A stretch of DNA of 64,000 nt from the sequence record SRR31156797_986. One strand, written 5' to 3'. The notes under the pieces were generated by a model, which was given only the letters and a program-made list of their open reading frames with translations, did not search any database and was not told the DNA's origin. A program made the translations under genes and the position numbers. Within the stretch, counting starts at the first letter, position 1, and each line of letters starts with the position of its first letter. Below, piece by piece: positions 1 through 64,000 of this stretch.

Positions 1-448
1 CAGAAATCTTTACGGCCATAAACTCCGTACGTTTAAACGAGATGTTATCCTCGTACTCATTGTAAAGCCTGGTATGTTTAAATTTTGATTCTTTGTCGAT
101 GTCGTAATGGTTCATCAGGTTGTACTTGCTGATGATTTTATCACGAATCCGGTTAGAGTGCAAAATTTGAAGAAGCTGTTCTGTTTCCTCATCTTCACCA
201 AATTTCAGGATATCATCCTGTGCGCCTGTATTTTCGGTCAGCAAAGCTTTGGAAATGGCATTGGAAGCTGCCGGATACAGGATTACAGTTGACTTGTATT
301 TGGGTGTGATGAAAATGGTTGAAGAGAAGATCACCGAGGCCAGAATAGCCAGGGCTGTGACAGTGATCAGTGGTTTTCGCCACCTGTGCAGAAACAACAA
401 AATGTTTGTTGAGTCAAAGTTGTTGTTATCGGTTTTCCAAAGCGTCAT
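1..448 (-). CDS. Wzz/chain-length determinant family protein (partial, runs off the window start)
   Basis: Not in ORF track; manual translation from ATG at 448: MTLWKTDNNNFDSTNILLFLHRWRKPLITVTALAILASVIFSSTIFITPKYKSTVILYP...; N-terminal TM helix followed by PKYKST-type motif; downstream of a flippase. Confidence 0.75.
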   Translation of the reverse strand, partial: MTLWKTDNNNFDSTNILLFLHRWRKPLITVTALAILASVIFSSTIFITPKYKSTVILYPAASNAISKALLTENTGAQDDILKFGEDEETEQLLQILHSNRIRDKIISKYNLMNHYDIDKESKFKHTRLYNEYEDNISFKRTEFMAVKIS

Positions 449-544
449 ATCTTACCAGATAAAAATAAGGGCACAAAAATATGCTTTTTATGATTACTAC
501 GATGTTTAGGTCAATTACCACAAAGATCATTAATCAGCCTGTGG

Positions 545-1999
545 CTAAAGTTGTTCCTTGCTTTTTAAAATTTCAATAAATCCTTTGATGTTTAAAAGTC
601 GCAAACCCATGGCCAGAGCCATTGAGGCAACACACATAATTAAAAAATTAATGGTCCATTTGTCCATGATCATCTTCGAAAAGTAATTAATAATGATGAC
701 CCCGGCCAGGAAGATAATTACAGAAATTATGAATTTGATGTCAGGTTTAAACTTAAATAATCGAACTGCGATTATGGTTTGAATAACCGCCATGGTCATT
801 TGTGTGATTAAGCTTGCCCATGCTGAGCCAACAGCCAGGTAACGAGGTACCAGGATGATGTTGATAACAAGGTTGAGTAACATGCCACCTGTTGCAACAA
901 TATTCAGGGTCTTTAGATTGCCATTGGCAGTTAGTAATGTTCCAAAAACATAGCTTGTTGAAACACCCATAAATCCCAGCATCAATATCCTGAAAACTTC
1001 AGTTGACTCTTCCACATGATGGGTATACATCAGGTCCATGATCTCGTAGCTGTAAAAATGCGCACCTATAGCTACAGTTGCTGAAATTATGATTAGTAAT
1101 GTGAATCCGAGTTTCGCAATCTGTTCAATGGATTCTTTGGCCTTGATCATTTTTGCAAAAAGCGGAAGCAATAGCACCGAAAACAAATAAGCAATGTTGT
1201 TGCCGGCATCCAACAACCTGAAAGCTGAGGCATAAATACCAGCTTCCGATTCGCCAATGCCTTCAGGAAGCAGGCGTTCTATCATAACCGGGTCGATGCG
1301 ATTGTAAAACACCATGAGCATGACCAGGATTGCGAAGGGAAAGCTTTGCTTGATGATCATTACGAAAAAGGGCCAGTTCCAGTTGAGTTTTTTAAAGGCG
1401 GCCTTTTTGATTACAATAATCAGTGCTGTGAGCGCAGTCAGAAAATATGCAGCCGTTTGTGCGTAAACAAACCATTCGATCTGAAACGGTGTTGAGGTAA
1501 CATGTCCCCATATTAAAACACTACAGATCAGAATCATCAACACCCTGTCGAGAACTGACATTATACTATCGGTGCGGAAAAGTAAAAGTCCTGAAATGTT
1601 TGACCGTAAATACAGGATGAATGATAACAGGAACTGGTTGAAGCACAATATGCCAAGCAAACCCAGCTGCTCGGAATTAAAACCGATGATGAAACCTGTA
1701 CCCAGGGTAACAATTGTAAAAAGGACTGCCAACAACAGTTTGATGATGACAATCCCTGAAAAGTGTTTATTGAGCAGTTGGCTGTGCTGGGCAATGTTTC
1801 GGTTGTTATAGTTGGTGATGCCGAAATCCAGGGCGATGTTAAAGAGGAACGAAAAATTGAAAACAACGAAGTAAAATCCATACTCTTCGGCACCCACCAG
1901 ATTTTGAACGGTACGGTCGATGCCAAAAATCCAAAACGGCTTCACCAGCAGGTTCAGAAAAAGCAAGAGTAAAAGATTGGATAAAAATTTTTTTCGCAT
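545..1999 (-). CDS. Wzx-type oligosaccharide flippase / polysaccharide biosynthesis protein
   Basis: Many TM helices; GAEEYG, DFGITNY, YNRIDPVM and AGIYASAFRL motifs; ATG at 1999 (MRKKFLSN) preferred over TTG at 2080. Confidence 0.85.
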   Translation of the reverse strand: MRKKFLSNLLLLLFLNLLVKPFWIFGIDRTVQNLVGAEEYGFYFVVFNFSFLFNIALDFGITNYNNRNIAQHSQLLNKHFSGIVIIKLLLAVLFTIVTLGTGFIIGFNSEQLGLLGILCFNQFLLSFILYLRSNISGLLLFRTDSIMSVLDRVLMILICSVLIWGHVTSTPFQIEWFVYAQTAAYFLTALTALIIVIKKAAFKKLNWNWPFFVMIIKQSFPFAILVMLMVFYNRIDPVMIERLLPEGIGESEAGIYASAFRLLDAGNNIAYLFSVLLLPLFAKMIKAKESIEQIAKLGFTLLIIISATVAIGAHFYSYEIMDLMYTHHVEESTEVFRILMLGFMGVSTSYVFGTLLTANGNLKTLNIVATGGMLLNLVINIILVPRYLAVGSAWASLITQMTMAVIQTIIAVRLFKFKPDIKFIISVIIFLAGVIIINYFSKMIMDKWTINFLIMCVASMALAMGLRLLNIKGFIEILKSKEQL

Positions 2000-2290
2000 A
2001 GGCTTTCCGCGGTCTTCTGAATTCGTTGCTATATCTAAATTTAGACGGTGATTTGAATCGAATGGTTGCGTTTCAAGCAATAATCAATTCATGGATAAAA
2101 CCGGCGCAAAAGTAGTGTTATGATTGGGTGAAGAAAATGTTTTTCCGTAAAATGCATTATTTGTTTAAAACGAATTGATAATCAGTATACGATGAAACTT
2201 TTGATCTTACCTTTTTATTGGATTAAAATTTCAGCTATTCCGTATGTTTGCCATACTAATAATTAGCCTGACATTAAAAGTTTTTCAATT

Positions 2291-2629
2291 ATGCAAAACA
2301 ACTTCATCACTTACATCGAATTCAAAGCCAAAGACCTGAAGGCCACCAAACAGTTTTACAAGGCATGTTTCAACTGGAAATTTACAGACTATGGCCCAAC
2401 CTATACCTCATTTTCCGAAAGTGGAGTCGCAGGCGGATTCGAACAAACCAACGAAGAAATTAAAAATGGGGCATTGATCGTATTGTACCACAAAAACCTC
2501 GAAGAAATTCTAAGAACAGTGGATAAGGCCGGAGGGAAAATTTCCAGAGAAATATTTTCCTTTCCCGGTGGCCGCAGGTTTCATTTCCTGGATCCATCAG
2601 GTAACGAATTGGCTGTATGGTCGGAATAA
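2291..2629 (+). CDS. VOC/glyoxalase family protein
   Basis: ITYIEF, FPGGRRFHFLDPSGNELAVWS motifs. Confidence 0.9.
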   Translation: MQNNFITYIEFKAKDLKATKQFYKACFNWKFTDYGPTYTSFSESGVAGGFEQTNEEIKNGALIVLYHKNLEEILRTVDKAGGKISREIFSFPGGRRFHFLDPSGNELAVWSE

Positions 2630-2662
2630 ACAGGTTTTTTACTATACAATTAAAAGCAAACA

Positions 2663-3409
2663 ATGCAAAAACTAACAATCCTTGTGATGGGCGCCAGCGG
2701 CGCAACCGGAAAACATCTCGTGAAGCATCTGCTCGAAAGTGGACATCATGTAAAAGCCATTGTCCGCTCCCCACAAAATATTCCGGAAAGCTGGAAAAAT
2801 GCTGAAAATTTAACCGTGATCAAAGGTGTAATTTCAGAGATGCCCGTTGAAGAACTTGCAGAATACCTTAAGGATTGCCACGCGGCAGCATCATGCCTGG
2901 GCCATAACCTGACTTTTAAAGGCCTGTACGGAAAACCCAGAAGGCTTGTAAAAAATGCTGTGGCCAAAGTTCATGAAGCTGCAAAAGGCAATGCGCCTGA
3001 AAAACCGATCCGGTTTGTGTTGATGAATACGGCCGGTAACAGCAATCGAAATCTCAGGGAGCCGGTTTCATTTGGGCAACGGGTAATTATTGGCCTGCTT
3101 CGCTTACTTTTGCCACCTCATGTGGATAATGAAAAAGCATCGGATTACCTGCGACTGAATGTTGGCCAAAATGATCCTGTATTTGAGTGGGTTGTAGTAC
3201 GCCCGGATACACTGATCGATCATGAAGAGGTTACAAAATATACCCTGCATGCATCACCTACAAGAAGTGCTTTGTTCAATCCCGGCAAAACCAGCCGCAT
3301 CAATGTTGGGCATTTTATGGCCAAGCTGCTTACTGAGGATAAATGTTTCACAAAATGGAAAGGACAAATGCCTGTGATTTATAACGTTGTGGATGAGTCG
3401 AGCGAATAG
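2663..3409 (+). CDS. NAD(P)H-binding atypical SDR (flavin reductase-like)
   Basis: GASGATG Rossmann motif, WVVVRP. Confidence 0.85.
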   Translation: MQKLTILVMGASGATGKHLVKHLLESGHHVKAIVRSPQNIPESWKNAENLTVIKGVISEMPVEELAEYLKDCHAAASCLGHNLTFKGLYGKPRRLVKNAVAKVHEAAKGNAPEKPIRFVLMNTAGNSNRNLREPVSFGQRVIIGLLRLLLPPHVDNEKASDYLRLNVGQNDPVFEWVVVRPDTLIDHEEVTKYTLHASPTRSALFNPGKTSRINVGHFMAKLLTEDKCFTKWKGQMPVIYNVVDESSE

Positions 3410-3642
3410 CTGTAAGAAAAACTAAAGTCATCTTCCTGCCTCATTGGGCTGTTAGTAAATCATAATGTATACTTTTGCCTTGCAATGAAAGCATAAGTAC
3501 ATATTTCTCCAACCAATCCATCGGATTGAATTTGCAGACCTGCAGGTTGAAAGCCTGTTCCCTAAAGGCTGCATATTTTCACTTATTATTTTTAAGTATT
3601 GACTTGTTACCTGTTTACTCAGGCAATTAAAAATCATGTAAA

Positions 3643-4485
3643 ATGACTGATACAGAAATTATAACAAATTACCAAAACCCAGCTATTTACGAACCTGGTA
3701 CCGCTTTCATGTGGTCGGACGAACACATTTCCCAATTTCTACTCAAAACCCATCTTGACGAAAACATCGACCTGGCAAGCCGGAGGAAATCAACAATCCA
3801 AAAAACGGCAAACTGGCTGCTGGGTTTACACGATTCCACCAAAAAACTTAATATCCTTGATCTGGGCTGTGGCCCGGGTTTATACACCGAAATTTTTGCT
3901 CAGCAGAGGCATAAGGTGACCGGAATTGACATTTCCAAAACATCAATAGACTATGCCAGGAATTCAGCCATGGAGAAAAATCTGGATATAGAATATGTAT
4001 GTTCCAATTACCTGGACGTAGAACTCGAAACGGGAAAATACGACCTGGTGGTGATGATTTACACCGATCTGGGTGTATTAGATCCTGATGGCCGTGCACA
4101 AATAATTAAAAAGGTTCATAAATCCCTCAGGCCGGGCGGCATGTTTGTTTTTGATCTGATACGTGATGTTAACCTCGAAAGTAAGCTCACCCCAAAAACC
4201 TGGGAACATGCTGAAACCGGTTTTTGGAAAAATGCGCCATATTTGGCACTCTCTGAGTCCAAGTTGTACAAAGATGAAAAGTTGATTTTGTATCAGCACA
4301 TTATTTTTGATGCGGCCAATCATGCTGAGGTATACCGTTTTTGGACCCAGCATTTTTCGATTGAAGATGTGAAAGCGCTTTTAATGCCTCAAGATTTTTC
4401 TGAAATCCGCTTCAGGGATGATATCCTGCCGCCGGGTGACCAGTGGAGTGGAGATAATGTATTATTTACGATTGCTGAGAAGTAA
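3643..4485 (+). CDS. Class I SAM-dependent methyltransferase
   Basis: ILDLGCGPG motif I, GIDIS, LRPGGMFVFD. Confidence 0.9.
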   Translation: MTDTEIITNYQNPAIYEPGTAFMWSDEHISQFLLKTHLDENIDLASRRKSTIQKTANWLLGLHDSTKKLNILDLGCGPGLYTEIFAQQRHKVTGIDISKTSIDYARNSAMEKNLDIEYVCSNYLDVELETGKYDLVVMIYTDLGVLDPDGRAQIIKKVHKSLRPGGMFVFDLIRDVNLESKLTPKTWEHAETGFWKNAPYLALSESKLYKDEKLILYQHIIFDAANHAEVYRFWTQHFSIEDVKALLMPQDFSEIRFRDDILPPGDQWSGDNVLFTIAEK

Positions 4486-4533
4486 GCTTTTCCCAGGAAT
4501 TACCCTGTTTTTTTAAAATCCAAAAAGTTAGTT

Positions 4534-5286
4534 ATGGCGCATTTCAAATTTGATCAAACGAAAGTTTATTACACCATAGTTGGTGAAGGAAAACCATTGA
4601 TTTTGCTGCATGGCAATTCGGTGTCCTCCGAAATGTTTGCTCCGGTTTTAGCCGACTATGCGAAGTTTTTTAAGGTGATACTCATCGATTTCCCAGGCCA
4701 TGGAAAGTCTGAACGGGTGGCGAAATTTGAAACCGATTTCTGGTTTTATAATGCAAAAGTCGTTTATGCTTTAATTCAGGATTTAGGATACGAAAAGGTT
4801 TCTGTTGTTGGGACAAGCGGCGGGGCTTTGGCTGCCATCAATTTGGGATTGGAGCATCCGGAATGTGTAGATTTTATTGTTGCTGACAGTTTTGAAGGTG
4901 AGGCCCCTTTGCCATCTTTTATGGAAACCTTAGCGGCAGACCGAAATCGTGACAAACAAAACCCACTGGCACAGGAATTCTGGAAAGCTTGTCATGGCAA
5001 AGATTGGAAGCAGGTGGTCGATCAGGATACACAAATGCTACTTGACTTCGGGAAAACCAAGAAGTCATTTTTTCACCAGTCTATTGCTGAACTAAAGGTT
5101 CCTACACTTGTAACTGGCAGCAGGCAGGATGAATACTGTGATCATCTTGATCAAATCTATGCCGGCCTTAAAAAGAGAAATCAGGAATTAGATATTTACC
5201 TGTTCGATGAAGGAGGGCATCCGGCAATGCTATCAAATCACACCCCTTTTTTGGAATTGATCAGAAAGTTGATCGGTAAAAACTAA
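4534..5286 (+). CDS. Alpha/beta hydrolase
   Basis: LILLHG, IDFPGHGKS, GTSGG nucleophile elbow, GGHP catalytic His. Confidence 0.9.
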   Translation: MAHFKFDQTKVYYTIVGEGKPLILLHGNSVSSEMFAPVLADYAKFFKVILIDFPGHGKSERVAKFETDFWFYNAKVVYALIQDLGYEKVSVVGTSGGALAAINLGLEHPECVDFIVADSFEGEAPLPSFMETLAADRNRDKQNPLAQEFWKACHGKDWKQVVDQDTQMLLDFGKTKKSFFHQSIAELKVPTLVTGSRQDEYCDHLDQIYAGLKKRNQELDIYLFDEGGHPAMLSNHTPFLELIRKLIGKN

Positions 5287-5337
5287 CATTGTTTGTCGAC
5301 TGGTTGGCCATTTTACAAACTCCTGAATTTGTTTTAG

Positions 5338-5784
5338 TTGGATTTATACCTTACATTTGGTCGCATTAGCAACCAAAAAAATGAGCCAACTTTCCATGTT
5401 GATATGGAGGAGGCCATCAGCAAGCATCCGAATACAACCATTGTGTGGTGCCATATTGAAGATACCAGGGCACTAGATGTAGATGGTTTAAAGGATATAA
5501 CCGTCAGGATGCTCAGTGCCTATCCAAACCTTTACTTTGATATTTCGTGGGTTGTTTTTGAACAGATCATTGCACCAAAAAATATTCCTGATCCGGCATG
5601 GATAAAAATTTTTGAAGTGTTCCCTGACAGGTTTTTGGTGGGATCGGATAAGATAGGTGAGTTTGACGATTATGTGCAAACAATCCGAAAATATGATGTT
5701 TTGTTTGATGCGTTGACTCCTGAGACTGCGCGTAAGCTGGCTTCAGAAAATTTATTTGAACTCCTGCCTGACCGGAAAAAGTAG
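5338..5784 (+). pseudogene. C-terminal fragment of an amidohydrolase (Amidohydro_2-like)
   Basis: HPNTTIVWCH, YPNLYFDISW, FPDRFLVGSD motifs present but N-terminal barrel half with HxH motif absent; only 148 codons and no room upstream. Confidence 0.6.
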
Positions 5785-5817
5785 ACATCTCATTTTTTGT
5801 AATTGCTGGATCAGGGG

Positions 5818-6549
5818 TTAAAAAAAGCCGGTACTGACTTTAATAATCAGGCCTGTGCCAATGATAATCAACAAAATGTAGACCCACGCATAAAACCATT
5901 CGCTTTTAAAGCTTTTAAAAAACCGCTCCCCCAGCCACCAGGCTAGGATCAATGCAGGTAATCCAAAAAGGTAATATTGGAGAACCTCTGTGGTAACATT
6001 TCCCCAGGCAATATGCCCACCCACAACACCTATGCCGGTAAAGAAAAAATAACTCTGCAGGGTGGATCTGAATTTTGCTGCCGGCCAGTTTTGGGCGGAA
6101 AGCAGCATGATAACCGGTGGGCCATTGGTGTTGTAAGCCCCGCCCAATATTCCACTTACGAATCCAACAAGGTAGTTGATCCAGGGAGGCGCTTTCTTTT
6201 TGGGCGTATGTTTAACCATGCGCAGTATCGCAAAGGTGATGATGAAGATTCCCAGGATCAGGCTGATGAGATTTTCATCGATTTCAGACAGATAGATAAG
6301 CCCCACCGGAACACCCAAAAGTGCAGATATGATCAGTTTCCACGACATTTTGAAATTCACGGATTGCCGGTTTTTGATCAGGATAAGAAAAGCCATCAGG
6401 ATGGCAAAAAGTGCCATGAGTGGTGCTGCCGTCTGAATGCCCTTTACCATCACCAGCAATGGCATCCCGAAAAGGGCATCGCCAAAACCAAAAGTGGAAC
6501 GAATCAGAAACGCCGTAAAAATGATGGCAATTACCAGGACAAAATCCAT
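5818..6549 (-). CDS. TauE/SafE family sulfite exporter
   Basis: Hydrophobic 243 aa; FGFGDAL and GGAYNTNGPP motifs. Confidence 0.85.
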   Translation of the reverse strand: MDFVLVIAIIFTAFLIRSTFGFGDALFGMPLLVMVKGIQTAAPLMALFAILMAFLILIKNRQSVNFKMSWKLIISALLGVPVGLIYLSEIDENLISLILGIFIITFAILRMVKHTPKKKAPPWINYLVGFVSGILGGAYNTNGPPVIMLLSAQNWPAAKFRSTLQSYFFFTGIGVVGGHIAWGNVTTEVLQYYLFGLPALILAWWLGERFFKSFKSEWFYAWVYILLIIIGTGLIIKVSTGFF

Positions 6550-6609
6550 AACTACTGTTTACTTTGCATACAGATTAAACCAACAAAATAAACCAAATCA
6601 TTTTAACCC

Positions 6610-7374
6610 ATGAACAAAATTGCACTTATTACAGGAGCTACAGCAGGCATTGGAGAGGCCACTGCCATAAAATTTGCAAACAACAATATCGATGTTATCA
6701 TCAGCGGCAGGAGAAAGGACAGGCTTGCCACGCTAAAGGAAAAACTCAATAAGGAAACAACTTCAAAGGTTTTGCAGCTCGAAATGGATGTAACCAACCT
6801 TAAAGATGTGAAGGAAGCCATCCGCTACCTTCCGGATGAATGGAAGAAAATCGATATACTTGTCAATAATGCCGGGCTTGCCGTTGGTTTGAATAAACTT
6901 CATGAGGGTGAAGTTGATGACTGGGAGCGCATGATCGATACCAATGTGAAGGGATTACTTTATGTTACCCGTACAGTAGTTCCGCTGATGAAACAGCATG
7001 GGTCGGGCCACGTGATCAACATCGGCTCAACAGCCGGCAAAGAGGTGTACCCCGGGGGAAATGTTTACTGTGCAACCAAACATGCAGTAGATGCTTTAAC
7101 CAAAGGACTTCGGATCGATTTGCTGGGAGAAAGCATCAAGGTCACCCAGATAGCTCCGGGGCTTGTGGAAACTGAATTTTCTGAAGTCCGCTTCAAAGGT
7201 GATACCGAAAAAGCCGACACAGTCTACAAAGGCTATGACCCTTTGGAAGGCCAGGACATTGCAGATATTATTCATTATGTGATCAACCTGCCTCCGCATG
7301 TATGCATCAACGATTTGGTGGTGACACCACTCGCACAGGCAAATTCGTATCTGGTGAATAAATCCGGGGCTTGA
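6610..7374 (+). CDS. Classical SDR oxidoreductase (YdfG-like)
   Basis: TGATAGIG, LVNNAG, YCATK catalytic motif. Confidence 0.9.
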   Translation: MNKIALITGATAGIGEATAIKFANNNIDVIISGRRKDRLATLKEKLNKETTSKVLQLEMDVTNLKDVKEAIRYLPDEWKKIDILVNNAGLAVGLNKLHEGEVDDWERMIDTNVKGLLYVTRTVVPLMKQHGSGHVINIGSTAGKEVYPGGNVYCATKHAVDALTKGLRIDLLGESIKVTQIAPGLVETEFSEVRFKGDTEKADTVYKGYDPLEGQDIADIIHYVINLPPHVCINDLVVTPLAQANSYLVNKSGA

Positions 7375-7504
7375 AAAACCTATAAATAGCAATCTGTCCG
7401 ATATGTTTGACAACTTGGTATTTAAACGCTTTTTAAATTGTCCATCTCAGCAATTATTCACACGTGAAAGTGTTTTCTTTGCCACCATTTCCTAGATCAT
7501 AAAA

Positions 7505-9283
7505 ATGAAACTCCAGCGCAGCCTTGTATTTTTTATCCAACGATTTCGCCGGAAATATTTATCCGACCGGCAGTATATGATGGCGCTCAGTGTAATTATT
7601 GGATTTCTGGCCGGACTGGCGGCGGTTATCATAAAAAATACGGTGCATGCTATTCAGGGCTTTCTTACCGCCGGTTTCGATGTTAAGTACGACAATATCC
7701 TCTATATTTTCTACCCGGTTATTGGCATCATTCTTACGGTTTTATTCATCAGGTTTATACTCCGCCAATATGTTGGCGATGGTGTGCCATCTGTGCTTTA
7801 TGCGATTTCAAAAACAAAAGGGCTGCTCAAGCAACATAACATGTTCTCTTCGTTCATCAGCAGTTCGATCACAGTTGGTTTTGGAGGTTCGGCAGGATTG
7901 GAGGGGCCGACGGTGGCAACCGGGGCAGCAATCGGGAGTAACATCAGTAAATTTCTGCACCTCAACTACAAACAAACTGTAACATTGCTTGCTGTGGCAA
8001 GCGCCGGGGCGATGTCGGCTATTTTTAAATCACCCATTGCGGCAATTATTTTTGCTGTTGAGGTTATCATGCTCGATCTCACCATAGCTTCACTAATCCC
8101 GCTGCTGCTTGCATCTGTAACCGCAGCACTCACATCGTATCTGTTCCTTGGGATGAATGTAGTCTATCCTTTCGAAATCGAACAAACATTTACCATCGAA
8201 GATACTTTTCTGTTTGTGCTACTGGGTGTATTCACCGGCCTGGTGAGTGTGTATTTCACCCGGGTTTATTTGTATTTCCAAAAATTGTTTGGTGGTATTA
8301 AAAGCTGGTACATCCGTTTGATATTTGGTGGTTTGAGTCTGGGTATTTTAATTTTTCTTTTCCCGAGTCTTTACGGTGAAGGTTATCAAGCCACCAACTC
8401 TTGTCTCCAGGGAGATACGATCACCCTTTTTGATAACAGCCTTTTCTATGACTATCGCGAAAGTATTTCTGCCATTTTTATTTTAATGGTTGTTGTGATC
8501 ATGCTAAAGGTGGTTGCCACTTCGCTTACTTTTGGAGCAGGTGGTATTGGTGGAATCTTTGCCCCAACGCTTTTTACAGGTGCACACGCCGGGTTGTTGT
8601 TTGCGTTGGTTTACAATCAGATTGGAGGAGAACAAATTGCCACCACAAATTTTGCACTTGTTGGTATGGGCGGTCTGATTGCAGGAGTGATCCATGCTCC
8701 GCTCACCGCCATCTTTTTAATTGCTGAATTAACGCAGGGCTACGAACTTTTTATGCCGCTGATGATTACTGCGGTGGTTTCTTATATGACCATCCGGCTT
8801 TTTACCACCAATTCAGTGTATACCATTCAGCTCGCCAAAAGAGGTGAACTGCTTACCCATCATCAGGATAAAAATGTTCTGGCCATGTTGGATTTTACCA
8901 GGCTTGTGGAAACCAATTTCAAAGTGGTTTCATACGATGCTTCGCTACATGATTTGGTGAATGTGATCGAAGGGTCGAACCGCAATATTTTTCCGGTTGT
9001 GGATGGCGACGGTAAATTCAGGGGGCATGTCATTCTGGATAATGTTCGTCATGTGATGTTTAAACCCGAAATTTACGATACTACCTGGGTAAAGGATCTG
9101 ATGATTGTTCCGGTTTATCGCATTTCTCCGAAAGACACCGTAGAAGAAGTAGCACAAAAATTCCAGGCCAGCGGCAAGTACAATATGCCGGTGATCGAAG
9201 ATGGAAAATACGTAGGGTATATATCCAAAGCCAACCTGTTCGGGCAATACCGGAATAAGCTCAAGGAGGTTTCGGATTATTAA
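7505..9283 (+). CDS. ClC chloride channel/antiporter with C-terminal CBS pair
   Basis: SAGLEGP, GGIFAP motifs, soluble CBS-like C-terminus. Confidence 0.92.
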   Translation: MKLQRSLVFFIQRFRRKYLSDRQYMMALSVIIGFLAGLAAVIIKNTVHAIQGFLTAGFDVKYDNILYIFYPVIGIILTVLFIRFILRQYVGDGVPSVLYAISKTKGLLKQHNMFSSFISSSITVGFGGSAGLEGPTVATGAAIGSNISKFLHLNYKQTVTLLAVASAGAMSAIFKSPIAAIIFAVEVIMLDLTIASLIPLLLASVTAALTSYLFLGMNVVYPFEIEQTFTIEDTFLFVLLGVFTGLVSVYFTRVYLYFQKLFGGIKSWYIRLIFGGLSLGILIFLFPSLYGEGYQATNSCLQGDTITLFDNSLFYDYRESISAIFILMVVVIMLKVVATSLTFGAGGIGGIFAPTLFTGAHAGLLFALVYNQIGGEQIATTNFALVGMGGLIAGVIHAPLTAIFLIAELTQGYELFMPLMITAVVSYMTIRLFTTNSVYTIQLAKRGELLTHHQDKNVLAMLDFTRLVETNFKVVSYDASLHDLVNVIEGSNRNIFPVVDGDGKFRGHVILDNVRHVMFKPEIYDTTWVKDLMIVPVYRISPKDTVEEVAQKFQASGKYNMPVIEDGKYVGYISKANLFGQYRNKLKEVSDY

Positions 9284-9294
9284 TTTTTTCTCGT

Positions 9295-9337
9295 TGATCA
9301 GCGCTGATCAGCGATTCGTTTTCAGCGATAATCTGCG
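9295..9337. repeat. Short intergenic WTCWGCG repeats including perfect palindrome TGATCAGCGCTGATCA
   Basis: ATCAGCG 9297, ATCAGCG 9307, TTCAGCG 9321, ATCTGCG 9331. Confidence 0.6.
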
Positions 9338-9425
9338 TGAATTTAATAATCATTTCAGGTGTAATGGACAAAATTCAGGCTGTTTATTTTTGTTTATGGG
9401 AAATGTGTGGCGGCGCATGGGAAAT

Positions 9426-9454
9426 AAAAAGGCCGGCTAAATTGTTGCCGGCCT
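9426..9454 (-). terminator. Intrinsic terminator of the lipoprotein gene
   Basis: AGGCCGGC/GCCGGCCT stem with T-run on the minus strand. Confidence 0.7.
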
Positions 9455-9479
9455 CAAAATATCATATTCAATCCTGGGT

Positions 9480-9971
9480 TTACTGCCTTACGAAACCGGT
9501 AGTTATCATGTATGTTTCGTCGCCATCGCCAAAATCTTCAACCATCGAATAGGTACCGGTCATGTTTGAATTGTTAATAGAGGTAATAGTTACGGCTATT
9601 GGATCTTCATCCGGGTAAGTAATCGTTAGCGTTTTATTATCTGCGCTTAATAACCAACTTCCTGTGGTTTCGGTCTGAGGGTCATCTGCGTCGCATTTGG
9701 TCGAACCTTCGTCATCTGTAATTGTTCCATTTGTGTTAAACCGAATCAGGTCATCCTTGGTACAGGATGGATATTGGGAGAAAAAATCGGTGATGATCAC
9801 TCCACTGCCTAAATCAACGCCCGGATCTATGGTCATAGATATAACTTTCCAATTACCTGCTGTAAGGTATTCGGTTGTGGTTGTAGTTGTTTCATCATCC
9901 TTTTTGCATGCTGCAAAGGAGAGCAAAACGGCAAAGGACAATAAGCCAATTGTTCTGAAATTCATTTTCAT
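9480..9971 (-). CDS. Lipocalin-like lipoprotein
   Basis: Lipobox FAAC followed by KKDDE (surface-export-signal-like); GNWKV and GSWLLSAD motifs. Confidence 0.8.
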   Translation of the reverse strand: MKMNFRTIGLLSFAVLLSFAACKKDDETTTTTTEYLTAGNWKVISMTIDPGVDLGSGVIITDFFSQYPSCTKDDLIRFNTNGTITDDEGSTKCDADDPQTETTGSWLLSADNKTLTITYPDEDPIAVTITSINNSNMTGTYSMVEDFGDGDETYMITTGFVRQ

Positions 9972-10559
9972 TGTAGTATCTAAATTTAGATTTCTTAAAA
10001 CATTTAAGAAAACCAGAAAATAACAGCATTACCCTTGAGAAGTTTTGTTCCGGATAAGCTCATTTTTACAATGTGGTGATCTCCAACAGCAATGGTCATT
10101 AGAATTATGAATATTTATGAGAAGAGAACAACGTTGTGATATAGCCCATTCATTTATTTCAATTCTTGAGGATGTTTCTTCATGGCCGGCATCCAAAATA
10201 TGCTGGGTATATCTCCAAACCCAACCTGTTAGGGCAATACTTCAATAAGCTTAAAGATGTTTCTGATTATTAGTTATCAGGATTATTTAAGGAGCCCTTA
10301 TTTTACTTTTAGCTCGACGAAACACAAAGTGGCCGGACAGGTAAAACCCGGATTTTTTTGAGTTCAATCGCCTTATTAAAAGATCAATTAATGGGTATAT
10401 ATAAATTATCTTATCTAATTTATATAAGTTGAGGCATTTTAAACCGGTTTTACTTGAAGCCATAAAATTATATTCTTCATTTTGGATGCTGGCTATTTTT
10501 CTGAACGGCACATTTGGTTTATTTTGCAGACGGTTGTTGAAGTAAGGAGCGTGTAAACC

Positions 10560-10598
10560 AGCTTGTTAAATTAGTGTTAATTCTCTGTTTTCATTTGG
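10560..10598 (+). promoter_or_regulatory. Putative regulator site: AGCTTGTTAA-N6-GTTAA-N12-ATTTGG
   Basis: Same motif and spacing recurs at 13575-13613 upstream of the adjacent paralogous gene. Confidence 0.55.
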
Positions 10599-10672
10599 TA
10601 TTGGGACATGCCTCGGTGTATATTCATCCGCGAAACATGATTTATAAACCAATTATTATTAATTAAAATCTA

Positions 10673-13318
10673 ATGATTATGACAACCTTAATTTACAATC
10701 GTATTCCAAAATTTCTTGCTGTATTTATTATTGGTATAAGTTTTTGCTTTTCTAATATGGTATATGCGCAGGATCAGTTGAATGTTGACCAAAACGTTAC
10801 TTTCAATTCAGAGAAGGCGGCTTATGTAGCCGATGAAATTATTGTGAAGTTCGCACCTTCTGTTGCTGAGAATATTTCTTTGGCAATGGACGAGGGAAGG
10901 ACGATGACTAGTGTTCCACAGATTGATGCACTGAATGCAGAATTTGAGGTTTCTGACATTGAACGTGTATTTAAGTTTTTGGATTCACCCAAAGCCAATC
11001 TGCAACTTGCCGAAGAAATTGGTATCGACAGAACCTACATTTTGAGGGTATCAGCGCGAACCAATGTTGCGCAGGCGGTGGCGGCATATGATGCACTTGC
11101 AGAAGTGGAATATGCTGAACCCAACTATATTGACCAGATACATCTGGTACCTGATGATCCTACATACCCTTCACAGTGGGGGTTAAACAATACCGGTCAG
11201 GCCATACCTTTTGGTGGTGGAGGAACCGTGGGAACCCCCGGAGTGGATATTAACGCCGAAGCTGCCTGGGACTTGCATACTGGTTCTTCAGGTATTATTC
11301 TTGCTATCCTTGACTCTGGTGTTGACTATAATCATCCTGAATTTGCAGGCAGAACAGTGCAGGGCATAGATACAGGAGATGATGATAATGACCCAATGGA
11401 CTCGAATGGGCACGGTACTTCCTGTGCAGGGATTGCTGCGGCTACGGGTAACAATGGTGCAGGTGTGGCAGGCGTTAACTGGAACTGTCTGATAATGCCA
11501 GTAAAGATTGGTGCCGGAAATTCAAGTTCATTTACACATGCCAATGGTGCAGACGGGATGGTGTGGGCAGCCGATAATGGCGCCGATGTGCTTTCATGCA
11601 GTTATGGAGGTAGCGACAGCAACACAAAAAAGGATGGTGTTGATTATGCATATGGTGCCGGTTGTATTATTCTTTCATCACGAGGTAACGATGATGTAAG
11701 TACAGCAAAATATCCTGCATCCTATTCCAATGTGGTTGCAATTGGAGCATTGAGTCCGTGTAATGAACGTAAATCACCCACCTCATGTGATGGAGAAGAC
11801 TGGTGGGGAAGCAGCTTTGGCAGTGATCTTGATGTGATGGCTCCGGGAGCCAGGATACATACCACTGATATTCAGGGTGCCGGTGGATATACTGGAGGTG
11901 ATTATACAACTACTTTTAACGGTACTTCTGCTGCCTGTCCGTTTGCTGCTGGTGTTGCCGCATTGATTGATTCTTATGTGCCTGGCCTTACAGCCGCCCA
12001 GATTCGTGAAAGTTTGCGCAATTCTGCCGTTGATATTGGTGACCCGGGTTTTGACAACCAAACAGGGTATGGCCGTCTGAATGCCTTTGGCGCACTAAAC
12101 TATGCAGCTGCGCTTGTAAATGATCCGCCTAACGCTGTTTGTCAGGATGTGGTTATTGCAGCCAATGGAAATTGTGAAGCTATTGTAACTCCTGAAGATG
12201 TTGACGATGGTTCATCTGATCCGGACGGTGATCCGCTGGATTATGAGCTTTCTCCTGAAGGACCTTATCCATTGGGAGATACGGAAGTTACGCTTACCGT
12301 AAGCGATGAATATTTTTCATCAACATGTGATGCAACCATTACAGTTGTTGACGAAACTGATCCGGTAGTAACCTGCCCGGCAGATATCACCGTTGATAAT
12401 GATGAGGGTTTATGTAGTGCTGTAGTTGGGTTTGCAATTTCAGCCACTGATAATTGTGATGATGCTGTAGATATTGTTGCTACGCCTGCCTCAGGAAGCG
12501 TGTTTCCGGTAGGAACGACTGTTGTTGATGTTGTAGCAACAGATGATGAAGGTAATCAGTCTGAGTGCTCATTTGATGTTACGGTTAATGATACCGAAGC
12601 ACCGGTAATCGAGACAGTGTCAGAACCTTACAGGATCTGGCCGCCCAACTCAAAATATGTTTCTTTTAGCCTGGATGATTTTATATTGTCCGTATCAGAT
12701 AATTGCACTGATCTTGAAATCGGAGATATAAATATTTCTATGGGTACAAGCGATGAACCGGAAGATGTGAAAGGTGGGGGAGACGGACAAACCTATAATG
12801 ATATTGTGATTGCAGAAGGTTGTAAGTCGATTGAGGTAAGAAGAGAACGTCAGGGCAAAAGTAATGGGCGTGTTTACACCATTCATTTTGAAGTAGCTGA
12901 TGAATATGACAATGTGGGTACTGCAAGTGCTGTGGTACATGTACCAAAAGCACCAAATAAAGAAGTGATCGATGATGGGGTTGCTTACCAGGTGAATGGA
13001 AACTGTGGTGCAAAATCAGGAATTATTACGCAGTCGGTATTACAATCAGATATAAAAAGTGAATTGATCGCATATCCGAATCCGTTCAGGGATTACACCA
13101 ACATAAGCTTTACAGCTTCATTAAACGACAGGGCTGTAATTAAAATCTATAACTCCATTGGCAGGGAGGTTGCCGAGATTTTTAATGGTTTGGTAAAGGA
13201 AGGAAACGACTACAACGTTCTATTTGATGCAGGTGATCTACCCGAAGGTATATATTACTACAACCTTAAAGTCGGTCAGGAAGTCAGGAAGATGGATAAA
13301 CTGATCCTGATCAAATGA
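10673..13318 (+). CDS. S8 subtilisin-like serine peptidase with HYR domains and T9SS C-terminal domain
   Basis: Catalytic triad motifs ILDSG, HGTSCAG, GTSAACP; prodomain ending YAEPNY; YPNP...GIYYY...KLILIK CTD. Confidence 0.93.
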   Translation: MIMTTLIYNRIPKFLAVFIIGISFCFSNMVYAQDQLNVDQNVTFNSEKAAYVADEIIVKFAPSVAENISLAMDEGRTMTSVPQIDALNAEFEVSDIERVFKFLDSPKANLQLAEEIGIDRTYILRVSARTNVAQAVAAYDALAEVEYAEPNYIDQIHLVPDDPTYPSQWGLNNTGQAIPFGGGGTVGTPGVDINAEAAWDLHTGSSGIILAILDSGVDYNHPEFAGRTVQGIDTGDDDNDPMDSNGHGTSCAGIAAATGNNGAGVAGVNWNCLIMPVKIGAGNSSSFTHANGADGMVWAADNGADVLSCSYGGSDSNTKKDGVDYAYGAGCIILSSRGNDDVSTAKYPASYSNVVAIGALSPCNERKSPTSCDGEDWWGSSFGSDLDVMAPGARIHTTDIQGAGGYTGGDYTTTFNGTSAACPFAAGVAALIDSYVPGLTAAQIRESLRNSAVDIGDPGFDNQTGYGRLNAFGALNYAAALVNDPPNAVCQDVVIAANGNCEAIVTPEDVDDGSSDPDGDPLDYELSPEGPYPLGDTEVTLTVSDEYFSSTCDATITVVDETDPVVTCPADITVDNDEGLCSAVVGFAISATDNCDDAVDIVATPASGSVFPVGTTVVDVVATDDEGNQSECSFDVTVNDTEAPVIETVSEPYRIWPPNSKYVSFSLDDFILSVSDNCTDLEIGDINISMGTSDEPEDVKGGGDGQTYNDIVIAEGCKSIEVRRERQGKSNGRVYTIHFEVADEYDNVGTASAVVHVPKAPNKEVIDDGVAYQVNGNCGAKSGIITQSVLQSDIKSELIAYPNPFRDYTNISFTASLNDRAVIKIYNSIGREVAEIFNGLVKEGNDYNVLFDAGDLPEGIYYYNLKVGQEVRKMDKLILIK

Positions 13319-13367
13319 TTTTTCCGATTGATTGATCATCGGAATTGTGCTAAATCTGGCTTTTAAC

Positions 13368-13402
13368 AAAAGGCTGCCCTTGAATTATGGGCAGTCTTTT
13401 TT
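13368..13402 (+). terminator. Intrinsic terminator
   Basis: AGGCTGCCC/GGGCAGTCT stem followed by T-run. Confidence 0.75.
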
Positions 13403-13574
13403 ATAAAGTTCCATTTTGCATTGCTCTTTTCTTATGGCAAAACCTTGTAAACATGTTAAGAAATATTGTGAAAGCTTAGATAATCAATGGTTTTAAAGCT
13501 CGTATCAATTTGAGGTCGTTTCAATGTTTAATTTCAACCACGAAGCGGGTTTCATATTAATTAAGCACATTATT

Positions 13575-13613
13575 AGCTTGTTAATTATTCGTTAAACAGA
13601 TGGTTTTATTTGG
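13575..13613 (+). promoter_or_regulatory. Putative regulator site, second copy
   Basis: AGCTTGTTAA-TTATTC-GTTAA-N12-ATTTGG, matching 10560-10598. Confidence 0.55.
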
Positions 13614-13713
13614 AAAAGGGCTCCTCTATGCTGTTTATTAGGATCGATTCTAGATAAGCAGTTTATGGCAGAGTCAATACTTTTAAATTTATAAACTTAA
13701 GTTAATAATCAGT

Positions 13714-16700
13714 ATGAAAAAATTCTACGCATTGACGATCTCTGTTGTTTTCGTCGCATTATTTATTGTTCCTGGAGAGGTATATACCCAGCCTATAAAG
13801 GACTCCATTCTTAAAAATTACACCCAGAAAGATTATGAGGCCTTTTTGTTTAAAGAACGCAGGGGTGAAATCCCCGATCAGTCAGGGCCGGTACCCCTGA
13901 GCCCTTCACCTTTTTCTTTAGTTAATAACAATGCGGGTTCCACTGGTACCGGTTATTTTACGCAGAGCGAAACCTCTATTCTCGCATGGGGAGATAACAT
14001 TGTTATCGGATACAACGACGCGGGATCAAATATCGGGGGAGCCAATAAATTTACAGGCTTTTCCTATTCAACAGATGGCGGTACGACATTTACCGATGGT
14101 GGTTCGCTCCCGACAAATCCTGGCGGAGATGCAGGAGATCCTGTATTGGCACGTGACGATGTCAGTGGCAGGATATACTATTCCACGCTTCAGTTTGTAG
14201 ATGATGGGATCCCGATCTACCGCTCAGATGATGACGGGCAAACCTGGCAACTTCCTACACAGGGCGCACCGGGTATGTCAGGATTTGCTGATAAGCAGTG
14301 GATTGCAGTGGATAACTATGCTGGTTCAGGTCAGGGAAACGTGTACATGGTTGTGCGTGATTTCGGGCCAAGAAACGGCATATATTTTTACAGATCCATC
14401 GATCAGGGTGATACCTTTGGCCCTAACGGCGGAATCGAGATCACCTCAGGATTCCAGGGAGCCTTTGTTGCAGTAGGCACCGATCATTCGGTATATGCCT
14501 TCTGGTGGGATGGAGATGAAATTAAAATGCGTAAATCCACGGATTTTGGTGTCAGTTTTGCTCCGGCAGTTGTTGTTGTTTCAGGGCTCACCGGTCCACA
14601 GACAAATGGCGGCCTAGGCCTGACGGGCACTCGGAACGGCCTGGGTTTTGCTTCCGGATTCCGCAGTAATTCATTTCCCCATGCAGCCGTGAATCCCGTA
14701 AGCGGGCACATTTATGTAACCTACAATGATAATCCTGATGGTACGGATAAAGGAGATATTTACATGGTCATGTCCACCGATGGTGGAACAACATGGTCTT
14801 CGGAGGTGTTGGTGAATGATGATGGGACGACAACAGACCAGTGGCAGCCCACAATCGCAGTAACACCAGATGGTACGCGGTTGGGGATTTTTTACAACAG
14901 CCGCCAGGATGATATCGATAATAACCTGTTCAGGTTTTATGGAAGGACTGCCGGAATTTCCGGTTCAACATTGATTTGGAATCCCAGCCTTGCAATCAGT
15001 GATGTTAATTCACTTCCGGAATTTGGACGTGACAGCAGGGTTAACAGTAGCTATATGGGTGATTATAATCAGGCTGCTGCTACGAATTCTCATTTTCATA
15101 TCGTGTGGTCTGATAATCGTGATGACCTCGCAGGAGGAGATCCCCGTAAGGATCCGAATGTGTATTACAAAAGCATTCCTGTCGATCCATTTGCGGGTCC
15201 CAATATCTCGGTCACTCCGGTTAATATTGACTTCGGAAAGGTTCCTGTGGATGCCGGAGCTGTGTCTGTGGAAGTTTCAGTATACAACCCTGGTGATGAA
15301 CAACTGATTATATCTGGCTGGTCATTGAATAATCCTGCATTTTCAACCTCCCTTTCGGTTCCTGAATTTATCCCGCCTGATGGTTTATTTACCTTAAATG
15401 TAAGTTTCAACCCCAATGCATTGGGAACATTTGATGGGATCTTCACCATTGCCAGCAATGCACTTAATAGCCCTAACGTACAAATACAGCTCACTGGAGT
15501 GGGGACGGTAGACAATGACATTTGTGCCTATGCAACACCAATTCCAGAAATCGGTTGCGATCCGGTAACCTTAAGCGGCACTACCATTGACGCTACGGTT
15601 GATTCAGATGCAGGCAATTGCGGTACATCCATTACTGCTCCCGGGATCTGGTACACTTTTTTGGGCACGGGTACGCTTATGACTGCATCCACATGCAATG
15701 CAGCAGACTTTGATACAAAGATCTCTGTTTACACCGGAGATTGTGAATCACTTCAATGTGTTGTGGGAAGTGATGATACGCCTGGTTGTAATGCTGCAAC
15801 AACAGAAGTTTCATGGAATTCCGCTGTCGGGGAGGTGTATTATATTCTGGTTCATGGATTTTCTGATGCAACCGGTAATTTTGATCTGACGATCAGCACT
15901 GATGGATTGCAACCGGAAATAGATGTGAACCCGCAACAATTCGAATTTGTCCTTGAGGTTGGCGGTACTGATTCAGATGACCTTACCATAGGTAACTTTG
16001 GAGACTGTCCGGTGGACCTTTCATGGTTTATTTCTGAGAACAATCCAACAGCTCCGATTGCTCCGGGGTATGGGAAGCAGTCTGCCGGATCATATCCTGC
16101 AGCCCTTCCCCTCACATATTCAATCGGTGAAAAATCAATTCATGCCCTTGAAAAAGACGGGTTCTTCGATGAGATTCCGGTTCAGGAACAGCTTCAAAGT
16201 TTCACCGGTCAGCAGTTCAGAACAGAAGAAGCATTGATGGAAGCTTTGACTTCTGTAGTTAATGTTTCTGAAGTTGATGAGGATATTTTGTCTTACATGC
16301 AAAAATATATGGTGGTTCAAAGCGGAAGGGTTCTGCTCTCCGATGAAGAAGCCATAGTGCAAGCATCTGATATAGCTGATCCTGATCAGGGTTCATTATA
16401 CACACCCATTGAACTGGACAAAAATTTTCAACCGTCAAATCCATTGGCAGCGCAGGTAATCTTCGATAATGGGCCGCTTGTGAACAGCCCCGGCACAGGA
16501 TTTGGCGGTGCAGATGAGAGCGTTGTGCAAAATCTCAGCCTTGGACTTACCTTTTTTGGTTGGGGACACCAGGTCTCTGCCAACAATAAGGTTCTGGAGG
16601 ATTTTACTGTTTCAGGGGCGAGTGGTTGGATCGTGGAGACCCTCGATTTCTTTGCCTATCAAACAGGCTCAACAACTGCATCGACAATCACAGGCGTATA

Positions 16701-19476
16701 TTACCAGATTTATGATGGTTTTCCGGATGATCCCGGTACCAATGTCGTTTTCGGTGATTTTATCACCAATCGTTTGCTAAGCAGTGAGTGGTCAAACATC
16801 TACCGGGTTTTAGAAACAAGCTCAGGTAACACTGAGAGGCCCATTATGAAAAATACAGCAGATGCTGGATTCTTATTACCTCCGGGAGATTACTGGATTG
16901 CGTGGCAGGTAGATGGCTCCGCGTCATTCTCCGGGCCATGGGTTCCGGCGGTCACTATCAACGGACAGGCAGTAACCGGAAATGCTTACCAATCGATCAA
17001 TGATGCCGCTTATAACCCAGTTCTTGATAATGGTAATGTCCAGGGGCTACCATTTGTAATCAATGGTGAGATTAATGATTTATGTACATGGCTAACGCCT
17101 GATCAGTTCTTGGGCATTACACCCGGGCAATCGTCTACAGATGTTACACTATCTGTGGATGCTTCCGGACTATCTCCGGGTATTTATACCTGTGATCTGA
17201 TCATTTCGAGTAACGCTTCAACAGATCCCGAAATATTGGTTCCGGTTACCTTAGAGGTGGTTGGTTGTTTTGCGCCTGAAAATCTAACCGCCACATCAAT
17301 AACCGCTAACTCAGCGGAACTTGGCTGGACGGAAACCGGAAGTGCAACTTCCTGGCAGGTAATGGTTGGTGTTGAAGGATTTGATACCACGGGGGTGGTG
17401 CCTGAAAACACCAACAGCAATCCCACAAACGTATCGGATTTGAGTTCGCTTACCAACTATGATTTTTATGTCCGTTCCGAATGCCCCGATGGCAGCTACA
17501 GTGATTGGACCGGACCGTTTACATTTACTACACTTTGTGCTCCGCCTGTGGCGATCTGTAAGGACTATGTGTTTGAATTTGGAACCAGCTCCGGACAGGT
17601 GGTACTCAATCTAACCCCGGCCGATATTGATAATGGCAGCTTTGCTGCATGCGGTTTGTCTTCACTTGCGGTATCGCCCAACGTGTTAACCTTCGATTGT
17701 GATAATTATAATATACCACAGGAAGTAACACTCACAGTGATTGATGTCAACGGAAATTCAAACAGTTGCACAGCGCAGGTGTATGGAACAGATGAAACTC
17801 CTCCCCAGGCAATCTGCCAGGATTTAGATGTTTATCTTGATCAAAACGGTGAATTTTCCATATCAGAAGATGCCGTTGATGGCGGAAGTTCAGATGCCTG
17901 CGGTATTGCATCGTGGGATACGGATATTACAGCATTTAGCTGCGATGACCTGGGAGAGCCTGTATCAGTTACGCTGACGGTCACCGATTTTGCAGGAAAC
18001 TCAGCTGAATGTCAGGCAGAGATTACGGTGTTGGATACAGTTTCTCCTGTAGTGATGTTTTGCCCGCCAGACTATTTATTACCGAGCGATCCTGGAGAAT
18101 GCGGTGCTGTTGCTGACTATTTTCCAATAGCCAGCGACAATTGCGGTATTGCTTCTTTTATTACATCTCCGGCTCCGGGTAGTTTCCTGCCGGTGGGAAC
18201 CACAACAGTTACTTCAACTGCCGTTGATTTGTCCGGAAATACCACTATTTGTGCCTTTGATGTTACAGTGTTTGACAGTGAAGTTCCGACGATAATTACC
18301 CCCGGAAATATTGTAGTGAATAATGATCCGGGACAGTGTGGTGCGGTGATTGATTATGATCTCACCATCACGGATAACTGTGGAATTGCAAACACCTTTG
18401 TCTCTATGCCGTCAGGGAGCTTTTTCCCGGTGGGTATTCATACGGTTAATATTTTCGTGACTGATGTGAACGGGCAATTCCGAACCGCCAGTTTTGAAGT
18501 CACTGTATATGATCGGGAAGCACCGGTAATTGTTTGTCCGGGAGATATTGTTGTCAATACTGAGCCGGGAACTTGCGAGGCTGTTGTTGAATTTTCGGTT
18601 TCAGCTACCGACAATTGTCCTGGTGCAATACAGATAATCACTGATATTCCGTCCGGAAGTGTTTTTGAAGAAGGTACTACAGTCGTTACAGCCACCGCTA
18701 CAGATGGGCCGGGAAATCAATCAGAATGCACATTTAATGTGATTGTACAGGATAATCAGCCTCCGGTAATTGAAGTTGCGGATATCATTACAATCTGGCC
18801 ACCGAATTCAAAATATGAAACCTTTAGTACTGATGATCTTGTAGTGTCGGTATCGGACAATTGCCAGGACATCAGTATAGATGATGTGCTCATTTCCATG
18901 GCCACAAGTGATGAGCCTGAAGATGCAAATGGAGGAGGCGATGGCCATACATTGAATGATATGGTGATTGCTGAAGACTGCAAATCGGTAAAAGTTCGCA
19001 AAGAACGACAGGGCAAAGGCAATGGAAGGGTGTACTCTGTCCATCTTGAACTTACTGATGAAAATGGGAATCTGATTAATGCCGTCTGTAAAATTCATGT
19101 GCCAAAAGCCACCGGAAAACCTGTCATTGATGATGGTGTTGCCTACACCGTAAACGGTGAGTGTGGCAGCAAGTCCATATCCATATCTCAGGACAATTTC
19201 ATTACTCTTCAGGAGAACGAACTTGTTGCTTATCCCAACCCGTTCAGTGATTTGACCACCATTGTATTTACAGTTTCTCAAAACGGAAAAGCCTCAGTTG
19301 ATATTTATAATGCTGTTGGAAGTAAAGTAGCTACCGTATTTGACGCTTTTGTTGAATCTGGCGTTGAATACTCTACGGAATTTGGTAGTGGTGATTTACC
19401 AGAAGGCATCTACTATTACAATCTCAGAATCGGGAATAGCGTTAACATGATGAAAAAACTGATCCTGATCAGGTAA
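13714..19476 (+). CDS. Large secreted protein: BNR/Asp-box (sialidase-like) propeller, Ig-like, FN3 and HYR repeats, T9SS CTD
   Basis: Five SxDxGxTF/W-type Asp boxes (STDGGTTF, SDDDGQTW, SIDQGDTF, STDFGVSF, STDGGTTW); FN3 APENLTATSITANSAELGW; repeated ATDNC/SFFPVG HYR motifs; YPNP CTD. Confidence 0.85.
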   Translation: MKKFYALTISVVFVALFIVPGEVYTQPIKDSILKNYTQKDYEAFLFKERRGEIPDQSGPVPLSPSPFSLVNNNAGSTGTGYFTQSETSILAWGDNIVIGYNDAGSNIGGANKFTGFSYSTDGGTTFTDGGSLPTNPGGDAGDPVLARDDVSGRIYYSTLQFVDDGIPIYRSDDDGQTWQLPTQGAPGMSGFADKQWIAVDNYAGSGQGNVYMVVRDFGPRNGIYFYRSIDQGDTFGPNGGIEITSGFQGAFVAVGTDHSVYAFWWDGDEIKMRKSTDFGVSFAPAVVVVSGLTGPQTNGGLGLTGTRNGLGFASGFRSNSFPHAAVNPVSGHIYVTYNDNPDGTDKGDIYMVMSTDGGTTWSSEVLVNDDGTTTDQWQPTIAVTPDGTRLGIFYNSRQDDIDNNLFRFYGRTAGISGSTLIWNPSLAISDVNSLPEFGRDSRVNSSYMGDYNQAAATNSHFHIVWSDNRDDLAGGDPRKDPNVYYKSIPVDPFAGPNISVTPVNIDFGKVPVDAGAVSVEVSVYNPGDEQLIISGWSLNNPAFSTSLSVPEFIPPDGLFTLNVSFNPNALGTFDGIFTIASNALNSPNVQIQLTGVGTVDNDICAYATPIPEIGCDPVTLSGTTIDATVDSDAGNCGTSITAPGIWYTFLGTGTLMTASTCNAADFDTKISVYTGDCESLQCVVGSDDTPGCNAATTEVSWNSAVGEVYYILVHGFSDATGNFDLTISTDGLQPEIDVNPQQFEFVLEVGGTDSDDLTIGNFGDCPVDLSWFISENNPTAPIAPGYGKQSAGSYPAALPLTYSIGEKSIHALEKDGFFDEIPVQEQLQSFTGQQFRTEEALMEALTSVVNVSEVDEDILSYMQKYMVVQSGRVLLSDEEAIVQASDIADPDQGSLYTPIELDKNFQPSNPLAAQVIFDNGPLVNSPGTGFGGADESVVQNLSLGLTFFGWGHQVSANNKVLEDFTVSGASGWIVETLDFFAYQTGSTTASTITGVYYQIYDGFPDDPGTNVVFGDFITNRLLSSEWSNIYRVLETSSGNTERPIMKNTADAGFLLPPGDYWIAWQVDGSASFSGPWVPAVTINGQAVTGNAYQSINDAAYNPVLDNGNVQGLPFVINGEINDLCTWLTPDQFLGITPGQSSTDVTLSVDASGLSPGIYTCDLIISSNASTDPEILVPVTLEVVGCFAPENLTATSITANSAELGWTETGSATSWQVMVGVEGFDTTGVVPENTNSNPTNVSDLSSLTNYDFYVRSECPDGSYSDWTGPFTFTTLCAPPVAICKDYVFEFGTSSGQVVLNLTPADIDNGSFAACGLSSLAVSPNVLTFDCDNYNIPQEVTLTVIDVNGNSNSCTAQVYGTDETPPQAICQDLDVYLDQNGEFSISEDAVDGGSSDACGIASWDTDITAFSCDDLGEPVSVTLTVTDFAGNSAECQAEITVLDTVSPVVMFCPPDYLLPSDPGECGAVADYFPIASDNCGIASFITSPAPGSFLPVGTTTVTSTAVDLSGNTTICAFDVTVFDSEVPTIITPGNIVVNNDPGQCGAVIDYDLTITDNCGIANTFVSMPSGSFFPVGIHTVNIFVTDVNGQFRTASFEVTVYDREAPVIVCPGDIVVNTEPGTCEAVVEFSVSATDNCPGAIQIITDIPSGSVFEEGTTVVTATATDGPGNQSECTFNVIVQDNQPPVIEVADIITIWPPNSKYETFSTDDLVVSVSDNCQDISIDDVLISMATSDEPEDANGGGDGHTLNDMVIAEDCKSVKVRKERQGKGNGRVYSVHLELTDENGNLINAVCKIHVPKATGKPVIDDGVAYTVNGECGSKSISISQDNFITLQENELVAYPNPFSDLTTIVFTVSQNGKASVDIYNAVGSKVATVFDAFVESGVEYSTEFGSGDLPEGIYYYNLRIGNSVNMMKKLILIR

Positions 19477-19512
19477 TTTTGTCGTAAAACATAAATCGGT
19501 TTTTTAATCGGC

Positions 19513-19550
19513 AAAAGGGCTGTGAATCTGAGAAGATCACAGCCCTTTTT
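19513..19550 (+). terminator. Intrinsic terminator
   Basis: AAAAGGGCTGTGA...TCACAGCCCTTTTT. Confidence 0.8.
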
Positions 19551-19736
19551 AAATTGTGAGGTGTGTAAAGAAGTCTAATCGTTAGGGTTGTCGATCATCT
19601 CCGGAATATTCCCCCTCCAAATCATCAGGATAGAATGATCGGAAAAAGAATCCACAAGGGTAATTTATCAAACTTGATTTCAAGGTTTACAGGGAGTTTC
19701 TTCAATAGAAAATCCTGTACAAAATATCGTTTTCGG

Positions 19737-19768
19737 AAAAGAGGCTGCCTCGAATTTGAGACAGCCTC
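19737..19768 (-). terminator. Intrinsic terminator / palindrome after the DUF1566 gene
   Basis: GAGGCTGCCTC-GAATTT-GAGACAGCCTC with T-run on minus strand. Confidence 0.7.
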
Positions 19769-19784
19769 ATTACACTAAATAACT

Positions 19785-22709
19785 TTAAAAAGCCCTGATA
19801 GCCCGCACATGGCCAACCTCGTACTTAACTGCGAGACCCAAGCCGCCATCGGTGAAGTTTTGTAACCTTGCCGCGCCGGCCGCGTACTCGCTGGAACTCC
19901 AATAGAGGTTATTTGTGAAAGCTCCGAAACCTTTTTGATCCAGATTCCAATACAATACATTTAATTCCTCCATGCTTGGTAAAAACCAATCAGAATAGGA
20001 GTTGAGGATTAAATTGGCGCAAATATCCGCAGCAATTCCTGCTTCTGGGCAGCCTGCCTCTATGTCGATGGTATTTTGTGCTCCTGTTCCTATGGCCATT
20101 CCATCTGCACCCGGAATATCTGTCCCATCACATCCCCAAACAGTGCCTGTGCTTTGATTGCTTGGCGCTGCTACAAAGCCTGCACCTGTAGTCGTATTCA
20201 GATGGGCTATTAAACCACCCTGGAAGGACTTGCCGTAAAGCGAATCAAGGGGTATGCCGCTGTTAAATATCGCAATAGGCGTTTGCCCTCTGTCCAGTCT
20301 TTTTTGTACGGTGTTAGAATGGTAAAAAGTCCGGACGGCACGTACACGCATGTCAAATGATGTGTACTTTTCCACTGCAAACTGATAGCCATTGTTATTG
20401 TTGTAAAAGGATAGTGCCCAGGCTTTTTCGCTATTGTTTTCCGTCGAACTCCAATAGCCAGCCTCAACAAATTGACCAATAACCGCTTTATTTATACTTA
20501 GTTTGTTCAACTCAGCCAAACTTGGCAAATACCAGTCATCATAACCATTGGCATAGGTTAAAATTGTACGGCATAATCTTGCTGCTGCATTTACATCTGC
20601 ACACCCGGCTACAATATCATTTGTATTTTGAAAGCCGGTACCCAGTCCTGTTCCCCATGCTCCCGGAATATCTGTTCCGTAACATCCCCAATAATTACTC
20701 GGGCTTATATCAGCGGTTTGCGCTATTATTCCGATTGGCTGGCCCTCAATATAGCCGGGGTCACCCGGTTGATAAATATAAGCAACCCTGCCTCCCTGGT
20801 AAAATGAGCCAATTCCCCATGGGTCAGGTGTGCCATTCATATTTTTCCATGCTGTGCCATCAAAATAATTAATTGTTTTTGTTTCGAGGTTATAGATCAT
20901 CAAACCCTCTGCAGGGGATTCGATAGCATACCTTTGTGGATAAGTCATTCGTGGAGGTAAAAAGCCTTTGCTTGATGAATTTACATCAAGTGCGGCAGAA
21001 TTTTCGGGGTCAGTAGTTCCAATCCCTACATTACCATTGTCATATATGCTGCTATTCGTAGTAAGTGTTCCGTTTTGCCATTTGGGGATATAATTGTTGG
21101 TTCCAACATCTACCAGCATACCTCCACTCGTTAACTCCACCGACCAATTATTTAACACGCCCTGATCACCACCCGCTTCGTCAAACACTTTCAGTATCCA
21201 CATCCCATTTGGGTTTATGTTGCCTCCTCCAATTGCTGAAAAGCTGCTGACGTCAGCTGTGAAACCACATGCTCCATATGCCAGGGAGCCAATGGGTAAA
21301 AATGTTCCGGTATAAGGAGGTTGACTTGAAGACAAGGGTTCAGCCAGGAAATCACAAAATTTTGTGTTTACAAGGTTGTCATAAGCACCCCCATTATTTT
21401 TCATAAGATTAAGGATATCACCGTTGGGGGCAATTAAAAATATTTCCAGATCCCCTACAAATGTGTGAGTCAGATTTATGGTAACACAAATATTTTCAGT
21501 TGAAACAGACTCAGGAAAACCTGTAACATAAATTGTATCGCTTGCTCCCTGAGGACAATTGTAATCTAATATTGGAGTCCCTGGTGCATTGCTTTGAGAG
21601 GCCAATTCTTCAATGGAATTTACAATTAGTTTTCCCTGGCTGTTTGCAAATACCTGCCTGAAACCTGCTCCTTCTAAATTCCCAACTCTTGCCTCGCCGT
21701 CAATTGCTAATTGTCCGTTTATTACAAGCGAATCGGCAGCAAAATCACCATAGATAAGCGGTGTAGTTGAACTACTGTTCTCTATGTACAATTTATCTGA
21801 TCCCATTTCATTGAAACCCGCCTGATAACCGAGTGCAACATTGTTGCTTCCTGTGGTGTTGGAGTTGAGTGCATAGGCACCGTTAGCCACATTGTTGTTT
21901 CCTTCGGTGTTATATTGCAGAGCATAAGCACCATCAGCTGTATTGTTATTTCCTGTCGTGTTGTTGCTGAGTGCACCAAAACCAGCAGCTGTATTGGAAT
22001 TTCCTTCGGTGTTACTAAAGAGGACATAAGCACCGGCGGCAGTATTTTGATCTCCAGAGTTGTTGTAGAACAGGGTCCACATACCATGGGCAGTGTTTTC
22101 ATTTCCTGTTGTATTACCTCGGAGCGCAGAATTACCAACAGCCGTGTTGGAAGAGCCTTCGGTATTTAAGTTAAGGGCAAGACCCCCAACGGCAACGTTG
22201 CTATTGTCTGTCAAGTCGTCAATGGCTCCGGCCCCTGAACCAAGAAAAACGCTGTTGCCACCTGTTCTCCCATCACTTAGCTCATCAATATCTTTTGCTC
22301 CGGCATCACCTGATGATTCGGCGTAAAGGGAATAGGGCACACTGAGTAGCTGCGATGTTCCCATCAGTTGATAACTTCCATTTTCATCCATTTCAATTTG
22401 AAGAAAATAAATATCAGCTCCCCAGGCTATTTCAGCAAACACACCTGAAACAACTGTTCCGTTTCCTATTTCCAGGCTAACCAATCCAAACTGGTTGGTA
22501 GTTGCTGCGTGTGTTTCGCTATAAACCAAAGTGCCGGAGATACTCTCTTGAAGGATACCAATACGGAATAAGACATCCTGGCTTGCCATGGCATTTCCGC
22601 TCATATCCCTGGCTACTGCCTGGTATTTAAATGCCTGAGGTGGTGGTTGGGCAAAGGCGGTAATTGTAACGGCTATTGCCATCAATAGTGCAATTGTAAA
22701 TTTTTTCAT
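19785..22709 (-). CDS. Secreted fibre/adhesin-like protein: 17-aa NTAxG repeats, proprotein-convertase P-like domain, two C-terminal DUF1566 (Lcl-C, CLec-fold) domains
   Basis: Signal peptide MKKFTIALL; QAFKYQAVAR...LLSVPYSLYA N-domain; LTHTFVGDLEIFLIAP P-domain; GNVGIGT..KGFLPPRMT; two DWxLPS..EL..YWSSxE..VRAxRxF units; no T9SS CTD. Confidence 0.8.
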   Translation of the reverse strand: MKKFTIALLMAIAVTITAFAQPPPQAFKYQAVARDMSGNAMASQDVLFRIGILQESISGTLVYSETHAATTNQFGLVSLEIGNGTVVSGVFAEIAWGADIYFLQIEMDENGSYQLMGTSQLLSVPYSLYAESSGDAGAKDIDELSDGRTGGNSVFLGSGAGAIDDLTDNSNVAVGGLALNLNTEGSSNTAVGNSALRGNTTGNENTAHGMWTLFYNNSGDQNTAAGAYVLFSNTEGNSNTAAGFGALSNNTTGNNNTADGAYALQYNTEGNNNVANGAYALNSNTTGSNNVALGYQAGFNEMGSDKLYIENSSSTTPLIYGDFAADSLVINGQLAIDGEARVGNLEGAGFRQVFANSQGKLIVNSIEELASQSNAPGTPILDYNCPQGASDTIYVTGFPESVSTENICVTINLTHTFVGDLEIFLIAPNGDILNLMKNNGGAYDNLVNTKFCDFLAEPLSSSQPPYTGTFLPIGSLAYGACGFTADVSSFSAIGGGNINPNGMWILKVFDEAGGDQGVLNNWSVELTSGGMLVDVGTNNYIPKWQNGTLTTNSSIYDNGNVGIGTTDPENSAALDVNSSSKGFLPPRMTYPQRYAIESPAEGLMIYNLETKTINYFDGTAWKNMNGTPDPWGIGSFYQGGRVAYIYQPGDPGYIEGQPIGIIAQTADISPSNYWGCYGTDIPGAWGTGLGTGFQNTNDIVAGCADVNAAARLCRTILTYANGYDDWYLPSLAELNKLSINKAVIGQFVEAGYWSSTENNSEKAWALSFYNNNNGYQFAVEKYTSFDMRVRAVRTFYHSNTVQKRLDRGQTPIAIFNSGIPLDSLYGKSFQGGLIAHLNTTTGAGFVAAPSNQSTGTVWGCDGTDIPGADGMAIGTGAQNTIDIEAGCPEAGIAADICANLILNSYSDWFLPSMEELNVLYWNLDQKGFGAFTNNLYWSSSEYAAGAARLQNFTDGGLGLAVKYEVGHVRAIRAF
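21816..22205 (-). repeat. About eight 17-aa (51-nt) coding repeats xxNTAxGxxALxxNTxG
   Basis: SSNTAVGNSALRGNTTG / NENTAHGMWTLFYNNSG / NSNTAAGFGALSNNTTG etc. Confidence 0.85.
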
Positions 22710-22930
22710 AAGTGTTAATTTTAATTTATTCATTATATTTTCATATGTTGATTTAATGCTATATAATTTGCTTTGACTCCCGGTGCCGTGGATATCATAA
22801 TTTGAAAAGGTGGATGGATGGAAAGACTGATATAGGTTTCACCCATTTTTTCCATATTCCAAAAAGTATCCTAAAAAATCTATGTGCAATTCATTTCCCA
22901 ATTTCTTAAATCGGGCCCTGGTAGTTAAGT

Positions 22931-24301
22931 TTAGTTTATCACGATCTTCTTAACTTCAAGAAGATCACTACCAACCAGTTTAAGGAAATAGACGCCCTTT
23001 TGCAGATGATTAAGATCAAACTGATAGGCTGATCCGTTGGCCTTCATGCCGGGCTCAAATACGTGGATGATGCGGCCCCTGGTATCCATCAACCAGATTT
23101 GCATTTTTTCGGGCCAGTAATTCATGCTCAGTGCAAATTGCCCATGTGATGGGTTTGGGTAAACCAGGGAGATCAGTTCCGGGAATTCGCTTGTCCGGCT
23201 GGCATCAAGTGTGAGGCTTTTTATGGCTGACAAACCCTGCACGTTAAAAATCCCCTGTTGCGGAAGGGCTTCTTTGTAATTCACGGTCAGGTTAATCTCC
23301 TCATTTCCCTCTGGGCGATACACCCTGAACTGCAACATTTCCCCAAATTCAAATCCTTCTCTTTCCATTGTTGTTGCATCATTGGCAAAAGCTGATACAG
23401 CAATATTTTCCTTCAGGTTGCGTATTTCAGCGCGTCCGGCACAAAGGCCATCTGGCGTAAATGCACCAATAAAATCACCTGCCTGTATACCGCCATCCAC
23501 CAATACCTCTGCCGGAAAAGCAATCGCATGGGAAGAGGCTGTATAATTCAAATTATTCCATGGGGTGTTATTTTGTGGCTTTTCGTCGGGCTTTGAAATT
23601 GATGAACTTTTTGAACAGTCAGGATAGGTAACCCCCCCGGGGTCATCCATCAACACCCAGTATGCTTTACCGGGCTCCAATGTACCCAGAGTTTCAATCC
23701 CGAATGCGGGCCAGTAAACATTTGAACCTGCCACTTCCTTTACAATATTAAGTGTGGTCATTCCATCAAATACTATGTTGGGTGTGGCGCCACAAGGTGT
23801 CAGTACCGGCATAAGGTTCCAGCCCATGTCCAAATCTACCTGCGCCGGGTCAATCTTAGAACCTGTTAGAGTAACATTAAATTCGTTTGCAGCTTTCACC
23901 TGGTAACCGGTTTCCGGCGACCAGTTAACGATGGTATTCACTCCTCCGTCAGGATAGTAAAATTCCATCATCGAAGCCAGGATAATAAAATCCGGGATAT
24001 GTGGCGAAAACATATCTTCAAGCCCTTTATTGAGTGGGTCAATATATGAGGAAACTCCACTCCATCCAGCAGGGATGTTAAGGATTTGACTGAGATAAAA
24101 ACTGTAGGGTTGTTGAAACCCCTGGGTAAGTAAAAAATTATCAGTTTCAAATGTTTCGACAACGGTTTCGCCCAGGGTCCAGCTTAATGACAGGTTGCCT
24201 GTTTCAGAATAACCGCCGGCTGAGGCAACAACTTGTTGTGATACCGCAAACTTAAAGTTCGCAAGCATCAGTAATAAAACTAAAAGTAGTTTTGTTTTCA
24301 T
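22931..24301 (-). CDS. T9SS C-terminal domain protein of unknown function
   Basis: Signal peptide, QQVVASAGG..LSWTLGE..LTQGFQQP N-domain, YPNP..GVYFLKL..KKIVIN CTD. Confidence 0.85.
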   Translation of the reverse strand: MKTKLLLVLLLMLANFKFAVSQQVVASAGGYSETGNLSLSWTLGETVVETFETDNFLLTQGFQQPYSFYLSQILNIPAGWSGVSSYIDPLNKGLEDMFSPHIPDFIILASMMEFYYPDGGVNTIVNWSPETGYQVKAANEFNVTLTGSKIDPAQVDLDMGWNLMPVLTPCGATPNIVFDGMTTLNIVKEVAGSNVYWPAFGIETLGTLEPGKAYWVLMDDPGGVTYPDCSKSSSISKPDEKPQNNTPWNNLNYTASSHAIAFPAEVLVDGGIQAGDFIGAFTPDGLCAGRAEIRNLKENIAVSAFANDATTMEREGFEFGEMLQFRVYRPEGNEEINLTVNYKEALPQQGIFNVQGLSAIKSLTLDASRTSEFPELISLVYPNPSHGQFALSMNYWPEKMQIWLMDTRGRIIHVFEPGMKANGSAYQFDLNHLQKGVYFLKLVGSDLLEVKKIVIN

Positions 24302-24738
24302 GGTCTGTTAATTTATGTGGTTCATGTAAATGAATCTTTTTTTTCTGATTTTCAAAAAGATACAACAATCGAAATTGGTTTGTGCCTTTGGGTTTAAGCT
24401 CAAAGTACCCTTCCTGGCCAGGAATAACATTTAATTAACATATAGCGGGAGAGAATGCCATGGAAGCTTCATTACTATGAGGAATTCTCTTCAAGGTCGG
24501 AAGCATTTAAAAGAGAAAAATTCTTTAAAACTATTGATGGATATGACTATTTAAAATCCAAAGGTATAATTTGATAAAAGTGGGTGAAATAGATTTATTT
24601 CTCCCTCTAACCCCAATCATTTCAACTTATAAAAGAAATGATTTAAAGGTTTTCAAATTCAGAAGCCAATCGACCTGAATCAGAAACTGGCTAATCTGGA
24701 ATTTTCTGAGAAAGCAATTTACTGTTTGTAATTTATTA

Positions 24739-24746
24739 TAATTTTG
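24739..24746 (+). promoter_or_regulatory. Bacteroidota -7 promoter box for tRNA-Ser
   Basis: TAATTTTG matches TAnnTTTG, 7 nt before the tRNA. Confidence 0.6.
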
Positions 24747-24753
24747 TGGCTTC

Positions 24754-24842
24754 GGAGAAGTGCCGGAGTGGTCGAACGGGGCAGACTCGAAATCTGTTGG
24801 CCGGCTTAGGCTGGCCCGGGGGTTCGAATCCCTCCTTCTCCG
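24754..24842 (+). tRNA. tRNA-Ser(CGA)
   Basis: Acceptor GGAGAAG/CTTCTCC, anticodon arm GCAGA-CTCGAAA-TCTGT, long variable arm, GGTTCGAATCC T-arm, G discriminator; CCA not fully encoded. Confidence 0.95.
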
Positions 24843-25187
24843 CAGAAAAATAGGTCGCTTTCAAAATGCGGCCTTTTTTAGTATCTGGAAACCTGACCTT
24901 TGATTTCACCTAATCTTAATCTTGAATTAACCTTTAGTTAATGTTTTTAGGGTTAATTTGTTACCGATTGATTTTGTGTCTGGCGGATGGAAACCAAATT
25001 TTTATGATACATCCTGAAGCAATCACAATCAGATTTTACGCATTACCTGAGCTCTTCCAAAGTTAACTCTATATCTCCTAACGCGATGACGACACCCAAT
25101 CTCATCGCGTTTATTTTGCCAGTTCACCTTTTTTTGAGTCTGTCAAATAATTGTTTTTAAACCCTGAATTATTTCCAATAAAAATTT

Positions 25188-25195
25188 TACTTTTG
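25188..25195 (+). promoter_or_regulatory. Bacteroidota -7 promoter box for tRNA-Pro
   Basis: TACTTTTG matches TAnnTTTG. Confidence 0.6.
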
Positions 25196-25216
25196 CAGCC
25201 CTTTTTAAAAAATAAT

Positions 25217-25289
25217 CGGGGTGTGGCGCAGTTGGTAGCGTGCTTGACTGGGGGTCAAGAGGTCGCGAGTTCGAGTCTCGCCACTCCGA
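25217..25289 (+). tRNA. tRNA-Pro(GGG)
   Basis: Acceptor CGGGGTG/CACTCCG, anticodon arm CTTGA-CTGGGGG-TCAAG, T-arm GCGAG-TTCGAGT-CTCGC, A discriminator. Confidence 0.95.
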
Positions 25290-25290
25290 C

Positions 25291-25325
25291 AAAGGGAGTT
25301 TGATAAACATCAGGCTCCTTTTTTT
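25291..25325 (+). terminator. Terminator after tRNA-Pro
   Basis: AAGGGAGTTTGAT-AAAC-ATCAGGCTCCTT then T-run. Confidence 0.7.
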
Positions 25326-25329
25326 AGTT

Positions 25330-25572
25330 ATGCACTTCACCTACATCATACAATCCGAAACAACCAATAAATACTATGTTGGTTCCACCCAAAATGTGGC
25401 AGAACGCCTGAGAAGGCACAATGCAAACCATTCTAAATCTACAAAAAACAAAGGCCCCTGGGGACTGGTGAAATCATTTCAGTTTGATACCCGTTCTGAA
25501 GCCATGCAACTGGAAAAGAAAATCAAGGCCAGGGGAATCAGCAGGTTTCTGGAGGGTTTGCAAACAGCATGA
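25330..25572 (+). CDS. Minimal GIY-YIG nuclease family protein (80 aa)
   Basis: FTYII...YYVGST...RLRRHN...EAMQLEKKIK motifs; ATG at 25330 (the ORF-track start lies inside the tRNA). Confidence 0.9.
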   Translation: MHFTYIIQSETTNKYYVGSTQNVAERLRRHNANHSKSTKNKGPWGLVKSFQFDTRSEAMQLEKKIKARGISRFLEGLQTA

Positions 25573-25592
25573 AAAAGCACTTTTGTCTTTTT

Positions 25593-25687
25593 GGTGGTGT
25601 GGCGCTATTGGAGCGTGTCCCGCCAGAGGGCGGGAAGGTCGCGAGTTCTGCCATAGGCATCCCTTCGGGAGAGTCTCGCCACTCCGA
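25593..25687 (+). pseudogene. Remodelled copy of tRNA-Pro (anticodon arm replaced, 22-nt insertion in T-loop)
   Basis: GGTGTGGCGC, AGCGTG, AGGTCGCGAGTTC and GAGTCTCGCCACTCCGA blocks identical to 25217-25289. Confidence 0.85.
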
Positions 25688-25696
25688 CAAAAGCAA

Positions 25697-25733
25697 ATGG
25701 CTGTTAGGGATAAATCTGACAGCCATGTTTTTT
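25697..25733. terminator. Hairpin/terminator between pseudo-tRNA and convergent sdaA
   Basis: ATGGCTGTTAG...CTGACAGCCAT followed by T-run. Confidence 0.65.
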
Positions 25734-26925
25734 ACCGCTTGTAAACTTTCGCCAGCCCGCCCTGAGAGGTTTCTTTGTACAGGCTTGGCAAATCATTTCC
25801 GGTTTGTTTCATGGCTTCAACTACCTCATCGAAAAGCACATAATGCCGGCCATCAGAATTGTAAGCGAATAACGCTGAATCAATGGCCCGCTGCGCTCCG
25901 AATGCATTTCGTTCGATGCAGGGTATTTGCACCAGTCCGGCCACAGGATCGCAGGTTAGCCCCAGGTGATGTTCCAGTCCTGAGCTGGCAGCATATTCAA
26001 TCTGGTAAATGGTGCCGCCAGGAATTTGTGTTGCAGCAGCGGCAGCCATCGAACTGGCTGATCCAACCTCGCCCTGACATCCCACCTCAGCACCGGAAAT
26101 GGATGCATTTTCTTTGATCAGGTTCCCGATTAAACCGGCCGTAGCAAGGGCATGTAAAATCCTTTTTTCGGAAATCGAATATTGTTGCTCGAATAAATAA
26201 AGTACTGCCGGTAAAATGCCACATGAGCCACAGGTTGGTGCTGTAACCACTACATTTCCTGCGGCATTTTCCTCTGAAACGGCCAGTGCATAGGCAAATA
26301 GGTACGACTCGTCCTGGGCAAACTGGTTGCGGCCCCTGGCTTTGAAATGATAGGATGGTGCCTTGCGCTGCAGTTTTAATCCACCCGGCAAGGTGCCGTC
26401 TGTTTCCAGTCCGCGATGGATTGCCTCCTTCATGGCTTTCCACGCCGTGGAAAGGTAATCCAGTACATCGGAGTCGTCATATTTCAAAACATATTCCCAA
26501 AAAGTGCCTCCGTTGGCCTCAAGGTGTGCCAGGATGTCTTTCATGGTTTTGTCGGGATAGATTTTTTTGGTTTCCTGTTTCGAATTTTCATCCATGATTT
26601 CACCACCACCTATACTGTAAACTTCCCAGTTGTCGGTTAGTTTACCCTGTTCATCAAATGCTTCAAACCGCATGCCGTTGGTGTGGAGCGGCAGCCGTTC
26701 GTTTGGGTGCCAGACTAAATCAGCCTTTTGGTCGAAAGTATTCAGCAAAGTAACATCCGTTAGGTGACCTTTGCCTGTAAGTGCCAGGCTCCCAAAAAGG
26801 TGAATTTTAAACTGAGCGGCCATTGGGTTTTTGGCCAGGAATTTTTCGGCTGCTTTTTTCGGCCCCATTGTATGCGATGATGACGGGCCGTTCCCGATTT
26901 TATAGATCTTTTTGATACTTTCCAT
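25732..26925 (-). CDS. sdaA: Fe-S-dependent L-serine ammonia-lyase (single chain)
   Basis: GPSSSHTMGP, VVTAPTCG, ISGAEVGCQGEVG, LGLTCDPVAGLVQIPCIERN, YKETSQGGLA. Confidence 0.95.
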   Translation of the reverse strand: MESIKKIYKIGNGPSSSHTMGPKKAAEKFLAKNPMAAQFKIHLFGSLALTGKGHLTDVTLLNTFDQKADLVWHPNERLPLHTNGMRFEAFDEQGKLTDNWEVYSIGGGEIMDENSKQETKKIYPDKTMKDILAHLEANGGTFWEYVLKYDDSDVLDYLSTAWKAMKEAIHRGLETDGTLPGGLKLQRKAPSYHFKARGRNQFAQDESYLFAYALAVSEENAAGNVVVTAPTCGSCGILPAVLYLFEQQYSISEKRILHALATAGLIGNLIKENASISGAEVGCQGEVGSASSMAAAAATQIPGGTIYQIEYAASSGLEHHLGLTCDPVAGLVQIPCIERNAFGAQRAIDSALFAYNSDGRHYVLFDEVVEAMKQTGNDLPSLYKETSQGGLAKVYKR

Positions 26926-26943
26926 GGCAATTGTTTTTTGGCT

Positions 26944-28056
26944 TTAAATATTATTAGATTCGATTTTTGATTCTGCGGTATGGAGATCATCGCCTCGCCT
27001 GATAACAGCCCCAAAAACCTTGTAAGTGATGGCAAGAACTACGGCTCCAACAAACAATCCGATGATGCCTGAGAGGATCATGCCGCCTATGGCACCCAGC
27101 AAAATTACCAGCATGGGGACATCCACACCACGGCCAAGCAGCAATGGTTTCAGGAAATTGTCGGAAAGGCCCACAAGGATTGACCAAATGAGGAAAATAA
27201 CAGCCGGGGTTGTGTCAGCAATCGTAAAAACATAAATTGCCACAGGAAGCATCACGAGCATAGTGGGGAGTTGCATGATGGCAAGAATCAATATGAGCAA
27301 CACCCAGATTCCGGTTCCGGGCATTCCAACTGCAAGCATTCCTGCTCCGGCCAGGATCGCCTGGATTACGGCAATTCCCAACACCCCCTGAAAAACACTT
27401 CTGATGGTTTTTTCGGCCAGGTTGGTGAAAGCTTCTCCATCATCACCAACAAGCAGCCTGAAAATGTTTCCGGCTGCCCGGGCGCTTGACTTTGAGCTTA
27501 CCAGCAAAGCACCTGCTATAATTACCGAAATGATAAACTGCAATACCGTAAGGCCAAAACCCGCAATTGCCGAGGCCAGTTTCGGGCCATACTCCCTGAT
27601 TTGGGGTTCAAGTTTTACCACAGCTCCCTCAAGGTTTTGGGTTGCCAGTTCCCATATTTCATACAAAGGTGTCCCGATAACTGGCCAGTCTGCGACTTCA
27701 GCAGGAACAGGCGGTATTTCAAGCGTTCCGGCATTAAAATCATTGGCCAAGTTTTTAAACCCCTCAATGGTGCCCGAAGTAAATAAAACGCTGGGAACGA
27801 TGATAATCGCAAGCATGAAGAGTGTGATGATTGTTGCCGAAAGTTTTGTCTTGTTACCCAAGGAATTAGCCAGTTTCCTGTAAAGCGGATAAATTCCTAC
27901 AGCAATGATTATACCCCAGGCCACGATCATGATAAAGGGTTTGATGATGAGAAAACTTAGCAGAATTAAAAGTGCCAGAAAAGCCAGCCGCAGAGTAGTG
28001 GCAACTACAAACTGATGCTTTTCTTCATCACGGCGGGGTTGTTTGGAGGTGTCCAT
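26944..28056 (-). CDS. AI-2E family transporter
   Basis: DNFLKPLLLGRG, GGMILSGIIGLFVGAVVLA motifs; multiple TM. Confidence 0.9.
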   Translation of the reverse strand: MDTSKQPRRDEEKHQFVVATTLRLAFLALLILLSFLIIKPFIMIVAWGIIIAVGIYPLYRKLANSLGNKTKLSATIITLFMLAIIIVPSVLFTSGTIEGFKNLANDFNAGTLEIPPVPAEVADWPVIGTPLYEIWELATQNLEGAVVKLEPQIREYGPKLASAIAGFGLTVLQFIISVIIAGALLVSSKSSARAAGNIFRLLVGDDGEAFTNLAEKTIRSVFQGVLGIAVIQAILAGAGMLAVGMPGTGIWVLLILILAIMQLPTMLVMLPVAIYVFTIADTTPAVIFLIWSILVGLSDNFLKPLLLGRGVDVPMLVILLGAIGGMILSGIIGLFVGAVVLAITYKVFGAVIRRGDDLHTAESKIESNNI

Positions 28057-28130
28057 AGTGGTTGTTTTTATTACATTGAAATCCTTTATCCTAAATATGG
28101 ATATAAAAATACCATAAAAAAATTGGTTCT

Positions 28131-28682
28131 TTATTTGCCTGCCGAATCAAACTCTACTTGTGGAGGCTCCCAGGTTACGGTATCACCAACCAGGCCGTGC
28201 GTGTAGCTGACCACTTCAATCCATTCTGGGATAACCTTGATCAGGATGAAACTTTTTGCCTTGTCCGGGTAAAACTGCTCCCATTCGGGTTTCCATCTTT
28301 TTTCCTTTTCCACCGGGTCATCAATCATTTGGGCGCTGCCATACAGCATTACATATCCGGCGTCAATATCAGCCAGAAAATACAATGTTACCCTCGAGTC
28401 GCCTTTTATCTGCTCTACCTTCCGGCTTTTGGGGTTGGTTCCAAACCAGATGGTGAAATCACTTTCAGGTCCGATGAATTCCATGGTTCTGGCTCTGGCA
28501 CGGCCTTCGGCGTCTAAAGTGATTAGGGCACAGGTGCTTGCAGAATTCATGATTTCTTCAGCAGCATTTAATATTTTTTGGTTTTGGGAATCTTCCGGTT
28601 CAAGGTTTTGGCCATAGCAGTTCAAGTTCCAAAAAACAAATATTGCTACGATAAGGATGGAAGGCTTTTTGGCAGTTTTCAT
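28131..28682 (-). CDS. Pyridoxamine 5'-phosphate oxidase-like FMN-binding protein (general stress protein 26-like) with signal peptide
   Basis: ALITLD..RARTM, IWFGTNPKSRKVEQI. Confidence 0.85.
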   Translation of the reverse strand: MKTAKKPSILIVAIFVFWNLNCYGQNLEPEDSQNQKILNAAEEIMNSASTCALITLDAEGRARARTMEFIGPESDFTIWFGTNPKSRKVEQIKGDSRVTLYFLADIDAGYVMLYGSAQMIDDPVEKEKRWKPEWEQFYPDKAKSFILIKVIPEWIEVVSYTHGLVGDTVTWEPPQVEFDSAGK

Positions 28683-28834
28683 TATTGTATGGGTTGGTTT
28701 ATGCTTCGGAACTCAAAAATAGTAAATCCTGCTATTCGCAGTTTATAACAATACTTAAGGCATCCCATTTAAACCAAAGTTATATTTTTGCGTTTCACTA
28801 CAATGAATTTATTAAACTAACCTAAATTCTTCAA

Positions 28835-29740
28835 ATGAAAATTTATTCAATCTTTATCGCCACATTGATATTTGTTCTGGCACATTTCAATGTCAAGGCC
28901 CAGCTTATTGTGCTCTCCGGATCAGAGCAGGGTTCCTATTATGAATTTGTGAATGACATCGCCAATGTAGTAAATGTTGATAGTGTAGATTTAATCACAA
29001 ATACCCCAACCGAAGGTGCAGCCATCAATCTTGAAAACGTTGCAGATCCTTCCTCTCCATATAAATTGGGACTGGTACAGGAAGACTACCTGTATTACAT
29101 GCAAAACAAGGACTTGATCCAGAACACCAATAAACTGAAAAACATCAAGGTTGTTATGCCGCTGGCAAAAGAGGAAATTCATCTTGTTACCCGGAAAAAT
29201 AAAGGTATCAACGATCTGCGTGACCTCAACGACAGTACCATGATTGCCATCGGCAAACGCAGCCAGGGCACATACACTACTGCAAATAACATCAAGGATA
29301 AGACCAGGATATTCTGGATGTCGATGCCAGTGCTTTACGAGGATGCCCTGCGTATGTTGCTCATCAATCAACTGGATGCATTTTTTGTGGTGGGCAGTGC
29401 CCCAATGGAGAAATTAAACATACACCCACAAGCCTTATCAACAGAAATAAAACTTGTCCCGCTGGTTGATTTTGACGGCTGGGCAAAATACTATGATGAG
29501 GATGTTATTACTGCCGGAACTTACAAATGGCTCGAAGAGGATGTACCTACATTCAGCGTTCAAACCCTGCTTGTGGTAAACGAGAAAAAGCTCACTGATG
29601 CGGATAAAGAGATGCTTGGTAAATTGATTGACGGTGTTGGTGAAAACCTTGAAACGTTAAAATCAAAAGGGCATCCCAAATGGAAAGAAGTGGATTTAAC
29701 GAATTGGAAGTCTGAAGATTGGCCTGTTTACGAAAAATAA
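28835..29740 (+). CDS. TAXI-family TRAP solute-binding protein
   Basis: SGSEQGSYY, TEGAAINL, GLVQED, EEIHLV, LDAFFVVG, HPKW. Confidence 0.85.
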   Translation: MKIYSIFIATLIFVLAHFNVKAQLIVLSGSEQGSYYEFVNDIANVVNVDSVDLITNTPTEGAAINLENVADPSSPYKLGLVQEDYLYYMQNKDLIQNTNKLKNIKVVMPLAKEEIHLVTRKNKGINDLRDLNDSTMIAIGKRSQGTYTTANNIKDKTRIFWMSMPVLYEDALRMLLINQLDAFFVVGSAPMEKLNIHPQALSTEIKLVPLVDFDGWAKYYDEDVITAGTYKWLEEDVPTFSVQTLLVVNEKKLTDADKEMLGKLIDGVGENLETLKSKGHPKWKEVDLTNWKSEDWPVYEK

Positions 29741-29750
29741 GAAAAATGAT

Positions 29751-29778
29751 AAGCTGCTGAACTGGCAGCTTTTTTTTT
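29751..29778 (+). terminator. Intrinsic terminator
   Basis: AAGCTGCT-GAAC-TGGCAGCTT then T-run. Confidence 0.65.
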
Positions 29779-29950
29779 GCCCGGCCTTGTTCCAGGGCAT
29801 TATCAAAGAATTAATAGAGCGCATAGGTTTGTGAAAATTTCCTAAAATCCCGGCGCTTCAAAAATTCAGAAATCGAATTGGTTATTTTTGAGGATCAAAA
29901 ACTCAGTTGGATTTTTTATATCTGAATCTAAAACATTTAAAACCAGTCCT

Positions 29951-32596
29951 ATGAAAACAGTTATACAATTTCGAAATTCGTTTTTATTGATTTTAATCAC
30001 ATCGTTATTTAGCCTTCCGCTTATGGCTGATGAGGTGCCGGTAGAAAAAGCAGGGCAAGCGGCTGCTAATTTTCTTATAACCAAATATGAAGCTGGCGGT
30101 TATCAAATTTCCGGTCTGCTTGAGCTGGAAGAAACATTTGTATATTCAGCAAAAAACCAGTTGAGTGCTGCGGTGAAATCCACCGAAGATCCGCTTTTCT
30201 ATATTTTTAATGTGGATAAGGAAGCGGGGTTTGTGATCATATCTGCAGATGACCGTGTATTACCGGTTTTGGGATATTCCATAAGCCAGGACTTCAGTGG
30301 TGAAAATTTGCCGGATGCACTCGTTTATATGCTGAACGGATATGCTGAGCAAATCAGTGAAGTGATCAGCAGTAAAGCTGTAAATTCAAATCGCGCGAAA
30401 TCGCAGTGGGCAGAGTTGCTTGCGGGCAATGGTACAGTGTTGTATAAATCGGTTTCATCCGTTGATCCGCTTGTGGCTACCACCTGGGATCAGGCGCCTA
30501 ATTACAATGTGCTTTGCCCGTTCGATAATCAATATCAACAGTTAACAGTTACGGGGTGTGTGGCTACAGCCATGTCGCAGATCATGAGGTACTGGGAGCA
30601 CCCTGCCCAGGGAATTGGTTTTCACAGCTACGATCACGACACCTACGGAACACAATCAGCAAACTTCAGTTCACAAACATATAACTGGTCAGCGATGCCC
30701 AATAACTTAAACGGTCCAAACGAGCCTGTTGCCATTATCATGAGGCACTGCGGTGTAGCTGTGGATATGGATTATGGTGTTGCCCAAACCGGTGGAAGTG
30801 CAGCATACGTTATTTCGAATGCCTCACCTGTTGAGCATTGTGTTGAATATTCGCTAAAAGAATACTTCGATTACTCAACGGATATGCAGGGTGTAATCCG
30901 GGAGTATTATGATGATGCCACCTGGCTGCAGTTGATGAAAACAGATTTGGATGCCGGCCGCCCCATTCAGTACGCCGGGTTTGGTTCCGGAGGTGGGCAT
31001 ACCTGGGTTTGTGATGGTTACGACAACAGCAACCTCTTCCACATGAACTGGGGTTGGGGAGGCGTTTACGATGGCTTTTACAGCCTCGATAACCTGGCGC
31101 CGGGTGTTGGTGGCGCAGGTGGTGGAAGTGGATCTTTTACCTCAGGACAGCAGGCACTCATCGGAATTGAACCCGCCGATGGTGGCGGTGGAGGAGGTGG
31201 TGGCTCATCAGCCTTCGACCTCAGAGCCTATTCTGATATTGCCATCAACCCAAACCCAATTGATTTTACTGGTGCATTTGCAGTAACACTGGATATCGGC
31301 AACTTTGAAGAAGAAAATTTTACCGGTAGCCTTGCCGCGATCCTGTTTAACAGCGACGGCGATTTTGTGGATTTCGTCCAGGAATTCAATGATGTAACCC
31401 TCGAGGCACTCAACGCTTATACCATCCCATTCGAAAATGACGGGCTACTTGCAACACCAGGTGATTATTATATTGGCATTTATTACAAGCCAACAGGTGG
31501 CGAATACCTGATTATTGGTGCCGGTGAGTATAGCAATTATGCGGCCACATCTATTGTAGGCCCACCCAACGATATGCAAATGTATTCGGCCATGGCCATC
31601 GATCCGCAACCTATTGTTGCCGGTGAAGGGTTTGAAATTGTGTTTGATATGGCAAATCTGGGCGCAAATACTTTTTCCGGGCTTGTATCTGCTGATTTGT
31701 ATGATATGGAAGGAAATTACCTTGAAGAGTTGGTTTCGGGTGAAGTGGAACTCGAAAGTGGATTTTATGGCACACTTACCTTTACCATCGGTGGAGTGGA
31801 TGTTGAAGCTGGTTCATATATTCTGGCAATCTGGGATCAGCCCAATGGTGGTGAATGGCAACTGGTGGGTTCTGATGAACATCCAAACCCGATCACCGTT
31901 GAAATAGCTGCACCCGGTATCCAGCCCGATCCTTACGAAGATAACAACGAACTGGGCGTTGCATTCAACTTTGCCCTGAATCTTTCGGGAAGTACGGCAG
32001 TTGTTACATCTGAGGGCTCAACCATACACGAAGGCAACGACCTTGATTATTATAAGATTGACCTTCCAGCGGGAAGCCAGTATAAATTCAATGCCCGGGT
32101 GCACGACAGCTACAACAGCGGAAACGGCAACACTTACACAGATGATGTGTTGTGGGCTTTCATCGTAGGCGATGAAACTTCCGAAGCTTTCGACGATGTG
32201 GCACCCTGGGAATTTGTGGTTAACGGAGGTAACACCATTTATTTTGTGGTTTCAAATTATTACCAGGGCAACACCGGTTCTTATTTACTCGATATGACCG
32301 TGGAAAAGGGAATCTTTGGTGTGGAAGAAATCATGGACGAGGATTTTGCCCGTATTTACCCGAATCCTTCTCAGGGCGAAATTTCACTTGATGTGAAAAA
32401 TTGGGAGGAAGTAGGGCTGCCTGCCACAATCGAGGTGAATAATTATGTTGGTCAGATTGTGTTCAGGTCAACCATATCCAGTGTGGGCAATCGCTCGAAT
32501 AAGTTACTGCTGTATGATCTTGAAAATGGCTTCTATACCCTGAAGGTTAGCGGACAGGACAAGTTCTTCGAAAAACAGATCATCATCATGAAATAG
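29951..32596 (+). CDS. C10 (streptopain-like) cysteine peptidase with Spi-like prodomain and T9SS CTD
   Basis: GFVIISADDR..PVLGYS prodomain; VTGCVATAMSQ catalytic Cys; GGHTWVCDGY His; FHMNWGWGG; YPNP CTD. Confidence 0.93.
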   Translation: MKTVIQFRNSFLLILITSLFSLPLMADEVPVEKAGQAAANFLITKYEAGGYQISGLLELEETFVYSAKNQLSAAVKSTEDPLFYIFNVDKEAGFVIISADDRVLPVLGYSISQDFSGENLPDALVYMLNGYAEQISEVISSKAVNSNRAKSQWAELLAGNGTVLYKSVSSVDPLVATTWDQAPNYNVLCPFDNQYQQLTVTGCVATAMSQIMRYWEHPAQGIGFHSYDHDTYGTQSANFSSQTYNWSAMPNNLNGPNEPVAIIMRHCGVAVDMDYGVAQTGGSAAYVISNASPVEHCVEYSLKEYFDYSTDMQGVIREYYDDATWLQLMKTDLDAGRPIQYAGFGSGGGHTWVCDGYDNSNLFHMNWGWGGVYDGFYSLDNLAPGVGGAGGGSGSFTSGQQALIGIEPADGGGGGGGGSSAFDLRAYSDIAINPNPIDFTGAFAVTLDIGNFEEENFTGSLAAILFNSDGDFVDFVQEFNDVTLEALNAYTIPFENDGLLATPGDYYIGIYYKPTGGEYLIIGAGEYSNYAATSIVGPPNDMQMYSAMAIDPQPIVAGEGFEIVFDMANLGANTFSGLVSADLYDMEGNYLEELVSGEVELESGFYGTLTFTIGGVDVEAGSYILAIWDQPNGGEWQLVGSDEHPNPITVEIAAPGIQPDPYEDNNELGVAFNFALNLSGSTAVVTSEGSTIHEGNDLDYYKIDLPAGSQYKFNARVHDSYNSGNGNTYTDDVLWAFIVGDETSEAFDDVAPWEFVVNGGNTIYFVVSNYYQGNTGSYLLDMTVEKGIFGVEEIMDEDFARIYPNPSQGEISLDVKNWEEVGLPATIEVNNYVGQIVFRSTISSVGNRSNKLLLYDLENGFYTLKVSGQDKFFEKQIIIMK

Positions 32597-32601
32597 CGGA
32601 G

Positions 32602-32624
32602 AGCGGCACCTGTGCCGCTTTTTT
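32602..32624 (+). terminator. Intrinsic terminator
   Basis: AGCGGCAC/GTGCCGCT stem then T-run. Confidence 0.65.
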
Positions 32625-32722
32625 GCTTTTGTTCACCTAATTATGGAAGTAATCTTGAACATTATTTCCATAATAAAGTTTGAGCGTATAGAATTCAAAA
32701 ATATCATCAAATTATTAATGAA

Positions 32723-33733
32723 ATGATTTCCAGAATTTCACTTACAGCTTTATTGATTTTAATTTTCTCTTTGGCATTCGGAGCCAACGATTCAATTGTG
32801 TTTAACAACGGAAACTTCATTGTGGGCGAAATCCAGGGAATGACCAGGGGGGTGCTAACAGTGGAAACCGATTACAGTGACAGCGACTTTAAAATTGAGT
32901 GGGGTGGTGTAGCCGAAATATATGGGGTGAATTTTTTCCTGATTAGTTTGACAGATGGAACAAGATTTACCGGAAGTTTTACTTCTGAGCCTGATGGAGG
33001 AGTTTTGTTAAAGGGCGAATTGACCATTTATGAAACAGAATTAAGTGATATAGTGTTCATCAAATCGGTTGATCAGGATTTTTGGAGCAGGGTGTATGCA
33101 TCCATCGATCTTGGCCTGAGCGTTGCCAAAGCCAATAACCTAAATCAACTAAATACACGTTCTAATATTGGGTACATTGCTGATCTGTGGTCAGTGTCCG
33201 GCTCTTATTCACAATTGTTCTCGGAGCAGGATGATGTGGAAGCAACCCGGAGAACCGACGCCTCAGGCTCCTTCAGTTATTTTTTGCCCAAAGACTGGTA
33301 TATCCCTGCCAGCCTGTCATTTTTGTCGAATACCGAACAAAAGCTCGATTTACGCTATAGCTCCCGTATCGGTCTTGGTAAGTATATAATCAATACCAAT
33401 AGTAAATATTTTGGGTTTTCGCTGGGTGCTTCCTATAACAACGAAAAGTATTCCACTGAAACTGAATACCGTAAAAGTTGGGAAGGGTTTGTAAGTGGCG
33501 AACTCAATTTATATGACATCGGCGATTTGAATTTATTGGTATCAGCAATCGTTTATCAGGGCTTAACAAACACAGATAGGTTTCGTTCTGATATTAAGTT
33601 TGATGCAAAGTATGACCTTCCTCTCGATTTCTACATCAGAGCCGGATTTACGCTGAACTATGATAACACACCTGCCGAAGGAGCGAGCGAAACCGACTAT
33701 GTGCTGGAATCCGGATTTGGCTGGGAACTATAG
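32723..33733 (+). CDS. DUF481-like outer-membrane beta-barrel protein
   Basis: Signal peptide, amphipathic strands, C-terminal GFGWEL. Confidence 0.7.
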   Translation: MISRISLTALLILIFSLAFGANDSIVFNNGNFIVGEIQGMTRGVLTVETDYSDSDFKIEWGGVAEIYGVNFFLISLTDGTRFTGSFTSEPDGGVLLKGELTIYETELSDIVFIKSVDQDFWSRVYASIDLGLSVAKANNLNQLNTRSNIGYIADLWSVSGSYSQLFSEQDDVEATRRTDASGSFSYFLPKDWYIPASLSFLSNTEQKLDLRYSSRIGLGKYIINTNSKYFGFSLGASYNNEKYSTETEYRKSWEGFVSGELNLYDIGDLNLLVSAIVYQGLTNTDRFRSDIKFDAKYDLPLDFYIRAGFTLNYDNTPAEGASETDYVLESGFGWEL

Positions 33734-33813
33734 TTCTTCACTGCTTCAACATTTGTTAGCCTTCATTCTGCTACTTCCGTACCCTGGCAATAAACATTTT
33801 GTATTTTTGCCGC

Positions 33814-34155
33814 ATGGAATCACAACGACAACAAAAAATTTCTAAAATGCTCCAACGTGAACTGGGAGAGATGTTCCAGCGCGAAGGGAAAGGCAGGTAT
33901 GGTGGAGCAATGATCACTGTAACGAAGGTTAATGTTACCAAAGACCTTTCGATTGCCCGGGTATTTTTAAGCCTGTTTGCAACCAGGGATAAAAAAAGTT
34001 TAATGGAATCCATAAAGTCTCACACAGGCGAGATCCGGTTTAATCTGGGTAAAAGGATTAGAAATCAGGTACGTCATATCCCTGATCTGGAATTCTTTGA
34101 GGACGATTCGCTGGATTATATCGAGAATATCGATAACCTGTTGCACGAAAATTAA
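33814..34155 (+). CDS. rbfA: 30S ribosome-binding factor A
   Basis: MESQRQQKI, ITVTKVNVTKDLSIARVF, RHIPDLEFFEDDS. Confidence 0.97.
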   Translation: MESQRQQKISKMLQRELGEMFQREGKGRYGGAMITVTKVNVTKDLSIARVFLSLFATRDKKSLMESIKSHTGEIRFNLGKRIRNQVRHIPDLEFFEDDSLDYIENIDNLLHEN

Positions 34156-34169
34156 CCAATTCAAAAAAA

Positions 34170-35006
34170 ATGGAATACGACCCGATAAAAAGATCGCTCG
34201 GTAGTTTTTTTAACCGTACACCGGCGGCGAGAAAAATGTTTTATCGTTTGCTCGACACATTGCTGCTCAGGACATGGCATGTGAAAAAGGCATTGCGAAA
34301 ATATTCGAAAAACCATGCCAGTCAAAATATAGATTTTCTCGATGCCGGTTCAGGATTTGGCCAGTATACTTACCATGTTTCAAAAAAGCATCCTGACTGG
34401 AATTTGCTGGCGGTGGATATCAAAACCGATCAGGTTGAAGACTGCCGGAAATTCTTCAGCAAGATTGGAACCAAAAATGTGGAGTTTGAATATGCTGACC
34501 TCACCAGGTTTATACGTGGTAATGCTTTCGACCTGGTGCTGTCGGTTGATGTGATGGAACATATTGAGGAGGACGTACAGGTGTTTAAGAATCTGAATCT
34601 ATCGATGAAAAAAGGTGGAATGCTGATCATTTCTACGCCTTCGGATCAGGGTGGTTCAGACGTTCACGACCATCACAAACACGAAGATTACGAAAATGAC
34701 GGAAGTGCTTCTTTTGTGGATGAGCACGTACGTGATGGTTACAATATTGATGAAATTCAAGAAAAGCTTAAAAAGGCGGGGTTTACCAAAATGGAGGCAA
34801 GGTACACCTATGGCTGGCCGGGCAAAATTTCATGGCGCTTATCCATGAAATATCCTATTCTGATGCTCAACACGTCAAAAATTTTCTTTGTAATCATTCC
34901 TCTTTACTATTTACTTACTTACTGGTTTGCTTTGCTGATGAATGTATTGGACGTTAGATTAAAACATAATACCGGCACAGGGTTACTCGTTAAAGCGTGG
35001 AAGTAG
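34170..35006 (+). CDS. Class I SAM-dependent methyltransferase
   Basis: FLDAGSGFG, DVMEHIEED, GGMLIISTP. Confidence 0.9.
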   Translation: MEYDPIKRSLGSFFNRTPAARKMFYRLLDTLLLRTWHVKKALRKYSKNHASQNIDFLDAGSGFGQYTYHVSKKHPDWNLLAVDIKTDQVEDCRKFFSKIGTKNVEFEYADLTRFIRGNAFDLVLSVDVMEHIEEDVQVFKNLNLSMKKGGMLIISTPSDQGGSDVHDHHKHEDYENDGSASFVDEHVRDGYNIDEIQEKLKKAGFTKMEARYTYGWPGKISWRLSMKYPILMLNTSKIFFVIIPLYYLLTYWFALLMNVLDVRLKHNTGTGLLVKAWK

Positions 35007-35009
35007 GAG

Positions 35010-35233
35010 AGAGGAGTTGGCGAAGAGGGCGAACGAAGCGACTTTAGCAAAGAAGGAGAACTAAGCGGAGTAGGCGAAGAAGGCGAACGAAGTGGAGTAG
35101 ACGAAGAAGGAGAACTAAGCGACTTGAGAGAACGGAGAGACATAAGCGACGAAGGCGAACGAAGCGAATTTAGCGACGAAGAAGAATGAAGCACTTAAGC
35201 GATGAATGCGAACGAAGCGACGGAGGAGACAGA
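35010..35233 (+). repeat. About 25 degenerate purine-rich 9-mers (RGMGAnnnn) with partial 27-nt higher-order period
   Basis: GGCGAAGAG GGCGAACGA AGCGACTTT AGCAAAGAA GGAGAACTA AGCGGAGTA ... Confidence 0.9.
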
Positions 35234-35263
35234 AGGAATTAGTGCATTGGAGAAGGTTTTGTT

Positions 35264-35300
35264 GCATAGCGCTGGGTGCATAGAGCAAAGCGCAGAAAGC
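35264..35300 (+). repeat. Five heptamers beginning GC (GCATAGC-like)
   Basis: GCATAGC GCTGGGT GCATAGA GCAAAGC GCAGAAA. Confidence 0.6.
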
Positions 35301-35398
35301 TTCCCCGGAGTCGTCAGAGACCTACAGACCTTAGATTATGAAACAACAATGACAACCTCACAACAATTACAGTAAATGACGCCGAGCGTAGCGAGGCA

Positions 35399-35485
35399 AA
35401 TAACTCAGTAACCCAATAGCCTAATAACGAATAACCAATAACGATAACGAATAACAAATAACTCAATAACGAATAACCAATTAAC
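35399..35485 (+). repeat. About 12 AATAAC(N1-2) tandem repeats
   Basis: AATAACTC AGTAACCC AATAGCCT AATAACG AATAACC AATAACG ... Confidence 0.9.
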
Positions 35486-35495
35486 TTTCCCTGCC

Positions 35496-36728
35496 ATCAA
35501 ATCATTCCCATTTTACATAGCGCGCAGGTACCTTTTTGCTAAGAAATCCCACAATATCATCAATGTGATATCTGGAATTTCCCTCACAGGTGTAACTGTG
35601 GGTACCATGGCGTTGATCATTGTTTTGTCTGTGTTTAATGGTTTCGAGCAATTGATCGTATCCCTGTTCAACTCCTTTAACCCGGATTTGGTGATCAGCG
35701 TAAAAAAAGGAAAGACATTCAATTATGATGCTTTTCCAGCTGATGAAATCAAAAATTTACCGGGCGTTTATGTGATGACCCGCGTAGTTGAAGAAAACGC
35801 GCTTCTCAGGTATCGCGACAAACAATACATTGCCACAATCAAAGGGGTCAGTGACGAATTTGAAATAATGAGCGGATTAGATACCATGCTTATCGATGGT
35901 GATTTCAGGCTCCACGATCGTGGAAAACCAAAAATGATCATGGGGGCCGGGGTTTCTTATTACCTCGGCGCCAGCCTGAACGATAAACTCAACCCGGTGA
36001 TTGTTTATGTTCCAAAACGGGAAGGCCGGATTGGAGTTCGTGTAGAGCAGGCATTTAATACTGAACGGATTTTCCCGTCCGCAATTTTTTCTATCCAACA
36101 GGATTTCGATACCAAATATGTGGTTGTTCCCATTGAATTTGCCCGTAAACTGCTGGATTATTCAAACGAAGTCACGGCTGTTGAATTGGGCATTTTGCAG
36201 GATTACGATGCGGATAAAGTTAAAGCAGACGCACTGAAGATTCTGGGCGATCGTTTTGAGGTTAAAAACCGTCTCGAACAGCAGGAACTGCTTTATAAAA
36301 TCATGCAATCGGAAAAATGGGCCATATTCCTGATCCTCACCTTTATCCTGATTATTGCATCTTTCAATGTGATCAGTTCACTCACCATGCTCATCCTCGA
36401 TAAGAAAAAAGATATTGCCATTCTACACAGCATGGGTGCCGGTAACAAACTTATCAAGCGGATATTCCTTCTTGAAGGGACAATGATCTCCATCGGCGGA
36501 GCTTTACTGGGGCTCGTGCTCGGCGGTGCTGTAAGCCTTTTGCAGCAGGAATTCGGTGTTATCAGCCTGGGCAATGGAACAGGTACCTTTGTAATCGATT
36601 CATATCCGGTTCAAATACAAATTTTTGATTTTATAATCGTGTTTGCAACAGTAATTATCCTCGGATTGCTTGCAGCCTGGTTCCCGGTGAGGCAAATATC
36701 CCACAAATACCTGGCCCAAAAGCTCTAG
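35496..36728 (+). CDS. LolC/E (FtsX-like) ABC transporter permease; start codon non-canonical or mutated
   Basis: In-frame (I)KSFPFYIARRYLFAKKSHNIINVIS extends upstream of ORF-track start 35565; IIVLSVFNGF, KKKDIAILHSMGA motifs. Confidence 0.85.
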   Translation: MKSFPFYIARRYLFAKKSHNIINVISGISLTGVTVGTMALIIVLSVFNGFEQLIVSLFNSFNPDLVISVKKGKTFNYDAFPADEIKNLPGVYVMTRVVEENALLRYRDKQYIATIKGVSDEFEIMSGLDTMLIDGDFRLHDRGKPKMIMGAGVSYYLGASLNDKLNPVIVYVPKREGRIGVRVEQAFNTERIFPSAIFSIQQDFDTKYVVVPIEFARKLLDYSNEVTAVELGILQDYDADKVKADALKILGDRFEVKNRLEQQELLYKIMQSEKWAIFLILTFILIIASFNVISSLTMLILDKKKDIAILHSMGAGNKLIKRIFLLEGTMISIGGALLGLVLGGAVSLLQQEFGVISLGNGTGTFVIDSYPVQIQIFDFIIVFATVIILGLLAAWFPVRQISHKYLAQKL

Positions 36729-36991
36729 GATTAACAGTTTTTTAACAGGATTGCTTTTGGGTTTTATCAAGAATTGTTCTTAATTTGGTGTAAATTATTG
36801 CGAACAGGCAACCTTATCATAAAAATGCATCTATTTTGTTGTTTGGAACGCACTTAATCGGTAATAATCAAAAGATTAAATACATTTAAATAGGTTGCAT
36901 GTATTAGGTAAAATCAAATAGAATTGTTATTTTTGCGAACTTTTATTTTCAAAATCAAATCATTAACTTTTTATAACTCAAACGCTTCGCC

Positions 36992-39900
36992 ATGAAAAGC
37001 TATTTACGTAACAAACAAAGCCTGCCCCTTACGGTTTTGTTTGCATTTTTTTTAACTCTCAACCCACTTCTGGCTCAGGTTGTTAACCTGAACAACGATA
37101 ACACCAACCTTAAAATCACAGAAAACACGTATTCACTTCTCGGACTTAAAAACACCGTTTCACAAATTACGGCATTTGACGTAAAATCTTCAGAAGGAGA
37201 TTTCAGTCAAATTCGCATTGATGGATATGGTTACTCCACAACAGTGGGTGAGCCGAAACTCCCGGTTATTAAAAAACTGATTGAAGTACCTTTGCGCAGT
37301 TATTTTGATGTTGAGATTACATATCAGGGCTACACAGATTACACACTTGCTGATTTCGGCCTTGAATCTCCGATTATTCCCGTTCAACCGTCTCTCTCAA
37401 AAAGCGAAGATCCTGAGAATGCTCCTTTCGAAATAAGTAAAGAAGTTTACATGATTGACGCACTATTGGGAAACCAGCTTGTTGAGGTTTATCCGCTTGG
37501 TATTATGCGAGGCATTAATCTTGCCCGTATTGAAGTTTCTCCGGTACAATACAATCCGGTTAAAGGCATTGTCAGGATTTATGAGAACCTTGCCGTGAAT
37601 ATTTCATTTGTAGGCGCCAACGTTCCTGAAACAATTCAGTTTAAAGAAGACCAGACCAACCGCTATTTCCAGAGCATGACCAGGATGGTTTTCAATTATA
37701 AAGACATTCAGACGGACGAATTGATCGATGACGAACCCGTCACTTACATCATCGTTTCAGATCCGATGTTTCAGGAATCACTTCAGCCGTTTGTTGAATG
37801 GAAAACAAAAAAGGGATTCAAAGTTGTTGAAGCATACACCGACAACCCATCTGTTGGAACCACTACATCAAGCATCAAATCTTACCTTGAGGATTTTTAT
37901 AACAACCCTCCTGCAGACTTCAACCCGCAGAGTTTTGTGCTTTTTGTAGGTGATGTTGCCCAGATACCCACTTTCGACGGAAATGCAGGTTATCACGTAA
38001 CCGACCTTTACTATTGCGAATACACCAACGACCTGTTTCCTGAAGCATATTACGGAAGGTTTTCAGCAACAACTCTTTCCGAACTTCAGCCCCAAATCGA
38101 CAAAACACTCGAATACGAACAATACACATTTCCTGATCCATCCTTCCTTGACGAGGTTGTGATGGTAGCAGGAGCCGATGCCTCACACTCACAAACCTGG
38201 GGTAACGGACAGATCAATTACGGAACCCAATACTATTTTAACGAAGACCACGGTTTGTATTCACATACCTACCTTCAGCCTGAACCGGGTGGTGGAAACT
38301 ATTCACAGAATATCCAGCAAAACATTTCTGATGGTGTTTCATATGCCAATTACACCGCACATTGCAGCCCTTCAGGGTGGTCGGATCCAAGCTTTGTAAT
38401 GAGTGATGTTTCCGGCCTGACAAATGCACACAAGTATCCACTGATGGTGGGTAACTGTTGCTCATCAGTAGAATTTCAAACCGATTGTTTTGGCGAAGAA
38501 ATTCTTCGTGCCCCGCTCAAGGGCGCAGTTGGTTACATTGGTGGTTCCAACAGCACCTACTGGGATGAAGATTACTGGTGGGGTGTAGGTTTTGAAACCG
38601 TTTCGGCCAACCCAACATACAATGCTGAGAATCTTGGTTCTTACGACCGTACTTTCCACGATCAGGACGGTGTTACTTTGGATGACTGGTACATTACACA
38701 GGGCCAGATGTCGGCTGCAGGTAACCTTGCTGTTACACAATCGGGCTCAAGCCGCGAAGAATATTATTGGGAAATTTATCACCTCATGGGTGATCCATCA
38801 CTAATGATTTATTTCTCTCAACCACCTGCACCTGCAGCTTCTTATCCCGGTTTAATGCCACTGGGTTCAGCAACTTTCACTGTAAATACAGAACCTTATG
38901 CTTATGTCGCCATTTCAAAAGAAGGAGTTCTCCATGGCGGTGCACTCGCTGATGCATCTGGTATTGCAGAAATTGAATTTGAAATCCCAATAACTGTTCC
39001 CGGTGTTGCTGATGTTGTAATTACCGGACAAAACCTGATGCCATACATGGGTGAGGTTACCGTAGCATCACCTGATGGTCCGTATGTGTTGCTCGACGAG
39101 GTAGAGGTAAACGACGATGCAGGGAATGGAAACGGAATGGCTGACTATGGTGAGTCCATCAGTCTGAATATTTCAATGAAGAATTTAGGTTCTGATGTGG
39201 CCGAGGATGTTGATCTTTCGCTGGAAAGTGAAGATATGTATGTTACAATCAGTAATGCAACAGCAACGCTGGGAAGTATCGACCCTGAGGAGGTTGTTAG
39301 TCTTACAGATGTTTTTGGCCTGGAAATAGCCGAAGATATTCCAGACGGACACAGCCTTGCTTTCGTTGTCTCAGCTTCTGATGGTGATGATATGTGGGAA
39401 AGTGGCTTTAACATAACAGGTCATGCACCGGTTCTTGCTTATAGCGATTACACCATACTTGATCCATCAGGTAACAACAATGGTAAACTTGATCCGGGTG
39501 AAACCGTTGAGGTGATTATTGGCGTATTGAATGATGGTTCTGCAGATGCCTACAATGTAACGGGTGAATTAACCTCGCCAAGTGCATTTGTAACAATTAT
39601 TACTCCAGAACCGCAGGATTTTGGTGATGTAGGATCTGGTGGTGAAGCCATGGCAACATTCGAAGTTTCTGCAGACGAAAGCACACCTGCCGGTCTAATT
39701 GCAATGTTCATGGTAGATTTAGAAGGTGACATGGGCGTTTCAGCCGAAGGAGAATTTAATGTGGTTATTGGTCAGATTCCTGTTGTGATTGTTGACCTTG
39801 ATGAAAATAACAGTTCAGCACCGCAAATCCAGACTGATATTGAGGACCTGGGCGTTGCTGTTGAATATGCAACATCTTTCCCGGAAGATCTCAATTTATA

Positions 39901-41110
39901 TTCATCCATTTTTGTATGCCTCGGAATTTACAGCGATAATTATGAGTTGACAAATGATGAAGGCAGTGCTTTGGCTGACTATCTGAACAATGGCGGTTTC
40001 CTTTACATGGAAGGCGGCGACACCTGGTATTTTGATGATCAGACTGCTGTTCATGGTATGTTTGGAATCAATGCAACCAGCGATGGTTCAGGCGATCTAG
40101 GAACTGTTGAGGGTGTTACCGGAACCATGACCGATGGTATGGTTTTCTACTATACTGGCGAAAATAACTGGATCGATCACCTTGAAGCCTCGGGTACGGG
40201 TGAGGTAATCCTGAATAACCAGAGCCCGGCTTATGGTTGCGGCGTTTCAAATGATGCCGGTGACTACAAAACCATTGGAGCTTCACTGGAATATGGTGGT
40301 TTGGATGCAACGTCACGCACACAGTTAATGGAAGCATTTCTTGATTTCTTTGAACTTACCGGTGGCAATGCCATGAACTGCGTGATGACCGCTGACCCGA
40401 GTGAAATTTGTTTCGGTGAATCTTCACAATTCAATGTTGAGGTTTATGGTGGCTCAGGGAATTATAGCTATCAGTGGGCACCAACTGAAGGGCTGAGTGA
40501 TCCCACTGTTGCAAATCCGGTTGCCAGTCCTGATGAATCAACAATGTATTCGGTTACCATTACTGACCTGACCTCCAATGATGAGGTGACAGATGAAATG
40601 TGGCTTGAGGTGATGGATTTGCCGGAAGCTGCAACAATTTCACAGGTGGGTGAAAACCTGGTATCAAGCGTGCAATTTGGAAACCAGTGGTACGACGACG
40701 ATGGAGCAATTACCGGTGCAACGGGTCAGATATACAGCCCCGCCGAATCAGGATATTACTACACAATTGTTACAAACAACTATGGTTGTGAATCCGAAAT
40801 GTCAAATGTGCTATACTTCCAGCCCACTTTCATCGAAGAGTTGAGCAGGCAGGGTTCACTAAGGGTTTATCCAAACCCGGCGGGAAGCCAGGTAAATGTT
40901 GACTTCCTTGCTGAAACTTCTGATGGTGTAATGATTTCAATTCTCAATGCTTTCGGCCAATTGCTCGAATATCATGAAGTAAAGGATATTAATAAATTGG
41001 GGTTAAATACAATACACCTTGACATGTCGGCATATGATGCAGGTGTGTATTATATCAAACTTCAGAACAGCGAAAAATCAGTTTCGAGGAAAGTGATTTT
41101 AAGCAACTAA
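36992..41110 (+). CDS. C25 gingipain-family cysteine peptidase, Lys-gingipain (Kgp)-like, T9SS CTD
   Basis: Propeptide GEPKLP; EWKTKKGF; ANYTAHCS; VGNCCSS; STYWDEDYWW; YHLMGDPS; YPNP CTD. Confidence 0.92.
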   Translation: MKSYLRNKQSLPLTVLFAFFLTLNPLLAQVVNLNNDNTNLKITENTYSLLGLKNTVSQITAFDVKSSEGDFSQIRIDGYGYSTTVGEPKLPVIKKLIEVPLRSYFDVEITYQGYTDYTLADFGLESPIIPVQPSLSKSEDPENAPFEISKEVYMIDALLGNQLVEVYPLGIMRGINLARIEVSPVQYNPVKGIVRIYENLAVNISFVGANVPETIQFKEDQTNRYFQSMTRMVFNYKDIQTDELIDDEPVTYIIVSDPMFQESLQPFVEWKTKKGFKVVEAYTDNPSVGTTTSSIKSYLEDFYNNPPADFNPQSFVLFVGDVAQIPTFDGNAGYHVTDLYYCEYTNDLFPEAYYGRFSATTLSELQPQIDKTLEYEQYTFPDPSFLDEVVMVAGADASHSQTWGNGQINYGTQYYFNEDHGLYSHTYLQPEPGGGNYSQNIQQNISDGVSYANYTAHCSPSGWSDPSFVMSDVSGLTNAHKYPLMVGNCCSSVEFQTDCFGEEILRAPLKGAVGYIGGSNSTYWDEDYWWGVGFETVSANPTYNAENLGSYDRTFHDQDGVTLDDWYITQGQMSAAGNLAVTQSGSSREEYYWEIYHLMGDPSLMIYFSQPPAPAASYPGLMPLGSATFTVNTEPYAYVAISKEGVLHGGALADASGIAEIEFEIPITVPGVADVVITGQNLMPYMGEVTVASPDGPYVLLDEVEVNDDAGNGNGMADYGESISLNISMKNLGSDVAEDVDLSLESEDMYVTISNATATLGSIDPEEVVSLTDVFGLEIAEDIPDGHSLAFVVSASDGDDMWESGFNITGHAPVLAYSDYTILDPSGNNNGKLDPGETVEVIIGVLNDGSADAYNVTGELTSPSAFVTIITPEPQDFGDVGSGGEAMATFEVSADESTPAGLIAMFMVDLEGDMGVSAEGEFNVVIGQIPVVIVDLDENNSSAPQIQTDIEDLGVAVEYATSFPEDLNLYSSIFVCLGIYSDNYELTNDEGSALADYLNNGGFLYMEGGDTWYFDDQTAVHGMFGINATSDGSGDLGTVEGVTGTMTDGMVFYYTGENNWIDHLEASGTGEVILNNQSPAYGCGVSNDAGDYKTIGASLEYGGLDATSRTQLMEAFLDFFELTGGNAMNCVMTADPSEICFGESSQFNVEVYGGSGNYSYQWAPTEGLSDPTVANPVASPDESTMYSVTITDLTSNDEVTDEMWLEVMDLPEAATISQVGENLVSSVQFGNQWYDDDGAITGATGQIYSPAESGYYYTIVTNNYGCESEMSNVLYFQPTFIEELSRQGSLRVYPNPAGSQVNVDFLAETSDGVMISILNAFGQLLEYHEVKDINKLGLNTIHLDMSAYDAGVYYIKLQNSEKSVSRKVILSN

Positions 41111-41126
41111 AGCATTTTTAAAAGTA

Positions 41127-41151
41127 AAACCGGGTTTATAAATCCGGTTTT
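41127..41151 (+). terminator. Intergenic hairpin between the two C25 genes
   Basis: AAAACCGG...CCGGTTTT. Confidence 0.6.
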
Positions 41152-41218
41152 GCTTTTTTCCATCTCCTCTCCAACTAACAAATTGAATTTAAATAACTAA
41201 TTATAAAATCATTAAAAC

Positions 41219-44200
41219 ATGAGAAAACTCGTATTTATTTACTTAACGCTTTTTAGCTTTCTAGGAGTTATGGCCGACAATGGCTATGATGTTAACTTTA
41301 AACAGGAAAACGGAACTGCCGGGGTTGTTGAGTTCACTGTAGAACAGTATGATTTCAAAACTGTAAATCATGGTGGAACTGATTTTACCCAAATCATTTT
41401 CGACGGCAGGGTTGTAACCGCTGATAAAGGTTATGCCGAACTTCCTTATGTAAATGCAAACATTCAGCTTGGTGCAATGCAGCATGTTGAGGTTGCTTTT
41501 AACGGATTAAGCTATACCGAAATTCAGCTTGATCATCCGTTGGTGCCATCACGTGGTGTGATTTACCGAAATCAGGACCCAACACAGATTCCATATGAAA
41601 TTGCTCCGGAATCAATTGTTGATGAATATTATCCTGCAACTTTTGTTGATATGGCCGAACCATACATCATTAAAGATGTACGTGGAACTACTGTTTATTT
41701 TTATCCTTTCCAGTACAATGCGGTTTCCCAAACATTACGCATCTGGACAAAAGTTGAGGTTGTTCTGAACGAGGTTGCCGGCGAGCCGGTAAATCCACTT
41801 TATAAAACTTCAGGTAAAGTCTTCCCGGAGATGGAAGGTATGTATCATTCAGTTTTCATGAATTATGAGAACAACACAGACGACCTCACAGTTGGCGAAA
41901 CTGGTGATATCCTGGTAATTACTACCTCTAGGGATGAGGATGCTATACAGCCCTACATCGACTGGAAAATGATGAAAGGCTACGATGTGTTTAAAGAAGT
42001 TGTTTCAACCGGAACAAACGTTGCCGGCCTCATCCAGGACAAGTATGATGAAAACAACGATATTCTTTATGTTCAGCTCGTTGGTGACTGGGCAGATGTC
42101 AAATCGAACCTGGGTGGTGGTGCCAATGCCCCGATGGATCCAATGTTGGGTTGTGTTGTTGGTACAGATAACTTTCCCGATATTGCAATTGGCCGTTTTT
42201 CAGCCAATTCAGCAGATCATGTAACTACTCAGGTGAACAAAGCCATTACTTATGAAAAAGAACCTGCCGGCGACTGGTACAATAATGCCATTGGTGTTGC
42301 AAGTAACCAGGGCCCCGGTGATGACAACGAATACGATAATGCGCATAATGACGTAATTTGGGAAAACCGCCTCGAGCCTTTTACATATGATAATTATAGT
42401 TCAGCTTATGATCCCAGCGCTAACCAAACCATGGTTAAAAACTACATTGAGCAAGGTGCTTCAGTCATTAACTATACTGGTCACGGTTCAGCAACATCCT
42501 GGGGCTCATCCGGGTTTAGCAACTCCAATGTAAACCAGTTGACCAATGGTGAAATGCTACCTTTCATTTTCTCAGTGGCCTGTGTAAACGGGGCTTTCCA
42601 CAACAGTAGCGATTGTTTTGCCGAAGCATGGCTTAAGAAAGAAAATGGTGGTGCAGTTATGACTTTGATGGCAACAATCAACCAGCCATGGGATCCGCCA
42701 ATGCGCGGCCAGGACTATTTCAATGACCTTTTGGTTGGTGGTTATGATTATAATGGAAACCCGGGTAGCGGTATCAATTCAGAAGATGGCCGATCAATCA
42801 TTGGCTCAATCGTAGCCAACGGACTTACATTGATGTACACAGAAGCAAACCAGGGGCAGGACCTCGAAACCATTCAAACATGGACAATCTTTGGTGATGC
42901 AGCATTGCAGGTCAGAACAGACGAACCTGCTGCTGTTACATTATCAAATAACGTAATGCTTGTTGGTGCTAACTTCGAAACAACAGTAACTGTTGGTGGT
43001 GCTGCCTTCGAAGGTGCATTGGTTGCACTTTCACAGGATGGCGTTTATGCAAGTGCTTACACCGATGCATCAGGTATGGTTTCCATTCCAAATGAATTCC
43101 TTCCTGGTGACGTAACCCTCGTTGTTACAGGTTTTAACACCGAAACTGTTTATGAAACCATCCAGTGTATTCCTCCTTCAGGACCATATGTGATCTTTAG
43201 CGCTGTTGAAGTAAATACAGCAACAGGCATGCTGGAGTATGGTGAGACATCTACACTCGATCTCGCCATGAAAAATGTAGGTGTTGAAAACGCCACAAAT
43301 GTTGAGGTTACTATTTCTACAGATGATACTTACGTTACAATTACCGACAATACTGAGAACTTTGGTACAATCGAACCTGACGCTGTTGTAAATATTGAAA
43401 ATGCATTCGAAATTGAAGTTGCTAACGATATTCCTGATGGTCACGGAATCATTTTCAACGTTATGGCTTCAGGTGGCAGCATCTGGGAAAGCTCATTCTC
43501 GCTTACAGCAGTTGCCGGAGTTCTGGAATATGCCGAATATTCAGTTATGGATATCGAAGGTAACAACAACGGTAAACTCGATCCGGGTGAAACTGTTGAC
43601 TTGTATGTTACAGTGCAAAACACCGGTGGTGCATCCGTGGACAATATTATGGGAGAACTTACATCAGCCGACATGTATATCACCATTGATGGTGGTGAAA
43701 TGGATTTTGGTGATGTTGATGCCGGTGGAACTGCTGAAGCTTCTTTCACTGTTTCTGCCGAAGAAGACACTCCTGCTGGCCACATAGCCGAATTTGGTTT
43801 TGCCTGGGCTGCTGATAAGGATGTTGCCGGAGCCGATGACTTTATTACGGTTGTTGGTCAGATTCCTGTGCTGATTATTGATATGGACGAAAACAATAAT
43901 TCAGCCAGTGAAATTGCAGCGTCACTTGATGGCGTTGACCTTTCATACGAGGAATCAACTTCATTGCCTGAGGATCTTAACCTTTACTCATCAGTCTTCC
44001 TTTGCCTGGGTATTTACTCTGACAACACAGAGCTTTCATCAGCCGATGGACAGGCGCTTGCCGATTACCTGAATGCCGGTGGTAACCTTTATATGGAAGG
44101 TGGCGATACCTGGTATTATGATGACCCAACTGCAGTACATGAGATGTTTGGCCTTACAGGAACTTCTGACGGTTCTGGCGACCTGGGTACGATCAATGGT

Positions 44201-45238
44201 GTTGCCGGTACAATCACCGAAGGCATGACTTTTAACTACAACGGTGATAACAACTGGATCGATAACCTCGAAGCTACTGATGGTGTAGCTATTCTCAACA
44301 ATGCGTCGCCTGCATACACTACTGCTGTTGCTTACGATGCAGGTACTTATAAAACCATTGGTGCATCTCATGAATTTGGAGGTCTGGGAGCAAATCGTGG
44401 TGAGTTGATGGAAGCTTACCTTGATTTCTTTGATATGATGCCAAGTTCACTTATTGCCAGCTTTACTGCCGATGTTACCGAAGGATGTATGGACATGGAA
44501 GTGTCATTTACGGATAATTCAGTTGGGGCAACATCATGGAACTGGACGTTCCCGGGTGGTACACCCGGAACATCAACTGAGCAAAATCCAACTGTTACTT
44601 ATAGCATGGTAGGCGATTTTGATGTAACACTTGAAATTTCAGATGGTACCGAGGTCACTGAAATGACAATGACCGACTACATTACAGTAATGGATGTTCC
44701 TGAACAAGCCGGACCAATTGATGGCGATCACGAAGTTGCCATGGGTGAAGTTGAAGAATATCATGTTTCTGAAATGGATGATGCTACATTGTATCAGTGG
44801 GAAGTCTCACCTGAAAATGCAGGTACACTCGATATTGATATGAACACCGTTACCATTACTTTCAGCGAAAGCTATATGGGTGAAGCCGTTCTTAAAGTAT
44901 GTGGCGGTAATGAGTGCGGAATGGGTGATTACTCCGAAGATTTCGACCTGATGGTTATGGATCCAACCGGAATCTATGATATCCAGGGCGCAACTGTTGG
45001 CATTTATCCAAATCCAAACAGCGGCCGCTTCAGCATTGAACTTGCAACCGAACAGGCTGCTAACTATGATGTGAAGCTGATCAATGCTTTGGGTGTTGAG
45101 ATCCTAAACAAAACTGTTGAAGTTAACGGCAAGTACACCGAAGATATCGACATTTCAGGAATGGCAGAAGGTGTTTATTACCTCTACCTGAGACATGAAG
45201 AACAGTCGATCGTTGAAAAGATCGTTATTCAGAAGTAA
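41219..45238 (+). CDS. C25 gingipain-family cysteine peptidase, Arg-gingipain (Rgp)-like, with PKD domain and T9SS CTD
   Basis: IAIGRFSA; INYTGHGS; FSVACVNG; TINQPWDPPMRGQD; WTIFGD; SWNWTFPGG PKD; YPNP CTD. Confidence 0.92.
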   Translation: MRKLVFIYLTLFSFLGVMADNGYDVNFKQENGTAGVVEFTVEQYDFKTVNHGGTDFTQIIFDGRVVTADKGYAELPYVNANIQLGAMQHVEVAFNGLSYTEIQLDHPLVPSRGVIYRNQDPTQIPYEIAPESIVDEYYPATFVDMAEPYIIKDVRGTTVYFYPFQYNAVSQTLRIWTKVEVVLNEVAGEPVNPLYKTSGKVFPEMEGMYHSVFMNYENNTDDLTVGETGDILVITTSRDEDAIQPYIDWKMMKGYDVFKEVVSTGTNVAGLIQDKYDENNDILYVQLVGDWADVKSNLGGGANAPMDPMLGCVVGTDNFPDIAIGRFSANSADHVTTQVNKAITYEKEPAGDWYNNAIGVASNQGPGDDNEYDNAHNDVIWENRLEPFTYDNYSSAYDPSANQTMVKNYIEQGASVINYTGHGSATSWGSSGFSNSNVNQLTNGEMLPFIFSVACVNGAFHNSSDCFAEAWLKKENGGAVMTLMATINQPWDPPMRGQDYFNDLLVGGYDYNGNPGSGINSEDGRSIIGSIVANGLTLMYTEANQGQDLETIQTWTIFGDAALQVRTDEPAAVTLSNNVMLVGANFETTVTVGGAAFEGALVALSQDGVYASAYTDASGMVSIPNEFLPGDVTLVVTGFNTETVYETIQCIPPSGPYVIFSAVEVNTATGMLEYGETSTLDLAMKNVGVENATNVEVTISTDDTYVTITDNTENFGTIEPDAVVNIENAFEIEVANDIPDGHGIIFNVMASGGSIWESSFSLTAVAGVLEYAEYSVMDIEGNNNGKLDPGETVDLYVTVQNTGGASVDNIMGELTSADMYITIDGGEMDFGDVDAGGTAEASFTVSAEEDTPAGHIAEFGFAWAADKDVAGADDFITVVGQIPVLIIDMDENNNSASEIAASLDGVDLSYEESTSLPEDLNLYSSVFLCLGIYSDNTELSSADGQALADYLNAGGNLYMEGGDTWYYDDPTAVHEMFGLTGTSDGSGDLGTINGVAGTITEGMTFNYNGDNNWIDNLEATDGVAILNNASPAYTTAVAYDAGTYKTIGASHEFGGLGANRGELMEAYLDFFDMMPSSLIASFTADVTEGCMDMEVSFTDNSVGATSWNWTFPGGTPGTSTEQNPTVTYSMVGDFDVTLEISDGTEVTEMTMTDYITVMDVPEQAGPIDGDHEVAMGEVEEYHVSEMDDATLYQWEVSPENAGTLDIDMNTVTITFSESYMGEAVLKVCGGNECGMGDYSEDFDLMVMDPTGIYDIQGATVGIYPNPNSGRFSIELATEQAANYDVKLINALGVEILNKTVEVNGKYTEDIDISGMAEGVYYLYLRHEEQSIVEKIVIQK

Positions 45239-45261
45239 GATTTCAGAAAAATAATTCATAT

Positions 45262-45292
45262 AAGGCCGGCAGTTTTTTGCCGGCCTTTTTTT
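45262..45292 (+). terminator. Intrinsic terminator
   Basis: AAGGCCGGCA...TGCCGGCCTT then T-run. Confidence 0.8.
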
Positions 45293-45334
45293 ATATTTGT
45301 CATCACCAAATAACAAATAAAAAAAATCTAAGCT

Positions 45335-45787
45335 ATGAAAAACTTACTCGCCCTTTTTTTGATGGTCTTTTGTTTTATCAATCTGAGTGCACAGGATGTA
45401 TCCAAAGCTGAAACCCTGAAAAGCTTTCTTGACGGAACAATTACCTTCAATGCCGAAGACATCAATCAGCATGAACCACTCATCAGTCTGCGCAAACTGG
45501 CTGTAGCAGAGGCTGACAAAGCCATTGAGCTGACAAAAGAAAACATCGAAGCCTCCATCCGGGAAATGAAGGATTATAGCAGTGCAGTGATCATTGTAGG
45601 GAAACATACCATCGTTAAAATTACTGATGTTGACGATTGCAAGCAGTCGGGTGCCTGGGGAGCATGCATGCCGAAAGCAACGGGATACGTGCAAAAACAG
45701 GGACAACTGATCTCTCATGACAATTACATCAATTTTATAATTGGTGTTCCTGATAATCAGGTGCGCACGTTGTATCTGTTTAAATGA
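45335..45787 (+). CDS. Hypothetical secreted protein
   Basis: Signal peptide ending LSA-Q; CKQSGAWGAC motif. Confidence 0.7.
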   Translation: MKNLLALFLMVFCFINLSAQDVSKAETLKSFLDGTITFNAEDINQHEPLISLRKLAVAEADKAIELTKENIEASIREMKDYSSAVIIVGKHTIVKITDVDDCKQSGAWGACMPKATGYVQKQGQLISHDNYINFIIGVPDNQVRTLYLFK

Positions 45788-45790
45788 TAA

Positions 45791-46822
45791 GTGGCGAAAT
45801 CCCTGGAAATGACATTTGCAACTTACCTGCACAAAGAAATCTTTGAAACCCTGATACCTTTTGATGAGATCAACTTCGAAGGGTATTCCTATCCGCATTT
45901 TAATAAATTGAGGAAAATTCTCGACGAAAAACTGAGCCGTTTTCCAAAATTGCCACTCAGCAAAGCTGATTTTGAAATTTATTACCTCGTTCATGAAAAA
46001 TCCTTTCTTGATGATATATTGCTGCTCTCCCAGGGTGAAGAACCTGTTGCACCATTAAACAGGACCATAGAATGCTCAGGTATGGAATTCGCCATTCCCG
46101 GCTACCAGTATGCCCTTGGCGGGATGATTGAAGCCATTGGCCAGGCCATGCATGGCAATCTCGACAAGGCTTACCTTTTTAATGTTGGCGGGCATCATGC
46201 CCACAGCGATTATGCCCACGGCTACAGTCTGCTCAATACCATGGCGGCAGCTATCAGGCATAGTCAGGCTCATGGTCTCGGGAAAGTTTTGATTGTGGAT
46301 TGGGATATCCACCACGGTGATGGCACACAACAAATCTTTCAATATGATCCGGATGTGCATCAGATCAGCATTCACAGTGCTGTGGATTTTTATATGATGA
46401 AAGCATCTGATATAGAAAGAGGAACAACCACCTATGCCGAAAACGTTGGCCACTGCAATATCCCGGTTTTGTGGGACGGTTTTGAAGAGGACTTTTTTGA
46501 AGATATAAACCTGCAGGGAAAATTTTATAGGGCCAGCCAAATTATGCAGGCGTTGAATGTTGCCCTTAGTCGTGTGCCTTTTGCACCTGACCTGGTCTTC
46601 ATTTTCTCTGGTTACGATGGCCATGTGGATGATTGTGGCGAAGGCATAACCAACTATTCCACCGAGGATTTCCGGCAACTTACCCGACTTGTTCTGGATT
46701 ATGCCTCTGTACGAAATCTGCCTGTAATATCCGTTCATGGCGGTGGTTATGCTTCACCAGTGGATATCACCATCAATGCTGCTTTGGCGCATGTGGAGGA
46801 GTTGGTGAATTACAGAAAATAG
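45791..46822 (+). CDS. Histone deacetylase/AcuC-like Zn-dependent deacetylase
   Basis: GGHHA, GYSLLN, VDWDIHHGDGTQ, SIH, SGYDGH, GGGY. Confidence 0.9.
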   Translation: MAKSLEMTFATYLHKEIFETLIPFDEINFEGYSYPHFNKLRKILDEKLSRFPKLPLSKADFEIYYLVHEKSFLDDILLLSQGEEPVAPLNRTIECSGMEFAIPGYQYALGGMIEAIGQAMHGNLDKAYLFNVGGHHAHSDYAHGYSLLNTMAAAIRHSQAHGLGKVLIVDWDIHHGDGTQQIFQYDPDVHQISIHSAVDFYMMKASDIERGTTTYAENVGHCNIPVLWDGFEEDFFEDINLQGKFYRASQIMQALNVALSRVPFAPDLVFIFSGYDGHVDDCGEGITNYSTEDFRQLTRLVLDYASVRNLPVISVHGGGYASPVDITINAALAHVEELVNYRK

Positions 46823-46862
46823 AAAACTTATTTAGTGAAAATCCTTACAAAACAATCATTGC

Positions 46863-47597
46863 ATGAAAAACAAACTCTTTACCGAAAAACAGATTTACAC
46901 CGGAACCTTTTTTGGAGGCCCCATAACATCTGGAATCCTGATCTATAAAAACTTTAAACGAATTGGGGACGATCAAAAGGCAAACTGGACCTTAATGTTT
47001 ACCGGCATTTTCACGGTTTCAATATTCTACGGTTTGATGAAACTACCTGAGGAGGTAACAGGCAAAATTCCAGATATCATCTTCACTTCACTTTATACTT
47101 TTATAGTTTATATAATCTACAATAATTTGCTGGCCGAAAAGATCAATGCAAGGATTATGGATGACGATGACGAAGCATCCAACTGGACGGTGGCGGGGTT
47201 TTCAGTTTTAGGCCTTTTATTAAACCTGATTATCATTTTTGCTTTTGCCTTTGCACAACCTGCATTTCCTGGTGATAAATATGAGTTTGGCGAAATGAAA
47301 CATGAGATTTTTTATGATCATGGGGAAATATCTGAAACACATCTTCAAGCCATTGGAATGGCCCTTGCCAGGTTTGAATATTTTAACAATGATGCAAAGC
47401 AGTCAGTCAGGGTTGACAGAATTAATAATCAGTATGTCCTGATCATGCCACTCCAAAAGGAGTATTGGCAGGATCAGGGGATTGTAAACGAGTTGGCGTA
47501 TTTAAAGGTAATGCTTCGGGCATCAATAAATGAACCCTTTACAATACGGTTGATTCACTACGAGTTATCCGGTGACACGGAAACCATGGATTTTTAG
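46863..47597 (+). CDS. Hypothetical membrane protein
   Basis: About four N-terminal TM segments (TFFGGP motif) plus soluble C-domain. Confidence 0.7.
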   Translation: MKNKLFTEKQIYTGTFFGGPITSGILIYKNFKRIGDDQKANWTLMFTGIFTVSIFYGLMKLPEEVTGKIPDIIFTSLYTFIVYIIYNNLLAEKINARIMDDDDEASNWTVAGFSVLGLLLNLIIIFAFAFAQPAFPGDKYEFGEMKHEIFYDHGEISETHLQAIGMALARFEYFNNDAKQSVRVDRINNQYVLIMPLQKEYWQDQGIVNELAYLKVMLRASINEPFTIRLIHYELSGDTETMDF

Positions 47598-47688
47598 CGA
47601 TGTATTTTCTCATGGTGGATTCCTGTGTGGAGGATTGGAAAACATATTCTGTTAAATTTGGGTCGCGTAGATAAAAAATGATTAGCAT

Positions 47689-50379
47689 TTGAAAGCACTG
47701 GATTTTTATAATTACTTTAGAGCATGTTACAAACTCGATTATAAAGAGTTTGTTATTGACAATATTCTGGCTCGAAAGTTTCCCTACAAATGGTTTGTTA
47801 CAAATGAAGAAGAATTGATACATGAAAACCTGCCTCTGATTCCTTACTTCAACAATAAAGTATCAGACCTGGAAAAGGAGATCGAATTACATAAGCTTGA
47901 AAAAAAGTTATTTTATGCTATATTTTTTGTAGTTGGAAGCAACGAAAATCCAATTGTTAAAGACAAACGAATCTGTGCTCCCCTTGTTCTTTTTCCAGCA
48001 AAAATCCGAACTATTGACGATGAGAAGTTTTTGGAAGTTGATCGTAATTCATTCATGATTAACAGGTCTGTACTTTCGAGGCTGGAGCCGAAAAATAATC
48101 TCCTAACAAAAGATTTGTTTGTAAATGAATTATCGACTCTGCTGAGTAGCCAGGGAAATTTTTTCGGGTTAAAAAGTTTGCTTGACAAAAATTTTTTAAA
48201 TCTGGATACCAATGAATTGCCGATCTACCCGGGTGTTTGGTCAGGCGGGGTGATCAGAAAGTTTCTTGCGGAGCATCAATTTCAGGAAAATGCGTATAAG
48301 ATTATTCCCGCAGCAGGAACCATTTTCGTGGAAAAGTCGGAGTCCTCATTCAGGGTTCTCAACGATTTGGCTGAAATGGCTAAAAAGGCCGAATTCAATA
48401 CGGGTTTGTCAGAGCTGTTGAGTGTAAAAGAAAACAGGAAACAATTTGATTTCAGTTACTATAAATCGAGACTCAATGTTGAACAATATCAGGCACTTGT
48501 AAATGCACACAGGTTCTCAAATTCTGTTATCGTTGGCCCACCCGGAACCGGTAAATCCTATACCATCACCACCATTGTGGCTGATGCCGTTGTTAAGAAG
48601 CAATCAGTATTAATAGTTTCAAAAACAAAACAAGCCGTTGAGATTCTCAGGTCGATGCTTCGGGATGAGTTCAAGTTAAAGGACTACCTGATACACACTT
48701 CCGGCACAAATTACAAGGCTAGTCTGAAATCGAAAATTCGAAAATATTTAAGTGGCATAATTGCCAGGCGTAGTGCACCTTTGAATGAAAAGCGAATAGA
48801 AATTCTCTATTCCGAGCTGACATATCTGGAAAAGGAATTTGAGAAATTTATCGACCGTGAGCTGGAACTGAGCGATCTTGAATTTGGTGAAAATTTAAGT
48901 TTTTTTGAAAAGTGGCGGAAATTCTATCTGAAAGATATCAAGCCAAATGGTGAAAAACTTTGGGAGCTGTTCGAACAAAGTGAACTGTTGCTCAAAAAGT
49001 TGGAATCTGAAGTAAACACCTATTCCAGGCGAAAGATACAATCCAATATTAACGCCGGTTCAAGATCGTTCAGAAAGGATATGTCGCTTTTCATGGATGC
49101 CCTTGAATCAAAAAGCTTTACAAAATACAAGCGGTTGTTAAAAGAAGTAAATCATGGAAACATTTTAAAAGTATTCCCGATTTGGCTGGCCAATTTATCA
49201 GATTTGAATGCTGTGCTGCCCATGCAAAAAGAATTGTTCGATCTGGTAATCATTGACGAAGCTACACAATGCGACATCGCTTCTGCATTACCGGCGCTCT
49301 ATAGGGCAAAGCGTGCGATCGTTGTTGGAGACCCAAACCAGCTAAGGCATTATTCCTTTGTATCATCTTCACAACAGATTAGGCTATTGAAAAAGTACAA
49401 TCTGCCTGATGAAAAGATATTTGATTACAGAAACCGCAGCATACTCGATTTTTATATTTCCAGGATCCAGCACCAGGATCAGGTCTCATTTTTAAGGGAG
49501 CATTTCAGGTCTGCTCCATCTTTAATAGAATTTAGCAACAGGCAGTTTTATGACGGGCAAATCGAGGTGATTAAATCCACCCCAAAGCACGTATTGCATA
49601 AGCAGATCGAATTGATTGAAGTAAACGGCAGGCGGAACGAAAAAGGGGTTAATATAAAAGAGGCCGATAAGGTGATTGCCAAATTGGATGACTTAATCCA
49701 TAAATATGATAATGATGAATTCAGGCCATCAATAGGCATAATTTCACCATTTAATGCCCAGGTAACTTACATCAACAAAAGATTAAAGCAGAAATATGAA
49801 TTGGATATACTGAAAAAGTTTAATCTGCTTTGTGGAACACCCTACCATTTTCAGGGATCTGAAAGAGAAATCGTATTGTTATCATTTTGTGTTTGTGATC
49901 ACACGCATCCGGCAGCTTTCAACCATGTAAATAAACCCGAAGTATTAAATGTGGCCATTACCCGCGCTAAATCGTATCAGTATATCTTTCGTTCCGTAAC
50001 GGGTCGCGGCTTAGATAAAGATTCGCTTTTATACCATTATTTCAGGTTCATTAACGAATTTAAATACGGCGATGATGAAAAACTAATACCAGATGAATTT
50101 CAGGATGAGGTGGTGAACGCTTTACAAAATATGGCTGTTGATGAGGTAAGAACCGGTTATCCCGTTGCAGGTAGTTTACTGGATATTTTGATTACAAAAA
50201 ACGGGAGAAATTATTTTATTGATTTGATTGGATACCCGGGCATGTTTAAAGATGCCTTTACAATGGAAAGGTATAAAACACTTGCCAGAACCGGAATCAG
50301 GAGTATGCCGTTGCATTATAGTTTCTGGAAGGAAAATAAGGCCGATGCCATCAAAAAAATCAAGGCATTTATTGCATAG
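47689..50379 (+). CDS. SF1 (DNA2/Upf1-like) helicase with C-terminal restriction-endonuclease-like domain
   Basis: GPPGTGKS, VIIDEATQ, VGDPNQL, LREHFRS, IGIISPF, FQGSERE, LNVAITRAK; C-terminal GYPVAGSLLDILI...FIDLIG. Confidence 0.85.
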   Translation: MKALDFYNYFRACYKLDYKEFVIDNILARKFPYKWFVTNEEELIHENLPLIPYFNNKVSDLEKEIELHKLEKKLFYAIFFVVGSNENPIVKDKRICAPLVLFPAKIRTIDDEKFLEVDRNSFMINRSVLSRLEPKNNLLTKDLFVNELSTLLSSQGNFFGLKSLLDKNFLNLDTNELPIYPGVWSGGVIRKFLAEHQFQENAYKIIPAAGTIFVEKSESSFRVLNDLAEMAKKAEFNTGLSELLSVKENRKQFDFSYYKSRLNVEQYQALVNAHRFSNSVIVGPPGTGKSYTITTIVADAVVKKQSVLIVSKTKQAVEILRSMLRDEFKLKDYLIHTSGTNYKASLKSKIRKYLSGIIARRSAPLNEKRIEILYSELTYLEKEFEKFIDRELELSDLEFGENLSFFEKWRKFYLKDIKPNGEKLWELFEQSELLLKKLESEVNTYSRRKIQSNINAGSRSFRKDMSLFMDALESKSFTKYKRLLKEVNHGNILKVFPIWLANLSDLNAVLPMQKELFDLVIIDEATQCDIASALPALYRAKRAIVVGDPNQLRHYSFVSSSQQIRLLKKYNLPDEKIFDYRNRSILDFYISRIQHQDQVSFLREHFRSAPSLIEFSNRQFYDGQIEVIKSTPKHVLHKQIELIEVNGRRNEKGVNIKEADKVIAKLDDLIHKYDNDEFRPSIGIISPFNAQVTYINKRLKQKYELDILKKFNLLCGTPYHFQGSEREIVLLSFCVCDHTHPAAFNHVNKPEVLNVAITRAKSYQYIFRSVTGRGLDKDSLLYHYFRFINEFKYGDDEKLIPDEFQDEVVNALQNMAVDEVRTGYPVAGSLLDILITKNGRNYFIDLIGYPGMFKDAFTMERYKTLARTGIRSMPLHYSFWKENKADAIKKIKAFIA

Positions 50380-50384
50380 CTTGA

Positions 50385-50876
50385 TTATTGCTTCAAATCA
50401 ATCCCCATCAAATACCCACTCACCGGCCCATAATTAAAAAGCACTTCACCACCTTCCGCACATTTTTCATACAGGTCTTTGTCAACCCGGTATCGCGTAT
50501 GGTCAACGATAATGCTGTATTTATCAAAAGGTTTGCCTTTATCTCCAATCCATAATGTACCACTTCCGGCTTCAAAATCAACCTTGTTTTCCTTTTTATC
50601 AACAATTTTAGCTTCAACCTTTTTTTCGCCATTCCTGATGTCGGTGTAATATTTGTTGTTTATCACAAAACTCAGGAACAAAGAAATAATGAGAAATCCA
50701 AAGGCGATGACGGCGGTCATTTCCGGGTCGATGCCGGATTCGGGATGAAAGTATAGTTCATACATTAAACCAATGAATAAACTTCCAATGAGAAACAACA
50801 TCGTTGGCAGAATATATCCCATCCGGCATTGGTGGCGAAGTTCTTGAATATCCTGATCAGTAAGAGCTCTGCGCAT
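50385..50876 (-). CDS. Hypothetical membrane protein (2 TM)
   Basis: Two hydrophobic helices plus soluble C-terminus; ATG at 50876 preferred because the upstream TTG lies in the tnaA terminator. Confidence 0.65.
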   Translation of the reverse strand: MRRALTDQDIQELRHQCRMGYILPTMLFLIGSLFIGLMYELYFHPESGIDPEMTAVIAFGFLIISLFLSFVINNKYYTDIRNGEKKVEAKIVDKKENKVDFEAGSGTLWIGDKGKPFDKYSIIVDHTRYRVDKDLYEKCAEGGEVLFNYGPVSGYLMGIDLKQ

Positions 50877-50897
50877 CGGATAATATTTAAAGTTATT

Positions 50898-50927
50898 AAG
50901 CACCCGGAAGGGATTCCGGATGCTTTT
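50898..50927 (-). terminator. Hairpin after tnaA
   Basis: AAGCACCCGGAA-GGGA-TTCCGGATGCTT. Confidence 0.6.
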
Positions 50928-50935
50928 ACACTTAT

Positions 50936-52336
50936 TTACGCATGCGCTTTCACTTCAGACTTAACCCTATCCAACTCCACGGTAAAGTGCCGCATGATCG
51001 GTGCTTCCTTCATGATTTTTACCCCGGTCTTAATTTGGTTCCGGCGTTCGTAAACGTTGCCCATGGTAGCAGCTACGTATTCCATGTGGTTGTTGGTGTA
51101 GACTCTTCTTGGAATAGTCAGTCTCAGTAACTCAAGGTCCGGGTAGCGGTTTTCGCGGGTGATGGGATCACGGTCGGCAAGAATAGCACCAATTTCCACA
51201 CCACGAACGCCGCCCTCAAGGTAGGCTTCAATTCCTAAGGTTTGTGCAGCGAACTGCTCTTTGGGCAGGTGTGGCAGAAAACGTTTTGCATCCACAAAAA
51301 TGGCATGCCCTCCAAAAGGTTCCTGCACAGGAACCCCAAAGTCTTTGAGCCGTTGTCCCAGGAAGGCTACCTGACGGATGCGGGTGTCGAGGTATTCAAA
51401 TTCAGTGCCTTCATCCAATCCTTGCGCCAGCGCATTCATATCACGGCCTGACATTCCGCCATAGGTGATAAATCCCTCAAACATGATGTTGTAGGTCTGG
51501 GAACGCTTCCAGAGTTCTTCTTCCTTAAACCCGATAAACCCACCCATGTTCACGATCGCATCCTTCTTGCTACTCATGGTCATAGCATCAGCATACTGGT
51601 ACATCTCAAGCACAATCTCCTTAATGGATTTATTTTCATACCCAGGTTCACGCAATTTGATGAAATAGGCATTTTCGGCAAATCGTGCGGAATCGAAAAC
51701 CACACGGATGCCATAATTCTGCGCCAGTTCATAAACCTCTTTCATGTTCCGGAGTGAAACCGGCTGGCCGCCCGAAGAGTTACAGGTAACTGTTACAATT
51801 ATCATCGGGATCCTTTCGCGGGGATACTTTTTCAGGATTTCTTCCAGCTTATGGAGGTCGAGGTTTCCCTTGAAAGGGTGATAAACCTGTGTGTCGAAAG
51901 CTTCATCGATGGTGCAATCCACCGCAGAGGCACGGCGAAATTCGATGTGTCCTTTGGTTGTGTCGAAATGGGAGTTTCCCGGAACAATATCACCTTCTTT
52001 CACCAGCGCCGAAAAAAGCACATTTTCTGCTGCACGTCCCTGGTGGGTAGGTAAAAAATATTCGAATCCAAGAATTTCCTGGATGGCATGCTTCATTTTG
52101 TAGTACGAAGATGCGCCTGCATAACTTTCGTCGCCCAGCATCATCTCCGACCATTGTTTGTCGCTCATGGCACCGGTGCCAGAGTCGGTGAGCAGGTCAA
52201 TAAAAACCTGGCTGCTCCTGAGGTTGAAGAGATTATATTTTGCGGCTTTAAGCCATTGTTCGCGTTCTTCACGGGTGCTTTTCCTGATGGTTTCTACCAT
52301 CTTTATTTTAAAAGATTCTGCAAATGGTAAATCCAT
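50936..52336 (-). CDS. tnaA: Tryptophanase (beta-eliminating lyase)
   Basis: IDLLTDSGT, GDESYAG, THQGRAAE, MSSKKD PLP lysine; FDTT, VEIG and MRHFT are tryptophanase-type rather than tyrosine phenol-lyase-type (FTTT, MERG, LRFFT). Confidence 0.9.
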   Translation of the reverse strand: MDLPFAESFKIKMVETIRKSTREEREQWLKAAKYNLFNLRSSQVFIDLLTDSGTGAMSDKQWSEMMLGDESYAGASSYYKMKHAIQEILGFEYFLPTHQGRAAENVLFSALVKEGDIVPGNSHFDTTKGHIEFRRASAVDCTIDEAFDTQVYHPFKGNLDLHKLEEILKKYPRERIPMIIVTVTCNSSGGQPVSLRNMKEVYELAQNYGIRVVFDSARFAENAYFIKLREPGYENKSIKEIVLEMYQYADAMTMSSKKDAIVNMGGFIGFKEEELWKRSQTYNIMFEGFITYGGMSGRDMNALAQGLDEGTEFEYLDTRIRQVAFLGQRLKDFGVPVQEPFGGHAIFVDAKRFLPHLPKEQFAAQTLGIEAYLEGGVRGVEIGAILADRDPITRENRYPDLELLRLTIPRRVYTNNHMEYVAATMGNVYERRNQIKTGVKIMKEAPIMRHFTVELDRVKSEVKAHA

Positions 52337-52401
52337 GATCATTAATTTTAAAAATGAATAAATACAAATAGTCTGGCCGGATGGCCTTTGCGATCGGGAG
52401 A

Positions 52402-52485
52402 TTAGCAGTAATGGAAAGCGTCCCTGTTTTTGATGTTCAGGTAAACCCGTGTACTTTTTATACTTAAAAGTTCAAATAAACCCAT
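52402..52485 (-). CDS. Putative TnaC-like leader peptide MGLFELLSIKSTRVYLNIKNRDAFHYC (27 aa)
   Basis: Manual translation; lies between a TAnnTTTG promoter box and tnaA; A at -3. Confidence 0.6.
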   Translation of the reverse strand: MGLFELLSIKSTRVYLNIKNRDAFHYC

Positions 52486-52507
52486 AGTGATGAATTTTTT
52501 GACGCCA

Positions 52508-52515
52508 CAAAAATA
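52508..52515 (-). promoter_or_regulatory. -7 promoter box for leader-tnaA transcript
   Basis: TATTTTTG on minus strand, 22 nt upstream of the leader ATG. Confidence 0.65.
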
Positions 52516-52532
52516 ATAAACTTTTTCGCGTC

Positions 52533-52564
52533 AATTGCAACCCTTACTTTTATAGCCTGTCATT
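52533..52564 (+). promoter_or_regulatory. Putative ECF sigma-dependent promoter (AATTGCAACC-N13-CCTGTCATT)
   Basis: AAC-containing -35 and GTC-containing -10; identical boxes and spacing at 55078-55109. Confidence 0.75.
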
Positions 52565-52725
52565 GTGAGTGTAAATATTGAAGAAGTAATGCGTTTATTG
52601 TGGTGAGGTTGGAGTTATTGATGGGACTGGATACTGACAACTACAATATTTACAGATCGATGAACAGAGAAATGGGAGCACAAGGATAGGCGCTCTGAAT
52701 CAAGGATCAGCAAAGCGGAACAACA

Positions 52726-53283
52726 TTGCAAACGGAGATACATAAGGATATCATCGAGAAGAGTAAGCGGGGAAATGCGCAGGCGCAATACAAGCTGTAC
52801 AACCAGTACGCACGGGCCATGTACAATATCTGTGTGCGTATGATGAATTCTCGCGAGGAAGCCGAGGACATGCTGCAGGAATCCTTCTCGCATGCGTTTG
52901 CCAAGTTACACACCTTCAGGTACGAATCCACTTTTGGGGCGTGGATCAAGCGGATCGTGATCAACAAATGTATCAACGAAATCAACCGCCGCAAAGTTGA
53001 CCTGGCATTCATCGATGACATGCACTATTTCGAAGGGGAAGAGGAAAAATTAAAAGACAACGATTTTGAGGATATGCTGAACGTGCAGAACATCAAAAAA
53101 GCGATGGAGCACCTGCCTAAGGGGAGCAGGATGATCTTCTCGCTTTATCTGCTCGAAGGGTATGATCATGTGGAGATTTCGGAGATTCTCAACATTTCGG
53201 AGTCCAATTCAAAATCACAATATATGCGTGCAAAACGCAAAATCAAAGAGGTATTAACGAACATGCAATCACAGGAGATATAG
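52726..53283 (+). CDS. ECF RNA polymerase sigma factor
   Basis: AEDMLQESF, FGAWIKRIVIN, LEGYDHVEISEILNISESNSKSQY. Confidence 0.93.
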   Translation: MQTEIHKDIIEKSKRGNAQAQYKLYNQYARAMYNICVRMMNSREEAEDMLQESFSHAFAKLHTFRYESTFGAWIKRIVINKCINEINRRKVDLAFIDDMHYFEGEEEKLKDNDFEDMLNVQNIKKAMEHLPKGSRMIFSLYLLEGYDHVEISEILNISESNSKSQYMRAKRKIKEVLTNMQSQEI

Positions 53284-53285
53284 CA

Positions 53286-53858
53286 ATGAAAAAGGATAAA
53301 CTGGAAAAATTTATGGTGGATCACCGGGACGAATTCGATGAGTTCGAACCGAATCCTGCACTTTTTGATAGGGTGAAAATACGCAAATCAAGAATATTTT
53401 TCGGCAAATGGAACAACACTGCGTGGAAAGCAGCAGCGGCTGTAGCCATTTTCATTGCATCCTATTTCTTTCACGATTTGGTGAATGCTCCCCAAACGCC
53501 TGAGTTGGCCAATGTTGAGGAGCAGGCCGAACATCCATCCGAGATATTTAAGATGCTTATGGAAGCCGAGATGTATTACACATCCCAGATCAACTCAAAA
53601 AAGGAAGAGTTTTATTACCTCTCTTCGGATTATCCTGAAATCCAGCAGGAAATAAATTACGAACTGGTGGAACTAGACAGTGTTTATGCCGAACTAAAAC
53701 GCGATTTAAAAGACAATGCCGCCAATGAGGAAGTGATCGAAGCCATGATTCAGAACTATCGCATAAAACTCGATATTCTCGAAGATGTATTACAGCAAAT
53801 GAATGCCGCAAATAAAGATGATAACGGAAAGGAGGAAATCCATGAGATTGAATTGTAA
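53286..53858 (+). CDS. Putative membrane-anchored anti-sigma factor
   Basis: Directly follows sigma gene; single TM WKAAAAVAIF; helical C-domain. Confidence 0.7.
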   Translation: MKKDKLEKFMVDHRDEFDEFEPNPALFDRVKIRKSRIFFGKWNNTAWKAAAAVAIFIASYFFHDLVNAPQTPELANVEEQAEHPSEIFKMLMEAEMYYTSQINSKKEEFYYLSSDYPEIQQEINYELVELDSVYAELKRDLKDNAANEEVIEAMIQNYRIKLDILEDVLQQMNAANKDDNGKEEIHEIEL

Positions 53859-54942
53859 AATAACACTCCTTATTGCCATTGCCCTTGCGCTCAGGCTAAA
53901 TGTTGCCGGGCAAACGTACGAACGAACCCGGGAGGTGGGTAAAGCTTTTGCCATAAAACCGAACACCGAAATCCAGATAATTAATAAATACGGAAACATC
54001 CATGTGGTGAATTGGGAAAAGGATTCTGTGAAGTTTGAAATTGAACTTGTGGTGAAGGGAAATAAGCAGTCCAAAATCCAGAAAAACTACGATATGGTTG
54101 ACTTCGAGTTTACCCAAACGGATTATTATGTGGTGGCTCAAACCATGTTCGATAGCAACAAAGGGGCTTTTTGGGATGAGGTTAGTGACCTGGCCAGCAC
54201 CATTTTCAGCGGAAGCAACCGCACACAAATTAACTACAAGGTGTATATGCCCTCAACCTGTCCAATCAAAGTTGAGAATAAATTTGGCAATGTGTACATC
54301 GGCGAGCAAAATGCCAGGGCAGATATTGTTATATCCAATGGCGACCTGAAGGCCGGAAAATTTCACCAGGATTTACAACTGGAAATTGATTTTGGAAATG
54401 TTGGGATCCGTTCCATGAAAAGTGCAGATATCATTGCCGGCTATGCAGAGTTTGATGTGAAGAAAGCCGGAAATCTGAACATCGAAAGTAAATCCTCAAC
54501 CTTTGAATTTGGTGATGTGGATGAATTGCAAATTGACTCCAGGCGCGATAAGTTTACCATCGAAGAGTTGGAAAGCGTGAAAGGCAAATTGTCGTTTTCC
54601 GATTTGAAAATTGAATATTTCACAACCCAGAGCATGCTGAATGCCGATTACGGGTCGATAGATTTTCAGTCAGTGGCCGAAGAATTTAGCATGATCAGGA
54701 TAGATGCAAAATACACCGACATCGACCTGAATTTTGAAGGAAATGCAGCTTACCAACTCGACTTGATGTATTCGGAAAAAACGGGCGTGTCGTTGCCTCA
54801 CGGAGCTACAGGTTTTGAAGAAGTTGATGTGAAGGGCGATGAGGAGTTTACACACACTAAGGGCACTGTTGGGGAGGGTTCCGGACTTCCTGTTGTTGAA
54901 ATAAAAATCGAATCCGGACATATTTTTATCACCAATTATTAG
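53842..54942 (+). CDS. DUF4097/adhesin-like beta-strand repeat protein
   Basis: INKYGNIHV, ENKFGNVY repeats; signal peptide; overlaps upstream stop. Confidence 0.7.
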   Translation: MRLNCKITLLIAIALALRLNVAGQTYERTREVGKAFAIKPNTEIQIINKYGNIHVVNWEKDSVKFEIELVVKGNKQSKIQKNYDMVDFEFTQTDYYVVAQTMFDSNKGAFWDEVSDLASTIFSGSNRTQINYKVYMPSTCPIKVENKFGNVYIGEQNARADIVISNGDLKAGKFHQDLQLEIDFGNVGIRSMKSADIIAGYAEFDVKKAGNLNIESKSSTFEFGDVDELQIDSRRDKFTIEELESVKGKLSFSDLKIEYFTTQSMLNADYGSIDFQSVAEEFSMIRIDAKYTDIDLNFEGNAAYQLDLMYSEKTGVSLPHGATGFEEVDVKGDEEFTHTKGTVGEGSGLPVVEIKIESGHIFITNY

Positions 54943-54994
54943 CCTGACGTATTTAAATTAGGATGTTATTACAAAAAATTAAAATAGTGCATGC

Positions 54995-55075
54995 TAACCC
55001 TGACTGGGCAAAATCAAAATTGATTTTGACTACGTCAGAGAATAATTCACAAAGGTTTGTGAATTATTCGGGTTA
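54995..55075. repeat. Branched palindromic element (closing stem plus two hairpins)
   Basis: TAACCC...GGGTTA enclosing CAAAATCA/TGATTTTG and perfect GAATAATTCACAAA/TTTGTGAATTATTC. Confidence 0.75.
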
Positions 55076-55077
55076 AA

Positions 55078-55109
55078 AATTGCAACCTTTAAAAAAATCA
55101 CCTGTCATT
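55078..55109 (+). promoter_or_regulatory. Second copy of ECF promoter motif
   Basis: AATTGCAACC-TTTAAAAAAATCA-CCTGTCATT. Confidence 0.75.
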
Positions 55110-55125
55110 AATGTCGAACTATCAA

Positions 55126-55641
55126 ATGAAGAAATTTATGAGACTCATATTTACCCTCGTTCTTTTTTTGTTGATCAAAACAGCTCAACCGCAGGAAGTG
55201 GTTCAGTCCATTGGCTTACGCGCCGGTGGAGGTAGTGGGGTGGCCTACAAATACATCGAAGATTATAATTATGCCTTCGAAGGCATTTTAAGTTACCGCG
55301 ATAATGGGTTCCAGGTTACCGGCCTTTGGGAAAGGTATAAGCCATTCATGACCGATCGCATCCGGAACTTTTATTCCTATTGGGGATTGGGAGCACATGC
55401 AGGTTATATCAGGGCCAGAGAGCAATTCTGTGTTTCTACTCCTGATGGCTGCGAGCTTTATGAAAGCCGGCGTACAAAAGTCATTGGCGGTTTTGATGCT
55501 GCTCTGGGGTTTGAGTACCAGTTTTATTCAACGCCATTGGCCATTAGCCTGGATTATAAACCTTACGTTGAATTTTTTGGAGAAGACTTTTTCAGGATCG
55601 ACTTCTGGAATTTTGGATTGACATTTAAGTACACTTTTTAG
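55126..55641 (+). CDS. Small outer-membrane beta-barrel protein
   Basis: Signal peptide, IGLRAG, ISLDYKP, C-terminal KYTF. Confidence 0.75.
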   Translation: MKKFMRLIFTLVLFLLIKTAQPQEVVQSIGLRAGGGSGVAYKYIEDYNYAFEGILSYRDNGFQVTGLWERYKPFMTDRIRNFYSYWGLGAHAGYIRAREQFCVSTPDGCELYESRRTKVIGGFDAALGFEYQFYSTPLAISLDYKPYVEFFGEDFFRIDFWNFGLTFKYTF

Positions 55642-55668
55642 AAACGAAAACTTTAAAAATTTCGCAAT

Positions 55669-56331
55669 ATGAAAAAACTAATTTTAACAATGATCGTAAT
55701 GCTTGCAGTGGCTGCAGGCTTTGCACAGGACAAATCAGGATCGCAGGAAATGCGAACACTTTTTGGTAACAACGACAAAGTGATCCATGGCGGCTATGGT
55801 GCGCTCAATGTTGAATACACCCAGATTGATAATAAAGATGCTGTATTGGTTGGTGGACGTGGTGGCTGGATTATCAATCACAGGCTGGCCCTTGGAATTG
55901 GAGGTAAAGGAATTGCAAGTTCCATATCCTATCCTTACGAACAGGCAAGTAGCCAGTTTAAAGAAAAATACTACCTCAATGGAGGGTATGGTGGTTTGCT
56001 GATCGAACCGATTATTGCACCTTTTTCACCTGTACATATTAGTATCCCGATACTGGTTGGAGCCGGTGGGGTGGCTTACAGTTTGAAATACAAATACCAG
56101 AACGACTGGGAAAACAGCTACTGGGAAACCATTGATGCTTCTGCATTTTTTGTTGTAGAACCCGGACTGGAAATCAACCTGAACCTGGTGAAGTTTATGC
56201 GGATATCTTTCGGTGGGTATTACAGGATTACATCCGGATTGAGTCTGGATGATCCGTTTGGCGAAAAAGCCAGCAGCGATCTGCTAAACGGTTTCTCCGC
56301 AGGTATGTCGTTGAAGTTTGGAAAGTTCTAA
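55669..56331 (+). CDS. Outer-membrane beta-barrel protein
   Basis: Signal peptide, GGRGGWIINH, GYGGLLIE, C-terminal LKFGKF. Confidence 0.75.
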   Translation: MKKLILTMIVMLAVAAGFAQDKSGSQEMRTLFGNNDKVIHGGYGALNVEYTQIDNKDAVLVGGRGGWIINHRLALGIGGKGIASSISYPYEQASSQFKEKYYLNGGYGGLLIEPIIAPFSPVHISIPILVGAGGVAYSLKYKYQNDWENSYWETIDASAFFVVEPGLEINLNLVKFMRISFGGYYRITSGLSLDDPFGEKASSDLLNGFSAGMSLKFGKF

Positions 56332-56403
56332 TCATTCCGACTATTCCAGGGTGCCTGGTCCGAGAAATTTGTAGATTACAACACTTGTGGCAACCAAATT
56401 CCA

Positions 56404-56433
56404 ACTGCTGACTGCCTACTGGAAACTGCCCAC
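56404..56433 (+). repeat. Four ACTGnnn heptamers
   Basis: ACTGCTG ACTGCCT ACTGGAA ACTGCCC. Confidence 0.65.
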
Positions 56434-56464
56434 GACATTAAAAAAAATGGTTAATCATTTAACC

Positions 56465-56514
56465 AAATTCCGATTGCTGATCAATCCCGGTAGCGCAAGT
56501 TGCCGGGATTTTTT
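56465..56514 (+). repeat. Left 50-bp direct repeat containing a terminator hairpin
   Basis: AAATTCCGATTGCTGATCAATCCCGGTAGCGCAAGTTGCCGGGATTTTTT; 47/50 identical to 63489-63538. Confidence 0.9.
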
Positions 56515-56536
56515 GATTTTTGTTTTGGGTTATGGT

Positions 56537-56669
56537 TGGCAACGGATTGCGGGTAAGAATTGGCGGGGATTTCATCCTGTTTCGTTATCACCCCTTGAAC
56601 AACATTACTAAGATAATAATTAGTCAGTAAACCACAAAAACCCCGCATATTTTTGACCCGCTGTTATAA
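56537..56669 (-). other. attC-like recombination site
   Basis: Minus strand reads TTATAAC-AGCGGGT(C)AAAAATATGCGGGG...CCCCGCCAATTCTTACCCGC-AATCC-GTTGCCA: AAC/GTT ends, long imperfect inverted repeat, one unpaired C. Confidence 0.6.
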
Positions 56670-56954
56670 GTTGGGCGATTTGCCACCATACTTGTCAGTT
56701 TGGAAAAAACTTGTCCATGAAAAGTAAAATAATTTAGTATTTGGGCTGGAATCCTATTTGCCTGAAAGGCAACATAAAAGTACATTTACCAGCATATAAT
56801 AACTTCGGGATAAAAATGTGCTTGAAATAAAGATGATAAAGGGTTTTAAATAAAAAGTCAGCTACTAAATAAAAATTAATTATTAAAAAACTTTATGTAA
56901 TTTGTAAGAAATTAGAAACTTATGCGAATAATAGAGTAAATAAAAGTTGATACT

Positions 56955-57464
56955 TTGGATAAAAACAGAATTACAAAAGAGTTTACTGAGATTATTGAAG
57001 AGAATCAGGGTATCATCTTCAACGTTTCATCTATGTATTGTAATGATGTGAATTGCAGAAAAGATTTAGTTCAGGAGATTCTGTTGCAATTGTGGAAATC
57101 GTTTCCATCATTCGATAAAACTAAGAAGTATACTACATGGATGTATCGTATTGCACTAAACACCGCAATTTCTCAGTGGAGGAAAGCTAAAACCAATAAA
57201 GAAATATCAACTGACCAATTACCAGTAAATTTAAGCGAAGAAGATTTTACTGATGAAAAAAATGAAAGAATAAGAATCCTAAATCTTGCACTAAATAGAT
57301 TGAATAAGGCTGAAAGATCCATTATAATCTTATATATGGATGACTATCCCTACGATGAAATTTCTGAAATCATTGGCATATCCGTTTCAAATGTTGGTGT
57401 GAAGATTAATCGTATAAAAAAGAAGTTGCAAAACCATTTAAAAGAATTGGGATATGGACTTTAA
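56955..57464 (+). CDS. ECF RNA polymerase sigma factor
   Basis: KDLVQEILLQLWKSF, TWMYRIALNTAI, EISEIIGISVSNVGVKINRIK; TTG start. Confidence 0.92.
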   Translation: MDKNRITKEFTEIIEENQGIIFNVSSMYCNDVNCRKDLVQEILLQLWKSFPSFDKTKKYTTWMYRIALNTAISQWRKAKTNKEISTDQLPVNLSEEDFTDEKNERIRILNLALNRLNKAERSIIILYMDDYPYDEISEIIGISVSNVGVKINRIKKKLQNHLKELGYGL

Positions 57465-58101
57465 TGAAATAAAAAATACTTGGAAAAGTTCAATAAATAA
57501 AATAGAACCACTCACTAATGAGCAGTTTGAGGCTATCCCTAAAATTAAAAGCAAATCGAATACGGCCTTAGGTAAGATTAAAGCTAGTTTCAGATTTGAA
57601 TTAATCACAGGGCTTGTGATGTATTTGTGTATAATTATAGGAGTATTTATTTTAATACCTGCACCACAATCCATTATATTTTTTGTGCTTGTTAGTTTAC
57701 TTATGGGAATTCCAATGATATTTTATTATAGGACCTACAAAAAAATTCAGCATGTTATCTATTCTGAAAATACATTTAAACAAAGTTTGCAAATGACCAT
57801 CAATGACATAGAGAGATTTGTGATGCTTGGGAAAAGCAACTACCTAAAATTTATCATGATACCAATTTCAGTTTTAACAGGAATGTTCATGGGATTATTT
57901 ATCGGCACTGGGGAAAGTGATATTATCGAAATATTTAATTCCCTAAAAACCCACACAATTATAAAAATGATTGTGCTACTTACAATTTTTAGCGGGACAA
58001 TGATCCCACTCTCGAAATATTATTTCAAGAAAAAATTCAAACAACATTACCTTGAGCTAAAGAAATGTGTGAAAGAATTAGAAGAAGAAACAATTAAATA
58101 A
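57454..58101 (+). CDS. Putative multi-TM anti-sigma factor
   Basis: Overlaps sigma stop; MDFNEIKNTW N-terminus; about four TM. Confidence 0.65.
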   Translation: MDFNEIKNTWKSSINKIEPLTNEQFEAIPKIKSKSNTALGKIKASFRFELITGLVMYLCIIIGVFILIPAPQSIIFFVLVSLLMGIPMIFYYRTYKKIQHVIYSENTFKQSLQMTINDIERFVMLGKSNYLKFIMIPISVLTGMFMGLFIGTGESDIIEIFNSLKTHTIIKMIVLLTIFSGTMIPLSKYYFKKKFKQHYLELKKCVKELEEETIK

Positions 58102-58126
58102 TTATGTATTACCAAAATTATATAAG

Positions 58127-58354
58127 ATGGAAAAATTGAACAAAAAAGCATGGACGTCAGGAGCTTTAATTATTGCAAGTGCTGTTATTTGGGCAGCAGT
58201 AATTTTAGGCTGTTCATTTGCACTAAAGGGAACAGAATGTTATGATAAAATTCAAAATATTTTAGTTGGTGGAACTCTTGCTCATATAATATTATTAGGA
58301 ATTCCAATAACTACGAGCATTATAAAAACCAAGGAAAAAGCAAAAGACAAATAG
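58127..58354 (+). CDS. Small 2-TM hypothetical protein
   Basis: 75 aa, two hydrophobic helices, co-oriented. Confidence 0.65.
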   Translation: MEKLNKKAWTSGALIIASAVIWAAVILGCSFALKGTECYDKIQNILVGGTLAHIILLGIPITTSIIKTKEKAKDK

Positions 58355-58501
58355 AATAACCCGGTTAGTAACCAGAAGACTCAACAAATTCATATTTAGT
58401 TAAATACATTTAATGAACATATTTGAGTAATAACTCAAACAGCCACACCTGTGTCTACAAATCGAAAACTTTGAAATTACAAATCCTAAAAACTTAGCCA
58501 A

Positions 58502-59405
58502 ATGAAATCAAAGAGAATAAAATCAGTAGTTGCATTAATGGTAATTTGTTTTATCACTTCAGCTTCACGAGCTTCTTATGCACAAACATTGGATGGTGTA
58601 CAGTTTTAAAAAAACCCTACTCTGGGAAATAACAGGAAACGGGTTAAAAAAACCTTCCTACCTTTTCGGGACCATCCATATCATCGATTCATCCTATTAT
58701 TTTATGGATAATAAAGCAAAAGAAGTGTTGGGGAAAAGCGAAAAACTGGTCATGGAAATTAACATGAACGATCCGAATTTCCAGCAACAATCCATATTGG
58801 CTTCAATAATGGAAAAGGATTCGCTCGACAACCTGCTGTCTCCTGCCAACTACAAAAAAGTGGATGCCTTCTTTACCGATTCACTGGGCATTCCACTGCA
58901 GGCAGTAAAAAAGATGAAACCATTTTTCCTTGCCGAATTCCCTGTTTTGTTGAAGCTACCAAAGACAAAATCCTATGAAGAAGAATTTAAAATTATGGCC
59001 AAAGAACAACAAAAAGAGATACTGGGGATATCAACCATAACTAAAGAATATGAGATTTTTGATGGCATTAGATTGGATGTGCAGGCCCGTATGTTGGTTG
59101 AGTCGGTTGACCCGGATATTATAAAAAAAGATATGCTTAGAAGAAAGAAAGTAATGTTGCTGTACCAGCAACAAAATATAGTCGGGATTTTTAATACCAT
59201 GAAACAAGCAATGGCCAAATATGACAATGTTTACCAGGTTATGTTTCCGAGGAGGCATGAAGTATGGATTCCCTCTATGATAAACCTGATGAATGAAAAT
59301 TCCTGCTTTTTTGCAGTGGGAGTTGGGCACCTTGCCGGAGAAGATGGTTTGATTATGTCACTCAGAGGAGCAGGTTATAAGCTAGAACCTATTGTTACTA
59401 AATAA
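58502..59405 (+). pseudogene. TraB/GumN family protein with +1 frameshift after the signal peptide
   Basis: Signal peptide ORF 58502-58609 ends TTT TAA; LLWEI..KPSYLFGTIH and FFAVGVGHLAG..G domain is in the +1 frame. Confidence 0.75.
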
Positions 59406-59462
59406 ATCAAAAGTATCATTAACCAAAAATAAACAAAAGAAAACCGTTTAAACTTTAAACTC

Positions 59463-61580
59463 ATGAAAACTAAATTTTTTATAGTAATGTTGAGTATTGT
59501 TGCATTTAGCAGCATGACATTAAAAAGTCAGACGATTGATTCTGATAGAGCTAAAACTGCAGCAGTGAATTTTTACAATCAACAGGTAATTGCAGAAAAC
59601 AGTATTAAACCTTCTGAGATTTCAAAAGCAGATATTTCTTTAATAAAAGATGAAGATATCGAATTGTATTATATCATCAATATTAAAGAAAGAGGGTTCG
59701 TGATTATCAGCGCTCAGGAAAATGTGTATCCTCTATTAGCCTATTCGGCTAAAAATATTTTCTTACCATCAGATATACCTGATCATGTTCAGGCTTTATT
59801 GAATGGTTATGAAAAGCAAATAATCCATGCGGTTGAATCTGGTTTGAAAGCAGATAACAAAATAAGTGAAGCATGGAATAACCTGATAGAAGGTAGTGAG
59901 CTGAAATTTCCAGAAGCAGAGATTGAACCATTAACAACTTCTCTATGGGGCCAGGGTGTGCCTTATAATAATTATTGTCCGGAAGATCCTTCTGGCCCGG
60001 GAGGGCATGTGGTAACCGGATGCCCTTCCACAGCTATGGCGCAACTCATGTTTTATTACAGGTATCCCCAACAGGGAGTAGGAAGTAACAGTTATTACCA
60101 GGCACCATACGACACAATCAGTGTAGACTTTGAAAACGCAATTTATAATTATAATGCCATGACTAATGTCAGTAACAATAACAATTTCAAAGAAGTCGCT
60201 GAATTAACTTTTCATGCAGGTGTTGCAATCAATTCGTTTTATGGACCCACAGTCTCTGGTGTATATGATATGCAGGTTGTTGTTGATGGGCTGGAGGATC
60301 ATTTTGCATATGCTGAAGAAGCTGAACTGATTTTTAAAACCTCCTATACTCAAACCGAATGGGAGAATATAATAATAGACAATCTGGAAGAGTCAATGCC
60401 GGTGATCTATTGTGCTGTCGACGTGAGTGCCAATGGTGGCCATACCTGGATATTGGATGGTTATGAAAACGATAATTATTTTCATATGAATTTTGGTTGG
60501 GATGGTGTATTTGACGGATATTACTATTTGGATAATATTTCGGCAGGTGGATATACATTTGATGAGATGCATCAGATGGTGATAAATGTTTTTCCAGCAG
60601 ATCCATCTTATCCATTTGGGTGTTCTTTTTCAGAGCTTACTACTTTCGACGGAACAATTGTGGATGGAAGTGGACCAAATAATTATGCGGATAATACATA
60701 TTGTAGCTGGTTTATCGACCCGCAAATAGCAACCGATTCAGTAACATCAATAACATTAAGTTTCGATAAATTCGATACAGAACCTGATAATGATTATGTT
60801 TCGATTTTTGATGTTTTAACAGATGGTAGTTTAGTTCCTATAGTTACTTTATCCGGTCATGAAATGCCGGGATCGTACACTTCAACAGGAAATAAAATGT
60901 TGGTTACCTTTACAACAAACGATACGGCAACCGGGGCTGGCTTTGTAGCAAGTTATCATAGTAGTATACCTGTGTATTGTAATGGACTAGAATATCATAC
61001 TGAAGAATCAGGTACTTTTTCAGATGGTAGTGGTAGTTTCAATTATTGTTCCAATTCAACCTGTATGTGGAGTATTGAACCGGAGATGGCTTCGTCAGTA
61101 ACCGTACATTTTAATTATTTTGAAACAGAAGAGGATAACGATGTGCTAAAAATATATGAAGATAATACAGTCATTGGAACCTATTCTGGATCCGAAATAC
61201 CACCTGATATTACAGCTGAAAGCGGTAAAATGTTTATCACCTTTCTAACAAACAGTACCAATAATTATAATGGCTGGGAGATTGAATATTTTGTTACCGG
61301 AGTTGATATTGAAGAAACATCAGCTATGGGTAATACATTTAATGTATTTCCAAATCCAATCATAGACTTTGTTAATATTCGAATTAATCAGAAAATGACA
61401 AGAGGTACATCAATTATAATGCATGATGTATTTGGACAAATTATGCTTGAATATCTGTTAGAAGACGTTAACGGACCTACTGAAATTGAATTAGATTGTT
61501 CATCTTTTACTCAAGGGTTATATTTGATTAGCATGAAAAATGAGTCTCAAGTTTTCACAAAAAAAGTAATACTAGAGTAA
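59463..61580 (+). CDS. C10 cysteine peptidase with two CUB domains and T9SS CTD
   Basis: VTGCPSTAMAQ, GGHTWILDGY, FHMNFGW; two DGSG..NY..CxWxI..FxTE..D CUB units; FPNP CTD. Confidence 0.92.
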   Translation: MKTKFFIVMLSIVAFSSMTLKSQTIDSDRAKTAAVNFYNQQVIAENSIKPSEISKADISLIKDEDIELYYIINIKERGFVIISAQENVYPLLAYSAKNIFLPSDIPDHVQALLNGYEKQIIHAVESGLKADNKISEAWNNLIEGSELKFPEAEIEPLTTSLWGQGVPYNNYCPEDPSGPGGHVVTGCPSTAMAQLMFYYRYPQQGVGSNSYYQAPYDTISVDFENAIYNYNAMTNVSNNNNFKEVAELTFHAGVAINSFYGPTVSGVYDMQVVVDGLEDHFAYAEEAELIFKTSYTQTEWENIIIDNLEESMPVIYCAVDVSANGGHTWILDGYENDNYFHMNFGWDGVFDGYYYLDNISAGGYTFDEMHQMVINVFPADPSYPFGCSFSELTTFDGTIVDGSGPNNYADNTYCSWFIDPQIATDSVTSITLSFDKFDTEPDNDYVSIFDVLTDGSLVPIVTLSGHEMPGSYTSTGNKMLVTFTTNDTATGAGFVASYHSSIPVYCNGLEYHTEESGTFSDGSGSFNYCSNSTCMWSIEPEMASSVTVHFNYFETEEDNDVLKIYEDNTVIGTYSGSEIPPDITAESGKMFITFLTNSTNNYNGWEIEYFVTGVDIEETSAMGNTFNVFPNPIIDFVNIRINQKMTRGTSIIMHDVFGQIMLEYLLEDVNGPTEIELDCSSFTQGLYLISMKNESQVFTKKVILE

Positions 61581-61660
61581 TATATTTTTGCAAGTTCATC
61601 AAATGCATAAATACTTCTCATGCAAAAGAGAATAACTGCTCTCGAATAAACCATTCATGC

Positions 61661-63307
61661 ATGATTTCTATGAGAAACAGGATAAAAAAGCAATTGCTCA
61701 ATGAGTTTGGAAAAACTAAAGAAGATTTTTTTCATTTCGGACTTATTGAGCAATACTTTAGAAAAAAGGATCATTCAAAAGCTTTTTGCATATTGTGGGA
61801 TAAAACATGTAATGACCTATATTTTGATGAGTTATTTATGTTTGTTGACAGGACAAGCTCAAAAGTTGGACAGCAGTACCTATATAACAAATTAAGAATT
61901 ATACCATCATCAGCCGAAGATGCTACATATGAAGATCTGATTAATGAACTGTCAGATAATAAAGACTTAAGGGTAAAGATTCAATCATTACTTCACAAAC
62001 TGAATACCAATGATGTATATTATGTATCATCACTGTTTCAGGATGAATATGTAAAACCTCCAAAGTGGTTTTTTGTAACAAGGCTCTTGTCGCTTACCAG
62101 TATAGCTCTCCTAATTATGCTATTGATTAACACTAAGCTATTTCTGGTCTTACTTAGTGTTTTTATTGTAAATATTTGGTTCCATTATCGTAACAAGAAG
62201 AACCTGTATTTATATTTAGGTTCACTACCTCAATTGTTGAAGTTAAACTATGTTGCGAAAAAACTTTATAAATACAGCATATTTAAACAGCTTAATCCAA
62301 GCCTAATGGAATCAAGCAGGGTTATTGACAAAATGAAAAACCGTATGTCATTTTTCAGGCTTGAAGCAAGTATCCAGGGCGAAGCTGAAATGGTGGGCTG
62401 GGCAATTCTTGAGCTAATTAAAATACTTTTTCTATTTGAGCCTTTATTGTTGTTTGGAATACTTCGAAAACTTGACAATAAAAGAAAAGAGCTTAACAAT
62501 ATTTTCGAATTTGTGGGTTTGGTTGACACCCTGATTTCGATTGCCTCACTAAGAAATGGGTTACATAATTATTGTATTCCAACTATAATAAATAAGAATA
62601 AACTAACTACGGATGATGTTTATCATCCACTAATAGAAGATTGTATTGAAAACAACATTAGCTTAAATAATAGGTCCATTTTGCTTACTGGTTCAAACAT
62701 GTCAGGAAAAACTACATTTATCAGAACCATTGGAATAAATGTTATTACAGGGTTAACAATAAACACATGCTTTGCCAGTCAATTTACAATGCCTAGATTA
62801 AGGGTATTATCAGCCATCAGAATAAGTGATGATTTATTAAATGACAGAAGTTACTACTTTGAGGAAGTATTAACCATTAAAGAAATGATTGATAAAAGCA
62901 GTAATGACATCCCAAATTTATTTTTATTAGACGAGATCTTTAAAGGAACTAATACCATAGAAAGAATTTCGGCTGGAAAAGCTGTTCTTTCAACACTTTC
63001 GAAAAGCAAAAACATTGTTTTTGTTTCGACACATGACATTGAATTAACAGATATGTTGTCTGATGAATATCAACTATATCATTTCAGCGAAATTGTAAAA
63101 GACAATAACGTGGATTTTGATTATAAATTAAAACAAGGTAAACTAAAAAACAGAAATGCAATACGGATTCTTCAAATTAATAATTATCCAAATGATTTGA
63201 TAGATGAAGCAATTGAAATTTCTGAAAAACTGGATAAAATCACTGGAGCTAATACTTACTTAACCAATCACAAAAAAACACTATCAAATTATTTCGAATT
63301 GAAATAA
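61661..63307 (+). CDS. MutS domain V (ATPase) family protein with internal hydrophobic segments
   Basis: LTGSNMSGKTT, SYYFEEV, LLDEIFKGTN, VSTHD, YHF; lacks mismatch-binding domain. Confidence 0.88.
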   Translation: MISMRNRIKKQLLNEFGKTKEDFFHFGLIEQYFRKKDHSKAFCILWDKTCNDLYFDELFMFVDRTSSKVGQQYLYNKLRIIPSSAEDATYEDLINELSDNKDLRVKIQSLLHKLNTNDVYYVSSLFQDEYVKPPKWFFVTRLLSLTSIALLIMLLINTKLFLVLLSVFIVNIWFHYRNKKNLYLYLGSLPQLLKLNYVAKKLYKYSIFKQLNPSLMESSRVIDKMKNRMSFFRLEASIQGEAEMVGWAILELIKILFLFEPLLLFGILRKLDNKRKELNNIFEFVGLVDTLISIASLRNGLHNYCIPTIINKNKLTTDDVYHPLIEDCIENNISLNNRSILLTGSNMSGKTTFIRTIGINVITGLTINTCFASQFTMPRLRVLSAIRISDDLLNDRSYYFEEVLTIKEMIDKSSNDIPNLFLLDEIFKGTNTIERISAGKAVLSTLSKSKNIVFVSTHDIELTDMLSDEYQLYHFSEIVKDNNVDFDYKLKQGKLKNRNAIRILQINNYPNDLIDEAIEISEKLDKITGANTYLTNHKKTLSNYFELK

Positions 63308-63383
63308 TACTTTAATTGTCAAAATGAGATGAAGTTTTCAAATTGCAAAAGCTCTCAAATTGTCAGGAAAAATTCTTGATTGT

Positions 63384-63436
63384 AATCGCTAAATTCAGTT
63401 AAAAACGGCGAATTAAATCGCTGAATTCAGTCAAAA
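63384..63436 (+). repeat. 21-bp direct repeat pair, 32-bp period
   Basis: AATCGCTAAATTCAGTTAAAA and AATCGCTGAATTCAGTCAAAA. Confidence 0.7.
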
Positions 63437-63488
63437 TTCGCGATTTGATTATTGGTTTCATTTGAAAATAAATGATTGATGAGTAACA

Positions 63489-63538
63489 AAATTCCGATTG
63501 CTGATCAATCCAGGTAGCGAAAGTTGCCGGGGTTTTTT
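63489..63538 (+). repeat. Right 50-bp direct repeat
   Basis: AAATTCCGATTGCTGATCAATCCAGGTAGCGAAAGTTGCCGGGGTTTTTT. Confidence 0.9.
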
Positions 63539-63711
63539 TTCGCTGGTTAACTCTGACGGGATTCTCCTGGGGTAATGCTTTCGGTAGAAATTCTGTAAGT
63601 GATTCCAATCTTCCCAAATACCTGTTTCATTTTCCCTTTTGTAGATTTTTATCGATGATATTCTGTACTTTTACGCTTTGAAATTCACTCAATAAACTAA
63701 AGTACAATACA

Positions 63712-64000
63712 ATGAAAAACCTCGTTACCTCTCTCATCGCTGTATTCTTGTTTTCTCTTTCCTTTGCCCAAACCCAAAACATCAACCCCGATCCCAATGG
63801 CGATCCATGGATTGTTGGCGGCTTGCGTGAATTAACTCCCGAAGACTACCAGATGCTCTCCAAAGTGCCGCAGTGGGAACCGGAAAATCCGGCCAACGCG
63901 GAAAACCTGCCACTTCAGGTTGACAACACCACCAACGTATGGTTCAGGCCTATCTTTTCGCAAAGTGGCGGATCGTGCGGACAGGCCAGTGGAGTAGGGT
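63712..64000 (+). CDS. Secreted papain-like (C1) cysteine peptidase, partial
   Basis: Manual translation MKNLVTSLIAVFLFSLSFAQ...LPLQVDN...FRPIFSQSGGSCGQASG; Q-x4-C catalytic region; runs off window. Confidence 0.7.
   Translation, partial: MKNLVTSLIAVFLFSLSFAQTQNINPDPNGDPWIVGGLRELTPEDYQMLSKVPQWEPENPANAENLPLQVDNTTNVWFRPIFSQSGGSCGQASGVG

Follow-up and report, generated by a model that had tools for sequence, protein, structure and literature searches.

The SsnA protein of Neisseria meningitidis, 94 aa long, comprises a single GIY-YIG domain (Chenal et al. 2025, PMC11893778). On single-stranded DNA, and only there, it attaches to the NTS hairpin (CGTCATTCCCGCGMAVGCGGGAATCYRG) and cleaves immediately upstream, its homologues have hairpin variants of their own, and the authors likened the NTS-ssnA-NTS layout to insertion sequences (PMC11893778). 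In that study, a protein is assigned to Ssn either by CDD cd10448 or by a tblastn match to N. meningitidis SsnA at E<1e-10 (PMC11893778). Among seven rows of its supplement, two Bacteroides/Prevotella entries have no ssnA homologue and two Flavobacterium entries have one in one of four columns; neither "tRNA" nor "Bacteroid" occurs in the main text (PMC11893778). Hairpins multiplied by a nuclease are also known from IS200/IS605 elements with REP/BIME hairpins, where an HUH transposase works through covalent intermediates (as discussed in PMC11893778). Finally, SegB of phage T4 is a GIY-YIG homing endonuclease encoded in a tRNA gene cluster; it cuts double-stranded DNA and drives the inheritance of its own gene together with the neighbouring tRNA genes (PMC2330249).

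Here, we describe a locus where a GIY-YIG gene lies between a working tRNA gene and a hairpin-marked copy of that tRNA. The window, i.e., the whole stretch of DNA analysed, comprises 64,000 nucleotides of sequence record SRR31156797_986, and all features given below with window coordinates are on its plus strand. The working gene, 5' of the cassette, is an intact tRNA-Pro(GGG) at 25217..25289 (ARAGORN; Rfam RF00005, 64.2 bits, E 2.1e-12). Between this tRNA and the nuclease ORF stands a terminator-like hairpin with a T run (25291..25328; stem 25291-25322, then TTTAGTT). The nuclease ATG lies directly 3' of the T run, and an equivalent hairpin and T run are found at the same place in relatives of the window locus. 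The product of the gene at 25330..25572 is a GIY-YIG nuclease of 80 aa with one domain (Pfam PF01541, E 9e-19, residues 1-66). A spacer of 20 nt leads from this ORF to the tRNA copy, with no overlap between the two in the window. After the copy comes a strong intrinsic-terminator-like hairpin (25697-25726) with its T run (25697..25736 in total), which is probably the native tRNA terminator, judging by analogy from a tRNA-Pro locus that is filled in one other genome (G128) and empty in another (G406). The 3' end of a convergent serine dehydratase gene lies beyond this hairpin.

The ORFs near the locus correspond to a secretion-tail protein, the serine dehydratase and an AI-2E transporter. No integrase gene adjoins the partial tRNA repeat, and the unit between the two tRNA repeats measures only ~300 nt; on these grounds, we rejected an integrase-borne island in a tRNA gene (attL/attR). 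An IS200/IS605-type hairpin element was rejected as well, as the unit holds no HUH (Y1) transposase and its sole ORF is the GIY-YIG gene. Further upstream, 5' of a tRNA-Ser (24754-24843), the stop-to-stop frame at 24446..24574 is a probable C-terminal relic of a second GIY-YIG gene; its match to PF01541 (profile positions 44-69, E 0.0042, 17.8 bits) lies below the cut-off. In a separate assembly of the probable source run, the region 25150-25800 was contained in one 134,606-bp contig with 0 differences, the sample not being independent; because of this identity, we do not regard the locus as a misassembly of the record.

Aligned to the working gene (25217-25289), the copy of tRNA-Pro(GGG) spans 25593-25687 (95 nt). 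Its 5' acceptor strand and D arm (25593..25617) are degenerate, with four substitutions and one deletion: the substitutions include acceptor positions 1 and 3, the deleted base belongs to the D-loop, and acceptor pairing of the copy is 5/7. At the anticodon-arm position (25618..25635), an 18-nt signature hairpin with a perfect 7-bp stem, TCCCGCC-AGAG-GGCGGGA, stands in for the 17-nt anticodon arm. The variable region, the 5' strand of the T-stem and the TTC of the T-loop follow (AGGTCGCGAGTTC, 25636..25648), identical to the tRNA at 13/13 positions. The T-loop then carries a 22-nt insert (25649..25670) made of two mini-hairpins, TGCC-ATA-GGCA (25649-25659) and TCCC-TTC-GGGA (25660-25670), the latter containing CTTCGG. 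The remainder of the T-loop, the 3' strand of the T-stem, the 3' acceptor strand, the discriminator and a 4-nt trailer (GAGTCTCGCCACTCCGACAAA, 25671..25691) are again identical to the tRNA (21/21). In the alignment, the longest uninterrupted blocks shared by copy and tRNA measure 21, 13, and 10 nt.

An initial annotation of this DNA had reported that the anticodon arm was exactly swapped for the hairpin at 25618-25635, and that the 22-nt two-hairpin insert at 25649-25670 followed TTC with no target duplication. Sequence and alignment confirmed both claims in every coordinate. It had also described the flanks as identical to the tRNA, which holds for 25636-25648 and 25671-25691 and fails for the degenerate 5' part at 25593-25617.

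A tRNA identity of the copy (RF00005) was rejected: neither ARAGORN nor Rfam RF00005 at E<=1 called a tRNA at 25593-25687, and a cloverleaf with a 7-nt anticodon loop was found there by neither. The pattern TCCCG-N2-12-CGGGA matched once in the window vs. 0.26 expected, and at least once in 21 of 100 shuffles, so this count alone is insufficient; the evidence beyond chance comes from the exact placement in the tRNA frame and from recurrence elsewhere. As RNA, 25590-25692 folds at -46.6 kcal/mol (z -2.69), and with its flanks the z-score is -4.66, with 0 of 200 shuffles folding as well. Such a good fold is expected for any tRNA-derived sequence to which perfect hairpins have been added.

For the comparison with other genomes, the search was centred on a complete Bacteroidales chromosome found via the serine dehydratase gene, and 401 genomes of its order were searched with the nuclease protein. 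Relatives at E<=1e-8 were present in 131 of them. Thirty loci, 60 more from the top of the match list and the window itself make up a set of 91 loci (79 genomes, 125 gene hits), which represents the best matches to the window protein in one order, not a random sample, with 97 weaker matches lying outside it. Among the 74 usable loci –those with at least 200 nt of upstream sequence– a same-strand ARAGORN tRNA was found within 150 nt 5' of the first nuclease gene in 53, and within 450 nt in 59. The tRNAs at nuclease loci are of 15 types (Val-TAC 12, Pro-GGG 9, Asp 7, Met 6, Asn 5, and others). The nuclease gene is usually followed by a partial copy of that same tRNA, whose T arm and 3' acceptor strand are those of the local tRNA and whose anticodon arm has given way to a GC-rich palindrome. 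For 113 complete ORFs, 120 nt or more of downstream sequence was available; there was a strict anticodon-position hairpin after the ORF in 51 cases, a TCCCG-like hairpin in 63, and any GC hairpin absent from the tRNA in 87. The search for hairpins near GIY-YIG genes that the initial annotation had proposed thus found them neither unique to the window locus nor lacking enrichment there.

About one quarter of the usable loci have no nearby tRNA, and about half of the ORFs have no strict hairpin; contig ends and strict definitions account for part of this.

Most related copies start only in the D-loop, with the nuclease stop codon inside the copy; at many loci, the D-loop's TAG (GGTTAGAGC) is this stop codon, and 4 nt further on the hairpin starts. 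The window copy is an unusually complete version, since it has full length, both kinds of hairpin and no overlap with the ORF. The swapped segments run from the end of the D arm to the start of the variable region, and 33 of 43 distinct ones pair perfectly from their outermost bases. Stems measure 5-9 bp, loops mostly 3-4 nt, and the modal length is 18 nt vs. 17 nt for the real arm. Over the outer five positions of the 43 segments, we counted 183 Watson-Crick pairs, 5 G-T pairs and 27 mismatches, compared with 60.6, 27, and 127, respectively, in shuffled segments.

The arm sequence varies with the locus. It reads TCCCGCC in L088 and L089, TCCCGC in L086, and TTCACGC in L087, with a variant arm also in L091; TCCCGAT is found at Met and Asn genes, and TCCCGACT at Val genes. 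Two loci are arrays, L092 with eight units and the arm TCCCG, and L106 with the arm TCCCGTTT, and in L098 the nuclease gene is deleted. In five complete genomes, the pattern TCCCG-N2-12-CGGGA-RGGYC matched 44 times and its reversed control 0 times. Across the phylum, 141 of the 401 genomes had at least one match to the hairpin pattern, a count to be read with the reversed control also matching in a minority of genomes and many single matches not being palindromes.

The search by synteny with the serine dehydratase gene gave 80 related loci (the best 74% identical) with no DNA match to the tRNA, the nuclease gene or the copy; thus, these loci offered no orthologue of the window locus itself. 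ARAGORN found no tRNA in the 12 serine dehydratase loci scanned (L001-L012). A DNA search of 41 relatives of genome G251 with the closest locus returned mostly tRNA-only matches, and it was the source of the locus pair L089/L121.

Regarding the T-loop, interruptions of the copy also fall into classes. Counted from the tRNA 3' end, the 3' uninterrupted block of the copy starts at 31 nt in 14 of the 46 listed rows, at 21 nt in 9, at 16-19 nt in 11, and elsewhere in 12. A start at 31 nt corresponds to the start of the variable region and one at 21 nt to the first T-loop base; the window, at 18 nt, belongs to the 16-19 class. The anticodon-arm swap occurs together with GC hairpins after GTTC or GTTCG(AA) in L172, L178 (two hairpins), L182, L183, and L161, and a comparable T-loop GC hairpin after GTTC or GTTCG(AA) is also present in L181. 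Counted by eye, the T arm is disrupted in 8 of 34 distinct swapped copies. Since the anticodon swap and the T-loop hairpins are both recurrent among relatives, the window combines two family traits. On the protein tree, a clade with long T-loop inserts (at His, Asp, Met, Gly, and Ala genes) is separate from the anticodon-swap clades.

No second instance of the exact 22-nt insert was found, and the T-loop hairpin is absent from the four closest relatives of the window locus. A scan of the metagenome collection for the window's T arm with any insert of 8-38 nt gave 0 matches. Parts of the copy are represented in contigs of a relative from a different sample's DNA run; in one of them, the hairpin loop is 2 bases shorter. 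Another relative contig of that DNA run breaks at 25650, 2 bases into the insert, and continues with 40 other letters and then the start of a tRNA-Pro.

Two species carry the same tRNA-Pro locus in a filled and an empty state (L089 in G128 and L121 in G406, respectively). The flank after the hairpin copy of G128 is the flank after the plain tRNA of G406, through the terminator and beyond, the 5' flanks are partly alike, and G128 is ~410 nt longer at this locus. As far as one filled/empty pair of sequences can tell, this shows that the cassette is an insertion. In the four cassette-free tRNA-Pro(GGG) loci (L119-L122), the anticodon arm is that of the window's working gene, and there is no nuclease gene within 1.5 kb.

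At the protein level, Pfam detected the GIY-YIG catalytic domain only, with no other domain above the cut-off. The nearest solved structure is UPF0213 BH0048 (1zg2, E 2.6e-7), followed by Slx1. In NCBIfam nothing was above the cut-off for the nuclease, the best match being a group I intron endonuclease subfamily at 29 bits vs. a 56-bit cut-off. Within the window clade, pN is 0.18-0.33 and pS is 0.70-0.93 (saturated), with dN/dS at 0.11-0.18 where computable, and the GIY, YIG, Arg, His, and Glu positions are retained. These substitution patterns indicate that the nuclease protein is under purifying selection. The arm TCCCGC(C) is also retained in the window clade, despite the synonymous saturation.

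The protein tree was built from 85 proteins and 86 columns, with many forks unresolved, and 300 label shuffles were run on it. The window groups with L086-L089, all of them at tRNA-Pro(GGG) (SH-aLRT 95). On this tree, tRNA type requires 24 changes, compared with a mean of 42 and a minimum of 36 in the shuffles; for the 7-nt hairpin arm, 26 changes stand against a shuffled mean of 32.4 and a minimum of 28, and 0 of 300 shuffles were as low in either case. Such counts measure association and are no proof of co-evolution, because kinship alone gives shared labels. The palindromes share homology from one tRNA type to another and go with the nuclease lineage. As the hairpin arm follows the nuclease lineage, a recognition site fits better than mere disruption. 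The initial annotation had seen the hairpins as ultra-short palindromic insertions at stem-loop sites; we found them instead to be parts of a cassette, inherited with the nuclease gene.

In two genomes, one stem serves several tRNA types. In G034, there are 30 hairpin copies at Ala, Asp, and Pro tRNA genes; the stem is always TCCCG/CGGGA and mainly the 3-nt loop varies. Six of these copies stand in tandem, with a period of 85 nt, between tRNA-Ile and tRNA-Ala within an rRNA operon. Others lie before each tRNA-Asp, in a dozen or more tRNA-Asp-like units with their own terminators, and in a tRNA-Pro array with nuclease genes. The PF01541 matches of this genome are limited to one 8-copy array and one 608-aa frame. 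In G265, the arms TCCCGAT/ATCGGGA are common to Asn, Pro, Ala, and Val genes.

With a probability of roughly 60%, we read the feature as the downstream boundary of a tRNA-linked nuclease cassette with a disabled spare tRNA copy. The cassette site consists of the working tRNA-Pro(GGG), the terminator-like hairpin, the 80-aa GIY-YIG gene, the disabled spare copy and the native terminator, and this order is seen again at 15 or more tRNA species in Bacteroidales genomes. The most likely mechanism, in our analysis, would be a nuclease with its cognate hairpin, placed on tRNA-derived homology arms. The hairpins would be the nuclease's own cognate sites, as in Ssn/NTS pairs. The two tRNA-derived repeats would act as highly conserved homology arms, at which recombination may carry the cassette into the same tRNA gene of another genome and may likewise enlarge it into arrays. 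By sitting in the anticodon arm and the T-loop, the hairpins would also kill the spare tRNA and break up the direct repeat.

Regarding the arrangement of the sites, the signature hairpin of the window stands 3' of the gene only and not on both sides, which speaks against the main reading.

Among the alternatives, we first considered that the hairpins are immunising marks: a homing endonuclease would cut the tRNA gene at the anticodon arm or the T-loop, and the hairpins would replace its targets and protect the cassette copy from recutting. The hairpins do occupy two recurrent positions of the copy, as seen in the 31-, 21-, and 16-19-nt start classes, and there is the filled/empty pair of G128 and G406. 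Moreover, T4 SegB recognises 27 bp that include an 11-bp T-loop motif of tRNA genes (PMC2330249), which keeps the idea alive for the T-loop insert. However, the working tRNA is unmodified, its anticodon arm being identical to that of the cassette-free loci L119-L122, so that immunity of the spare copy alone would leave an essential host gene cuttable. Any disruption would serve for immunity; the arms, however, are perfect palindromes, and nuclease clades conserve them. There are also arrays of hairpin copies with no nuclease gene anywhere near, and the protein is a bare 80-aa catalytic domain that lacks the separate DNA-binding domain of the SegB type. Overall, we consider immunising marks unlikely.

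Less plausible still is that hairpins without any specific partner act as repeat breakers, which would split the direct repeat below recombination length, guard the nuclease gene and silence the spare tRNA. The identical blocks of the window, at most 21, 13, and 10 nt long, agree with this, and so do the internal deletion (L098) and the array growth (L092, L106) by which repeat recombination appears elsewhere. Nevertheless, repeat breaking leaves unexplained why the inserted sequence is a perfect GC palindrome of arm-like length with a TCCCG core, why it tracks the nuclease clades and why a single stem serves several tRNA types within one genome. It is compatible with the nuclease cassette that we prefer, where it would be a side benefit.

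The initial annotation had also raised a structured tRNA-mimic RNA. In this case, the copy would be a functional anticodon-less tRNA-like RNA, for instance a decoy, or an element for processing or stabilising the nuclease mRNA at its 3' end. The window copy is not truncated, its fold shows a D arm, then a long hairpin and an extended T arm, the swapped arm has the length of a real one, and some hairpin tRNA-Asp units of G034 have their own terminator. Among sequencing runs, the probable source run alone contained the whole stretch, and RNA-library runs contained small shares of it. In one RNA library, a contig of a relative (86% alike, depth 3.7) joins the ORF end to the tRNA 5' part, which is proof neither of transcription nor of its absence. 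The acceptor stem speaks against such an RNA: among 27 swapped copies whose T arm is intact, acceptor pairing reached 5/7 at best, random-like, whereas true tRNAs had 7/7 in 60 of 66 cases. With 0 of these 27 related copies pairing at 6/7 or better, the acceptor stem is not kept, and a tRNA mimic becomes very unlikely. In addition, most copies begin in the D-loop, within the ORF, the window copy has no Rfam tRNA match at E<=1, and G-T pairs are nearly missing from the hairpin stems.

That a duplicated tRNA gene simply decayed, the hairpins being products of chance or of local template switching, is hardly credible. One match to the hairpin pattern in the window has no significance of its own, and scattered substitutions affect the 5' part of the copy. 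Yet dozens of loci, at several tRNA types, have this swap at one and the same position, with homologous arms. The initial annotation had judged that this was not random decay, and it is borne out by the GC-rich palindromes of the same type that dozens of genomes have beside GIY-YIG genes, at matching positions of the tRNA.

If our main reading is true, it gives a natural setting and a likely role to single-domain GIY-YIG proteins outside Neisseria, a large group that is mostly uncharacterised. It would also account for odd tRNA-like calls and for the pseudo-tRNA arrays by which tRNA finders are misled; at such copies, ARAGORN reported 'tRNA-???' and a false tRNA-SeC. The cassette may also help explain the contig ends at many of these loci. 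Further, it would imply many nuclease/hairpin pairs of differing specificity, and the Ssn authors see in such pairs raw material for ssDNA tools (PMC11893778). It raises the question of how a hydrolytic nuclease without a DNA-binding domain maintains and multiplies a cassette at essential genes.

We tentatively suggest, with more doubt than for the cassette itself, that these loci could represent selfish elements of a class so far undescribed. Each would combine a bare GIY-YIG nuclease of 80-90 aa with a lineage-specific hairpin, have the near-universal tRNA sequence as portable homology arms and place its hairpin precisely at the site of the former anticodon arm or T-loop, thereby spreading between species, jumping between tRNA types within a genome and building arrays of dead copies even in rRNA operons. 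If the nuclease is an Ssn-like cutter of single-stranded DNA, heavily transcribed tRNA genes would provide its single-stranded substrate. In the openly available full-text literature, we found no description of GIY-YIG genes with hairpin-swapped tRNA copies.

When compared with known systems, the cassette shares different parts with each of them. With IS200/IS605 and REP/BIME it has in common a nuclease linked to ssDNA hairpins that are multiplied in the genome, as these elements are presented in the Ssn paper; unlike them, its sole ORF encodes a hydrolytic GIY-YIG domain. In fungal mitochondria, free-standing GIY-YIG elements integrate at the 3' ends of genes, and a displaced duplicate of the gene end remains behind them. 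The order of intact gene, GIY-YIG ORF and displaced partial 3' copy is the same here, whereas the mitochondrial elements have protein-coding targets, no signature palindromes and an organelle setting.

The phage protein SegB is larger and has a part that binds DNA. Like SegB, the nuclease described here has a free-standing GIY-YIG gene among tRNA genes, and gene-less alleles exist (G406; L119-L122). It differs in being a chromosomal protein reduced to the bare 80-aa catalytic domain, with no separate DNA-binding domain, and the abstract of the SegB paper reports no hairpin-swapped tRNA copies.

Finally, the likeness to Ssn concerns both the enzyme and the hairpin. Both proteins are small single-domain GIY-YIG proteins (94 aa in Ssn vs. 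80 aa here, within the limit of ~150 aa or less used for Ssn), GC-rich hairpin repeats adjoin the gene in both, and in both, as far as the Ssn text describes it, the hairpin changes with the enzyme. At its core, the NTS (TCCCGC...GCGGGA) nearly equals the TCCCGCC...GGCGGGA of the window. The published degenerate SRM motif had 0 matches on both strands of the 91 loci (158,737 nt, including window positions 24000-26500), because the oriented flanks differ. Unlike the layout described for Ssn, the hairpins here lie inside partial tRNA copies, in the anticodon arm or the T-loop, and the gene is placed right behind a working tRNA. The nearest structure to the protein is UPF0213 BH0048 and not a named Ssn. 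By likeness, then, the closest known counterpart of the nuclease/hairpin pair of this cassette would be the Ssn/NTS system.

Hairpin-bearing tRNA copies were found in long runs in one Bacteroidales genome, G034. Between tRNA-Ile and tRNA-Ala of one rRNA operon (L186, G034:C1:588900-590100, reverse strand), the spacer holds six tandem 85-nt units, each a truncated tRNA-Ala with TCCCG-NNN-CGGGA in place of the anticodon arm. A second rRNA operon (L189) has a single such unit. The same genome presents a run of at least 12 tRNA-Asp-like units with the swapped hairpin (L187 and L188, G034:C1:687700-696900), in which every unit has a terminator of its own and a spacer of 150-190 nt without a recognisable nuclease gene, and the hairpin loops vary among them (GAA, TGA, GGA, and AGA). 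One of these units is interrupted in the T-loop by several kb of DNA that opens with repeated GTGCCA motifs and an ORF whose start reads MAAKKIDIMDVRQL; the inserted DNA looks like an insertion sequence.

Among the 60 nuclease regions picked from the best protein matches (L126-L185), many nuclease loci lie at most a few hundred bases from a contig end, which would fit assembly breaks at repeated units. Thus, the copy numbers of the cassette (working tRNA, nuclease gene, and disabled tRNA copy) in draft genomes may be too low.

Hairpins are not confined to the anticodon arm and the T-loop. In L181 (G075), ARAGORN called a "tRNA-Pro(CGG)" with CCCCGC-TTAA-GCGGGG in place of the D arm, and the copies 3' of the nuclease genes carry this hairpin in two places, the D arm and the T-loop; the D arm is thus a third site for such hairpins. 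Moreover, swapped copies were also found upstream of the working tRNA in L118 (G408), L104 (G300), and L191 (G265), where they include 13-27 nt of the working tRNA's 5' flank and end in the T-loop. Therefore, the cassette leaves partial copies of a 5' type besides those of the 3' type.

In the window, CTTTTGTC (25580-25587), just 5' of the hairpin-bearing tRNA-Pro(GGG) copy, is complementary to GACAAAAG (25686-25693) at the copy's 3' end, and the two are base-paired in the predicted fold of 25575-25735. No equivalent pairing was seen among the four closest relatives of the locus. A stop-to-stop frame at 24446-24574 (+ strand; 42 codons, RERMPWKLHYYEEFSSRSEAFKREKFF...) gave a weak match, under the cut-off, to positions 44-69 of the GIY-YIG profile (E 0.0042) and probably represents a C-terminal relic of a second cassette; no hairpin copy was seen near it in the window. 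A tRNA-Ser begins 180 nt downstream of this frame.

Two of the closest relatives presented oddities of their own. The nearest by nuclease identity (78%), the ORF at 1501-1725 of L088 (G317), appears to be frameshifted within an A run close to its 3' end, and its C-terminal residues are KKNQEKRNQKIY instead of the KKIKKRG..RF of the other relatives. In L087 (G207), the working tRNA-Pro(GGG) next to the cassette (1784-1864, - strand; 81 nt by ARAGORN) has AGGTC duplicated in the variable region, a duplication that recombination at the hairpin junction may have left behind.
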